A DNA stretch of 63,999 nucleotides, counting the filler, from Globobulimina sp. (taxonomy: Eukaryota), in assembly GCA_003354225.1 (NCBI GenBank). It is 13 parts of 13 records of this genome, joined end to end, with 100 filler letters (N's around TTAATTAATTAA, not from the genome) between each part and the next. Parts side by side here need not be neighbours in the genome. Positions count along the whole stretch, not along the records: positions 39,573 to 44,395 come from PIVH01000899.1; 12 more parts are not named here. One strand, written 5' to 3'. Each line of letters opens with the position of its first letter. Position 1 is the stretch's first letter. The position numbers and the translations under genes were made by a program. The notes beneath the pieces were generated by a model, which was given only the letters and a program-made list of their open reading frames with translations, searched no databases and had not been told where the DNA came from. This document shows positions 1 to 63,999 of the stretch, piece by piece.

Positions 1-2
1 AT

Positions 3-422
3 AAGAGTGAGAGTAAAGAGGATGTGGAGAGGCTTAAAAAAGAGAAGGAAGAATGGGAGAGTTGCAGTGCTAAATTGGAGAGTTTTGGTGTGTTGGGATT
101 GAAGGAAATGTTGAAGTATAATGGACAAAAAGTGAGTGGAACCAAATCGGAATTAATTGCTCGAATTGTGGATTGTAGCAATTATGGCTGTATGCCGCGG
201 TGTGTTGAGTGCGGTGGTGGACATTTGAGGGTGCTTTATATCAATGGCAAGAAGTATGGACATGGCGGGAAAGGGAGGTATTTTTGTCCGGGATATTATG
301 ATGGCGATGAATATATTGCTTGTTTATGGTCTGGCGATCAAACGAAAATTAAAAGAGAGAAATGGAGGAATATTGATGATGATGATGATCAGGATAAGAA
401 TGTAAAGAATAAAAATAAATGA
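3..422 (+). CDS. C-terminal part of a PADR1 (PARP1 Zn3-like) domain protein, 5'-partial
   Basis: LKEMLKYNGQKVSGTKSELIARIVD...YGCMPRCVECGGG...YFCPGY...C matches the PADR1 pattern. The frame is open to the window start. Confidence 0.75.
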   Translation, partial: KSESKEDVERLKKEKEEWESCSAKLESFGVLGLKEMLKYNGQKVSGTKSELIARIVDCSNYGCMPRCVECGGGHLRVLYINGKKYGHGGKGRYFCPGYYDGDEYIACLWSGDQTKIKREKWRNIDDDDDQDKNVKNKNK

Positions 423-669
423 TAAAGTGCCAATAAATTATAATTCTTAAACATTTCTCATATTAAAAACAATAGTAATATTGTTGCGGTAGTACGTGCT
501 AAAACTTTGTTAACCAACAGCTTCAGTTACAAAATCCAAAAGGCCATTTTATACATGGCACAGAAACAAATTAACAACGAAAGCAATGCGAAAACATACG
601 TCTTCCGTATTAAAAATATGATATAGAATCATGAATGAAAAAAACTCGAAGTCATAGGGCTTTGGAACC

Positions 670-1251
670 ATGTCCTCGATCGAACATTCGTTACTATCTA
701 AACCACGCATTAGATTACCAATTATAAAAATATGTTTTGAAGTGTATCATGCATTAAAACCGTATCACCGTGGAGATGACGATAATTATCCATCATTAAA
801 AAGAAGCGCAATAATGTTATTTTTTGTAACATTGCGATGGTATTTTTTTTTAAAGAAATTAATAAACGATAAAGCTGCATTAAACGCACCATTAACAATA
901 CGTGAAAAAATAGCGATATCTGTCGCAGTTTGTGGTCATTTATTAATATTCTGGGCACAACAAGCAACGTTCCAATATGAAGAGAATAAAAATTCAAATA
1001 TGGGAAATCAAAATGTAGTGAATGAAAATGGACCATATGCAATAATACGACATCCCCAACATGTTGGAAAATGGGTTTCTGAGTCGTTTGTCTCAATTTA
1101 TCAAAGTAATAAAGTATCGATGGTCATATCCATACTCACCTTATATTTTGCAATCAAAGCTGCTAAAAAGGAAGAACAGCAATATACCGATGATGATTAT
1201 CAAGAGTATAAACGAAGAGTTCCACAAATGTTTTTTCCTGGCATCTATTAA
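670..1251 (+). CDS. ICMT/PEMT-family membrane methyltransferase-like protein
   Basis: GPYAIIRHPQHVG and EEQQY...YQEYKRRVP.MFFP motifs, plus hydrophobic segments. Confidence 0.75.
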   Translation: MSSIEHSLLSKPRIRLPIIKICFEVYHALKPYHRGDDDNYPSLKRSAIMLFFVTLRWYFFLKKLINDKAALNAPLTIREKIAISVAVCGHLLIFWAQQATFQYEENKNSNMGNQNVVNENGPYAIIRHPQHVGKWVSESFVSIYQSNKVSMVISILTLYFAIKAAKKEEQQYTDDDYQEYKRRVPQMFFPGIY

Positions 1252-1482
1252 CTTAATTTAATGTTTATTTTGATTTACTTGCTTAATAATTAATAGTTCA
1301 CACATTGTTCGTGCATGTGATTTGTCGATGTCATCAAAACATGTGATTTTCACTGTTTTCTAAAGACGAATTTGGTGAGACACAAGAAAGTACGAAGATA
1401 AACTAAAAACACAAAATCCATTTGCTAAATTCTATCAACGTCGCAAACTCGTGGATAATAAATAAAAACTAAACCTCCAAAA

Positions 1483-2810
1483 TCATTGTTTTTTCTTTGA
1501 GTCCGTTGGAGGATCAAATTTCCGAATCACAAAGAATGAAAATAATACGAACACCACGGCATGCATAGTCCAGCAAATTTTATTAATCCATGGTGCGTGC
1601 GGAATATCATTGGGTGCGAGTTTGTAGCACAATAATGACTCCAACACTGCCACCAACAAGAAAACAAAGACTTGACTGCCCATTCTATGAATCTCCGGGT
1701 CAGTCACATAAAAATAATACTGCCGCACAGCCGGTATGATCATGAAACCGATGAGAAATATCCTCGCGATATTCCACCAATGGTTTGACGGTATCCATAG
1801 ATATAACTTTAATAAGAACGCATTCATCTCATTGACCTGAGCTATAAACAGAATGAATAATAATTGCAAGAATCTGACAATATTTTCCCCCGCTTCCCAC
1901 TTAACAGCAACAAACGTTTTGGGTGAAAATAATTTGAAAATATGACAGGATTTGTTCATTAATGTCCCAGTTTGCACCAAATCGCACCATTCATATGTTT
2001 TATGCTCCAAATAGGTACATGTTAATAGTCCCAATTCTAAGCCTATTCCATTACAAATAAGCACATCTAACAGCCATTGATCCCACCAACACTCTGCAAA
2101 ATTGGGTATGTAATAATAAGTGGACAGTTCCACCAATTCCCACGTTATGGACATGATCCATAACATTAATCGATGCCGAACTAACAATCCTTTTGCAAAC
2201 CAACCAACAAAGTGCGCAAACACAAATCTATCCATTTTGCTCATTACATTGCCATACGTAAAGGAGCAATCTTCTGCGTACAATGGAAGTACTATGGGTT
2301 TGCCCAATGATGGGTCGATTTTTGCTAAAAACATGCGTGCGTCATTGGGTGGCAATATTATTAATAATATCAATGTGAATAAATATAATAAGCTGCATGC
2401 AAATATGAGACGCCATATCAATGGATGTGGGCGGATAAACGGCCCCGACGGGAAAATCATAGAACCAATTACGAAATAAACATATAAAGCAAAGTATGCT
2501 GCGATTTGCATGGCATTTTCGGAGCTGTTGTTTTGTTGTTTGGAAAATTGAAAATTTACTTTAATGTTAGATAAACATACTTTGCTGATTCAATTATTGA
2601 GACGTAAATTAAGGGCAAAACTATTAATACTAATGCCATTACTGAATGTGTGGTGTAAAAGAATGGTATGGCTTGTTCCAATGGGTCGAGATATCTACGT
2701 TCATTATAAGGGAACTTATAATTGGATGAGGATTGAAGTGATTGAATGTTTGTGTGTCTGGCTTGGTATGCTTTTACCATCCCATTGCGTGTTCTTTTGT
2801 GAGATGGCAT
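1483..2810 (-). CDS. PTDSS: Phosphatidylserine synthase (base-exchange PSS family), 2 exons
   Basis: Motifs GPFIRPHP, AHFVGW, WELVE and PNFAECWWDQWLLDVLICNGIG. A GT-AG intron at 2525-2580 joins ORFs 2556-2810 and 1483-2511 in frame. Confidence 0.92.
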
Positions 2811-3221
2811 TTTGGCCTTTTAATTGTCAATATTCAATAACAGCCGAATTAATGAAGAACAGTTTGTGTGAAGTGTTGTACGTGGCGGAATTATGAAACA
2901 AATTAAAAAATGTAGTAAACTTAGTAAGTTACAAAAATTTTGAAATCAAGACATATTTTCCCAGTGCACACTGTGGTTAGATCGGACTTTCTAGTCCGCA
3001 CAGAGTGGTTCCGCAGCAATCAGATCGCATTATGAAGTGCAGTCATACATTTTGTCATGTTTTAATATGAAAAATTAAGCCAAAGAAGTATTTGAAGCTG
3101 CGCAACGAAACAAACATCAAATCGCAAGAACACAGCACAGTTTTTGTCTCTTTGGGATTAATTTATACAATTTGATCCATGTAATATTTTAATACGATAT
3201 GTCATTTGCAAGTTGTCAATG

Positions 3222-3805
3222 TTAAATGATACCAATTCTATTGGCCACATCTAATGCGTCATGTTCTGGGGTTAATCGGACGTACGCTTTTTTAAAGCCA
3301 TCTGGACGAATTAGTGTGTTTATTTTGGCAGTGTCAACATTATATAATTGCTTTACCGCTCTTTTAATTTGTTTTTTGTTTGCTCTTAAATCACAAATAA
3401 ATACCAATGTGTTATGATCCTCAATTCTTTTCATTGCATGTTCCGTTGTTAGTGGATGTCGAATTATTCGATATTTATCCAATTTTCTTTTACCAGGTAC
3501 ACTCTGTGTATTTTTATTTGTGTTTTTTTAGTTTTTTTAACTTTCTCCCCGGAAATTCGCAACAAAATAAAATATTCACTGTTTTTGCTGACAACAGAAA
3601 CAATAAATACATGCATCATTGAGTTGATGTGCTGTTATAAATAATTAACCTTTTTTGCATATTTTGGTGCCCGTCGTTGTTTAAGTGTTGGTTTTAATCG
3701 AAAATGAACGGTACGTCTTAATCTCTTTTTCAATCGACTAACACCTTTCTTTTGTGCCGCTGCTGCCTTTTCTGCCTTTTTTACTGCGCCTTTCTTTGAT
3801 GGCAT
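3222..3805 (-). CDS. RPL23A: 60S ribosomal protein L23a (uL23), 2 exons
   Basis: Exon 1 (3650-3805) MPSKKG...[20 protein letters not shown]; intron 3504-3649; exon 2 ...[20 protein letters not shown]...[16 protein letters not shown]...[11 protein letters not shown]. Confidence 0.97.
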
Positions 3806-3912
3806 TATAACTGTGATTGCTTTCTCTCAAATTTGATTGCAACGAGAGAATGATCCTACTGACTGTTTTTATAATTTTTTTGTCGGACTCAATTTCTGAA
3901 CATTAAAAAGTA

Positions 3913-4860
3913 ATGTTGATAATATTAATATTAGCCGTTGTATCAATAATATGCCTGTTATTCTGTTTAATACTACATTTTGGCGAACATTTCCAGTTCA
4001 GATACTGTATCAAAATGAAAAGAACATTCAGCCATAGATCAACAAATATGCCCAATCTGAATTTCACAACAAATTCGGATATTGAACATGCGATGATGTC
4101 TACGACTAAGTATAAATCGAGATTCATCTGTCAAAGCTGTGTCGTTCCTGCAGATGAAGATGGTATTTTGTTTTTCATTTCATTTCTCTAATTTTGTTGT
4201 TGAATTAAGAAAAAATAAAAATAAAAAAGGGTTTGACTTCTATCCAGTTTCATTTGTACCATATTTAATATTTATAATAATTGTAACATTATTAATATTA
4301 TATGAATTAATTACAATTGAAATTAGGTCCAATCATAGTTATACGGAAATAGATTCTATTTACAATATGAGATTACAAATTTTTTCGGGTCGATTTTTGT
4401 CAATAAATGTAGGACGATATGACATAAAATATCAAATAAATAATGGTGATATTGCTATTATAACTGACTGGTTCTTGTTATATTTTATGATAATTATATC
4501 TGTTTGGGATTCATTGTTTTCGTTTTATAGATATTACACGACCATGAATGTTGCTACACGTTTTCAATCCGTGTCCACCATCAAAATTTTAAAATATTTT
4601 AGTGTTTATGGTATTCCATATTGCATCATTTATTTATTGCAAATTCATGTTTATTACTTTCTATTTCCATTATTAATAATATCGCATTTTGTGATTAACG
4701 TTTGGTGCAATTGGATGTTTGCTAAGATATTAATTGAATCAACAATGAAATTTGCAGAAATGGAGAGAATGGTTACAAATATTCATGATGATATGCTAAA
4801 AAGTGTATATTTTATGCGTAGAGCATCATTGTTATGGTGTTTTATATCCACTGTATGTCA
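3913..4860 (+). CDS. Multi-pass membrane protein (7TM-like), 3'-partial
   Basis: Several hydrophobic helices. A GT-AG intron near 4163-4229 links ORFs 3913-4191 and 4139-4912. Runs into the spacer. Confidence 0.6.
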
Positions 4861-4960
4861 NNNNNNNNNNNNNNNNNNNNNNNNNNNNNNNNNNNNNNNN
4901 NNNNTTAATTAATTAANNNNNNNNNNNNNNNNNNNNNNNNNNNNNNNNNNNNNNNNNNNN
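4861..4960. other. Artificial contig-joining spacer (N44-TTAATTAATTAA-N44), first of 12
   Basis: The identical 100-bp spacer, with stops in all six frames, also lies at 9813-9912, 14763-14862, 19713-19812, 24662-24761, 29607-29706, 34546-34645, 39473-39572, 44396-44495, 49317-49416, 54236-54335 and 59155-59254. Intervening contig lengths never increase (4852 down to 4819). Confidence 0.98.
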
Positions 4961-5782
4961 GCAGAATATCTCATAATACTTTTGAAATGAGATGGATAAT
5001 AACAATAATAACAATGAATTAATTACAATATCAAATATAAATAACCATAACATATTTACTCCAATGGATACAAACAAGATAGTTAAATGAGAAAATATTA
5101 TGCTCGACACCAAAATGAATAATTTCGGCACCAACATTACAGTCTGTTTATCAAAGGTTGCTGCTGAGTTTGGTCCGTAGTGTAGAATGGATTGGAATGG
5201 AATAAAAAAAATAATAACGAGGGATGCGCACAATATGACATCAATAATTATCTGAAGAAAACCAAATAAAAATGGAAATAAACGGATATCCATATCCTCA
5301 CAGTGGCGAACGGATTTTATCGACTCTCTCGATTCCACAAATCTTATATCAAAAAATAATGCATAAATCCATTGTAATATCATTAATATCCATACTAAAT
5401 ATTGCAAGTATTTGATGCATTTATTATAAAATTCTGAGCCATAATACAAATGTTTCCAATAACATATAATTACACAATATAACACATAATTAGATGTATG
5501 ATACAATGCTAATGATAATTTGCCTAAAATATTGCATGGAATGTTTACCAAATATGCTAATTCATTTAATATTGAGTTTAAACTGAAAATAATGTAAATA
5601 AATAATGTTAATATGGTGAAATAATGTGCTATATATTTCCATTTATCTGATCTTTCAAAAGGATTACTTTGTTGTAATTCAATTGGCACTGAATGTGTTT
5701 TGCAATTCACGATTAAATATGTTACTGTTACAGTTAATATAATTGCAAAACATATGCCAAAAATTATTGCTAACAACATCAT
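4961..5782 (-). CDS. 7TM GPCR-like membrane protein, 3'-partial
   Basis: About seven hydrophobic segments, with a Cys before TM3 (IPCNILGK) and in the second extracellular loop (RHCED). Confidence 0.6.
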
Positions 5783-5947
5783 GTGTTATTAGCATTACAC
5801 AGTGCGAATAATACAAAAATTACCCCTTTAAAAATACGCTAGAGTTGCCATCTTTCTTCAAAACTTTAAGTACTTACGGCATGTAAATTTTCATGTTTTA
5901 TTTAGAGGCTGGGCAATAACTCGAAAAAGTACAAGGTATTTTTGTAA

Positions 5948-6620
5948 TTATTTATAATTAATTTTTGTATGGAACAAAGTATAATAACATAATATCAATG
6001 TTTTTAAATAATGAGGAACATTCAATTCATATTTTTCTTCAATTTGAGTTCGTATCAATCCAAATGTTAATTTTCTAAATGTCTCAACATGATCTTGTTT
6101 TAAACCTTGTGGTATCACATCAAATAATGATACTTTGGTATGATACCAATCTTCATGAAGAAAATGTAAATACCCATCATTTGTGCCAATACAATGTGAA
6201 TGAATTCCATCATCAATATTTGTGCCAGACATATAAGATGGTAATTGTTTATTTGATTTGTGCCATTTATTTCTACCATTAAATAAATCTAAGCACCAAA
6301 TGCCAGTATTTCCCACACGAATTAAAATATAATCAAATGCCAATACCATGCAATGCGGAACCAACAGAAGATTGATATTCTGCAACATCTTTCATTTCAA
6401 AGTGTTTCCAGTCCTTTGGTTGCCGATCTAATCGCCTTGTTTCAAACTGTTCATTTTTAAAATCGAATGTATCCATAAACATTGGTAGATGGACGCGATA
6501 AATATTACTAGTTATCATTGAATAGACAATATTCATCGAATTATTGTTATTATAATAATATGTCGACGTTGCCCGATCTCGTGGTTTAAACCAACGACGA
6601 TGCGGTATCGGAAGATACAT
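5948..6620 (-). pseudogene. Kelch-like beta-propeller family member with a frameshift (pseudogene or assembly error)
   Basis: Overlapping ORFs 6333-6620 and 5948-6388 are in different frames with no plausible GT-AG intron between them. AFDYILI...IWCLDL...KWHKS and a tail motif shared with 8683-9768. Confidence 0.5.
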
Positions 6621-6697
6621 ATAAACTTTATATAAATGTTTTCGGATATTAAGAAATAATTTTACTCAACCGCTGTGACTAAACATTTTGTGATACA

Positions 6698-8481
6698 ATG
6701 ACATATTGGATAATATTCGCTTTGATATCGATTGTATCCTGGTTGATATTATTTCCTTTAGTGATATACTATGCGATTCAACTGTGGAGTTATAAACACA
6801 TTGATACAATCGCAAAACGACAACCGCTATTAGTTGTATGGTTTGCTATTTGTGGAACAGCATTAAGTCTCTGTTAAGTATAGAATTATATGCTACATAT
6901 TGACACATACATAAACACTCATAAATACATCTACAGTATCTCGGACATATTTTGCTGTTTCAACTTTATTAGAATTGGAACAAATTGAAACAGGAATATT
7001 TGGTAATCGCATGGTCACAGATATTGCAAGCAGTATTTCATATTTTTATGTTGCGTTATTTGAGCAAATATTATGGGTTTCATGGTTTAATTGGGTTAAA
7101 TCGTCACAACTTTTAAAAAGAAAATGGAAGGAACATTTGCATTTAGTTGATGTATTAAATAATAATGAAAATTTAACAAAGTTACCCTGGACTCTTCAAT
7201 ATGGAAAATTATTGACAGACAAAAAATTATTATGTCTGTTTGCATTCTTATTTTGGATTTGCTGCGCATCCATTTTAATGTTAATGTTATATTTATTTAC
7301 ACCCAAATTACACAAAAACACAAAGTCAAAAACAAATTGATATCCATGTTCAGAGCGTTACCGAATCAAACATTAATACAAAGTGTAATATCATTAATAC
7401 TTGCTTTAATTGTGATATTACCGGCAATTATCTTACGATTCAAATCAAACGGCTTATTCGATTCATTAGGAATGAAAAAGCAATTCTATTCTGTTTGCAC
7501 TATGTTCCTGGCAACATTTATTTTATTGGGCATAAATTTAATTGTTGTACCCAGGGATACCCAATCTCGGAAATATAAAACATGTGCCACTTATGCTATA
7601 CTTACGTGGTATTGTTCCTTTTTGAAATTTCTTTGCTAAATATACATATGTGTGATATAGGGGTTTGTCATTGATTTGTCTTCGAATGGTTTATGTTGAA
7701 CAATTGCAGCAATATATAAACACAAAGATGCCTGAAAGGATTGACGCGAATATAGCTCCATCGGTTGATGACATTAAAATGGTTAACTTTACAGATGTTT
7801 GGAGCAATAAGCAGTTATTTGAATTATTCGCGAATCACTGCACCAAACAATACTCAATGTATGTATTTGTATATATGAATGGGAATATATTTATATTAAT
7901 TTTATGTTAACTGTATGTTCAGAGAAACAGTTTTGTTTTTGTTAGAATTTGAACAATGCAGACAACTTATTATTAATTGCCATGACCTGTTGATTGAGGA
8001 TATTGACGAAAGAAAGTGTTTTATGGAATGTTTATCGAAAAGTAAAGCTCTGTTTGAAGATATGTATCTTATCAGTTCGGATATTTTAAAATTAAAAGAT
8101 ATTTCATTGACTTTGAATGATACTATAAAATTATTAAAATATTTATTTGATCATTATATTGATGAGGATTCAGTTGATGTTATAAATATTTCATGGCAAA
8201 TGAGGGCACAAATTATTTCTATATTCAATAAATATGAATTGTTACAAAAAACAAACTCTCAAATTACGAAAACGCGAAAACACTCATTCCGTATCACAAG
8301 TATCAGCTCACCATCAGGAACGGATAATGTTTCAAATACAACAGCTAATATGATTTCTGACATTATAATAGCATTTGATTCTATTTCAGCTGAATTATTT
8401 CTTTTGTTACAGAAAGACCCGTGGTATAGGTTTAGACAAACTGATGTATACTCTCAATTTACAAAGGAAATGCAAATATAA
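6698..8481 (+). CDS. 7TM-RGS protein (multi-TM N-terminus plus C-terminal RGS domain), 5 exons
   Basis: ATG at 6698; GT-AG introns starting near 6873, 7280, 7609 and 7859 join the ORFs in frame. RGS signature: LFELFANHCTKQYSIETVLFL...HYIDEDSVDVINIS...AFDSISAELFLLLQKDPWYRF. Confidence 0.82.
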
Positions 8482-8682
8482 AAAGATTTAATTGTAATAT
8501 TTTAATTATTTACCTTTTATGTTTAATATGTTATATGTTTGAATTTTATGTTTATTTGGTTGCACTCTTATTATTGATTCACTACAGTATATTGTCGGCG
8601 ACTGTATTAGAATTGATGCAGTCGTAGTATTACAATAAGAAAACACCCGTTCAAAGCAATTCAAATGTTCTTTTAAAGTTAA

Positions 8683-9768
8683 TTAACGATTTGGATGTAT
8701 ACCGCCCTCTGGATATTGATGAGCCATTAAATGTGCATATTCTCTCAATCCGTACATTGCAATGATCAAATCAATGATATCCTGACCAGGCCATTGTTTC
8801 ACATTAATAATACATCGAATGTAGCCACGTATTAACATCAGACAATGCATGTAATTGCTTGTTTTTATTGCTTTAACTGCGCCAATCAATGGACATATAA
8901 CTTTACTGTGCCAGAATTTATTATTTTCCACATCAAATATAAATATGGTATTTTCATTCTCCATGTATATATTTCCATGCTTTCTCCCCATTATACCACC
9001 AAATAATATCACATATTGGTCATAATTATATTTAACAGCAGCAGAGCCATACAATCCAAATGGAAGCGTAATATTTAATTTGCTCCATTCATATTTAACT
9101 GTGCAAAATGAATAAATTGTATCCAGAATAAAATCACAGTGTTTACCTCCAAATAACAGCAATCTGTGTTTTGTTGCAAGATGAACCAATGAAAAGTTGC
9201 CAAATCCTGGATGTAAGTCAGTGAACGCATGTATTTGAACGAATGAATCTGTTTCTTCATCAAATATATAATGTTTATTATTGGCCCAACCGCCAATTAT
9301 ATGAAACACATTCTTGATTATAACACATTGCGCATCATATCCCAATTCATATTTATTTCTCACAACTTTTGTGTTGAATGTATCCAAATTAATTCTTATT
9401 AATTTATGGTTTGTGTATGTTCCACAATGAATATACAATGTATTTGTTTGTTTATTTAATGCCGCATTTGGATTGTCCACATTTCCTAAATTTAATTGTT
9501 GATAATTGATTGTTTGAATACATGTTTTTTTGTGCATATTGTATCGATAAACACCATCTTTTCCAGTGTTATTTAATGAATTGGAGACAATGATGAATTC
9601 ATTCTGATTTATTCCAATCCCTTTTGAAAATCGTTGAAAAGGAAACCTATCCATTAGTTCCCAGCGGGGAAGCTTCACTCCAATATTACTGTTATTTGTG
9701 GGAGGATTTGTTGGAGGATTTGGAGGCTGTAGTGTTTGGAACTGATGCTTACTTTGACAAACACCCAT
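8683..9768 (-). CDS. Kelch-repeat protein with a probable N-terminal acylation signal (MGVCQS)
   Basis: Kelch GG motifs FHIIGG, LLLFGG, VILFGG followed by Y/W positions. The 3' end may continue through an intron. Confidence 0.8.
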   Translation of the reverse strand: MGVCQSKHQFQTLQPPNPPTNPPTNNSNIGVKLPRWELMDRFPFQRFSKGIGINQNEFIIVSNSLNNTGKDGVYRYNMHKKTCIQTINYQQLNLGNVDNPNAALNKQTNTLYIHCGTYTNHKLIRINLDTFNTKVVRNKYELGYDAQCVIIKNVFHIIGGWANNKHYIFDEETDSFVQIHAFTDLHPGFGNFSLVHLATKHRLLLFGGKHCDFILDTIYSFCTVKYEWSKLNITLPFGLYGSAAVKYNYDQYVILFGGIMGRKHGNIYMENENTIFIFDVENNKFWHSKVICPLIGAVKAIKTSNYMHCLMLIRGYIRCIINVKQWPGQDIIDLIIAMYGLREYAHLMAHQYPEGGIHPNR

Positions 9769-9912
9769 GTTATTACATGCAACTAGTTCCTCGACTCTTA
9801 CTGTAAATGTTGNNNNNNNNNNNNNNNNNNNNNNNNNNNNNNNNNNNNNNNNNNNNTTAATTAATTAANNNNNNNNNNNNNNNNNNNNNNNNNNNNNNNN
9901 NNNNNNNNNNNN

Positions 9913-11930
9913 CCAAAGGGATGGGCACATTAGATCTGCGCCGCGGGGTCTTGAGCAGACACGATGAGTTTGTAAATTGTTTGTGGGTCAAAATCAACCT
10001 CTCCATGGTGTCGTTATCGCGCATGGCTTCGTGCGTGGACCATATGATAATCTGTTCGAGTGTTAGTGTGTCTTCCTCCTCATCGCCTTTTGGGTCCACA
10101 TCGCCCGGACCACCTAAGGTCACATAGGACTGTCCATCCTCGTCGCCTTTATACCGCCCATCGCCATCCGCTCTCTTCTTCTTTCTGCCTAATCCCAATC
10201 TGCTCTCATAAGTATTTAAGACCTCAATGGCATTTCGTACGACCTGTTGGGAGGGCTTCTCTTCGCAGATTAATTTCATTCCCATCGCGTCAGACTCGAA
10301 GCCTAATAACATTAAAAAGTCCAAGACTCCTTCAAAACCAATCAATCGTTCCATGACTTTGGGGTTGGTCGTATCCAGCGTCCGGTACCGCACATCGTCT
10401 TTTAACAACTTCTTAGCGACACTGCGTAAGGTACTAAATACCTGCGATGGCGCATCATTATAACAAGCTATGTCGGAGGCAGATTGCTGGAATTCTTGCA
10501 CACTCGCTGCCCGTTGAATATTTTTGTTATCATAATTATTGGGTGCACCATTATGCATATTATTCATCAGAGGGTTATTGTTATAACTATTGTTTTGCAC
10601 AACGTATGGATTTTTATTATTATTCATCATCGGATTTGGTAGACTGTTTGGTAACTTTGGTTTAATATTTCTCGATGCGTTACAAGCATCGCAGCGTGTA
10701 ACCGACGTAGAATTATGCAACGTACACATGGGACATATCCATGACGCACGTCGTTTATGTGGATTCTGTGCGTTTTGCGAGTTATGTGTATGTGGAGAGG
10801 TGACTGCAGAGGCCGCCATTTGATGCGATTCAAACTGTGATAAGATGCGTTGTTGCGAACGTGATTGTTGTTTCAATGCTTTTAATGCGCTTTCTTGAAA
10901 AGTAAATTTGTTTGGACCACCACCATGCGGTGGGCCATGACCAAAGAAGCCAGGTTGTGGTGGCGGGCCATGCGGATTGGCCATAATCATGTGGTTGGAG
11001 GGCGAAGGGGGTACTATGGGCTGTTTGCTTGGATCAATGGTTATTTTGCGGCCATTTGCTTTCTGGGTGCTATCCTGCGATAATCCACACATAATGCACG
11101 AAGCTTTACTTCTATCATTGGAATATGTACAAACTGCACATTCCCAGGTTTGGCCGTTTTTATCCACTATGCCTCCGTTTGGCTTGTTATTGTTTGCATT
11201 CATCATATATCCATTATATCCATTCACTCCGTTTGCCATATTGTTATTACCGCCCATTCCTATCATACCTCCGCCTATCATGCCACCATGGCCTCCCATC
11301 ATTAATTGATTGTTCATACCATTCATAGCCATCATACCCATTTGGCCTTATAATATATTAAAATACAAAAACAGTGCGAATTTGCGTATATTGAGTATAT
11401 AAAAACCTTGGTTGAAATACTGCTGTTGTTGCTGTGCTTGTGGTGGGTATCTTTGCTGAACATGTACATTGACGTTTGGTGGTACGACTTGATGTTGTTG
11501 GTGTTGGTGTTGCTGCGGCGGAAATATTTGATGGAACTTGATAGAGAATTGTGTGGATAATTGTACATCTGAAAAGCGTATGGCTAGTATTTCTTGTTTG
11601 TTATTGCTAGTGTCCCATGCTTTTAGTACCCACGCTCTTTCCCCTTTTGGCTTTAATTTGCCATTCATTAATCTCCACCATATCTCTCGCTGATTCTTGC
11701 TCCATTTTATGCGGATATCTGAGTGAAACTGATTGTTTTGAAACATAATCAATTGTCCAGAGATGCCACGATCTACCCATTCTTTGCTAACCTCATCCAA
11801 TGCATAAATCGAGGACTTACCACGAAATAGTTCTGACCAACCTGACCTATGTATTGATTTTGCAACGTTTTATTTAATTGGCAGAATCATTTATTGGTCG
11901 TGTAATTGCTGTAATACAAGTTTCGTACAT
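9913..11930 (-). CDS. Multidomain protein: PH-like (RanBD/EVH1) + 2 RanBP2 zinc fingers + PUB + RasGEF-N (REM); 3'-partial
   Basis: IYALDEVSKEWVDRG (RanBD/EVH1-like); WECAVCTYSN...CIMC and WICPMCTLHN...CDAC; RYRTLDTTNPKVMERLIGFEGVLDFLMLLGF (PUB); TLEQII...LILTHKQFTNSSCLL (REM-like). Introns at 11847-11928 and about 11348-11407. Confidence 0.72.
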
Positions 11931-12024
11931 TTATTATTTGTTTATTTATGTGACAGTGGTATTGTTTCCAGTAAAGTTTAAAAAAAAGATTTTCTGTTGG
12001 TAAAAATTTAATTGTGGTGAAAAC

Positions 12025-13110
12025 ATGTCGCTTTGGCACTTTCGTCGTAATTTTAATAATCGTAAAAACGATGAAAATTCGAATTCAAGTTATTCAACGG
12101 ATGAGGTCTGTCATGTTGATCGATTTTACGGATTAATCTGCAATCGGTACTTTTAATAGCAACAGTCCGCATGGAATAGTAACAAATCTTCATCATTGCC
12201 GCACATAAATAAAAGATATTTTGCTCAATCTCAATCGCAATCAAATAGTTCAAATCCATTCGAATCAAAACCACAGATTGGCAGAACACCCATTGTTTTG
12301 GATACAAATATAAATAGGACAAATTATAAAAAGGTCAGCCAATCACCGGCAATGAGATATTTTATCCCCAATACACCAAAGGGACGCGGTTACAGTGAGA
12401 TGCAAGAATCATTTGAAATGATTGAAGCAGAGCCAGGATCAACGGGCATTGCCTGTAAACGCGACCGAAGAAGGCGTAAATCGTCAAACACATTGGCTCA
12501 GCCTGAAGGGACCTATTCACCCATACCAAAATCAAAAATCTTAAGTGAATTAAACCAAAGTATTCAATATGCCAAATCTCAGCAATCTCAGCAATCTCAG
12601 CATCAATCCCCTGTGTCACTGTCGTCATCACTGTCTTCCTCAGCATTGTCATTGTCATCGTCATCGACCTCAGCATCCTCGGAATTATTTTCACCATCAA
12701 TTGAAAAAATTGAAGCAAGTGATAACATTCGAAATGAAATTAGAGCTGTCATTGAAGAAATGGATTATGAAATAAGTAAAGAACTAAATGATAAATACAA
12801 TGATAAGCATTTACTATCACATTCACCGGCAATGTTATCACGTCCACCGGCAACTAATGACAACGACAAATATACCAATCCCAATCTAGCACAGGACACT
12901 GACCAAACAGATATGAAAATAAATAATGAGCCTCTTATTCATCAAGCAAACCAATCCAAACCTGATAATATTGAAAAAAAGAAGAAAACTCATTGTTGTT
13001 CTGTGAATGTGAAAAGGAGTGTGGATATATTATGGAATACTTTACATTTCATTTGGATTATATTTATTTTAGGTTTATATTGCAATATTATTGACTTTCA
13101 ATGGAAATAG
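12025..13110 (+). CDS. Hypothetical Ser/Gln-rich protein with a C-terminal hydrophobic segment
   Basis: Exon 1 MSLWHFRR...STDE; a GT-AG intron near 12106-12159 joins it in frame to ORF 12196-13110. Confidence 0.55.
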
Positions 13111-13244
13111 ACATTGTCCTTTGTTTTTTTTCTTATTTAAAAAATATATTTTCTAAACAAAAAACTCAAGTATCAACTTAACAGTGAATAGTCTGAGCAT
13201 ACCATCTTCGTCTTAGTGATTTTCAACCTTTTTATTCTATTGCT

Positions 13245-14762
13245 ATGGCAGAAGAAGGATGGACAGGTCTTGACCGTTGGATAACATCCAGTCAAAACAG
13301 TACCATCTCCGAGCAAACAGTGCGGTTAACGAATAAAGGCAAATGCTCTGCCTATGGTGAAGCCGTAGTAGGCGCAGGGCGCGCGGAATGGGATTTGACC
13401 ATTGAATTTGAATCATTTGGTGGCATCTCCATTGGTATTTATCGCCAAGATTTGCGTGATAGAGACAATATAAATGCATTGCCCACTGAAGAAACCTTTA
13501 CCTACACACCAAACGGCTATGGCTATGCCAATAAAACCGGCGCCTTCACCTCCAATAGAGACCGAAAGAAATACGGACAAAGATACAGACACGGCGATAA
13601 AATCACTGTGCGATTAGATTTACAATCCCGATCCTTGACATTCTTAATCAACGATGAAACACAAGGTTTGGCCTACGATGGCTTACCGAAAGGCGCGTAC
13701 AGATTGGCGACCTGTATGCAATTCAAAGAGCAGAAAGTCAGCATTCAACGGTTTTGGACCTCATTAGGCAAAGGGGGCACTATACCAAAGCTTGCATCCA
13801 CCAAAACTGTCACTTCTCCCAAAGATAAACGTGGAAAGAAACACGAAACATTCGATGATGAGGAGGATGGTGGTTATAGCAACCAGCAAAATACAGTTAA
13901 ACCCAAGAAAGCGGATAAATTATTTGCCGATTATAAAGAGCCAGTCATTGATCCAGATGCGGATATGTTTGGTGATGCGTATGATTCCGGCAATGATGAT
14001 GTCTATGTTCCTGAAGAGTCTGATGACGAAGAGGAGTTAATAACAATTATATACATATATATATCTTCTCTTTTTCCTTTGTATCTTCCTAAGGGGACAT
14101 GATATGATTTATTATTTGCATAAAAGATATTTTTTAAAACAATAATATAAACACATACTAAATGTAGCAATGCTCCATCTAATCTTCACGCAAAGTCAGG
14201 TTTGTTGTCAGATTGTATCCCGTCACAATAACAACACATTGCTCCGCCGCAAATTCGCATGCTACAGTTGCGTATTCCCGTTTTATTACATATTTTGTTA
14301 TTGTATATTATATTTATTTGTGTTTGAAACTTTGAAAGGATTATTTGGACGACGACGAGAGAAAAATGCTGAGTGATTTAGAAAAACAAAGACCGGGTCA
14401 TTCGGACTCACCGTCTGTTCACGACATAGAAGAAAATATAAATGAACAATATGGGTCAGTCCATATTTACAAACAAAAAAATATAAATCATGTCCCCTCT
14501 TCACTTTATAACTTGACCCTGTTTCCACTCCATTAGAACTAACATATATAACATATATATACAGTCAAAAATTGAGTGATCAGTTGGACGCGATCGAGAA
14601 TATAGGCTCCGAAGAGGAGGAAGAAGAAGAGAACAAGCCACAGACCCTCAGCAGTAGCAATGCCACCGAAGTGGATACCGTTGGATTAATCGGCGGTCGT
14701 TCGCGTGGTTTGAGCAAAGCAGAGAACAAAGCGCCCGAACCATTGATTATAGAGAGTCTGGA
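13245..14762 (+). CDS. SPRY/B30.2-domain protein with acidic tail, multi-exon, 3'-partial
   Basis: YGYAN.TG...KKYGQRYRHGDKITVRLDLQSRSLTFLIN...QGLAY is a typical SPRY pattern. Acidic exons follow at about 14339-14455 and from 14564; the splicing between them is unresolved. Confidence 0.72.
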
Positions 14763-15054
14763 NNNNNNNNNNNNNNNNNNNNNNNNNNNNNNNNNNNNNN
14801 NNNNNNTTAATTAATTAANNNNNNNNNNNNNNNNNNNNNNNNNNNNNNNNNNNNNNNNNNNNTGATTCAATTATCTGAGAAACGCTTTGCAAATCCAGGA
14901 ACGTTTTTTTATAGGCTTGTCTTGGGTTTGCAAATCCAGAACAAAGTCAATTGAACAAAATTCAGCAAAAAGTGCGAACATTAACTTGAAGAACTTTATA
15001 ATTTTCCAAATTAACTCAGAAAACGCAAAAAAAACATGTGAAGTGTTATTCAAT

Positions 15055-16815
15055 TCAAACAATTTGTCTTTGCCTAGCAGTGATTAACGATCTAACCTGC
15101 CACGGTAGCGGCACAGTCTGTGCATATTCCTCATCCACATTCGGTTCCAATACCATCACAAATATATTCGTAGCCACCGTCGACGGCGAGCCTTCTAACA
15201 CCACATCGCTCCCTCGCTCATACACACAATCAATGCATTGCACTTCCGCCCGGATCACTAACTGTGGCTTCTTATTATGCAACTTCGTCTCAATCAGATC
15301 CGCCTCATGAATCCACAAAATATCCGGCGCCAACATCTTATTTTCCTGCAGCCGCTGTTCGATCATATTCTTACAAAACACCTGCGCCTCACCCACACAA
15401 ATCGTGTTCAAAAACTCCAAATCGTCGTTCAAATACGCTCTCACTATCAACGGACACAAACACTCATCAAAGGCCGGCAGGAAGTCTTCCACCCAAAAGT
15501 CGCTGAAGTCGTCCTGGATTATCTGCATCGCCTTGCTAGCCTCGGTCTGCATGTTCAACCTATCGATCATGCCTCGCATCTTCACCAAGTGGTAGTTCTG
15601 CGAGGTGTCGTACATAGAGCTCACAGTCTCGTGCTTGCTCTTCATTTTCTGAGAGTATTCGTGGAAGGTCTCATTGCCAATGATTCGCTCACGAACCGAC
15701 GTGAAGGTTTGCTTTAGTTTCCTCTGCCAATAATGCCAACTGTTTTTCTTATGCTTCTGCTCTGTGACTACCACAGTCGGCAACAATCGGTCCGGATGAA
15801 TGATCAATGCGTTGGGGCTCATCATGGATTTACGCCAAGCTATCTCGTCTGGGCTCGGCGAGCCGACCGTGTAGATGTCATACGTATGTTTGTGTGAATA
15901 CATATTTTCGTCTTCTTGAGCTGCGGAGATTGATTCTTGCACTGAGTTTATCTCGGTGTGCGAGTCTGTGCCTTCTGAGGAACGGACATCCATTCTTTTG
16001 TAGGTTTGCGTGGATGAAGTTGTCGAGTCTTTGGATGCTATATAAAAAAGGTAAAAAGTAAGCGACTGGAGGTTGTTGTGCATCATTGCAAGATGCCATG
16101 GTAGACTGCAAAGTTTTTTTTTTTTTTGGAAAAAATGCGAACATGAAATTTCGAGAAATTATGGCTTGATTTTTGGGAAAGAAATTTCTGGAAATTTCTG
16201 GTCGGACTTTTATTACATACGATCTTGCTGGTCAGTATCCGATCTTTTTTCAGTTTGTTGGGAAAATGTCATCCGAACATCATTGTCGCTGCTCCCTATA
16301 TTGTTATGTTATGATATCGTTACAATTGTGTTTTTGAGGTATTTTTTAACTTATTTGTGTGTTATGGGATACTGTTTTGCGTTGAACAGTTTCTGTTTTG
16401 CCATTGACAGTTTTGGTTTTTGTGTTGGATTGCATTGATTTTGACACTGCTTTCGAATGTATGACGGGATTAAATGGCTGTTCTTCTGCTGTTTTGGTCT
16501 CATTTTCTGTCAATTTGGTTTCTTTCTTTTTTTGTGTTGGTGACGTAAATGACTGTTAACAGTGTATTCATTCAATTGTATTTTGTCTGTTTGTTTGAAT
16601 ATATATAAAAATATGCGTGAATTAACTCCAGTTTTGCGGTCAGTGAAGTTCCGAATAAATGTTCGTGTGGTTGTATTAGTTGAGAGCTTATGAATGGATA
16701 TATGATTGAGACTGAGGTGTTGCAATGATGGTATATGAGACCTATGATATATTAGAGAAATGTTTGGGCGGAGTCTATGTGCTAATTGGTTTGTTTTGGA
16801 CATGATTCGAAGCAT
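15055..16815 (-). CDS. TIM44: Mitochondrial import translocase TIM44-like protein, 4 exons
   Basis: C-terminal domain F..EDFL...IVRAYLNDDLEFL..IC...LVIRAEVQCIDCVY...VVLEG...WQV. Basic, acid-free presequence MLRIMSK...; three in-frame GT-AG introns upstream of the 15055 ORF. Confidence 0.82.
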
Positions 16816-16925
16816 ATTCAATGGTACTTTACTGTTGGAGTTGCCATTGATAAGTGGAGACTGTGGAGTGAAGATAAACTGAAAAACTTTTGATGTCGAA
16901 TTAAATTAAAGCTTTAGCAACGAGA

Positions 16926-18134
16926 ATGTCGTTGGATAAACAAAGGAAAGTGAGTATTCATATCAAAATGAAAGATTTTTTGCTGCAGTGGGATAATGTT
17001 AATCTATTCGCAGTTATCTGATTATGTTATTTTGATATATTTATGTTAGGCATCTAAGAAATTAAGGGCTGTAATCTTGGAAAGATTTGTTAAACACTTT
17101 TCAATCCACTCAAATGATAATAATATTTATCAATTAGATAAAGAATTAGGTGAAATAACACCATTATTTTTCTCTCGAATCATGTCTTCTTTTCAAATAA
17201 AGTTAAGATATTTTAAATTGCTGACATAATAAAAGAAAACTATAAAGTAAATAATAACGACAGTTACATGAAAACAAATGTAATTCCTGATCATATTGAA
17301 TGTATTTTAATCTATTTAAAATCTCAAAATTGTAAACAATATACGGAAAGATTTATTAATTCCGGTGGAATAAAATTAATTATAAATATTCTACAAAACC
17401 AGAAACAGAATTGTTCAAAAAATAATTTCCAACAGAATTGCTTGTCAATAATTAAACTTGTTATGAAATCAAATTGTAATTTCAAAGAAATCATTTGTAT
17501 GAACGGTTGTGTTGAATTATTATTAAATATTATTACTAAAAGAAATATTGATAATGATTTATTATACTGTTTATACGATATATTAAAGCAACTATGTATA
17601 CGCAATTATGTATACACTCCATCAATCCATCAAGCAATTATCCATTGTATACAACACAATTCACACAACTACGAAGCTACTAAAACCTTATTAAAAGTCT
17701 TACAATCAACAATAACCTTTGCTGACGATATTAGTATAATTGACGAAAGTACATCGGATGTTATGTGTTCTTCTGAAAACGTTTTGAATCGAAATAATAT
17801 ATGCACAATCATACGATTGTTGGAACTGAAAAACTATCAAATCATCCATGAATGTTGAGTAAAATGGGTATAATTGTTTTTTATATTATAAATGTTTTTT
17901 TTTTCAATTATAATAGTACAGAATCTCTGCAGTGTGATATTAAGATCTCGCAAAGTACAAACTGTATTATTGCAAAGTTTAATTGATTTGATGAGTGAAT
18001 CAAGCGAAGAGAGTAAGAAAGAATACGTTGAATTCATACAAAACGTAATAAATCGGAATATGGATCTTTTGAGTGTTGAGTCAACACAAATGTTAATGCA
18101 AAATAAATTAATTAAAAATTGTAAAAGTATTTAA
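16926..18134 (+). CDS. ARMH1: Armadillo-like helical domain protein 1 homologue, multi-exon
   Basis: Spliced N-terminus KDFLLQWDNASKKLRAVILERF...QLDKEL....LFFSRIMSSFQINYM...FINSGGI..II.IL...FKEIIC resembles ARMH1 (FLQEWDNAGK..R..IL..F). Confidence 0.72.
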
Positions 18135-18246
18135 TTATATAATTGCAGCTGCGAATATTTTTTATATTTTTTTTGTGAGCGATTATGAGTATATTGTTAG
18201 TATGGAGTTGTAAATTCTTTTTGATTTTATAATCCTTATTGTATCA

Positions 18247-18960
18247 ATGTTCGACAACAAAAAATCTCTAACCATTTTGATTGGTGTTCAAATTCTCATT
18301 TCTATACTTTTGATAGTCAGCTATGGATTTGTGCAGCCTGAATGTGATGAGCCATTGCGATATTGGTTGGGATCATTTTGTATTATTATAGCTGTGAAGA
18401 CTGCATTCAAAGTAAAAATAATGAGATGGACTATTTGTAATCATTTATTGCCTTACTTAACGATTATTTGGTGTGTTATGGGCTATGTTATGTTATTAGA
18501 ATGTAAAGCATGCAATGATTGTAATAGGAACATTCATAGACTGTGCAGTTGGTGCCGATTTATGATTCATTCCATTTTAATATATCATTTTATTCCAACA
18601 TCCACATCGATTATAATTTTATTATTTGTTTATGTATTAATTCTTTTAAGTGCATTTGGTACAGTAACTCCAGTTCTTGATTGGTTGTGTCTTAATATTG
18701 ATCCAGACATATCAGAATTTATACAGCAAGATGAGTTAACAATGGATCCGGATGAATATTTGTCAGAATTACCGATTATAAAGTTTAATAGAAATAAATC
18801 AGTTGATAATGAATGTGGAATATGTTTAGCTAAATATAAAACGAGTGAGAAGTTAAGATTATTGCCATGTTTGCATAGGTTTCATTCAGAATGTGTAGAT
18901 TCATGGATAGTGAATACTAATCACTGTCCAATGTGTAGAATGAAAGTGTTGTGTTCATGA
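18247..18960 (+). CDS. Transmembrane RING-H2 E3 ubiquitin ligase
   Basis: CGICLAKY...LRLLPCLHRFHSECVDSWI...HCPMCR; N-terminal TM helices with CDEPLRYWL. Confidence 0.9.
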   Translation: MFDNKKSLTILIGVQILISILLIVSYGFVQPECDEPLRYWLGSFCIIIAVKTAFKVKIMRWTICNHLLPYLTIIWCVMGYVMLLECKACNDCNRNIHRLCSWCRFMIHSILIYHFIPTSTSIIILLFVYVLILLSAFGTVTPVLDWLCLNIDPDISEFIQQDELTMDPDEYLSELPIIKFNRNKSVDNECGICLAKYKTSEKLRLLPCLHRFHSECVDSWIVNTNHCPMCRMKVLCS

Positions 18961-19008
18961 TTTTATTTATATAGAATTAAAGTTTTTCTTTACACAATTA
19001 ATTCAACT

Positions 19009-19477
19009 ATGACCTCGTCGCTTAGCTCAGTATTTCTTGTTTTGTTGACCTTTTATCATGTATCATATAGTGAGATAATTGATTGTCCATTTGAAACATT
19101 TGCAGCAAACTGTAGTTGTAGTCCCACAATATCAGCAGAACCATGTACTTTGAAGTTTAGTTCTTATTTGCTTGCAATATAACATCACAATAATTTCTGT
19201 ATTTAATGTTAGTTGTATTGGTGCTAACAAACAGTGCAGGAATGACATTCTAAGATGTAGAGATAACGACGATTGCACAATTAATTGTGAAGCACAACGT
19301 GGCTGCCAAATAGCTAACCTCATATGTCCAGCAAATGCTAATTGCATTCTTAATTGCAAGGCACGTGTTAATTCGGTTTGTGATCGTATGGTTGTGGATG
19401 TAACTAATACAACAAGTTATCAGTGCACAGGAAATTGTCCTATTTTACCAACTCTATCCTTTCTTTCTAATAGATAG
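19009..19477 (+). CDS. Secreted Cys-rich repeat protein, apparently truncated
   Basis: Signal-like N-terminus, intron near 19155-19212, repeated C-x-I-N-C units. Ends abruptly after CPILPT, where a compositionally different repeat begins. Confidence 0.6.
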
Positions 19478-19497
19478 TATTGATAGCTTAACACAAT

Positions 19498-19712
19498 AGC
19501 GTACACAAGGTCCACCAGGTTGGTGTGTATATAGGGTCTCCCCCAGGTGGCGCCACCTGTCATATTTGAGATTTTACGGCCGTTTTAGGTTTGGAGTCAC
19601 ACTTTGCGCCAAACGCTATTTCTCCCAAACTATTCAAGGGATCTAACTCAAATTCACACACAATGCTTCTATGGACCCTGCCATTACAGGGTGTCTGTCA
19701 GGTGGCGCCACC
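19498..19712. repeat. GC-richer repeat fragment with the palindrome CAGGTGGCGCCACCTG recurring 155 bp apart
   Basis: 16-bp palindrome at 19544-19559 and a second copy at 19699-19712 cut by the contig end. Additional short inverted repeats: ACCCTG..CAGGGT and TACACA..TGTGTA. Confidence 0.6.
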
Positions 19713-19812
19713 NNNNNNNNNNNNNNNNNNNNNNNNNNNNNNNNNNNNNNNNNNNNTTAATTAATTAANNNNNNNNNNNNNNNNNNNNNNNNNNNNNNNN
19801 NNNNNNNNNNNN

Positions 19813-20463
19813 AAAACTGCATTCGAATCAAATATGAATAATGGATTGAATGAAGAAAGGAACAGCGATGGAATGAGGAGAAGGAATTTATTGAATCAAG
19901 AACATAATTTTGAGGTTATTTCTGTTGAAGTCATAGATGCGTACAATTATAATATGTCAAGCACAGAATATGAAGATGATGATTCGCAAACAGCTGTTAA
20001 TAGTGATAGCTCTGCGACAACCACCATTACTTTGGTCATTGTTGTTATTTGTTTGTTACTTTTGACTGCAATGATAGGCGTTGTTTATTATTGTAAAAAA
20101 TCAAAGGATAAAGATATTATAAAGGAAAGCTATGCGAATGAGGAAGAAGGGGAAATTAATGCGCAAATTGAAATGAATCAAATGCATGTTATTCATGATG
20201 AAACATTGCAACATAGAGAGGAAATCGAAGGAGGTGATTTAAACGGTATTACTGACCATGGGAATAAAGATAATGATGATGAGATTGTGGCGATAATCAA
20301 TGAAACGGATATCGATATTAATCAGAATGGAATCAATGATGATGATGTAGTTAATATCATCAATCAAACAGAGAATGGAGATGATGATTTGATTGAGGCA
20401 GTAAACAAAACCCATATTCCGAATCAAGGTGAAGTATTAATATTAAATAAACAGTGTACATAG
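19813..20463 (+). CDS. Type I membrane protein, C-terminal part with acidic repeat tail (5'-partial)
   Basis: Single TM ITLVIVVICLLLLTAMIGVVYYC followed by KKSK. The tail has three DD-x-phi-phi-xx-phi-N-x-T repeats. Confidence 0.65.
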   Translation, partial: KTAFESNMNNGLNEERNSDGMRRRNLLNQEHNFEVISVEVIDAYNYNMSSTEYEDDDSQTAVNSDSSATTTITLVIVVICLLLLTAMIGVVYYCKKSKDKDIIKESYANEEEGEINAQIEMNQMHVIHDETLQHREEIEGGDLNGITDHGNKDNDDEIVAIINETDIDINQNGINDDDVVNIINQTENGDDDLIEAVNKTHIPNQGEVLILNKQCT

Positions 20464-20704
20464 TTGTCATATTTTTAAATAAGTGTTGCATTTTTAAATA
20501 GTTGTCATTTTTTTGTGTTGTATTTTGCGTCAAGATTCTGAAAAAATAAAAGTTCAATAACTTGAAACAGATTGAATTAATATCAACAAGTGCTTTAACA
20601 TTAGCTGCTGTGGACAAAAGAACAGTGAATGTAAAGTTAAAAATGCAGAGTGGAACATGTATAAAGCTAAAAACAGTTTCAACAATTCATCTCAATTCAT
20701 CTCG

Positions 20705-21770
20705 TCATTTTAACGTGTCATGATTATAATTGTCTTCATCTGTGTCACCATAGATAATAAATTCATCATCCATTAAAATTGCATTATCATTGGCGTCACT
20801 ATTAACATGTATATTGGATCCATTTTTAGCGCCTTCCTTTTGTCCTTCATCATCACCAATAACGTCTAAATCAATGGTATTGTTAACAACAGCAATAATA
20901 TCATCATCATTTTGCATGTTATGCGTTTGGTTAATCTCTGTCACTATTTCATGATCAGTAATATCCATAACATCTGAATCAAGATTGGTTTCATAGTTTC
21001 GAACCTGTGCTTCTATCCAACTTTTCCTTTTCTTGAGTAACAAAAATATGAATAACAATATACAACAAAATATAAACACTGCAACATAAATAATCCAGTT
21101 GTTATTGTTGTTATCATTCCCATTCCAACTGTCTTTCTCTTGAGACTCTCCCTGTCCATCAATTAAATCATCAGTAACTTTAGCCGAATTAAATTCGGTT
21201 GCTGAAAATGTTGGTTCATTCGTTGTTGGATACAATGTTGGTCCACGTGTTGGTGAATAAGTGGTAGGACTTGTTGTCGGTGCGTCGGTGGGAGGAAGTG
21301 GACATGTACTCGCAGCCGCTATTGTTATTCCCTCCTCACAGCCACATGCATTCAATAATTCTGCATCAAATGAACAGCCATCAGACGTGGAACCCGGAGG
21401 TTTACAAATTGCATCTGTTAAAGGTGCTGATTGACATTTACCTGCGTCGGTATAATCGAATTGTGTACCTACACCTTGACAGTTAGTCACTGTGGTCCAC
21501 CAGGCCCATCTGGCATCACCATTTACACATTCATAAATACGGTTTCCTGCAATACTCCAATTCGCCTTATATGTGTGTTTACAAACTCCATCTTTATACG
21601 AAATAAATAGATAATGTATGTAATGTGACACTTATTGAGACTATACCTAAAAGTCGAACAAATATGCTCTCACTGCCGTGGTCTTTCCAAGTTCCAATAT
21701 GCGAATATAAACATTGAGTACTGTATCCAATGGGTATTGCGGTTGTAACGATACAAAACAATGTAAACAT
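20705..21770 (-). CDS. Type I membrane protein: Cys-rich ectodomain, PT stalk, TM, acidic tail; 2 exons
   Basis: Exon 1 MFTLFCIVTTAIP..., intron near 21593-21646; PPTDAPTTSPT stalk; TM WIIYVAVFIFCCILLFIFLLL followed by KKRK. Confidence 0.7.
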
Positions 21771-21851
21771 GATTACCGGGTTTATTCGGATGTATGTGGT
21801 TTATGAAATGTGGTTGAAAGCAAAGAGATTTTGTAACTAATAATCCAGAAA

Positions 21852-22769
21852 ATGTTTTCTTTGAAGCGGATTGGCTTAATAGCAACAAGTGCTGTAACAG
21901 TATCTGCTTGGTATGCATATTGGAGAAAATCACGGGTTGTGTCGCCAGATTCATTAATTCCGGATGAAAATAGAAAAGAAGTAATCCCTCCGCAAGAATT
22001 AAGTGCATGGTTTTATGGTTGGTGGGAAGAATATTTTGCACAAAATTATATGGCCGATTTATACTCATATTTAATGTATCAAACATTTAAAATCGCAGAA
22101 ATAAAAGAGATGAAAGAAAAGAATGGTTTAAAAATAATTGATGTAGGATGTGGTACTGGATGTTTATCATTTAAATTTATTGAAAAATATAATGAAAATA
22201 TCAATGAAATTTATGGGATTGATTTAGCGCCGGAATCGATTAAAATTGCAAATGAAAAATTGAAAAAATCAAAACATGAAAATGTAAATAATAAATTAAC
22301 ATTTGTTTGCAAAGACGCTACGATTTTATCAGACATTGAAGAGAATCATTTTGACGTTGGATATTGCAGTTTGGTGCTACATGACATGCCGCATCGTGTA
22401 CCAATGAATATATTATGTGAATTATCTCGAGTTTGTAAATACGTTGTTGTGTTGGATTGGAATGCACCGTTTCCATGGAATTTGGCTGGAATAAGAAACC
22501 GAAGAATTGAATTTATGGTTGGACCAGTTAAGTTTTCTAAATTTCTATCTTTGACTTTTATGAAATGCTATAAAACAAATAAATACAAAAAGACACATTT
22601 TGCGGGATTCCGTCAGTTTATTGCTTTAGGCGGAACAGCTGCTCATGTAAAGGCATTACAAAAATATAGAAACGGAATAAAAATTATAACTTCAAAAAAG
22701 GTGGATAGTGCCACAATGGAATTATTCATTTTGAATACAAGCAACGCACAGAGACCCTCAAAATTATAA
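21852..22769 (+). CDS. Class I SAM-dependent methyltransferase with C-terminal SKL
   Basis: Motifs IIDVGCGTG, IYGIDLA, FDVGYCSLVLHDMP. Probable in-frame 66-nt intron at 22527-22592 (GTTAAG...AAG). Ends PSKL. Confidence 0.85.
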   Translation: MFSLKRIGLIATSAVTVSAWYAYWRKSRVVSPDSLIPDENRKEVIPPQELSAWFYGWWEEYFAQNYMADLYSYLMYQTFKIAEIKEMKEKNGLKIIDVGCGTGCLSFKFIEKYNENINEIYGIDLAPESIKIANEKLKKSKHENVNNKLTFVCKDATILSDIEENHFDVGYCSLVLHDMPHRVPMNILCELSRVCKYVVVLDWNAPFPWNLAGIRNRRIEFMVGPVKFSKFLSLTFMKCYKTNKYKKTHFAGFRQFIALGGTAAHVKALQKYRNGIKIITSKKVDSATMELFILNTSNAQRPSKL

Positions 22770-22950
22770 TTAATCTTTTTGATCCTATTTCGTTTCTGTT
22801 TGAATCTGTTAACTAAATAAATAAACTTTGTGAGCTGAACTAAATAAATAAACAACGAAACAAAACAAATACACAAAACAAAAGTTTTTAGTCAAACATT
22901 ACATTAACGTCAGCAAAAAAGATGCATATAATAGTAATTTATAAATTATA

Positions 22951-24621
22951 TTACAAAGGATTAGCAGTATTAGTTTCAGTTTCTTCTGTAATCTGAGCCA
23001 TAGGCGATAACACCGTATCGATACATTTCTCCTCTTCAACATCGCAGTCGTTAACCAATAACCTTTCATATGACGCATATGATGTCATATTGACAGCAGA
23101 TCCGCCATGTTCATATAAATCAATACCACTTCTTTCATATTCCTCGTCCACTCTTAATATTTTTAAGAATTTTAAAATAGCAAATAACACACCAGCATTC
23201 ACAATGGTCCATGTCGCAACAGATAATATTAATACTATTTGTGTCGCAAATCTCTGTGAATGCGACGTATCCTTCCATAATAACTCCGGATACAATGAAA
23301 ACTTTACATTTTCATCAGTACCAAATATTCCCGCTGCCAACACTCCCCACATTCCACCACAGCCATGAACAGCAAATGCATCCAATGGATCATCAATTTC
23401 AACCTTTTCTAATAAATTGGACGCCAAATAATATAGCAAAGCACCAACAAAGCCAATCAGAATAGCAAAACCTGGCGATACCACTGAACAGCTCGCATTA
23501 ATGGACACCAACGCTGCTAAAATACCGTTACATACTCTTGGAATATGCCATTTTTTCTGAAAGACACGTGCTAAAAAACAAGAACATAATCCACCAGTCG
23601 CAGCAGATAAAGTAGTGGTAACTGCAACTTTCGAGGCTAAGTGCATGGCGCCATTTGCTGCCAATGTCGAACCACAATTGAAACCATACCAACAAAACCA
23701 TAAAATTAGTGTCCCCAATACTATAATAAGCTAAATAATATAATATAAAATATAATTAATAGATTGATACCTTGATACGGCACATTATGGCCAAATTCAA
23801 AGGTATGCATTAATGTGTCGTGGTAGCGGGAAGCCGTCGCAGATTCTGATTTGTCAAACCTTCGGAAGCGAGGACCCAGCCAATACGCACCCATTAAGCC
23901 CGAAAAGCCTCCGACCATATGAACCACTGCAGATCCCGCAAAGTCAATGGCGCCGCCATACAGTGCCGGCTTGGGGTTAAATGCCGAAATCCAACCCGTT
24001 GCGCTCCACGTCCAATGTACTATAACTGGGTATATCCACGACGAGATTACGACGGTATAAATAAAATAGGACTCAACACCACATCTTTCAGCCACTGCGC
24101 CGGACACAATGGTACCAGCAGTCGCTGCAAATGCCCATTGGAAAAACCATGAATTAAAATCTGACGATTCAAGCAAGATATCTTCGACACCAATGAAGCC
24201 ATTTGCATTGTCACTGTCTGCTGCTCCATAAGCCACACAATAACCAAATATATAAAATACAATGGATCCGATACATGCATCCATTATATTTTTAAATAAG
24301 ATATTTTGGACATTGCCCGATTTCACGGTGCCTGCTTCCAACAATGTGAATCCTAACTGCATGAAAAATACCAATGCGCCACATAATAATACCCATAGCT
24401 AAAAAAATAAAGTAATGTACGTAGACAGTAAAGCGCAGAAACACATTACATACCATGTCCATATCGGATGCCATGCCAAAAGCGGACCAAAATGTTGAAT
24501 TTAGTTCAGAATCGATCTCAGAATATGATATTATGCCTGATCTGTTTAGATTTTCTGTTTCCACGCAAATTAAATCATAAACTGTTGGAGTTTCAATGTT
24601 TAGCCCGTAAAAACATGTCAT
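22951..24621 (-). CDS. AMT: Ammonium transporter (Amt family), 3 exons
   Basis: LVFFMQLGF.LLEAG, FFQWAFAA...IVSGAVAER, DFAGSAVVHMVGG, ILWFCWYGFNCGS and IDDPLDAFAVHG.GG.WG; both pore His residues present; introns join in frame. Confidence 0.95.
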
Positions 24622-24761
24622 TGTTTGTTTGCGAATGGAAACTAAATCTAATTTGCCTGCCNNNNNNNNNNNNNNNNNNNNNNNNNNNNNNNNNNNNNNN
24701 NNNNNTTAATTAATTAANNNNNNNNNNNNNNNNNNNNNNNNNNNNNNNNNNNNNNNNNNNN

Positions 24762-27700
24762 AAAGAAGATGAAAAAAAGCAAACAGGCAAACGACCACAA
24801 GACGAGAAAAAAGAGAAAGAGAAAGAAAAAGAGTACGATTTGGATAAGATTATAAGGGATTGCTGGTGGTATAAAATAACCGATTTAACCGATCATTTAA
24901 ATCAATTTATGATGCATTGTACGGTATTTCTATCGCAATATACCAATGAATATGACAACACTACGAATAGTAATGTGAGTAATGGCCATTTTGATTGTAA
25001 AGCTTTTTACGATTCCTTCGATTTTCGAATATTTTGCTATTTATTATGTGCAAATAATGTGTTAAGCGGTGGTGATAATAAAAAGACGAAAGACGGTGAT
25101 AATAAACCACGAAAATGGCTAAATAATGAGAAGAAAATCATGACCAATTTGGGCTTAACCAAGGAGAATTTACAAGAATTTTCGACATTGTATAACCTCA
25201 TCACCGCCGAAATCAACAAAAAAGCAAAGCTCTATCCCGTTATACAAAGTGAATACTTATTAAGTGTTGCATTTAAGAAACAAAGCAACGATTACAACAA
25301 AAACATTGCACAAACCAAAACCGTGAAGAGTGGCTATGTCCGCATTGAAGGAGATATAATAAATATATTAATGACTGATTTAGAGCAAGAATTAGATGCC
25401 AAAGGCTTACTGTATTCAACTAAAAAAGTGACCGGCTTGAAAGAGCGGAGCGCTTTTTTCCGAAAATATGAGTGGATCAAAGGCGGCAAAATACCGGATG
25501 GCATAAAGCCGTATGTCTACGAACATCGCAATTATATGATATTCCAAACCTTTATCGCCAAATATGCGCAATCTTTGGAAGGCGGTAAGGTGGTCTTACG
25601 CGATGTGATTGTGTCCAAGAAAAAAGAAGAGAAGAAAAGCGAGAAAAAAGAAGTGAAATCATCCTATCACAAATCCAAATATTCGCATAAACAAAAACAG
25701 AAAGATGGCAGAGCTAAAATTAATGTCCGCGTCGCTGCGGAAAAAGAGGTCCAACAAAAAGAACGCGAGAAAAAGCTGGAAAAAGTGGCCAATTTAATTA
25801 AAGTCTGTAGCACAATGTACAAAGACTTAGAATCTCGCATTCAACGCTTAGACGAAGAATTGGAAGAAACCAACGATCCCATTGCGGCCTTGCCGGGTTT
25901 AACCAAATTGCATCAATGGGCCACGGAATCCGCCTTAAAATGTCATCCTGAACGCAACATATATCCCATTGTGCGTCTATGGCAGATTACGTTTGATATT
26001 TTCCGTCGATTCATAGAGAACCAAAACCAGCAAAGCGAGCTGCCGTCGTTGGAATTGATCCATAGTCTGCAGAAATCTTTGCATTGTATGGGCTTCCAAC
26101 AACCCGCCAGACGCATCGCGACCGTCTATGTGGATAAAAAGTGCGGCGCGCTCAGTTTAGATGAAGTGCTGATCCCTTTTACGACGGATAGTATACGAAT
26201 AAGCATTGGCTGCTCCTATGCGCGCTTCCAAATGGAACATTGCGGCCCGTACATGATTCGAGGCGTAGGCAGCCGGCCCGACCCTCGAGTCTCTGGCTTT
26301 TACCCCGATGAGTGGCAGGTGAAGTTATTGGACATTGTGGACCATCGCTACAGTGCCTTAGTAGTGGCGCCTACTTCGTCGGGGAAGACTTTTGTGTCTT
26401 ATTACTGTATGAAGGAGATATTGCAATTAAATAAATCGGTCAAAAGCCAACGCGAGAAGGGCATAGTTGTGTATGTGTCGCCTACGAAGGCGCTGACATG
26501 GCAAGCTTGTGCCGATATATATAGCAAATATGGCGATGTATTTGGTGTTTTGACGCCGGATTATGACCATAAGCCCTTGGAATGTCAGGTGTTGGTATGT
26601 GTGCCGGAGTCGTTTGAGAAGTTATTAATGTCGTCGCAACGCACGCAGTTGCATAAGCAAATAAAGTATGTCATATTTGACGAGATTCATTGTCTGGGCC
26701 GAAGTGAAGGCGGTGCGATTTGGGAGAGATTGTTAATGTTAATCCGGGCGCCCTTTTTAGCGTTATCTGCGACGGTGGGACATCCATTAAAGTTAAAGAA
26801 ATGGCTAAATACAATAAGCAATGTGTTGCAACTACGCAGTGATGAGTATAAACACAAAGTGCGTATCATTCAGCATAAGGAGAGATGGTCGTACTTAGAG
26901 AAACGTATTTATTTACCAGATAATAGGCAGCGAATCAATGATAAGGCGGCAGATATATATATCGGTTGCAATAAAGAGACGATTGGTTGGAAATCATCGA
27001 TTCTCGGCATACATCCCGTTGGCGCCATTGGCCTAACCACCAATAATAATGTGTTGGATGTGTACGATGGTTTCCCTCCGCTAACCTTCAGCCCCTCGGA
27101 CTGTGTCACTTTGTACGATTCCATGACGAAATATGTAGACCAGATTGGAAATATTAAATATAAGCAAAGATTAATGAAATTAAAACCGGACTTATTCTTC
27201 AGAGAAATGATTTACATCACCAAGAACCAAGCGAGTAAATATGAGAAATTGTTGAAAAAAGAATTGAAATCTTGGATTGTAGGCTTTAATAAGAAATCGC
27301 AGATCATTGATCAGGATTTGTTTGATATCAAAGACGATGATCCCATCGATATGGACGAGAAATTAGTCCATGTCGACATTGATGAGACTGCGCAGGCAAA
27401 GAATAGCAGTTCGACCAAGGCAAACGGCACCAAATTATCCAAGAAGGAAAGGAAAAAACTACAGCAACAAAAGAGAAAGGCCGACTTAGCTAAACAGAGA
27501 CTGTTAGCGGAACAACGCAGAGAACAGCAACGAATGGCCAAGAAAAGGAAAAAAGTTAAGAAAAAGGAAAAAATAACAAAGCAAGCAGTTGTCGAAGAAA
27601 AAAAAGAAGAGAAAAAACAAGACCACAGAGGAGAGATCGAAGAGGAGATATTATCCTTAACTGAGAAGCATAAACGGCGCGTGATTGTGGACAAATTATT

Positions 27701-29591
27701 GAACTCGATGGCTGCCAATACGTTGGAGAGAATTGACCGAATGGAAAAGGTCTTTGCTAACCGCGATTGTTATTCCTTTGAATGGGTTTTGACCAATTTT
27801 ATAAACTTGGTCATTGAGTTGGATTCCACCGACCGATTACCGGCGTTATGCTTTGTTTTAGATCGTGTGCAATGCGAGCAATTATATTTGAAATTATTGT
27901 CGGATTTGGAGTATTTGGAAGAGAAAAAAAAACAGCAAGAGATGGGCGCGGTGGGCAATAGCAAGGAGATGGAGATTGAGCGGAGACGGAGGCAGAAAAA
28001 GTTAGAAAAGCAAAAGAAAAAAGAAGCGAAATTGCGGGAACAGAAGAATCGGCAAAAAAAGAACGAAGAGGAGAACCCAGAGATTCATGATGGTTTAGAT
28101 GACGATTTGTCATTAATGGGAGAGAGTCGCGATTATAGGTTCACATTATTTGAGCGTGGCGATGAAATGGACAGTGATGAGATGCGGTTTTGGACCAAGA
28201 GATTGTTAAAGAAAACGAAATGGCCGTTGACGCATCCTCTGATGAAGGGGTTGGAGCGTGGCATTGGATTACATCACGAAGGCTTACCGTTGCAATACCG
28301 GCATTTGGTGGAGACGTTGTTCCGCGCGCGGCATATCAAGTTGGTTGTGTCTGTGGCGTCGCTGGCGATGGGCGTCAATATGCCGGCGCGCAGTGTGGTG
28401 TTTGCCGGCGACTCGCATATGTTGGACCCACTCAATTATCGACAGATGATGGGCAGAGCCGGGAGGAGAGGCTATGATAATGTGGGCAATGTCATATTTT
28501 GCGGTATTTCGCCACGGAAGATATCGTATTTAATGACTTCGCAGTTGACTTCGTTGAACGGGCATTATCCGATATTGTCGACGACGTCGAGTATACGGTG
28601 TACGCAGTTGTTGTGTAAGTCCATTGCCGATGAAGATTGCGATGAGAAGTATTATATTGGTTTGGTCAAGAATCTATTCCATAAACCATTTAATTATAAG
28701 ATTCCGGGATATGGCGATGATCGACAGTTGAATATTGTGAATAAGTTCCGGTATTCGTTGGAATATCATTTACAAAATGGATTGCTGTCAATCGATAATT
28801 TAGAGGTCGATTGTTTGGGTTCGTTGGCGTCGGTGTTGCATGAGTATGAACCGAATAATTTCTTATTTATTAAGCTATTGCAAAGCGGGTATTTACATAA
28901 AGTATGTTCAGGGTATACCAAAATCATTGGTGATCATAATAGTAAATTAAAAAAGGATATTTTATGCAAATTGATATTAATTTTTTGTTATATATTTGAG
29001 CTACATCCAATTCCGAGCTCGTATGTACCGAAAGCGAATAAATCGAGTTATTTAAGCAAATCACATTTGAGATTACCGATCGATGATTTGGATGAAGAAC
29101 TATTACAAATGATTGATAAATATCGATATGACTTTATATCACATTATTATAATATGTATTATTTACCGCAAAAGAATAATAACAATGATGTAGGCAATAT
29201 ATTTGGTGACGAGAATGTTATAAATTATATTGAATATTATTTAAAATATTTTGATGGTGGAATATTTGGCAATAATCAGATATTTTTATCAGATTTCCGT
29301 GGCCGTGCAATGCATTGTAATGCCTATATTTATGATTTTTATATGCATGAAGATTATAAACGCATTGTGGACGAAGCGTGTTTGCGGGACGGCTTAGCTT
29401 GGAGAAAATTGAAAAAATTTCAATTATTATTGTCGATTATCAATAAATCATTAAATGATATTTCTTGTCTTAAATCAAAACAAGATTTGATAAACGAAGA
29501 CGTAAAATTAAAGATTGAAGAGTTTGAAGGTTCATTACAGAAATTAAGACAGCATAAATTTTCTCTTCGGAAACCAATTCTTTTGTTTTGA
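24762..29591 (+). CDS. DDX60: DDX60-like Ski2-family DExH RNA helicase, 5'-partial
   Basis: ARFQMEHCGPYM...PDPRV..F.PD.WQ..LLD.VD...SA.VVAPTSSGKT (DDX60-type lead-in), PTKAL, DEIH, LALSATVG, GIGLHH.GL, YRQMMGRAGRRGYD. Confidence 0.88.
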   Translation, partial: KEDEKKQTGKRPQDEKKEKEKEKEYDLDKIIRDCWWYKITDLTDHLNQFMMHCTVFLSQYTNEYDNTTNSNVSNGHFDCKAFYDSFDFRIFCYLLCANNVLSGGDNKKTKDGDNKPRKWLNNEKKIMTNLGLTKENLQEFSTLYNLITAEINKKAKLYPVIQSEYLLSVAFKKQSNDYNKNIAQTKTVKSGYVRIEGDIINILMTDLEQELDAKGLLYSTKKVTGLKERSAFFRKYEWIKGGKIPDGIKPYVYEHRNYMIFQTFIAKYAQSLEGGKVVLRDVIVSKKKEEKKSEKKEVKSSYHKSKYSHKQKQKDGRAKINVRVAAEKEVQQKEREKKLEKVANLIKVCSTMYKDLESRIQRLDEELEETNDPIAALPGLTKLHQWATESALKCHPERNIYPIVRLWQITFDIFRRFIENQNQQSELPSLELIHSLQKSLHCMGFQQPARRIATVYVDKKCGALSLDEVLIPFTTDSIRISIGCSYARFQMEHCGPYMIRGVGSRPDPRVSGFYPDEWQVKLLDIVDHRYSALVVAPTSSGKTFVSYYCMKEILQLNKSVKSQREKGIVVYVSPTKALTWQACADIYSKYGDVFGVLTPDYDHKPLECQVLVCVPESFEKLLMSSQRTQLHKQIKYVIFDEIHCLGRSEGGAIWERLLMLIRAPFLALSATVGHPLKLKKWLNTISNVLQLRSDEYKHKVRIIQHKERWSYLEKRIYLPDNRQRINDKAADIYIGCNKETIGWKSSILGIHPVGAIGLTTNNNVLDVYDGFPPLTFSPSDCVTLYDSMTKYVDQIGNIKYKQRLMKLKPDLFFREMIYITKNQASKYEKLLKKELKSWIVGFNKKSQIIDQDLFDIKDDDPIDMDEKLVHVDIDETAQAKNSSSTKANGTKLSKKERKKLQQQKRKADLAKQRLLAEQRREQQRMAKKRKKVKKKEKITKQAVVEEKKEEKKQDHRGEIEEEILSLTEKHKRRVIVDKLLNSMAANTLERIDRMEKVFANRDCYSFEWVLTNFINLVIELDSTDRLPALCFVLDRVQCEQLYLKLLSDLEYLEEKKKQQEMGAVGNSKEMEIERRRRQKKLEKQKKKEAKLREQKNRQKKNEEENPEIHDGLDDDLSLMGESRDYRFTLFERGDEMDSDEMRFWTKRLLKKTKWPLTHPLMKGLERGIGLHHEGLPLQYRHLVETLFRARHIKLVVSVASLAMGVNMPARSVVFAGDSHMLDPLNYRQMMGRAGRRGYDNVGNVIFCGISPRKISYLMTSQLTSLNGHYPILSTTSSIRCTQLLCKSIADEDCDEKYYIGLVKNLFHKPFNYKIPGYGDDRQLNIVNKFRYSLEYHLQNGLLSIDNLEVDCLGSLASVLHEYEPNNFLFIKLLQSGYLHKVCSGYTKIIGDHNSKLKKDILCKLILIFCYIFELHPIPSSYVPKANKSSYLSKSHLRLPIDDLDEELLQMIDKYRYDFISHYYNMYYLPQKNNNNDVGNIFGDENVINYIEYYLKYFDGGIFGNNQIFLSDFRGRAMHCNAYIYDFYMHEDYKRIVDEACLRDGLAWRKLKKFQLLLSIINKSLNDISCLKSKQDLINEDVKLKIEEFEGSLQKLRQHKFSLRKPILLF

Positions 29592-29706
29592 TAAAATCAT
29601 AAATGGNNNNNNNNNNNNNNNNNNNNNNNNNNNNNNNNNNNNNNNNNNNNTTAATTAATTAANNNNNNNNNNNNNNNNNNNNNNNNNNNNNNNNNNNNNN
29701 NNNNNN

Positions 29707-30978
29707 TTTATTTAATATGTTCTCATAAAATAATTCAATTCCGGCCGGAACCAAACAAATCCAAAACAACCATATGGTGAATACACCGATTAATTCCATT
29801 TTTAAGCCACATTTGTTGCCCAAACATGGAGTTAAAAACGTACCAAATATACCACAAACTGCACCAATTCCTTTGGCGATTCCTAACACAGAAAACGATA
29901 AACCTTGAAATCTGAGGTGGTGCAAGGAATTAAATAATATTACCAATAATTTTTACAACTGATTGTCTGATTCAATATTATTTAATTCCCGTACCTTAAA
30001 TATGCGGTAACCAAAGTACCTCCATCTAACACACTGCAAAATAGCATGCAATATGACAATGACACCCATAGCATTTTGGATTTTATATAATATTTCCATC
30101 CTGAAATTAATTTTGAAACGTTGCTTTTTCGTTTTTTCATTGTTTGTTGCATGTTATCTTTATTTACTGCTAAAATGGGATTTGCTTTATATGCAATATG
30201 AATTGTTATATATTCAAGAAAAAATCCAATAACATTCCAAATAACAATCCATATTAAACCATATTGGATTTTCTGTGTAGATGTATTACCTAAATATTGC
30301 GTAGTGATACCAAATAAAGCGGGTGCCAGTAATTTGCAAAATAAATCAATTCGACGCATACGACCTTTATTATATATTATTAATTAAAAACGAGTTTACA
30401 TTGTTACAAAAATATATTGTATACCATTTATTGTGGTTAATATGGTCTCATTGTTTTGACACAAGACAACGACCCAATCTTTTTCTAATGCCAAAGTTGC
30501 GCCCTTTCCCATTATTTCTCCAATCATTGAGGTTACAACGCATCCTCCAAAGAACAATGCTAATTTTGTATCAACGGAAGGATTCGATGAAAACATATCA
30601 GCCATAATATATAATAAAATCGATGAGATGATAATGCAAATGTTTTGGACCAAAATGGTGGAACGAACCACAAATAATCTATTTGTTGTATCAATCCAGG
30701 AACCAAATGTAGGCATAAACTAATCAGATGTATATGGTTCAAGTAACATATTATATATTATTCAACGTAGAGCATACCGCAAACACAGCGGCATTGGTTG
30801 CAAATGCAAATATTGATTGAGGTAAAATGCTGTGAGTATAAAACTCTGTGAATAAAATAGGTATTGCAAATTGCCATAATCTATCACCAAATGTTTGTAA
30901 CAAATGAGATGTGTACAATGGTAAAAATGATATCGCTTTTGCAGTTTTCTGATCTATCGGGATCGGGATGCTAGCCAT
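29707..30978 (-). CDS. SLC40A1: Ferroportin (SLC40/FPN1 family), multi-exon, 3'-partial
   Basis: LYTSHLLQTFGDRLWQFA, FGSWID..NRL.VV...ILVQN, LALEKDWVVV and MRRIDLFCKLLAP; three in-frame GT-AG introns. Confidence 0.92.
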
Positions 30979-31152
30979 GCTAATTGCTGAGCAGAGAGGT
31001 TTTTTAGAAGTTAAATCTTTCGAAGACGCTGTTAATTAGTGGTGTAATCGCTGTTAATTATTATAGTCAAAGCAAAATAAAAAACAATGATAGTAGTGAC
31101 TAGTGAATACAATTAAATTGACGGTGACTTTTTTAAAATTGTTTCTCATAAA

Positions 31153-32049
31153 TCATTGGTTTGTTGAGTCGTTAACCCCTTCATCATTATATTTTTTATT
31201 TCCTGTAGAAATTCGTTTAATGTTATCCATAATATGCAATTTATGCTTTATCGATATAATACCGAATCTATGCAAATCTCCATTATTTAGCTTATCTAAT
31301 ATGAATCCATCAACTTCTTCATTTTTCAAATTAATTCTCAATTTATCCCCAAATGATTCATATTGTTTCTCCAAACTCATTATCCAATCACATACATCAT
31401 CGCTATTCCATTCTAAATATTTATTTTCATCGATACTAAATTGTCGACATTTTGCAGTTAATTCTTTTATTTGTTTTGCCATTTTATTAACCAATTTATT
31501 TGATATCATAGTAGCTCGAACCCATAGCTCCGTTTTATTAATAACAGTCCCGTCCGGTCCTGGTATCCCTCCCTCATATCCTTTATCATATATTCCCACC
31601 GTATACCAATAGAAAAACCCAGAACTCGGAGCTCCATTCATCAGTGATACGTTTCCATTGACCGAGTGATTTCCAGTCCATTCTAAGCCGCCCCATTCAA
31701 ATCTAGTGTGATGAATATCGATGGGTTCATATCCGCTGACATTCGCAGTGCTGCCTGAATCTGCCGGATTTGATGTTTGTTTCCAATGTTGATATTTTTT
31801 ATCAGGGTTATTTGGCCAAAATAATTTGAATTCAAATTTATTGTCTTTTGCATCCCGAAATGTTTCTAATTTGTGTAATATCGCATAATTTGCAGCTAAA
31901 GGATCATTATCATTCAATTGTAATACATTTTTGGGCCAAGCTTTGTTATGAGAGGATTTGAGAGAAAATGTTTGGCGGAATACCATTATCCATACTTTAT
32001 CGGTGGTGTCCAGAGCGTTTTTATTTTCCTTTCTATCATCGGCTGCCAT
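31153..32049 (-). CDS. Fibrinogen-like (FReD-related) domain fused to a C-terminal SAM domain
   Basis: WIMVFRQT...YAILHKLE.FR....FEFKL.WP....WKQTSNP...WGGL...TELWVR, then SAM W.SDDVCDWI...EEVDG..L..L...DL.RFGI....HK..I. No signal peptide. Confidence 0.6.
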   Translation of the reverse strand: MAADDRKENKNALDTTDKVWIMVFRQTFSLKSSHNKAWPKNVLQLNDNDPLAANYAILHKLETFRDAKDNKFEFKLFWPNNPDKKYQHWKQTSNPADSGSTANVSGYEPIDIHHTRFEWGGLEWTGNHSVNGNVSLMNGAPSSGFFYWYTVGIYDKGYEGGIPGPDGTVINKTELWVRATMISNKLVNKMAKQIKELTAKCRQFSIDENKYLEWNSDDVCDWIMSLEKQYESFGDKLRINLKNEEVDGFILDKLNNGDLHRFGIISIKHKLHIMDNIKRISTGNKKYNDEGVNDSTNQ

Positions 32050-32260
32050 TAATATATTTGTGAGTTAGCTTCAAATGTCTTTGTTGAAAAACAAAAAGAA
32101 TAGTTTCCAGTTGAAATTGGATCACAACAATGATTAAGGAATATTTGCCTCTACAACGTACACATTAGGACATGGACAGGAGAGAGAAATTCAACCTTTA
32201 ATGTTAGAAAAATATAAATCCGATCACAGCACAGTATCAATGTCCTGAATGAATATCTTT

Positions 32261-34525
32261 TCAGTAAATGGAAGCGGTGTTGAGAGCGTTCTTAATTTGA
32301 ATTGCTTCATTTTCATGAAACAGATCAGTATATTTGATAAATCTTTTATTTATAAAATGAATTTTCTGTGTATTGTTTAAATATTTTGCAGCTTTAATAG
32401 CCATTAAATAAATGTATTTATTATCTCTGGCTTGGTTTTTATTGTCATTTATAATTAAATCATATAAATACAATACATTTGCGTAATATTTATTATTCAT
32501 ATATGCATTCATCATTACACAAATTATTTGATAATCTTTATTTTTATTAGTAATTGTATTAAATGTATCAACTGAATTGTTAATATCACCGCATTTACCA
32601 TACATTGAAATTAATTCCGTTTTTAATTGCAAATTATTTTGATATTCGTGCAATTTTCTACATTTTGAATGAATATATTTACCTTTTTCTAAGTTTTTAA
32701 GATGTCCCGAAGCTTTGATTGCAAATAAATTTGTAATTAGATTGTTATGTAAAATATTTATATATTTATTTAATTCAATGTTATCATAAAGATTCATAAC
32801 ATTTTCATATAAATTATAATTAATATAAATATTCATCATTGAACCAATGGAAATTATATCTTTTTCATAGTCATTTATTGCATCAAATATATTTAATGCA
32901 TCCTCAAAATCACCCAATTTGCCATAAAATATAATTAATGCATTTTTTAATAAAATATTATCCAAACTCTTAATTTCTTTTATTATCTCTTTACCTTTTT
33001 CATAATTTTTAAGTTTTAAACATGAATTCATTGCAATGACAAAACATTGGTTATCTTTTTCTATGTTTGCAGGAATTTTATGAAATAATTCCAATGATTC
33101 ATTATATTTTTTATTGTCATTAAAAGCATTCATCATCGAAGAGATATTTATTATATTTTTATTTTTCTCGTCAATCGACCCAAATATTTGCACACATTGA
33201 TAAATATCACCTAATTTGCCATAAAATGTTATTAACGAATTTTTAAATATATTCCAATCATCGAAATCTTTAAATAATTTACATTCATTATGCATATTTT
33301 GGCCATTTTCAAAATCTTTTAAAATTGTATAAATTTTAATTATCATCGAATATGTTATCTCATTCTTTATATTATTATCATACAAATGGAATACATCCAA
33401 TGCGTTTCTATATTTTTTATGTTTTATGTAAATATTTATCATCCAATTAATTAATTTTATATTTTTATCATCAATGGAGTTAAATATTTCTTTTGCACCT
33501 TTCAAATTATTAATATGTTGCTTGCCAATCCGTTGTATTGTTTTGCCTTCGCCATTGTCTTTGAATTTGTCGATTAAATGTTGTATTCGAATATCATCAA
33601 TAAACTTATTTTCAAAGTTAAGTTTCATTTTTTCTAATTTAGCAATTAAAAACTCAGCAAATGATGAATTCTTTGATAAAATACATGCATTTAAAGCAGT
33701 GATATAACAAATAATGTCGGCATTATTGTTTAGAGTGGTAAACAATTTTAAACATTGAGTATATTTTTCATTTTTTAAATACGCATTCATCAGACAACAA
33801 ATAGTAAAAATATCTCTCGCATCGCATGGAATAGAATCAAATATATTTTGTGCTGAATGTATTTCTTTACACGAGCCGTAAAAATTAATTAACGTATTCT
33901 TTATTGCTATATTTTTATTGTATAAATATCGCATTTTATTATTCATAATTATTTTTGAATGGATCTCTTTTCCTTTAAACAAATATTTTAAGTTTGTACA
34001 GGCGACAATGGCGATTTTATGCGTCGATAGTTCTTTTTTTAGATTGGTTGCTTTTAATTGCCAAGAACTGCTCATATATTCATCATATAATCTAATTGCT
34101 GAATTATGTTTGTTTTGTTTAATATAAACATTCATCATTGCACCAACACAAACGATATGTTTCTGATGGATGGAATTAAAAACACTTAATGCATTGTCGA
34201 TATTTAATGAACATTTGCCATAAAAATCTAGCAATGATGTTTTTATTTCAATATTATTTTCATAAATATTCTTATATTTTTCTTTAATTTCACAATGAAT
34301 TTCTTTTCCAGTTTTTAAATCATTCATAGCTGTACAACACTTAATGTATAAATGTATAAACATGAAATAAAAGCGTTGGAAACTGAAGTTATATGGCAAG
34401 AAACCAGAAATACGTACGGCAAACCGTAAAGTAGAGCGTCTGTCTTTGTACCAATTGTGCTGTAAATACCATTGATTTGCAAACACAATATGGACAAATA
34501 GAAACAATATACGGTCATATGACAA
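32261..34525 (-). CDS. Pentatricopeptide-repeat protein, PLS-like motif pattern, no DYW domain seen
   Basis: Recurring triplets GKEIH / KNTLINFYGSC....A..IFDSI / I..MMNAY...A..LF. The first ~55 codons do not look PPR-like, so the start is uncertain. Confidence 0.85.
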   Translation of the reverse strand: MSYDRILFLFVHIVFANQWYLQHNWYKDRRSTLRFAVRISGFLPYNFSFQRFYFMFIHLYIKCCTAMNDLKTGKEIHCEIKEKYKNIYENNIEIKTSLLDFYGKCSLNIDNALSVFNSIHQKHIVCVGAMMNVYIKQNKHNSAIRLYDEYMSSSWQLKATNLKKELSTHKIAIVACTNLKYLFKGKEIHSKIIMNNKMRYLYNKNIAIKNTLINFYGSCKEIHSAQNIFDSIPCDARDIFTICCLMNAYLKNEKYTQCLKLFTTLNNNADIICYITALNACILSKNSSFAEFLIAKLEKMKLNFENKFIDDIRIQHLIDKFKDNGEGKTIQRIGKQHINNLKGAKEIFNSIDDKNIKLINWMINIYIKHKKYRNALDVFHLYDNNIKNEITYSMIIKIYTILKDFENGQNMHNECKLFKDFDDWNIFKNSLITFYGKLGDIYQCVQIFGSIDEKNKNIINISSMMNAFNDNKKYNESLELFHKIPANIEKDNQCFVIAMNSCLKLKNYEKGKEIIKEIKSLDNILLKNALIIFYGKLGDFEDALNIFDAINDYEKDIISIGSMMNIYINYNLYENVMNLYDNIELNKYINILHNNLITNLFAIKASGHLKNLEKGKYIHSKCRKLHEYQNNLQLKTELISMYGKCGDINNSVDTFNTITNKNKDYQIICVMMNAYMNNKYYANVLYLYDLIINDNKNQARDNKYIYLMAIKAAKYLNNTQKIHFINKRFIKYTDLFHENEAIQIKNALNTASIY

Positions 34526-34645
34526 CGCTATACTGTCAGATAGAANNNNNNNNNNNNNNNNNNNNNNNNNNNNNNNNNNNNNNNNNNNNTTAATTAATTA
34601 ANNNNNNNNNNNNNNNNNNNNNNNNNNNNNNNNNNNNNNNNNNNN

Positions 34646-35919
34646 ATACGTTTTATCGTTGTGTAGTACCGGATCGCTATGGCCAATTACGAATATTTAT
34701 GCCCTCATTCACTTTTTATAATAATTTAACATTTGATATGAATAACAACAATGACGAAGGCGGTCAATATCGACAACTATTTAATACGATCATAAATGAT
34801 GTTATTCCTTTGTTTAATAACACCGTAAATAATAATAATAATCAAAAAAACTTACAGTTTAATAAAGAATTGGATGTTTTAAAATTATTTGAGACCTTTG
34901 GTCGTATCATTGGTCTGTCTGTGCGTTCATTGTTACATATAAATATTCCATTTCCTGAATGGTTTTGGGATTTATTATGGAATGATAATATTAATAGTGA
35001 TTCGAATGTAAATATAAATAAAGAATACATATTGTCATTACGTAGAGGATTATTTTTTATTTTGCCAAAACAAATTGAATATTTGTTAAATGCCAAACAA
35101 TTTCAATTATTAGTTTGTGGCGCTAGCGATGGAAACGAATATGGTTTGGCATCGTTTTCTATTCAACACTTATTACGCATAAAAGACAGAGAAATATCAC
35201 CACTGCGCGAGAAATATGTGATTAATGAAACATCGATGGAGAATCGAATGGTATTATTATTAGAATCGCGCGCTGTTTATGTTGAGCCACTGAATAGAAA
35301 CACATCGCATATTTGCATGTTTTGGAAGGTTTTATTTAGTTTGAATAAGTTGCAGTTATTTAAATTTATAAAGTTTTTATGTGGCCATGATTTATGGCCA
35401 TTGTATATTACATCGCATGCAAACCCATCACAAATGATTGAAGCAAATATATATTCAAATTATATATCTTTGGATAATAAGCAAAAGAAAGTACCGATGA
35501 CTTCTATTAATTTGTCAGCAGACGTTTTATATGAAATTGAATACATTGATTATTTGGTAAAATCATATCATTTGTATGGAGCAATCATGCACAATAAAAT
35601 GAATAATCACAACATTATGGACGAAATGAATCGTTTATGGATCATTGATGAATGTTGCATCACATTTTGTAACCAAACATCTCTAATGAAACAATCTCCA
35701 AATAAATATTTGCCAGAGGTCCATACGTGTACTTGTTCAATCAGATTACCTTCATATTCGTCAGAAAAAGTATTGGAAATGAAATTATTAAAAGCAATTC
35801 AATTATGTAATACTTTTGATTCATTAAACACTCAATTTCCAATTAATAAAATTATACAGAAAAGAAATAAAACATTTAAATCAAACACAACGCAAACACT
35901 TCAGCAATTATTCAAATGA
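34646..35919 (+). CDS. HECT-domain E3 ubiquitin ligase, C-terminal part (5'-partial)
   Basis: DEGGQYRQLF, FGRIIGLSVR, MFWKVL.SL......FIKFLCG, and LPEVHTC...IRLPSYSS..VLEMKLLKAI carrying the catalytic Cys. Confidence 0.85.
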
Positions 35920-36063
35920 TTGTTGTACTTTTACTACTTTATTGTGTATTTTTGTATCAATTGAATTGTTTTTATTATATATTTTCCTAATTCTTGCTTA
36001 AGAGATTGTTTGTTATTTAGTATTTTTAGTAGCATTTGGAGGTTGAACTCTAGCTTAAAGGAC

Positions 36064-36792
36064 ATGGCGCTGAGAGTTACGAGGCTTAATGTAAATGATT
36101 TGTGGAAGAATCTGGATCCTATGTTCCAAGTTCAATTAAGTAGTCACGTCTCATCAGATAATGGACATAAATTTGATGCATTGACAGAAGAACTTGGTTT
36201 CAGTAATGTTCAAAAAGAATTTTTATTTGATGCATTACGAGCATTACCATTGCAATTTTCGCTGATATCAACACCGCAAACCGCATTGTATGCGATTCCA
36301 ACCAATAAAAATGAGAAATTATTAGGGAAGAAACGAAAACGTAGTGAGTTAAATGAGATGTCGGATGATGATATTGATAGTGATGAGTTTGATGATTCTT
36401 TGAGTGATGATAATGATAAAAAGAAAAGGAATTTATGGGAACGTGATTCAGAGAATGGCGATATCGATCATAATGAACATCTTTATGTTGTTGACAAAAT
36501 CATTGATCATAAACAAATTGGAGAGAATAAATATAGATACAATGTGAAATGGAAGGGATATGATGATCGTACCTGGGAACCTCCGTTGCATTTACATCCT
36601 GAGACAATTAGGCAATATTGGAAAAGGAAGGGATGTAAAATTGATAAAAATAGTAAAAAAGTAAGGAAAAAGAAAAAGAAGAAAAAGAAAAAAAAGAAAC
36701 AAAAGAAAGATAAAACTCAACGATATTGGGAGGACACGGACGAGGCTGATGATGGCAACAAAGCGATTATTATTATTGACGATTCTGACTGA
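36064..36792 (+). CDS. Chromodomain protein with acidic and poly-Lys tracts
   Basis: YVVDKIIDHK.....RYNVKWKGYDDRTWEP..HL, with the aromatic-cage residues; NLS-like KKRKR. Confidence 0.85.
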   Translation: MALRVTRLNVNDLWKNLDPMFQVQLSSHVSSDNGHKFDALTEELGFSNVQKEFLFDALRALPLQFSLISTPQTALYAIPTNKNEKLLGKKRKRSELNEMSDDDIDSDEFDDSLSDDNDKKKRNLWERDSENGDIDHNEHLYVVDKIIDHKQIGENKYRYNVKWKGYDDRTWEPPLHLHPETIRQYWKRKGCKIDKNSKKVRKKKKKKKKKKKQKKDKTQRYWEDTDEADDGNKAIIIIDDSD

Positions 36793-36851
36793 GCTAATTT
36801 AATATCTCTTATAATTTATACAAAAAATGTATCGTTAAATTAAATAAAAAA

Positions 36852-37526
36852 TCAAGCATCAGATTTGTTTGTTTCATATTGTAGCTGCCAATGAGCAATT
36901 TTATCTTTCTGTTCATTTAACAATCCAGCAACCGGTTCGTCTTTGAGTTGGTCTTTGCATTTGATCCAAGTATCCATAAACATGAAAGCCATGCAGTCTT
37001 TGAAGAAAATAAGAACAGCGTCTTTAATCTGTTGGTCCCAATCCAAATCTGTCAATGCTGAGACTAAAAAGGAATACCACAATTGTGCTGAAAGCGGAGC
37101 CATAATTTGTTTGGCACTCTGATGGCCGCAATGCACACTATTCACCCAATTCACATTCCAAAATGAGACGTCTCCGTTTAACTCTGTGGCCATAAACCTA
37201 GCCACTCTGTCAACGGCCTGCGCAAAGGGCCTGCTTGTAAACAGAGAGCAGAATTGTTTGATTTTTTCATTCTTTTGCGTAGATTTTTCATCGTTTTCAT
37301 ATACTCTCCGATAAAAATGGAAGGATACAAGATAAGAGCCCTCCGCGCCTCCAATTTGTTCCCATAAATCTTTCCGTTGTTGTTTTGTTTGTGAAAATAC
37401 TTTGCTTGCAATTTCATCCGCTGATGATTGCAATTTCAATAATTCTTTTTTTAATATATTTCCATCTTTGTCTGTCTCCAATCTGACATCTGATAAATGA
37501 GAGCATTTATATTGCATTTGACCCAT
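36852..37526 (-). CDS. Truncated (2/2) haemoglobin, group II / GLB3-like, with N-terminal extension
   Basis: LWEQIGG...SFHFYRRVYE (B9-B10 FY), candidate proximal His in VHCGH, Trp G8 in SAQLWY..L.SAL, and K.....FF....FM as in plant GLB3. Confidence 0.7.
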   Translation of the reverse strand: MGQMQYKCSHLSDVRLETDKDGNILKKELLKLQSSADEIASKVFSQTKQQRKDLWEQIGGAEGSYLVSFHFYRRVYENDEKSTQKNEKIKQFCSLFTSRPFAQAVDRVARFMATELNGDVSFWNVNWVNSVHCGHQSAKQIMAPLSAQLWYSFLVSALTDLDWDQQIKDAVLIFFKDCMAFMFMDTWIKCKDQLKDEPVAGLLNEQKDKIAHWQLQYETNKSDA

Positions 37527-37828
37527 ATTAAATAATTTGTGTTTAAATAAGTATATGTTATTAAATTAATTATTACTCATAATGGACGAGTCAAATCCTG
37601 GATTATAATCATGTGAATATCTGTTTTCAGATTACTTTTCACATTTAGATCTTGTAAGAATCGGTAAGATTTTGTTTGTTTGTTAAAAACGTGTACGTTA
37701 AGACATGCTGCATACAAAACAGTCACAAACTTTGCGGCCTTTTAACAGTTTTAAGAGAAATCAAAGTTTAATGTAAACAAATTAAACAATTAATAATAAG
37801 GGGAAAAAAAAATTACAAATCAATGTGA

Positions 37829-38962
37829 TTAATATTGTGATACAGATCTTTTATTTTGATCATTTGTTTCTTTATTTCCATTTGTCACAATATTCGTACT
37901 ATGTCTTCTCATTCTTTGTTTCTTATTCGGTGGCTCGACCCCTTCCTCGTCACTATTACTCTCATACTTTCTTTTTTTCTTTTTCTCAATTTCCTCCTCA
38001 GTCTCATCACCAAACCGATACTGATCATCCATTGTATACTCCTCTTGTTTTAACTCTTTATCTTCATCCGTCAACTCATTATTTTCATGTTCTAAATTAT
38101 CCCAATTATCCTTATTATATTCAATGCCCATTTTCTTGGCTTCATTCTGTTTTAATGCTTCCTTTTCAAGCAAATCAAAATCAATATTTGATTGATTCGA
38201 TTTATCCGATTCCAGACCAATTAATTTCGCCTCGTTCTCTAAATCCCATTCAAACCGCGACTGTAAAACGGTTTTTTCATCTCTGTAATCCTGCTCTGAC
38301 GGGAAATTAACCCATAATCCGACTTTTAAAAATGGATTTGTTTTGATTTTATATGGGTTACGCAAAATATTCAATATATTTGCAATATTTCTCGCCTTTA
38401 ACCAATTATTTATAGCATTGCATCTTAAAAATAATGGGATGCGCTGAACGTATGGACAGTAATTATTGTCATTCTCCACTGACTGAGAGATGGCCGCCAC
38501 ACTGAATGACCGGCCACGGTGATTTCTGGTCTCTTTGTATAATGCGGCAATATAAAAAAATTCTCCTTCCACTGCTTTCAGTGGGGATATATAATATGGC
38601 TGGCGGTCGGTTGTGATACTTCGGTTGATTGGGTTTAAAACATCTGTATTATGCCATAAATAAATACCTTTACATATTATGACGGCTGTGTTATTGGCGT
38701 CGATTAATGGACGCCATGCTTTATTTTTGTAAATATCTTCACTGCGGGCGATATGGGTTAAATTCTTACCGGTTTCAAATATATCAACACCCCATTTCAT
38801 TGTATGGAGATAGATTTCATTGTTGTTGGTGGTTAATACGGGAATTAGTGTACCCGGTGATATGTTTGCATTGGCGGTGAATGATGCTTCTCCAAAGAAT
38901 TTATTTATTTTTAATTTAATTTTTAAGTCTGCGGATGTTTCGCAAAGATTAAATCTTTTCAT
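37829..38962 (-). CDS. SRAP (HMCES/YedK)-family protein lacking the catalytic residues, with acidic/NLS tail
   Basis: MKRFNL..., NISPG..IPV, MKWG, ARSE, GIYLW, QPYYI, IAALY and QRIPLFL...WL follow the SRAP motif order. The start codon is uncertain (frame open to 39058). Confidence 0.75.
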   Translation of the reverse strand: MKRFNLCETSADLKIKLKINKFFGEASFTANANISPGTLIPVLTTNNNEIYLHTMKWGVDIFETGKNLTHIARSEDIYKNKAWRPLIDANNTAVIICKGIYLWHNTDVLNPINRSITTDRQPYYISPLKAVEGEFFYIAALYKETRNHRGRSFSVAAISQSVENDNNYCPYVQRIPLFLRCNAINNWLKARNIANILNILRNPYKIKTNPFLKVGLWVNFPSEQDYRDEKTVLQSRFEWDLENEAKLIGLESDKSNQSNIDFDLLEKEALKQNEAKKMGIEYNKDNWDNLEHENNELTDEDKELKQEEYTMDDQYRFGDETEEEIEKKKKRKYESNSDEEGVEPPNKKQRMRRHSTNIVTNGNKETNDQNKRSVSQY

Positions 38963-39572
38963 CTTCTCAGGAAATGATGAAGAACACGCGCCTATTATCG
39001 ATCTATTAGCAGTAGTATAAAACTTGAACTTCAGCTTTTTAATAGCGTTAAAAATCAAGCAATTCTGATAATGTCTTCGTTTTCTGACATTTTGATTTTT
39101 GTTGCATTAATCTTTCAAAATAACGTCACAAATGCTGCAAGTTGTAGTCCGCATGAACAATAATAAATTGTCCATGATTGGGCAATGTCACTTCTGTGTT
39201 GAACATATTTGGAACAATTCGAATTTAGAAGAATCAATACGAGAAAAATGGAAAAATCATACTTTTGTCACTATTTTGTCTATTTTCAAAAAATGAGACA
39301 GTATTTCAGAAACTGAAGAACGGACAACGTTGTTCAAGCAAATTTTATTATTATTATCGGAATGCACACACTTGTGAAGTTTTGGAAATGTTCAGAACTT
39401 CGTTTTTTTTTAATTGTTTCGAGATGTCATACACAGATCTCAAACCAACGCTATAATCCAGTCCTCATATCANNNNNNNNNNNNNNNNNNNNNNNNNNNN
39501 NNNNNNNNNNNNNNNNTTAATTAATTAANNNNNNNNNNNNNNNNNNNNNNNNNNNNNNNNNNNNNNNNNNNN

Positions 39573-40200
39573 CGGCATACTTTTGGTGTTTATTTGATAA
39601 TATACGCCCTATTTTTAACATTTTATTATTTGTAAAATCAATATCACACAACTCATCATTTCTTTGATGTTTGATTTCATCATCAACGTTAACCATCTTT
39701 TTTTCTTCGGTGGTTAATCTCTGACCGATATCGTATGAATGGCTGAAATAACAATGGATTTTGTCCAAGATTTCAAGGATTGCGTTGAATTCAACATCGT
39801 TATCATGTTTTTTGAGGAATTTGTTGAATATATCGAGATTTAAATGTGATGCGAGCATATTATTTTGATCCCGATTATTTCTGCGGAATCCTGTACATTT
39901 TAAAATGTTACATGTGTTTAATTTACTGTTGGTGTATTTAAATTGTTCGTCATCATCATGGTTATGTAAGAAATGGAGATAAATATTTAATATTTGTGTT
40001 ATATTTATGTCTGATATATTTTTTTTATTTTGTTTTGGATTTAAATTGTATTCATCGTATGACCTCAATGCGTGTATTAATCTTGTCAAATGTGTGCAGT
40101 TGTGAACTAATTTGTTTTCACAAATAACATCTGCAGTCTTGGTTTCATAGGTTTTTGTTGTTGGTTGCGCTGGAGCCACGGTGCTGGGTTTTGAACCCAT
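39573..40200 (-). CDS. Hypothetical protein with a possible N-myristoylation signal (MGSKPS), 3'-partial
   Basis: Open frame with His/Cys pattern YLHFLHNH...C.I.KC..FRRN.R...LDKIHCYF.HSYD. Confidence 0.55.
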
Positions 40201-40280
40201 TGTGGATGCACAATGTTTTATGATAGATTTATTTTGTTGGAAACGTTCGTTCAATTGTTTTCAGACAAATTCTCAACATC

Positions 40281-40569
40281 ATGGCATTGGTTTCATGGAA
40301 GTGTGGTGAATGCGCCCAGATCAACCAGGTTTACGTACAAATATTAAATATTTCAGATCAAATTGAGAATAATATGTATATAATTTAGAATGTTTACTCA
40401 ACGACAAGATGCAAATGATTTGGCAGCAATCATCACAGAATATGTAGGAACAACATTCGATGCTACATTTTTGGGAAATAATTTTTATCATAATCAGTTA
40501 TTTCAATCGGATCACCGTGCGAGATGCAGGATCTTAATCCACGAATTTCCATTTAAAACCATAACATGA
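40281..40569 (+). pseudogene. Small frame-disrupted ORF overlapping the 3' end of the endonuclease
   Basis: MALVSWKCGECAQINQ...MYII stops at TAG 40386-40388. The +1 frame continues MFTQRQDANDLAAIITEYVG... to 40569. Confidence 0.3.
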
Positions 40570-41591
40570 CAGCCTTTCCCCTCTACAAACTCTCAATATG
40601 CTACTTGGTATAATATTTAACATCTCAGCAGCAGAAGCTGCATTTTCCCAAACTTTTATAACAGATCCACTGTTTCTATCAAGCTGTACGATTTGTGAGT
40701 ACATCTTATTTAAGTTTGGTTTAAAATGCAACTGCGGGCAACGATCCTGGTATTGACATTGAAATAGATTCCGATATTCATCACTATCCAAAAAATGCAA
40801 AATCTCCTCTGATCTTTGTTTTTGTTTCAAATGGCAACCTCGTGAAATTTCCGATACAATGCATATTTTCTATGCAATCTAATTGATTCATCACAATCTT
40901 TGTACATCCAATTCAAAACAGTCATGGGCGCAAATACTCCGTTATAAGCTAACCTTTGGCAGTTTTGATTGTTGTAAACAGTGCCTTTAATTCTTGCTTC
41001 ATTGAACAAATGCTTTTTGAGATATGCTTGCAACTCAGGGATAAATGTAAAGGAACCAATAAAAATTGCCACAAAAGCACGATTACATTTGTCATAGTGA
41101 ATACAACCATCGCCATCAAAATATCCTCGTACAAAATGATGAGCATATTCATCAGGTAAATTAGTTGGCCACTGCAATGTCAATGATTTCCTCGGTGTGC
41201 ATCCTAATTGAATCAAATCTAATGCCAATGCAGAATTCGATATAGAGTGATAAGCAGCACATGATTCCTTCTTGGAATCCATATACTTGTAACTAGTCTT
41301 CCTCAATCCTAGAGCGTATGTTGATTGTAACGCTTTTTTGTATTTCTCAACATGTGGATAGTCAATGCATTTTAAATTCAGTTGAATTTGATTTTGATGG
41401 GTTGTTCTTGTTTCATGCACATTGCCATCAGCAAACAAGAATCCTAACCAGTATGCCATAGATGGATTCCATGATTTGAAGAATGAGACATTACATGATG
41501 GTGCTCTGCTATGTAATTTACGACATGGCACCACAAATATCATCTGATTTAGATAAAGGTTATAAAAACTTGTGCTAAGCGCAAGGATCAT
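40534..41591 (-). mobile_element. Free-standing two-motif LAGLIDADG homing-endonuclease gene with C-terminal NUMOD1 domain; frameshift at about 40828
   Basis: Motif 1 AYWLGFLFADG; motif 2 HFVRGYFDGDG; linker DLIQLGCTPRKSLTLQWP. The overlapping downstream frame (40534-40830) encodes IVQLD...VIKVWENAASAAEMLNI..SSILRVCRGER.SCYGFKWKF (NUMOD1-type HTH). Confidence 0.85.
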
Positions 41592-41614
41592 TGTTTCTCT
41601 TAAATTTAAGTTTA

Positions 41615-42575
41615 TCAACTTTTGGAATACAAATATTGCGCATGAAAGTCTATATGATTCTCAACAAAACTCGAAATAAAATGATAAGAATGATCGTAAC
41701 CTTTTTGCATTCTCAAATGAACATTGACATTTTCGCATTGTTTGCTCTCAGCCACAAAATTCTCCGGCAATAACTGATTATGATTATCCTCCCCATCATT
41801 TAAAAATTGATCATCACTGCCTTGGTCAATTAAAATATCCACTTCGTCATCCCCGCTTGGTATGAAATTTTCCAACAAGACAGTGGCATCATACTGTCTC
41901 CATCTGTACAAATTATGTTCCTTCTCTCCTAAATAACCAGTAAAACATTTTTGTCCCCATCTGCAATTTATAGGATTACAAATGGGCGAAAATGCCGAGA
42001 CTGACTTATATAATCTTGCATTGCGCAAATATGAAACTAACGCACCATGTCCTCCCATACTATGACCAAAAATAGATGCATTGTTCATTTGTAATGGTAA
42101 TTTTGCATCGCGTAATAACATTGGCAGCTCACTATTAATATAATCATACATATTATAATATTCATTGTAAGGTTTTTGTGTTGCATTCACATAAAAACCA
42201 GCGCCTGAACCAAAATCATAGGAATCATGCTCTCCGTTAAGCTCTTTTACAGTTCGAGGTGATGTATCTGGACAAACCAATGCTATGTTGTTTGCATTTG
42301 CATATTTTTGTGCACCGGCTTTTTGAATAAAATTATCTTCGGTGCAGGTTAAACCAGATAACCAATATAGTATTGGCACATCATTTTTATTTGCTGCTTC
42401 AGGAAGAAACAATGAAAATCGCGCCGACAAGCCACCTAAAACTGCACTTGTATGCTCATATTTCTATAGGTGATGTTGTAGTTGATATATATTTGAAGAA
42501 TAGAATATAAAAAGAGTTAACGTGGACGTAACCACCAAAGCTTTTAGCAGAGCTCAGCAATTTAATGGCGGACAT
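41615..42575 (-). CDS. ESD: S-formylglutathione hydrolase (esterase D), 2 exons
   Basis: LYWLSGLTCTEDNF, PDTSPR, DFGSGAGFY, GHSMGGHGAL, IDQG..D.FL and GYDHSY; intron 42464-42521. Confidence 0.96.
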
Positions 42576-42766
42576 TTTGGACATTATTTATTGTTTAGTA
42601 CAAAAACTTAAATTGTGCAAGGATTCCTACTACTTTCTTTTTTTTGTGCAATTTAGTTTTTGTGCAAGGATAAAATTATGAAATCGATACACAAACTTCA
42701 CATTAAAACATTGTTGATTTATTGAAACACTCTGAAAAGAAAATGTGTTATTATCGATTATTATTC

Positions 42767-43147
42767 CTATTCAGGGCCATTCTGTACTTCAATTGGATAT
42801 AAAGTACTGAATATTTCAGGCCCCGCCAAAAACATCAACACAATTAATATTATGGGCGAAACAACACATTGTCCAACCAAAAATTTCACCGAAAGTGATT
42901 GTTTTAACGCAGATTCTGTATAGTTCCCAGTCCAATATAATTCTGTTGCTTTTTGATGATAATATAATGATATCCATGATGCGCAAGGCACGGCGGGGCA
43001 ACATAATATTGATGCAATTATAATGCAAATAAGATCACGGAAATTATCTGATTCCTCAACGTATACTACATGAGGTTCATCCTCTGGTTTCGCCACTAAT
43101 GCGGTAACTGCCACTAAATTTGGGTCATCTTGCATTAACGCTGACAT
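42767..43147 (-). CDS. Small membrane protein, CD225/dispanin-like
   Basis: IIASILCC....SWISLYY..KA...Y..GNY..S....S.K followed by a second hydrophobic helix. Confidence 0.5.
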   Translation of the reverse strand: MSALMQDDPNLVAVTALVAKPEDEPHVVYVEESDNFRDLICIIIASILCCPAVPCASWISLYYHQKATELYWTGNYTESALKQSLSVKFLVGQCVVSPIILIVLMFLAGPEIFSTLYPIEVQNGPE

Positions 43148-43269
43148 TATTTCAACTTTTTGTATTAAAATTTTTTGATTTCACTAAAAAAACTTTAGTG
43201 TAAAAAAAAACACCTCAAACCATGACACATATAATACAATAAATCACAAATTATACCAACAACAACATC

Positions 43270-44395
43270 ATGAACCAACCACCATTACCACCAATACCCC
43301 AAATCTCTTCAAACAAAAACAAAAAACGAAACGCCAACAAAGCATTATCAACCCTGTCATTCGACATACGTCGCGTTCGCAAAATCCGTCGTTTAGATCG
43401 CAAAATACGTTCAATTTCATCTGGCTCCTCCAAAGAACTCCAACGAGAGATTGAAAAAATCAAAAAAGAGCGCAACTTAAAATTAGAACAACTATCAGAA
43501 GCACAAGCTTCTGAGATCAACGACAGTCGAAAAAGATACACCTTATACATGCAAGAGATCGAAAAAGAAATGAGCGAAAAGAAGAAAATCCTGCAAAACC
43601 ATTGCAGCACAAAACTACAACGCATCAAAACGCGCATCATTTCCAACCATAAAAACGCAGAAAAATCGCAGTTTTCAATCCGTTCCATCCGCGATCACAA
43701 AATCAAAATCTCAGTCTCGCGCAAATATTCCATCCGCGACATTCGCACTGACATTTTATCCGTATTCGTAAACTGGAAAAACGAGATCCAATTCAGCACC
43801 AAACGCGCGACTCGCGCTGCCACCAAAAACAAGAAAACAAATATCTACGGCAGCACAGATTTGAGCCGCATTCGTTTCCATTTGAAAGAAGAGGAAATCA
43901 AATACGATTTGCGTACGCTATTAGACGCAGAACACGCGAACAATAACTATCGATATAGATATTCAGACGAAGACATGGATGACGATATAACCAACGCGTT
44001 CCATCAACAGCCATCGTATATTGACCGGCATATTAGCGGCATAACCAATAAATTGGGCCCTTTGAACGACCCTGGCATTGAAGACCCGTTATATCCACGG
44101 AGCAGACGGCACCGTGTGGCGCGGGTCAATTATGACCAGAGTGGGGTCAATGGGTTGGATGTGGGCGTGCGTGGTGGCGATGGTGGGCGCGATATGAGCA
44201 ATATGTATCATACACAGGATGTGCATTTTTATGACAGTGTGGGGAGTGGTGTTGGGAATAAGGTGGATGAGGCGAGCGGTTATACGAATAATGAGGGCGA
44301 AGTGGTGGGGATACCGATGGAGGAACGTGGGCATAATGTGGTGATTGGCGGCTTTGCCGTGGGACATGGCTCGGTGGTGCGGTTGAACTATTTGG
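43270..44395 (+). CDS. Sds3/BRMS1-like coiled-coil protein, 3'-partial
   Basis: Long charged coiled coil (I..G...EL...IEKI..ER..KL), then RFHLKEEEIKYDLRTL, resembling the Sds3 Sin3-interaction segment. Confidence 0.5.
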
Positions 44396-44495
44396 NNNNN
44401 NNNNNNNNNNNNNNNNNNNNNNNNNNNNNNNNNNNNNNNTTAATTAATTAANNNNNNNNNNNNNNNNNNNNNNNNNNNNNNNNNNNNNNNNNNNN

Positions 44496-44687
44496 CAGAT
44501 ATGCTTTGCCAAATAACTGTGGATCACTCATCAAACCTTGCAACTCCGCAGATGACATTGATAAAGACTGCGGTTTGACTGCGTCATGTTTGATAAACAA
44601 ATCTTTAACATCTTCCAATCCATTCTTATTGATCCACACATCGAAATTGAATGCGGTGCCTTCACCTTCACTACTTAGATGCAGCAT
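44496..44687 (-). CDS. N-terminal fragment of a hypothetical protein (SAM-like start)
   Basis: EGEG...FDVWINKNGLEDVKDLFIKH; runs into the spacer. Confidence 0.4.
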
Positions 44688-45170
44688 GTTTCAGGACTGA
44701 GTTTAAGTAAATTTACAACATCAAAACTTTTTCTTTACTGTGAACAGCTCAAATTTTCTGGGTTCCTTGTATTTTGTAAATATAATCTATCCGTATGATG
44801 TACGTCTACGTCTGAAATATAACATAAGTATTAAAATAAATGCACAAAAGAGGATGTATCATGTACCAACACCGAGAATAATTAATAAACACAATAAAAA
44901 AGTAAAACATGCCAAAATAAAAAGGCAAACAAAAAACAATTTGCGTGTGTCGGTGAATGACTGTGATCCCTCTTTGCATCGGGTATCGAAATAGGAAAAA
45001 AATTCTAACAGAATAACAACAATAAAAATATTATGACAATCTATTATTTATTATTATCGTTGTTACAAAAACATCACAAAATAACAAACATCACAAATTA
45101 AAACAACAAACTAAGTATGTCAAAATTTACACATTTATTATATACGCTTTAAAGTCAAAAAATGTTACAA

Positions 45171-46200
45171 TTAGTCAATGATCGCAATATCACACTCGCT
45201 GCCTTCCAGAGTCCCCAAAGTATCCGAATTTGCATATTTATTTTCATCCAAAACATTCAAAATTGTTGAATTTGTATCATAATTATTTCTTAATTGCACC
45301 GTAACTGATTTATCAATTAGCACATTCTCCAAATTGTTATCATAGCTCATATACGATGGAGTCATCGAAGTGATCGAACTCATCAAATCTTCACCGTCAG
45401 ACTGCGCATACTACAGTGTGGACATCGCAATTATATTTACATTATAAATGTATGCATATTCAGTACACAAACTTAACAGAAACGACTTGTGAATCATGAA
45501 AAACGTTAATATTTTTCATAGGCATTGCTCGCGGCGAAGGAGTGCCTGAAATGGAACATGTCGCAATCGACGCTCCCCATTCTTCCTCGCAAATATGATG
45601 GTTATTGATGCTCTGAGGCATCATTTTAAAACTACAATTGAACTCACTCGAGCTCATCACCGTGATGGGGGAGAAGGTGTATTCATTTGTAATTTCTTCG
45701 ATTGGCGACAATCCGCTGTTATTTTGGTTGTGCTGTGCTTGGGGATGCGGCCCATTTGGTGCAGGGAATGATAATTTGCAGGCTTGCTCTGATACGTTGG
45801 AATAAGCAGAGATTGAGTCGGATATTCGAGGCATAAAATATGGCATTTGATAGACAGAAACGTTTTCTTCAGTGTTGCTGTCGAACGAATATCTTTTTAA
45901 TTGGATATCTTTTGGTCGTTTGCCGAGTTTTTTGGATCTCCTTTTTACGGCTGGATTTGCAGCAAATGAGGTGGGATTTAATTGTTTTTTTAATGCCTCG
46001 AGTTGTTGTTTTAAACGTAGATTTTCTGAGATGCAGGTTATAATACATTTTGATTTTTCATCCAACTGCCGATCTTTTAAATTGTTTTCTTTCTCTAAAC
46101 AACGTATTTGTTTCTGTAAGTTGACATTTTGCGTCTTATATTTTTTTAATTCATTTTGTAAATTGGATAGTAAGGAGGCGCTACATTCTGAGGGATTCAT
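45171..46200 (-). CDS. Hypothetical coiled-coil/Ser-rich protein, 2 exons
   Basis: Intron GTTAAG(45477)...TAG joins ORF 45460-46200 to 45171-45386 in frame. Confidence 0.55.
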
Positions 46201-46511
46201 TTTTTTTGTATGATTTTATTTAATATATGGCTAAATTGGTTAGAATGATATTATTAAATGTTACTTACTTAACAGTTTTATGAATTTATGACCATTTTGT
46301 AGTGAAAACAAAATCTAATTTAATTTTGAACCAAAAGGGAAAAACAAAAGAACGGATACATGGATGGATTGTTAACATCAACACAAAAAAAGAATACATA
46401 CAAAAAAACATGTACATGTATTTGCGACAAACATCACACAAAACGATACATATGATATCAAGTTAAATACTAAACCTGCTCATTCCAATCAATTTACAAT
46501 CACTCAGTCAG

Positions 46512-49155
46512 TCAATCATCACCAGTCGACTTAGACTGCACTGCATAAATAGGTTGAGGTTGATTTATACCACCATCAGACGGCGGTGATTCCGGTTCAT
46601 ATTCCCCAATGTCATTATCATTTTTCTTTATTTTTGCTTCTTCCTCGTCATCGAGTGAAGTCACTTTAATTCTATAAGTCATGTTTCGTTTATTATTATT
46701 ACCCACTTTCTCATTCACAATTTCATCATCGATATCATTGTCAACCATTTCAATTTCAGTTTCTTTATATTTATTGCTGCTATTTTCATTATTATTATTC
46801 GTGCTGTTTGATTCATTATAATTATGCATTATATTTTGATTCGAGTCTGATTTATCGATCCATCTGCCGGCCTCAATCATGCCGGCTTTTAAATCAACTG
46901 CAAATATCAATATTGGGGCAGCGAGCGCAAAGAATATAGTCACATAAAACATTCCATAGCGGATCGAAACATGATTTGTAATCAGTGCAACCATCATCGG
47001 TCCAATCCACGATGAACCTTTGTCAGTAATCTCATACAAAGCAAACATTTGTGATTCTTTCCCAATAGGCACTAAATAAGCAAACACAGCTCTGGCATAC
47101 GATTGTATGGAGCCCCAATTGCATCCAAATACGAACACAAATAAATACATTTCAGCTTTGGACACCAATCCGAATGAAATACCAGGAATTAAACCCAACA
47201 TTGTATATAAACATAAACATATAAAGATGCAAATATGTAAAATCAACATTCTTTTTGCAGACCATCCAATTTTACGTTGTAACCATAAGAAAAATACACC
47301 GCCCCATGAGCCTAAAAACAATGCTTCTAACACTAACAAAGCAGCTTCGACCGAGGTCATATTCATTTCAGTGGTTGCGAATAATACGGAACTCACAGAT
47401 AAAGTGTTTAAACCATCGCTGAAACAAAACCATGCCAATAAAAACCAAAATAAGTTTGGGTATTTTCTCGCTGATACTATTGCATAATAAAACTCCTTCA
47501 CACTGAATGTGACAACACTGCTATTTGCGGGCAATGAGGGACCATCTCTCCGTTTGAAATATTTAAACACAAACAATTGAAAGAAGTTCCACCATATAAA
47601 TACTAATAACATTGCTAACCGCATACCGAGAGTCGATTGGAATTGTCCTGGTCAATGGTGTATATATTTAAATGTTGAAGTGTTGTTACTCGGATATCAT
47701 TGAAGCAACTTAATATTCCAAAAACAGAGTTTTTACACATACCGGTTTCTAGATTTAGCATTGTTACGTCCATTCCAGTGACATGATCATCGCTGTTAAT
47801 ATACACCACATAACCAGCAAATATAAAATCATTTGGTGTGTCTGCTGCGGAAATAGCAATTTTATCTGCATTGACAGTAGTATTTGTTCCATAAATCGGA
47901 GAAATTATACCAGATTTGCTTGTAAACCTCATTGAATTTATAGAATTGTCAATGTTCAACCAATAATGAATGGAGGTTACATAATCATTATCATCGGGTA
48001 TTGAATATATTAACAATGGCTGGGTAGAACTTGTATCTATGCCATAAATGCTACCATCAATATCCATATCTTTGTATAATAATTGTATTTGTAGCAAGCC
48101 AATTGTGTCAAATCTCATTCGTATTTGTTCCACTGGTTTCAACCTGCAATGAAAACAATATGTTATTCATTTATTGGTCAGAAACAGTTACAAATTACAT
48201 ACCATTCTTCATTAAAAGTGGAGCTGTGATCAGTAGTGAGTCCATAACCAGTCAACTGCTCAAAATTGGTAGTTTGAAACAGCGCAAATAAGATAACAGT
48301 GATCACAGTCATTATTAAACTGCCTAAGTACCCGCAAGCAGTGCCATATTGCGACATATCGTCTGTTAATTGCTGCTTAATAACACAGATCGCATCAGTC
48401 GCTTTTTGCTGCCTTGTCTCTTTGCGAACAATCCTGGAATATTTATGTAAAAACATATATGTAATGTGTCTGTGCAAGGATATGAATATGAAAACACACC
48501 AATGGTTTTCGACAATTTGTGGTAAATACGCATTGTAAAATATTAGAGCTAGACCAAAAAATACTAACTGTATTGCATACCACCAGCCAGCAAACAAATA
48601 TGTGCTCGGATCGCTGCAAAAAAATAATATTAACGGCATAAGAGAGGCGATGACGGTGCAGACACGAAATAAATAAAATTGATAATAGGAGTAATCGGCT
48701 AACGCTCCGATTGAAATGTATGCAACGGCTTGGATTGCACCACTGAACGATGTACAAACCTGCACGAAAGCAGACGGTTTGAGTGCCCAGTTACCCATAT
48801 ATACAACTACTGAATCGTCTGAATTTATGGGTGAGTCATTCACATCACAGCCATGCGGTGTTACTGAGGAACATCCATATTGTAATGCTAATGCACTTAA
48901 AAGTAATGGCAATACCAATCCTTGGCCCACATTAAACATTGGCGAATGGGCCCAATCGTATAAATACCATGCTAAGATTTCGGAGCGTCGTGGCAATAGT
49001 TGTCCGCCGTATTTTGTGTCTCTTTCTTTTTCTGCGTATTCTATATCTGTGGCGGTTGGTTTATCTCGAAGTGTTGTCCAGACTGAGGATATTTCATCTA
49101 CTTCGGCTATTGATAGTTGACGTTGCAATGCGTAATTATCAGAAGGCTCTGCCAT
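46512..49155 (-). CDS. ATG22/UMF1-family MFS transporter with an inserted jacalin-like domain, 4 exons
   Basis: AWYLYDWA.S, IGALAD, FYNAYLP, FLLAWF.FSDG.NT and GSIQSYARA.FA.LVP.GKE..MF.LY.ITDKGSSW.GP. Introns 48434-48499, 48144-48202 and 47648-47742 give one continuous frame. Confidence 0.88.
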
Positions 49156-49416
49156 CTAATTTGTAGATTTTCAACTTAAAAAAAAAATTTAAACTTAAAT
49201 TCAGCATTAAAAGAGAATCATTGTTTGTATATCCTCATGTTGCACTTCCTCTAACTCCAAATTTCGGTCAATATGAGCTACGGCATCATTTATAATCGAT
49301 TCAATTTGCTCAGCGTNNNNNNNNNNNNNNNNNNNNNNNNNNNNNNNNNNNNNNNNNNNNTTAATTAATTAANNNNNNNNNNNNNNNNNNNNNNNNNNNN
49401 NNNNNNNNNNNNNNNN

Positions 49417-51282
49417 CATAACATCCACACATAAATAAATATTTTGTGAAGGCCACTTTAGAGTGTCTATACTACACAATACTCCTTCCTTGTTGATTTT
49501 ATCAAAGATACATTGACAACATTTCAAGCAACATTGCACGCAGCAAAAGACACATTTTACCAAAGGATTCCCGCCGGAACCCGCCAACACTTTGCCTTGA
49601 ATGTAAGTGACAATGCCTCGTATTATCCGCACGATGGTTATAATCATCGCGCCAAAGGCCAACGAACCTAAATGATATCTGGTAACACGCCACAACGACT
49701 CGCAAATCGGCGATTTGCTCAATTCCGCCGTAGCATTGCCTCGCCGTTTGATTTTATTATTTTTATCGCTCCAGAGACTAAAATACCAATCAGCGAAAGT
49801 GCCGGATAACACCATGTAGCCGTAATATATGATCACCTGCGAGATGTATAACAACATTATGAAATGCCAATACATGGAATCTTGCATTTTCGAGTCAAAT
49901 TCTAACGCGAAATATTCAGCCGAATCGGAATAAAATGGATTAGTGCTAAAGAATGCAGCAGGCCAAGTCGCAGTGTTTTCGTTTTTCACAGAATAAATAA
50001 ACAATGCTTCCAACACCCAAACGCCGATGAATACAATCACTACGAAACTAATAAAGATGGGGAATAATAATGTAAACCGCATGTCGCGGATCGCATAGCT
50101 GGCTTCGTTCAACATTTCGATCACTAACTCGATATTCCTGCGCATGAACCATAGCGCCAAAACAAAGAAACACAATAAAATCGCAAAAACGATACCTACA
50201 GTAACAAAAACATAGAATTTCGACAGTGGGGGGTAGCAAATGTAAGATATAATGCAACAAAACCGAACCGCAGATTAATTCCATTTGCCCGACGGTTTTG
50301 GTCTCCTCCGCCTTTATATCGTCAATGCCGTCTTGGATTAACAACCAACTTAACATAATGCCGCCGACCAACACAAAAACGATTGTCAATACGATTAATA
50401 ATCTGCCAACGTAGGATATCATTTTTAAATACAAATAGGAGATAATAATGGATGCGAACGACATTATGAATATTAACCAGGCGGTGGTCTGTAAGTCGCT
50501 GACTGCTCTCTGATAGGATTCTGACGAAGTGTCGAATGTGGAGGGAACGCCTTCGCCGCTGTCTGGGATACAATAGGCGTTCATAAATGAGCTGGAGGTG
50601 TACAATGCTTCCAAGGCTCCATGTTGGCTGTCCTTAATGTATAGATTTGCGGGGTCGTTTGTGAAGCTACAGTCGGGTGCACAAATGCGAATATCTGAAT
50701 AGCTTAAATAAGGCCATATAGCATACGATCCTAATTATAGACAGACGAGAATAGTATATATTTATTTGGAATTTGTATAGATTTATACCCTGAGGGTTTG
50801 AGGAATCACAGATTTGTGGCGATGTGTAAGCGTTGTTATGATATAACATTCTGGCATCGTAACCATGCATTAATAATTGTGGTGATGCGCCGTGATAGTT
50901 GGCGTGAATAATTAATACTAACTCAGAAATGAGACATAATATTAAAAATATACAACATGGTAACTGTATATATTCATAAATATGTATCATGCGAATATAT
51001 GATGAATTTGTTAGTATTATTGCAGAAATTATTAATTATTACATACATCAGTACAACGTCGTTGGTCATTTTGAACAACTTCTGTTAATGGATTATCTAT
51101 ATAGCAATCAGTAGAGCATGAAGAAGATGAGACTTTGTTGGAAAAGAAGTTATAAATTATTAAATACGTTTATATGCTTCTGCACTCATAAAACAACATA
51201 GTCCTGAGGTGTCTGCGAAAGTGTCACAGCAACCTTGTTTGTTGTCTTCTTCTTCAATTAATCCTTTATCTGCGCTTGACAT
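49417..51282 (-). CDS. Choline transporter-like protein (CTL/SLC44), multi-exon, 3'-partial
   Basis: RRCTD.PCC, RYHLGSLAFGA.II.IV..IR and CC..CCLKC....FDKINK. Confidence 0.9.
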
Positions 51283-51355
51283 TAGTAGCAAAGCTAGCCT
51301 TGCACTCAAGTTGAAAAAGTTACAAAGATTTGCATCCCTAGTCTTTGACTCACAG

Positions 51356-52342
51356 ATGCCAAATCCGTATGATATTTCTGCAGCAGTTGCAAATGCAATA
51401 GCTACTATTATATGCATATCATTTGCAATGTTATCAATTTATTACCTATACATGCATCATGCAGAGGACACCAAAATAAGGCGTAGTACCATGTTGTTGA
51501 GCGTAATTTGTATGGTATTCTTTTCAATCACATGTTTTATACAAATTGCAACATCTTTTTTTGGACCGAAATCGGATACAATTGTATATAAAGTCTGCGC
51601 CGGATTAGGCAATTCAGTCTGGGTTATCTCACAAGTCTGCCATTATCTAGTATTTATCAATAATTTAACCGTAATTGTGGAAGGCACAAAACATGCGATA
51701 TCAAAAACCATTTTGCGATCATTTTATGTGTTAATTGTATTGTTTATACTAATGCATGCTTGCATTTTCCTGGTTTATTGTTTGAAATCATTCGATAAAT
51801 TATATGATAAAATCCATGAAGCCATTGGTTATGCAGTCGTATATTCATTGATTGAGACATTGGATATAATTATTTGCATATTTACATTATATTTATTTTC
51901 AACAAGGTTGATATCCTTAATACAGGACTTTACGGATAATAATGGCAACAGAAATAGTAGAAACAGTTATCATTCGTCAGTGGATGTGCAGTTAAATCAT
52001 GTTCAAAGGTTTATGGTTCAAATGTTAACGCAGTATTTTGTTTTAATAGTATTTGGTATTGTAACCACGCAGATATTTTTAATCATGAGAGTATCTGCAG
52101 AAATATTATTAATTATTGGTATTAATTGTTATTATAAGGCGTATTCAATCTCATTATTGTTCCAAGCTGTTCAGTGTTGTGTGAATGCTGGCGGAATATT
52201 TCTGATATTTGAATTTTCAAAAAAATATTATAAGGTTTTATGTGGCACATTTCATGTTTATTTTAAGTTAATCATAAAATCTCACGCTAGAAAGAGTGCA
52301 AATGCCATTGGGAACATACAAACCAATTATGTTAAATTGTAG
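51356..52342 (+). CDS. 7TM GPCR-like membrane protein
   Basis: Seven hydrophobic segments. The C-terminal F.F...YY..LC...H pattern is shared with 4961-5782. Confidence 0.65.
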   Translation: MPNPYDISAAVANAIATIICISFAMLSIYYLYMHHAEDTKIRRSTMLLSVICMVFFSITCFIQIATSFFGPKSDTIVYKVCAGLGNSVWVISQVCHYLVFINNLTVIVEGTKHAISKTILRSFYVLIVLFILMHACIFLVYCLKSFDKLYDKIHEAIGYAVVYSLIETLDIIICIFTLYLFSTRLISLIQDFTDNNGNRNSRNSYHSSVDVQLNHVQRFMVQMLTQYFVLIVFGIVTTQIFLIMRVSAEILLIIGINCYYKAYSISLLFQAVQCCVNAGGIFLIFEFSKKYYKVLCGTFHVYFKLIIKSHARKSANAIGNIQTNYVKL

Positions 52343-52553
52343 GATTAATCATTCTAACTTCTTTACATTGTAATATGCTTTGCAATTTCATTTAATTTTG
52401 ACAATATTCTTGAACTTTGCCAGTGGAAACAATTGACTTTTTAGGTTCACACTTCTAAACACTTCTTTTGTGGTTGACAAGGTTTTTGGGTCACACTTCT
52501 AAACACTTCTAAACACTTCAACTGACAAATTAATTGATTAACCACAGCAACAT

Positions 52554-53156
52554 ATGGCACAGGAGTCAAAACAATCAGAAGGAATTGGTTCCACTTCAAA
52601 TGCAAATAAATTAAAAACATCAACACCAATTGGGCTATTTTATAAAACAAAACTTTTGAATATATGCTATGATACAAATATAGTAAAACCAACTGCAATC
52701 GATGGGTGGTACAATGTTGGAGTGGAACATGTTATTCGTCCGAAAGAGAAGATAATAATTGACATTCGTCCATTATCTGTAAGGAATAAAGATGACCGGT
52801 TATATTTTGCATATATACGAACTGTTGAATATTACAAACAATAAAAAAAAGGTGTAATCCATAGTAATGCACATAATCATGTTGGAATGTATATGAATGG
52901 ATGGGATTATTATGTAAATGGTGGTGTATATTGCGATAATAAACATGTTAAAACCTATTGCCCAGTTGCATTAAATCAATCACTCAGATTAGAATTTCAT
53001 CAGTATAAAATAAATGTATTTGTTCAAAATAAAAATGTGCTTACAATGGATGTAAGTCGTATTTTTACCGAAAATAAAGATAAACAGTTTTATCCATCTT
53101 TATCTTTAAATGGAAGTGGTTCAGCTGTTCAAATTATTGATTTCAAAATCCAATAA
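52554..53156 (+). pseudogene. SPRY-like protein interrupted by one in-frame TAA
   Basis: ORFs 52554-52844 and 52887-53156 share a frame and are separated only by TAA at 52842-52844 (CAA TAA AAA AAA GGT). The ending FYPSLSL...SAVQI is SPRY-like. Confidence 0.55.
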
Positions 53157-53400
53157 CGCGTGTATTATGTGTGAGTTTTAGTTGTTATGTGATCAAAAAA
53201 GTACAACAATGAACACACAAGTATTAAAACATAAGATAAAGTTCAAACCAATAAATCATATTTTTTACCTGTTTCGTGTTTCTAAAACAATTCTTTAAAG
53301 TTTTTCAAAAACGATAATCTCTTTGATGGTGGCATTAGATCATACCAAAAATTAACTACTCAATTCTTAGACAAAAAATTAAATCAAACAAAATATTAAA

Positions 53401-54235
53401 TTATCGCAAAAAGAAAGCGCACAAAATAACGACAAGAAAAGAAAATACAAGCGATACATATACAAAACCATTTCTATCCTTCAATTTAATTCCATTATTC
53501 ACCCATAACTTATTTGAAGCATTAACATCAACAATTTTCGACCTTATAAAATATTTGCCAACTTCCGTAATTTGAACAGAAACAACCTTCCCCATCAAAC
53601 TCACACTCTGTTCTGGAGGAACCAAGAAATGATCATAACACGCATTGTGCCCAACAAAATGATAGCCATCCTTTGCCATTTCAGTAACCAAAACATTGTG
53701 TGTCTGTCCAATGCGATCACCAAAACTAACATACGATCGAAACAATTTCGTCATCTCTCTGCTCCTACTTTTAACAATTTTGGTGTCCAATTTTTTCATC
53801 CTCGCCGCCGGAGTCTTTGGTCTCGGATAAAATTGCGATATATTCAGCGTCACAAATTTATACTTATCCAACAATGCCAGCGACAATCGATGGTCCTCCA
53901 CAGTCTCCGTTGGAAAGCCACAAATAAAATCAGTAGCAATATGAATCCGCGGCACCTGTTCCAGCAAATACTCACAAACCATTTCAAACTCAGCAGCTTT
54001 ATATTTGCGCTTCATTGCATTCAACACAGTGTCAGAACCACTCTGTACTGGAATATGCAAAAAGGAATAAATATTTTCATTGTTCAAGAAGGCAGCAATT
54101 GCCTCTAAATGCTGCAGTATGTACGGCGGATTGGTCATACCTAACCTTATCATAACACGATGCGGATATTGTTCTAACAATTTTAATATTTCCCCCAGCA
54201 ATGCAGCAATATCTGTGTTGATATCCAAGCCGTAG
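53401..54235 (-). CDS. CDKAL1: tRNA t6A methylthiotransferase (CDKAL1/e-MtaB), 5'-partial
   Basis: RLGMTNPPYIL.HL, FLHIPVQSGSD.VL..MKR.Y, IATDFICGFPTET and ISQFYPRP.TPAARM; TRAM domain and C-terminal TM anchor. Confidence 0.93.
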
Positions 54236-54684
54236 NNNNNNNNNNNNNNNNNNNNNNNNNNNNNNNNNNNNNNNNNNNNTTAATTAATTAANNNNNNNNN
54301 NNNNNNNNNNNNNNNNNNNNNNNNNNNNNNNNNNNTGGAAATGTGACGCATTGTGTTTAATTTCAAGAAGAGGGAATGATCCATTTGTAATAAGACGTAA
54401 AATTCCATTATGTTAATTTTGTTTATCCGGCTTGTACAAAAACAAAAAAAATATGCATATTACCGCTGTGCTATCAATATAATATTAATTCCTTATAATT
54501 ATTAATTCCTTATAATCATTTTAAACACGAATCAAAACTGACTAATTACCCAATTTTCTTGCAGCTCAAAAAACTTTAATTGAAGTCGAAACCAAAACTG
54601 AATAATTATAAATCAGTCGGTTCAATATCATTTAAGATATTCCAATGAATATACAATAAGGAATATTTCAGCATCTTGAGGACG

Positions 54685-55761
54685 ATGAAACCACACTCAA
54701 CAATAGTTAACACTGACAACGGTAATGCTACAACATGCAAACACTCACCATCCAATCCACACAATCCCATTGTGATTAGCAATGGATATCAAACTCTAAA
54801 ATATGGATTCTGTGATATGACATCTCCAAAAACATTCCAATTGACAAGTACATCCACAAAACGTTGGCACTATCAAGATCCTATACAGGATGGTTTAATT
54901 GCCGATTGGTACAAAATAGAAAATATATGGAATAACATATTCCAACACCAATTAACAATTGACGCAAAATACTATGACATATTACTTACAGAATGTGTCC
55001 GAAATAGTTCTACAAATACTCATAGAATAATTGACATTTTGTTTGATAAATTCAATGTAAATTCCGTATGTATCCTCGATGAAAATGTCTTAGCCTTGTT
55101 TGCATTGAACAGATACAATGGAGTTGTCATGAATTTAGCGTATCATAATACGGATTGTGTGCCAATAATGAATGGAAAAGTGATTCTAAACGCTGTCAAA
55201 CAATTTCATAATAAAAGCAATAATTATAATTATTCAAAGCAAACATTATTCGACAATGGTATTCATAAAATATTTTATAAATCAGTGAAGAAATGTGATG
55301 AATCATTGCGAGAGGAGTTACTTAGTAATATTGTAATTTATGGCATTGAACTGTTGGATGATGAAGTAATTACTAATGATTTTGATAAAAGATTAGGGGA
55401 AATGATTAAAGATTTGTTTATAAACAAAGGTTATGCGGAGTATAATGTAAATGTTATTACACCAGCAAATAGAGAGAATTTATCATGGTTTGGAGGCGCT
55501 AACTTCTGTAAACAAAATGTAATTACCCGTGATTTGTGGATTTCTAATCGTGAATGGAAAGAAGCTGATAATAATCAAAAATGGGGACTGTCAAAATCAA
55601 TATCCAATGCATATGCCAATGAATTTTTAAAATTTATTGGTATTGCATATATTCATCAGCTATCATTGTATAGTCAAACACCAATCGATATAATAAGATG
55701 CATTTTGTTTTGTTGTAATGGTGTGGTATATCAAGATTTTGAACTCGTAATTGATTTATAA
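54685..55761 (+). CDS. Highly divergent actin-related protein with internal deletions
   Basis: IVISNG...LKYGF, PIQDGLI.DW..IE.IW, ILLTE, LFDKFNV, VLALFA, CVPI..G, KSV.KCD..LR.EL.SNIV and R..LSWFGG. Confidence 0.8.
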   Translation: MKPHSTIVNTDNGNATTCKHSPSNPHNPIVISNGYQTLKYGFCDMTSPKTFQLTSTSTKRWHYQDPIQDGLIADWYKIENIWNNIFQHQLTIDAKYYDILLTECVRNSSTNTHRIIDILFDKFNVNSVCILDENVLALFALNRYNGVVMNLAYHNTDCVPIMNGKVILNAVKQFHNKSNNYNYSKQTLFDNGIHKIFYKSVKKCDESLREELLSNIVIYGIELLDDEVITNDFDKRLGEMIKDLFINKGYAEYNVNVITPANRENLSWFGGANFCKQNVITRDLWISNREWKEADNNQKWGLSKSISNAYANEFLKFIGIAYIHQLSLYSQTPIDIIRCILFCCNGVVYQDFELVIDL

Positions 55762-55937
55762 TTTATATAAAGCAATAATGCTTGCTTGTCATACTGCAGT
55801 TGTCATTTTCGTTGACAACGTGCGTTTCTGCTGTATTTTAGCAAAGTAGTTTTCAGAGTTTTTCATCAACACAACTTCACACTTAATGATCATTTAGCAA
55901 TTTAACAACACCTTATAGATCTCATCCAATTCATAAT

Positions 55938-57384
55938 ATGAGTGATCAAACGATAAGTAGCTGGTTAAAAATGAACAAATTTCCTGAATCAATCGAAGGA
56001 GACTTAAAAAGATTTAATGTTGGAAACGTCAATCAAATTAAATCTAAATCATGTCTAGAACTTATGTTTATGTTAGAAAGTATTGTTCAAAGTGAATCAT
56101 TTAAAAAACAATCAAATTTAATAATTGCATTCAAATCCGCTATTACTAATTTATATATTTCACAAGTTTGGTTGTTTCTATTTTCTCTTTAAAGTTAAAT
56201 AAACCATAAAATCTTGTAAAAAAACGATAGAAATCAAAACAAGATTTAGATTCTCCACAAAAAAGTTAATTTCCATGAACATAATTGTTTGCATGCATAT
56301 GGTTTGGCAAATTTGTATCCTTACTTTACTTTGATGAATATATAAAATCCACAGTTCCAGAAAAACCAGCGCATAAAGTATTAAATTATAATAAATCACC
56401 AACGACAATCAATTTAAAATATTTAGCGTTGTATAAATCGGCATATATCACTTATTGTCAATATATTAACTCATCAAATACAGCAAAAGAATATCTTGAA
56501 ATGAATAACTTCAAATCACAGTCATCCTCAACCAAATGGAGTGGCAAAGTTGAAGTTAATGAACCATTTAATTTATGGGCGATTTCATATGATTCAAATA
56601 ATCCGAAAAGAGCAATCTATAAAAGTTATAAAAAAATATGTAATACAATTTATTATAAGTATGACCCAAACAGTTTCATGGAAAAAGCGTTAAATATATA
56701 TTATAAACAAAGTGAGTGTATTTCAAAAATAGAAACGGGAAAAAACGTTTATAAATATCTATTATCAACAAATCAAAAAAATACAAAAGAAATTTATACA
56801 AAACAACCAGAAAAATGGAGGGGTCATTATACATTCAATGATAATTTTAAACAGAATTCAATACAAAGTGGATATTTTACACAACAAGAAATTAAAAATA
56901 ATCATAATGCTGGCCCTGATATTAATTTTTATGGTATGTTTTTATAAAAAAGAAAAATATTACATTTGAAAAAAAAAATATTTAAAAGAACCATTCCCAA
57001 ATAAATCAATCAATAAAAGAGTAAAAGAAATTGGAGACACAGAATATGAAAATAAATTGATGAATAATACAGAAACAAATGATAATGAAGTAATTATTGA
57101 ATTGGATTTAGAGAGTAAAACACCGGGAAATGATGGAAATGAAATTAAAAATATTTTGAAATCATTGCAAAATGTAGCTGACAACAATGAAACTATTGGC
57201 AATGATGATGCACATAAAACCAATGGTGATTATATATTAGTTGAAGATAAAGAAAACGATCCAATACCTGGTTTATGTTTAGTTTGCTTTGTATTTTCTG
57301 TATTTTTTCTGTTTTGTAATATAAATTGAATATTATCAAAAAGGTAATGCAGAAGAATGGAATGATGATGAACTTGCCAAGTAA
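55938..57384 (+). CDS. Hypothetical multi-exon protein (SAM-like N-terminus, acidic C-terminus)
   Basis: ORFs 55938-56192, 56285-56947 and 57057-57329 plus a short last exon. In-frame GT-AG introns were traced for the last two junctions; the first junction was not resolved. Confidence 0.5.
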
Positions 57385-57590
57385 TATGAACTGTGTTGGT
57401 AAATTATAAAATGTGAATGCAACCGTTAGCTTTATTATATCTGTTTGTTTTTATTTTGTTGGGATTATGTGTCTATTTAAATACAATTAATACTTTTGTT
57501 TGACGAAAATGCAGCCACAAAGGACTGACTTCGATAGTTCGCATTCAGACTCAGAAAATCTTTCTATTAAACTTTTGTTAAAGGTGCAAC

Positions 57591-57974
57591 ATGGAAATTG
57601 ATACTGAGGAGAAACAAATTGGTAATGAAGTGATTGCTGAATTGGAAAGAATTGAGGATGGGATTGAAGCATTGTTGCGAAATGTACATTCAACGATGGT
57701 GTTGTTATCAGAATTGGATCCTTCAAAAAAAGACGAAATAAAACAAAAAATTGATGAGTATCATCAATTATTACAATCCATTGAATCATCACTAACAAAA
57801 CAAATAACGCGATGTCGTGAGCCACTGTTACTGCCATTATTGCCCATTGGACATAAAAAACAATTCATATCAAAAGACGCAAGAAATATTCACAAACAAT
57901 TATTTTCACAAAACAAAGACAATAAAAAACAAAACAAAAAAGGAAATCTAAAACAAAAAAACATCAAAACATAG
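57591..57974 (+). CDS. Mediator subunit 11-like protein
   Basis: LERIEDGIEALLRNVHSTMVLLS...LQSIESSLTKQI parallels the Med11 two-helix pattern (LEDIE.EI..IL.NA......LS...V..VE..L..QI). Confidence 0.55.
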   Translation: MEIDTEEKQIGNEVIAELERIEDGIEALLRNVHSTMVLLSELDPSKKDEIKQKIDEYHQLLQSIESSLTKQITRCREPLLLPLLPIGHKKQFISKDARNIHKQLFSQNKDNKKQNKKGNLKQKNIKT

Positions 57975-58447
57975 CATGAAATAATCTCAATATCATAAAT
58001 GGCATTGTTCCAATTCAGTGCAAGGATATAAACAAAAATTAAAAGTCCGCCAAAATCCTGATACGTATTCAAGTGGAACAACTGGACAATATTCTAAATT
58101 ATTGAATATTTAGATAAATATAATATATACATTGGCCACGGCAACACAACACATATAAACTGTTCATGCAGTGATTGCAGTTAATAAATAAATTAAAACT
58201 TGACCAAACCACAAACCAGATAAATATAAATGTTTCTCTTCCAAATTACACAGCACCTCTCAGAAGAACAGTATTTGAAACACCTTTGAAACGTTTTTGG
58301 TAACCACTGGCAATTGGAACAAAACTTTTTTTAAAGTGCTATAGACCGCGCATAGTAGCAACCATGTTTTCCTCATTGATAAGAATCCAGATTTAGCCTT
58401 AATAATTATGATAAAAAAAAGAGAAGAGTCATAGAATAGAGTCAGAT

Positions 58448-59154
58448 TCAATTACAGTAACGATTCACTCCAGGCAATGGTCCTCTTACTCCTGGTTTTG
58501 TTGGAATTGGTTGATTCATTCCAAGGCCAGGCATATATGGAGGAAGTGTTGGATATGGCAATGAAAATGTTGGTCCTCTTACTCCTCTAAATCCAGGTTT
58601 TGTAGTTCTTGGTCCATACCGGTATTTTGCTGCAGGCCTTGTTGGAATTGGTTGATTCATTCCAGGGCCAGGCATATATGGAGGAAATGTTGTATATGGC
58701 AATGCTTCACATATTCCATAATGCCTTTGTCCCGCCAATACAGTGGGCGGTGTCCATGGTATTCCTTTTTCATTATAGTCATCCAATTTATTTTTCAACC
58801 GTTTGTGATATCTCTGCATACAATCAACACATTAATTAATACAGTACAGCAATTACGCAAAACTTATATTAAAATGGACTATGAAGTACTCAACTTTCGA
58901 TGCTTTAGTCTGTTTTTGCGCAAATCTTGCCCATCCTTGTGCTGCTAAGCAAGTTTCAACACAAAGTCGACAAATCTCCATGTTCATATCGGTTCTATTT
59001 GATTTATAAAAATATATCTTCTCTTTAGATTCTTCACATCGCAGTGATGGCACAGTGGATTCCTTCAAACATTTCATACACAGCCAATCTGGATGTTTTT
59101 TTTTCGATTTCGTAACCGGTCCAACAAAATAATGTGGCCAAATGGATTCAATAT
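58448..59154 (-). CDS. Hypothetical protein with CxxC pairs and a duplicated Pro-rich repeat, 5'-partial
   Basis: CMKC and CRLC in the upstream exon; LPY.T.PPYMPG.GMNQPIPT(R/K)P occurs twice (DNA direct repeat at about 58499-58561 and 58640-58703). Confidence 0.5.
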
Positions 59155-59269
59155 NNNNNNNNNNNNNNNNNNNNNNNNNNNNNNNNNNNNNNNNNNNNTT
59201 AATTAATTAANNNNNNNNNNNNNNNNNNNNNNNNNNNNNNNNNNNNNNNNNNNNATCGAGAAATCAAAA

Positions 59270-62200
59270 ATGTTATCAATGGTGGCACTTGTTTGTTTAT
59301 TATTGAATGCATCAATCGGTAAACATACAAATCATAAACCTAAGAACGAGAATAACAATGACAATGACCAGAGTAATACGTATGACTATGACAAGAATGA
59401 CTATGAAGATCCAATTGTCGAAACCATAGAATTGCATCATTCATGCATTGATTTACCAGATGGAATGTATTATATCAAACCAACCGAGGATGGCTTAGTA
59501 ATCCCTGTAATATGCAGTAACACCTACACAATGATCGATATCTCCCTACATTTCGAGTCCATCACCTCCTATTTCAGCACATGGGATTACAGCAAATCTG
59601 ATACATATATAATTGGCCCAGAATTGGATGACTATGTATCATGGCGCGAGTGGTGGACCATAGCAGATGACACCTTTTTATTTCGACCGGCCTCAAACTG
59701 TCATAAATGTTACACCGACGCAGACGTCGGCGATAATGGCGCATATTATATGTCCTCTTATTATTTCTGTTTCAGCACCGCCATGGAGCCAGAATGCGTC
59801 ATGGATGACACCGACGGCTCTTTCAGCTTCACCGATGGCTTTGACTCGCATGCATGTTCCTGGTGTGACGACGGCAACGGCCACAACGAGGAAACCACCG
59901 CACGGATTTGGACAAAATGTACCTCGCTAAGATTCGACGCAGACACCGTACCAAATAGCGACCATTATAACTGTGTCACGCATGCCTTAGTCTATCGGCC
60001 CTCCGCTGTCACCAATCGCGATGCATGTACATGTTATCGCCCTTCGCATAAAAAGAGCGACACCACCTTCACCGTTAAGTATAGAGCAAAATGCATCAAA
60101 TCCGGACTATGAGTGCGAGGATAACAATATTTTGCATATCCTATTCATATTAAGGTGCCTCTCACTGATTTGCCGCCTGTCACAATCTCAGCCAGTATGG
60201 ATTCAGATATTTACATCGATCCAATGATAATCATCGCCGGCAGTTTGGATGAAGATTACGACACTGATTTCAGTCAATTGTCACAGATATTTCTCTCAAA
60301 CAAAGATTTCGAGTCTGGCACGTATATAATCCGTGAACGCGGCGAATACATCTTGACTGAAAATATTATCCTTGCTTTCAACGAGCCGCCGTCGGACATT
60401 CACGACCTGGACGAGTTCAGTGCCAATGCCTATGACATTGACGATTTATATTGGTATCCACGCCACGATCAATCTGAAAGCTATCCCGGTCTCTATACCT
60501 TTCACAGCAAATTCACATTGGGTTTTTTTGCCGGCATTAGCATCCAATGCGACGATGTCGTTATAAACTTAAACGGCTTTTCCTTATCCATGGATTATAG
60601 ATTTTATTTCCAACAACGTTTCTTTAGTTTAATTGAGTTGGCCAACCAGCCGTTTATTGGCGGACAAGGCCCTGCCAACTGGGGCGCGGATGAGATATTT
60701 GCCAATAATGTCATGATCAAAGACGGCATCTTAGGCTTATCGTCGCATCATAGCATCCACGGCAACCACAACACCAACATCCAGATCAGCAATGTGCGCA
60801 TGACGTCCTTTGATGTGGCCGGCTTTGGCTGTAACGCCTGTCAACAAGTCCTAGTCTCGTCGTGTATCGTCGGTCCACAAAACACCAACATCCCCGTATT
60901 GGGCCGCTACACGCATGCAAGGACCTTCTTGCCCCGCATCCGCCACTTAGTGCAGAACTACGGCGACCAATACATGAGCTTTGCGCACCGCGCACCGATC
61001 TTAGTGAGCGATTTGGCGGACAGAATGATCGCACAAATGGACATGATCTACAATTATTACATCAAAGATGTGCAGTACGATGACAGTGATACGGAATGGC
61101 AGGCGGCCAAGAAATTATTTTTCAACGAAGCTGGCTGGATGGATGGTGGCAGCAGTTATGGTTTGGTGTTCAACGGGGATGGTGCCGCAGTGATTGGTAT
61201 TGGCTGTCGTACGGATCAGACGCAAGATATCACGGTGACGGACGTCGAAATCTATGGTATATATTGCAAACCCATCGAAAAACCTAAATTTCAATCCGAT
61301 GGTGCCATTCGTTTATCTTTTTTTGACAGTTTGGACTGGCCCGCGGTGTTAGATAACGGCTTAGCGGATCCGTACACCGCCACGTATTTAGGCTACAGTT
61401 ATACGGATTTGGTCTTTGCGGTGAACCATTTTGTCACTTCCTGGTATTTTTTGAACTCGTTGCGGATAACGCCGGCGATGCAATTATTTGTGGAGAATGG
61501 CGATGTGGAGAGTCAGACTGCATTCGGTGATGAATATGATGGTATCTGCGGCAGCGACATACAGCTACATTCCAGCAAAGGCGCCATTGGTTTACGAATC
61601 GACGGCACACAGAATATACAGTTAAATAATATCTATGTGCACGATATCCAGAACTGGGGCGATTTAGGCATTTCTTTGTGCGGCGAATACCATTATCCGA
61701 CAGTGTCGCACGAAGACCCTCAAATACAATACGGCTACACTGGCAATCGCGCACAAGGCATTATCGCCTCCTATGCCAGCGGCAGTATGACGGACATTAC
61801 CATTGAAAACATCGAGTCCTATTATGGCTCCGCATGGGGCATGACCTTATACAAAGGCAACGAGTTCGCGCTGAGCAATATCAACGTGCAATCTGTCTAC
61901 GCCGGGACACAGTTAACAGCGTCGCAAGCACAAGATTTGATACTACCAAATAATGTGCCGCTGGCCTGCAGTGTCGAGTTGCGCCAAGGTGCCATTGTCA
62001 CAAATTCAAAAGATTTCGCCGACATTGTCGGTGTGGACGTCATTGGACATAAGTTATGCAATAATCCGACCAATAACTATGGCGATTTATTGGGTGTTTG
62101 TGATGACGAATCCTGCCATATGTATGATGGTGACACTATGAATGGGCTGCCAATGGATGACAGTGACACGGATGACAATGGCAATGACAATGACGACATT

Positions 62201-63999
62201 GACGGGGAGGAGTCTGCTGACAGTGACACCAGTAATGGCAATAACAGTGGCGGGGACCGCATAGAAACTGCGCCCGTTGCTGTTGACCCGCCAGTGTTAC
62301 CGTTGCAATATGTGATTGACGGCGACTCGTTTGAGGATATTGCCGTGCCCGAAGGTGCTGTTGGCGTAGCTTCTGCGTGCAATTATTTATCAGACGGCTT
62401 GCAATACATCCTTCCCTATGGCTATTTTGATCGCGACACAGCGCCATTGTTGCCCGTGAAATGCAGCAGCGGTAATACCATATTGGACGTGTCATTATCC
62501 TTTGATCGGTACAGTAAATATTTCTCCTCCTTATACATGTATGATGTGGGCATCGCAGGTCCCGAAATTGAGGATTTTTCCAGTTGGAGAGAGTGGTTTT
62601 TACCACGCGAAGCCAGTACGGATTTTATATACGGCGTATCTGATAACTGCAACAGTGACTGCTTGACTGCCGACCATAGCGTACAGGATACAGCGTATTA
62701 CATGACCGGCAATTTTTATTTGTGCGCCTGGATCACCAAAGGAGACTGTGATATGGATGCGGAGACTTATGAATGTTATCAATGTGCCAGACATGGCGGC
62801 CGATCTTCTTCTATATATCCCGGCGTCTGTTCGCACGTAGCACAAAGTGCGGATTTTGCTGTACATAGCGACCACTTTCAATGTACGGGAAACAATGATA
62901 ACTTGAAGCCGTCCATCGGTTTACTACATCAATTTTGTGTGTGTTATAACCCAACGATTAGCGGGTTGTACCAATCGTATCTATTCCTGGATGACCGGCA
63001 ATATAACAAACAATTGCTGGACTTTGCTGCGGAGGACACGGACGCTGCAGAGGCAGTGGATGATGGCAGTAATAATATTGTATATTTGTCCAATGCTGAC
63101 TTTGTAGCTGGTACTTATCGCATTTTATCGGCTGGGATCTACATATTAACGGAAGATATTTTATTAAATTTTAATGCGCCGAGTGACGCGGAACGGGATG
63201 ATGCAGATTTTAGTCCGAATAGCTATGATTTCGATTATTGGCAGCCAAAATCCGATGGCAGTCAAGACGAGGAATACTTTGGTGCCTCCACTTGGAGCGG
63301 TCCCTATCAGTTAGGCTTTTTTAGCGGCGTCACCATTGAATGTGGCAATGTCATCATTGATTTGAACGGCTTTTCTATCGGAATGAGCGAGCAATTTTAT
63401 CTGCAACAACGTTTTTTTAGCATCTTTGAATTGGCAGCAAAGAATTTTGTGGCTGGACAGGGCCCCGTCGACTTTGGGCCATATTTGAATGCCGCCAATA
63501 ATGTCATTATTAAAAACGGCATCATTGACAAAGTGACGCATCATGGCATCCATGGTAACGATGCGTCGTCCATCACCTTATCCAATTTGCAAATCTTAAA
63601 TTTCGATGTGGCCGGCATTCAATTGAATGGTTTTAACGATATCACCATTGAAAATTGCGACATTGGCCCGTCCTCTGTCAATATCCCAGTAACGGGACGC
63701 TATTTGCACGCACGTACATTATTGAAAAGATTCCGCCATTTGGTGGATAATTATGGCGATGAGGCGTTGACATTTTATAAGCGGCAAAGTCACACAGTGC
63801 GGCAATATGTGGATGAGCTCATATTGCAAATGGATATGGTCTATTTCCATGTGATTGACGGTGTGCAATATGAGTCTGACGATGCGCGGTGGCTAAAAGC
63901 GTCGGATTTGTTTTTAAATCCAAACGAGAATGGCTATGGTGATGGCGGTGTGGTGTATGGCATCTTACTGAACAGCCGAGGTGGAGCGGTCATGGGTTT
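59270..63999 (+). CDS. Very large secreted acidic protein, [Cys-rich module + parallel beta-helix-like domain] x2, 3'-partial
   Basis: Signal peptide MLSMVALVCLLLNASIG; intron 60074-60154; exon 2 (60155-63999) translated by hand with no stop. The internal duplication includes LGFF.G..I.C..V.I.LNGFS..M...FY.QQRFFS..ELA...F..GQGP and HH.IHGN. Confidence 0.9.

Follow-up and report, generated by a model that had tools for sequence, protein, structure and literature searches.

To our knowledge, the LAGLIDADG genes of eukaryotes are found almost entirely in organellar or rDNA introns or in inteins, and free-standing nuclear copies are rare. Yeast HO and the intein-type LAGLIDADG_3 enzymes are nuclear-encoded and belong to the LAGLIDADG_3 class; HO retains intein (Hint) remnants and has a zinc-finger tail. 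Phages carry free-standing LAGLIDADG_3 proteins outside introns and inteins, including phrog_4645 and the Atlas clusters named 'LAGLIDADG-like/NUMOD1 domain-containing protein', which are mostly from Uroviricota. In the homing endonucleases I-HmuI (phage SPO1) and I-TevI (T4), a helix-turn-helix (HTH) domain accompanies an HNH and a GIY-YIG catalytic domain, respectively. The rhizarian Paulinella chromatophora has a nuclear multigene family, the DB-sCTPs, which consist of an HTH alone (~50 residues) and are imported into the chromatophore. In the available part of their article, the sCTP authors suggested that these proteins arose from a homing endonuclease that had invaded, but found no intact nuclease (PMC10319021).

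A nuclease gene of Globobulimina sp. (GCA_003354225.1) was compared with these systems. The window, that is, the whole stretch of DNA analysed (63,999 nucleotides), consists of 13 short contigs (~4.8 kb each) joined by artificial N44-TTAATTAATTAA-N44 spacers. The nuclease lies on the contig at positions 39573-44395. The first-pass annotation had placed it on a contig with other host genes; the real contig has only 4,823 bases. A tblastn search of the other 12 contigs of the window found no second nuclease copy, and the remaining matches all had E>=0.38. The features on the contig are as follows, in window positions.

42522..42584, minus strand: esterase D (S-formylglutathione hydrolase) exon 1, 21 codons, ATG at 42584; from the sequence, junction confirmed by spliced contigs
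42464..42521, minus strand: esterase D spliceosomal intron, 58 nt, GT..AG; skipped in X2, X6 and X8 contigs
41615..42463, minus strand: esterase D exon 2, including the stop TGA at 41617-41615; Pfam PF00756, E 6.9e-48
41592..41614, minus strand: spacer of 23 nt between the esterase D stop and the first nuclease ATG (41591); from the sequence
40827..41591, minus strand: ORF1, basic N-terminal extension and double-motif LAGLIDADG_3 core, 254 codons, stop TGA at 40829-40827; profile searches and alignment
41424..41447, minus strand: LAGLIDADG motif 1, LGFLFADG; acidic residue kept, column nearly invariant in the family
41106..41129, minus strand: LAGLIDADG motif 2, RGYFDGDG; acidic residue kept, column nearly invariant in the family
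40827..40833, minus strand: frameshift site, where the frame departs by one base from that of every full-length relative; tblastn split, alignment with X at the break
40534..40830, minus strand: ORF2, conserved Cys-containing linker and C-terminal HTH, 98 codons and stop; alignment
40732..40761, minus strand: linker segment QCQYQDRCPQ within ORF2; from the sequence
40537..40692, minus strand: predicted I-HmuI/I-TevI-type beta-beta-helix-turn-helix-beta DNA-binding domain; AF2 model, structure comparison and PHROG
40487..40502, no strand: arm 1 of a 16-nt perfect inverted repeat, 0.01 expected
41769..41784, no strand: arm 2 of the same repeat, within esterase D exon 2

The nuclease gene is in nuclear DNA and adjoins a gene with a spliceosomal intron. 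Its position directly behind esterase D (ESD), in the same orientation, is as first annotated, and the ESD intron is spliced in three runs. The ESD protein has 79% and 75% identity to those of the foraminifera Bolivina argentea and Nonionella stella, respectively. The codon usage of the nuclease gene correlates with that of ESD (r 0.70), and its GC3 (0.30-0.32) is similar to that of the neighbouring genes. The ESD junction, for which the first-pass annotation looked to reads, is spanned by an independently built contig (X1), which covers 39573-43253 with 0 differences and bridges both genes; X1 is possibly the source data of the assembly, which limits the independence of this bridge. In X8, from another study, an ESD transcript contig reaches 41572, which is 43 nt beyond the ESD stop and within the start of the nuclease ORF; it has a 2-nt deletion at 41609, within the spacer. 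The nuclease copy would be placed within, or at the end of, the ESD 3' UTR.

No group I or group II intron family (Rfam) was found at E<=1 on 39573-44395, and no Hint or intein domain (Pfam) at E<=10 in the sequences scanned. This agrees with the earlier observation that no group I intron core or intein ends were visible. The nuclease gene is free-standing, with no sign of an intron, an intein, or an organellar setting. In the phage-like contig L005, the nuclease gene lies inside a partly duplicated host gene; a corresponding second copy of the ESD 3' end was looked for downstream of the Globobulimina gene and not found. There is an isolated 16-nt inverted repeat, and no longer duplication was found around it.

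The nuclease locus may be transcribed. None of the runs listed is recorded as RNA; X2 contains RNA, judged by the spliced form of ESD, and three short X2 contigs lie over the nuclease ORF (40720-40921, 40892-41148, and 41224-41392). DNA carry-over into X2 would be an alternative. X6 and X8 have no contig over 40378-41504 (>=90% likeness), and X2 has none over 40217-40699 or the ESD-nuclease junction; these gaps count as no evidence. Genes cannot be ranked by contig depth, as the tool itself notes; hence, no expression level is given.

Profile analysis showed that ORF1 encodes a LAGLIDADG_3 core. Pfam LAGLIDADG_3 (PF14528) matches it with 33 bits (cut-off 22.5, E 7.4e-8), and the same domain was matched in 18 of the 20 sequences scanned, namely 18 family proteins and both ORFs of the locus. 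The PHROG family phrog_4645 ('endonuclease') matches with E 4.7e-49, protein residues 40-258 aligning to positions 94-303 of the 308-position profile, whose first ~93 positions are unmatched; this family is matched by 19/20 sequences. As annotated before, an acidic residue precedes the final G in both LAGLIDADG motifs. The columns of the catalytic Asp are conserved in at least 90% of 20 aligned rows; the relative P0028 has DGNG at the motif. The frame of ORF1 has 0 stops, versus 15 and 24 in its other two frames, and the composition-based chance of its staying open is ~3e-9. The fold of the core is known from the AF2 model of a homologue, P0001 (56% identical, pLDDT 84), rather than from ORF1 itself. 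The P0001 model has 117 Foldseek matches at E<=1e-3, the best being the monomeric LAGLIDADG enzymes I-PanMI, I-AniI, I-GzeII, bI3 maturase, and I-Tsp061I. Secondary structure and Foldseek alignments indicate two alpha-beta-beta-alpha-beta-beta-alpha half-domains in this model.

ORF2 has 0 stops in 97 codons, versus 4 and 11 in the other two frames (chance of staying open ~5e-4, composition-based). Its C-terminal domain is predicted to be an I-HmuI/I-TevI-type HTH, with a moderate score. The AF2 model of ORF2 (pLDDT 84.6) was matched by the C-terminal domain of I-HmuI (1u3e, residues 120-172; VIA Z 7.7, rmsd 1.8 A over 53 residues; Foldseek E 7.2e-3, prob 1.00), the Paulinella sCTP-23166 (8b6e; Z 6.8), the I-TevI DNA-binding domain (Z 4.8, 1.7 A, 42 residues), and the anti-CRISPR AcrVA3 (Z 4.6); every other row had Z<=3.1. 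A VIA Z of 7-8 is common as a best score, according to the tool's own note. The HTH assignment was made because three homing-endonuclease-type HTH entries top the VIA list, together with the PHROG matches; phrog_20162 ('HNH endonuclease') is matched by 12/20 sequences scanned, although weakly (best E 6.7e-4). The first-pass annotation had named a NUMOD1-type HTH. An HTH of the I-HmuI type is retained from the predicted fold, whereas the NUMOD1 label is not: Pfam NUMOD1 (PF07453) matches 0/20 sequences, and ORF2 has no Pfam family match at E<=10. The I-HmuI_NUMOD-like family (PF22083) matches one of the 20 sequences (E 0.073). Neither the family profile (E<=1) nor the 49-residue HTH (E<=10) found a match in sequence searches of the PDB. 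A search of the HTH region by itself (P0001 residues 283-342) against a word-indexed protein collection returned the query alone, which is uninformative on distribution. An HTH HMM found five ORFs at E<=0.01 over 159 metagenome and viral loci, with a LAGLIDADG core in L005 only, and no match at E<=1 over 80 prokaryote loci.

The two ORFs are in different frames. The first-pass annotation had read 40534-41618 as one intronless ORF, which is contradicted by the stop of ORF1 and by the linker and HTH following in another frame from 40830. Residues 26-241 and 243-341 of P0001 align on either side of a one-base gap (tblastn; split 40833/40830), and no relative in the alignment needs a frame shift. 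The X1 contig and X2 record 7 (40720-40921; another study) contain the same sequence without a gap. The frameshift is known from near-identical material only (>=99%), possibly one strain. As it stands, therefore, the copy at this locus is not an intact LAGLIDADG-HTH protein. It has lost one base between the nuclease core and the linker, and could yield at most a 254-residue core without linker or HTH. ORF2 is as conserved as in the relatives, with 38-48% identity to full-length members. Apart from the break, each half is intact and conserved, which makes a recent break probable, and the copy at this locus is most likely a young pseudogene.

The closest relatives of the nuclease are found in other foraminifera. 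The protein search returned 1,922 proteins at E<=0.001 out of 2,124 candidates. The top matches are EukProt proteins with 50~56% identity and the same N-terminal extension, linker, and HTH, and the 14 family members looked up are all from Nonionella stella (5) or Bolivina argentea (9). Several of the bacterial and metagenome relatives listed carry HTH-family Pfam domains. In a tree of 113 rows, the locus groups with 13 foraminiferal proteins (SH-aLRT 96), and this group is nested in a eukaryote-type clade of 30 rows (SH-aLRT 99). The clade recurs with 27 rows (SH-aLRT 98) in a second tree of 103 rows, in which phage and prokaryote loci are included. It also contains unnamed metagenome proteins, and is surrounded by phage, CPR-bacterial, and DPANN-archaeal LAGLIDADG_3 proteins. 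The basal members P0026, P0031, P0032, P0034, and P0035 stop after the linker and have no HTH. A clade that includes the two CPR-labelled proteins (P0060 and P0076) is placed as its sister with an SH-aLRT of only 93 in the 113-row tree, which is quick and unrooted, and no donor is proposed. L005 was tried as the donor-side sister and rejected, as it does not group with the eukaryote-type clade in the 103-row tree. Among 239 metagenome, viral, and prokaryote loci, the identity is at most 42%, and for phage records it is at most 36%. No eukaryote-type copy was found among the metagenome, viral, and prokaryote genome contigs scanned, which hold distant relatives only.

These results bear on the suggestion that the gene was horizontally acquired or derived from a virus. 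The phage/prokaryote LAGLIDADG_3 type speaks for it, and the resemblance to free-standing phage and bacterial members noticed earlier is seen in the phrog_4645 match and in both trees. However, the gene is not a lone recent acquisition, since it is one copy of a multi-copy family shared with at least two other foraminifera. The host-like codon usage is consistent with a gene that was acquired long ago and then multiplied in the lineage. The family probably descends from phage or prokaryotic free-standing homing endonucleases.

The phage proteins share the double-motif core and the free-standing state with the nuclease of this locus. In L005, an HTH of the same type is fused C-terminally to a LAGLIDADG core, and NUMOD1 occurs in 12-16% of the members of the nearest Atlas clusters. 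The combination of LAGLIDADG and HTH thus already exists in phage-like DNA, and is not peculiar to this nuclease. However, the foraminiferal nuclease is only 26~42% identical to phage, viral, and prokaryote sequences. The phage profile has ~93 extra N-terminal positions, whereas the foraminiferal family has a short basic extension, a Cys...C-P linker, and a C-terminal HTH. Unlike the phage type, the foraminiferal copy belongs to the nuclear genome of a eukaryote, where its neighbour has a spliceosomal intron. The HTH fold of I-HmuI and I-TevI is shared over the last ~55 residues, according to the prediction, with no significant sequence match in the Pfam and PDB searches; the catalytic domain differs, being LAGLIDADG here. 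The Paulinella DB-sCTPs share the HTH fold predicted here, while the foraminiferal HTH follows a LAGLIDADG core that is apparently catalytic. Unlike yeast HO, the foraminiferal nuclease has no Hint domain (Pfam), and its tail is an HTH. The organellar group I intron LAGLIDADG_1/2 enzymes (I-AniI and bI3 maturase) have the same two-domain fold (Foldseek E ~1e-7), but the foraminiferal gene is outside an intron and not organellar. Pfam LAGLIDADG_1 is weakly matched by 8/20 sequences (best E 0.0044, below the 23.1-bit cut-off in the one sequence tabulated). In sequence, the family is nearest to proteins of phages, CPR, and DPANN rather than to mitochondrial ones.

Taken together, the locus is probably a copy of a nuclear, free-standing, phage-derived LAGLIDADG-HTH multigene family of Foraminifera, and this copy was probably disabled recently. 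The family encodes a monomeric LAGLIDADG_3 endonuclease with two motifs, to which a Cys-containing linker and a predicted I-HmuI-type HTH are joined C-terminally. By analogy with known enzymes, the two half-domains of intact members might form a saddle over an asymmetric site of ~20 bp, with the two conserved Asp holding the metal ions for cleavage. The tethered HTH may recognize several extra flanking base pairs, as in I-HmuI.

Other explanations were also considered. The adjacency to ESD could be an artefact, if the nuclease segment is a contaminant from bacteria, phages, or organelles, or was chimerically joined to a host contig. High fragmentation of the assembly and a protein type typical of phages would fit this, but the X1 contig crosses the junction, the X8 contig passes the ESD stop, the closest relatives are foraminiferal transcripts, and the codon usage agrees with the neighbouring genes; this explanation is therefore very improbable. 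It is also rather unlikely that the copy at the locus is still functional, either as a 254-residue core that lacks the HTH or, if ribosomes slip into the ORF2 frame at the stop, as a full-length protein. ORF2 is open and conserved, natural HTH-less members exist, so that a core-only product could be active, and a one-base backward slip at the stop would restore a family-like sequence. Slippery sites follow the X XXY YYZ heptamer rule. The site at the stop is not such a canonical heptamer, the relatives need no shift, and an intact ORF2 is equally expected after a recent break.

A further possibility, less likely than the reading preferred here but more credible than a functional copy, is that the family has been domesticated. 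Intact members, encoded in the nucleus, might be imported into mitochondria and serve there in the recombination, repair, or intron splicing of organellar DNA or RNA, and the copy at this locus would be a dead paralogue. A parallel exists in the HTH-only DB-sCTPs imported into the Paulinella chromatophore, as described in the available part of PMC10319021. A basic, acid-poor stretch (K+R 3-7, D+E 0-1) is present at the N-terminus of all 13 members whose sequence begins before the conserved MAYWLG start, residues 1-26 of P0001 are disordered in the model (pLDDT<50), and many diverged paralogues are open with conserved motifs in two transcriptomes. However, the N-terminal evidence is one of composition, and basic N-termini would also be expected of a nuclear localisation signal or of an arm that contacts DNA. 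The catalytic Asp is kept, as a mobile nuclease would require, and the PDB sequence searches found no sequence-level link between the foraminiferal family and the sCTPs.

The foraminiferal LAGLIDADG-HTH family is undescribed so far in open PMC papers and bioRxiv, where no paper on it was found. The N. stella and B. argentea transcriptome paper used both poly(A)-selected and total-RNA libraries, according to the part available, and polyadenylation of the family transcripts therefore cannot be concluded; the word 'endonuclease' is absent from the main text, as far as available (PMC8153729). The preferred reading remains a nuclear phage-derived family with a single, probably dead copy at this locus, which in itself is a more modest finding. 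It is conceivable, though less likely than not, that Foraminifera carry an expanded, expressed, and catalytically competent family of this kind, either as active homing elements beside housekeeping genes or as domesticated nucleases or binders imported into mitochondria. For homing endonucleases, a multi-copy nuclear family of the phage type that several foraminifera share would represent a new setting. Active members would amount to natural gene-drive-like elements in the nucleus of a protist, and would also offer new meganuclease scaffolds that carry a tethered HTH. If imported into mitochondria, the family would correspond to the Paulinella DB-sCTPs with the nuclease still attached, and might even represent their ancestral form. 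It would then supply the missing nuclease-bearing relative sought by the sCTP authors, according to the available part of their article (PMC10319021), and would represent a second rhizarian recruitment of homing-endonuclease modules for organelle genome control.

The window is no single contig: 13 pieces, each about 4.8 kb long, follow one another in order of decreasing length. The pieces are joined by 24 runs of 44 N, paired around a 12-mer (N44-TTAATTAATTAA-N44; window 4861-59254), and their GC ranges from about 0.23 to 0.47. Because the window is an artificial concatenation, features on separate pieces are unlinked. The sole genomic context of the nuclease locus is therefore its own piece, 39573-44395 (4,823 bases), which carries the following features.

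39573 to about 40200, minus strand, left-end gene, running off the contig
40830 to 40534, minus strand, ORF2, 98 codons, in a different frame from ORF1
41591 (ATG) to 40829-40827 (stop TGA), minus strand, ORF1, 254 codons
42584-41615, minus strand, esterase D (ESD, S-formylglutathione hydrolase; Pfam PF00756, E 6.9e-48)
42584-42522, minus strand, ESD exon 1
42521-42464, minus strand, ESD intron, 58 nt, GT..AG
42463-41615, minus strand, ESD exon 2
43147-42767, minus strand, ORF of 126 codons
From 43270, plus strand, Sds3-like ORF

A short open plus-strand stretch (about 40275-40335), read by eye as M-A-L-V-S-W-K-C-G-E-C-A-Q-I-N, lies in the 335 nt that separate the nuclease gene from its left neighbour; it looks like the beginning of a RanBP2-type zinc finger, a possible GT..AG intron follows, and 0 runs support the stretch. 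The neighbouring contig, separate from that of the nuclease, contains an ORF (37829-39058) whose product has a SRAP domain (SOS-response-associated peptidase, HMCES-like; Pfam E 2.3e-18) and whose tail is long and acidic.

The ESD intron is real. Exactly these 58 bases (42521-42464) are absent from contigs of the sequencing runs X2, X6, and X8, from three studies, which bears out the spliceosomal intron of the first-pass annotation. Among foraminifera, the ESD of Bolivina argentea shares 79% identity with the protein encoded here and that of Nonionella stella 75%; named relatives after these share 53-59%. From the spliced intron and these closest relatives it follows that the host is a foraminiferan, and that the DNA carrying the nuclease locus is nuclear. 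The spliced form in X6 and X8, 90-99% like the window, comes from a diverged allele, strain or sister species. In X8, 2 nt are deleted at 41609, in the spacer 3' of the ESD stop. A perfect 16-nt inverted repeat (arms 40487-40502 and 41769-41784; 0.01 expected by chance) encloses the nuclease gene together with the final ~50 ESD codons. No longer duplication or homology was found in its flanks.

The nuclease had been described as one intronless ORF at 40534-41618. Both LAGLIDADG motifs are present where they were placed, each with its acidic residue, and ORF1 matched Pfam LAGLIDADG_3 above the cut-off and PHROG phrog_4645 ("endonuclease", E 4.7e-49). The single frame did not hold, as the span contains two ORFs in different frames. 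Residues 26-241 of P0001, a relative with 56% identity, align to 41510-40833, and residues 243-341 to 40830-40537, with one residue missing between; full-length relatives likewise span the break with a single residue missing. By this alignment, the window copy has lost one base relative to them. The frameshift is not a slip of this assembly record alone, because run X1 yields a contig (39573-43253) that matches the window without a difference, break included, and an X2 contig from another study shows 0 gaps and 0 differences over 40720-40921; X1 may be the assembly's source data, and X2 is near-identical material, possibly of the same strain. The ORF1 frame has 0 stops, versus 15 and 24 in the other two frames, and the ORF2 frame 0 versus 4 and 11. 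The composition-based chance of staying open is about 3e-9 for ORF1 and 5e-4 for ORF2.

Other settings for such a gene were rejected. Group I or II intron models gave 0 matches at E<=1 on contig 39573-44395, the sole match being a sub-threshold snoRNA, and no Hint or intein domain was found in the Pfam scans; both agree with the earlier reading that intron cores and intein ends are lacking. A mitochondrial intron ORF was rejected on the nearest relatives, which are of other kinds. The codon usage of the nuclease tracks that of its neighbours (RSCU correlation r of 0.70 for ESD and 0.66 for the left gene; GC3 of 0.30-0.32). The X1 contig runs from ESD into the nuclease gene, which makes a chimeric join of the two unlikely. 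At this junction, which the first-pass annotation had marked for checking, an X8 ESD transcript contig (another study, about 4% diverged) also enters the ORF, reaching 41572, which is 43 nt beyond the ESD stop and 19 nt beyond the nuclease ATG.

Searches with the nuclease gave 1,922 of 2,124 candidates at E<=0.001. The top relatives are EukProt proteins of 300-342 residues with 50-56% identity, and all have the same layout: a brief extension at the N-terminus, then a conserved block C-[ND]-x2-F-F-x2-W, both motifs, a linker in which Cys...C-P is conserved, and the HTH. All 14 EukProt members looked up by name are foraminiferal (five from N. stella and nine from B. argentea), a count that excludes seven further EukProt matches in the list. 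ENA and Logan proteins (38-50% identity) have the same layout or end after the linker. Identity was at most 36% for phage records, and at most 42% for 239 fetched metagenome, viral, and prokaryote loci. The wider LAGLIDADG superfamily is vast: a profile search of 1.84 billion representatives gave 36,348 matches at E<=1e-3 and 1,982 at E<=1e-30, and 10 of the best 150 aligned through the HTH end. Two diverged members, P0027 and P0028, may share one contig (for both, the longest contig on record is 21,417 nt); P0028 has DGNG in motif 2 instead of DGDG, so its catalytic Asp is gone.

A quick ML tree was built from 113 rows, with 8 of the 120 listed matches left out (<200 residues). The window and 13 foraminiferal rows grouped together (SH-aLRT 96), nested in a 30-row eukaryote-type clade (SH-aLRT 99). 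This clade adjoins a 33-row clade (support 93) including P0060 and P0076, two matches with CPR bacteria as source names. In a second tree, with ORFs added from 13 metagenome, 15 viral, and 20 prokaryote loci and the remaining protein matches thinned to every third, 27 eukaryote-type rows again fell on one side of a branch (support 98). No account of a nuclear foraminiferal LAGLIDADG family was found in open PMC papers and bioRxiv; in the available part of PMC13421374, the searched terms (LAGLIDADG/homing endonuclease, foraminifera) are confined to the introduction and reference list.

The AF2 model of P0001 (pLDDT 84; residues 1-26 disordered), a homologue and not the window's ORF1, has a core of two alpha-beta-beta-alpha-beta-beta-alpha halves. 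It gave 117 Foldseek matches at E<=1e-3, topped by monomeric LAGLIDADG enzymes and maturases (I-PanMI, I-AniI, I-GzeII, bI3, and I-Tsp061I).

The C-terminal HTH had been called NUMOD1-type. An HTH is supported by the predicted fold, and Pfam NUMOD1 membership is not: 0 of 20 sequences (18 family proteins and the window's two ORFs) matched NUMOD1, and ORF2 matched 0 Pfam families at E<=10. Among the same 20, one matched Pfam I-HmuI_NUMOD-like (E 0.073), and 12 matched PHROG phrog_20162 ("HNH endonuclease", best E 6.7e-4). For ORF2 of the window itself, the AF2 model (pLDDT 84.6) shows beta-beta-helix-helix-beta at residues 46-95. Its best structural match is the I-HmuI C-terminal DNA-binding domain (VIA Z 7.7, within the 7-8 range that best scores commonly reach; 1.8 A across 53 aligned residues; Foldseek E 7.2e-3), followed by Paulinella sCTP-23166 (Z 6.8), the I-TevI DNA-binding domain (4.8), the anti-CRISPR protein AcrVA3 (4.6), and remaining rows at Z<=3.1. 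Because three entries of one HTH class top the list and agree with PHROG, the domain is assigned by predicted fold to the I-HmuI/I-TevI type, outside Pfam NUMOD1.

An HMM of this HTH found five ORFs at E<=0.01 in 159 metagenome and viral loci, and 0 matches at E<=1 in 80 prokaryote loci. One of the five, on metagenome contig L005 (4356-5378), is a LAGLIDADG protein with the same HTH type at its C-terminus and an HTH at its N-terminus as well. The contig is gene-dense, with genes on a single strand and an HNH endonuclease, and looks like phage DNA. In the region 4097-6325, a gene is interrupted by the nuclease gene, with the first ~90 codons of the interrupted gene present on either side; this partial duplication looks like the mark left by insertion of a free-standing homing endonuclease. 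The HNH endonuclease, at 202-1024, has a similar HTH. In phage clusters of LAGLIDADG_3 listed in the Atlas, NUMOD1 occurs in 12-16% of members (a lead only). From L005 and these clusters it follows that the LAGLIDADG-HTH combination was already present in phage-like elements. L005 was not sister of the eukaryote-type clade in the second tree, so no donor can be named.

Homology and predicted fold suggest that intact family members are site-specific DNA endonucleases. The two half-domains would recognise an asymmetric site, with the catalytic metals held by the pair of Asp residues that are at least 90% conserved in the family. In I-HmuI, the tethered HTH extends DNA recognition, and by analogy the family HTH may do the same; the available part of PMC10319021 gives an account of this role. 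The window copy can encode no more than the core, lacking linker and HTH. As its two halves are otherwise undamaged, it was probably disabled recently; that it still acts as a core, or slips into ORF2, seems unlikely. The nuclease ATG lies 23 nt 3' of the ESD stop, so that any promoter must be inside ESD, or the ORF is reached by read-through only. X2 holds the spliced ESD form and thus contains RNA. Three short X2 contigs lie over parts of the nuclease ORF, where DNA carry-over is possible and contig depths cannot rank genes.

The family may be selfish, as a mobile nuclease, or domesticated. Its many paralogues, kept catalytic residues, and one broken copy might suit a selfish element, as might the position directly behind a conserved gene, which recalls free-standing phage nuclease genes between or in genes, as in L005. 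Domestication might be suggested by the N-terminus, which is disordered, basic, and acid-poor in 13 of 13 members whose sequence begins before the conserved start, and resembles a mitochondrial presequence by composition. The rhizarian Paulinella also has a large family of HTH-only proteins that are imported into its chromatophore and have the same fold as the foraminiferal HTH. In the available part of PMC10319021, a homing-endonuclease origin is suspected for these proteins, and an intact nuclease was not found.

The nuclease locus is genuine: its protein fold is ordinary and its place unusual. Of the earlier claim, the free-standing, phage-type, and nuclear character stood, and the intact single gene did not. 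Sequence comparisons place it in a foraminiferal family of phage-type LAGLIDADG-HTH genes that are nuclear, free-standing and present in multiple copies, and this member is frameshifted.
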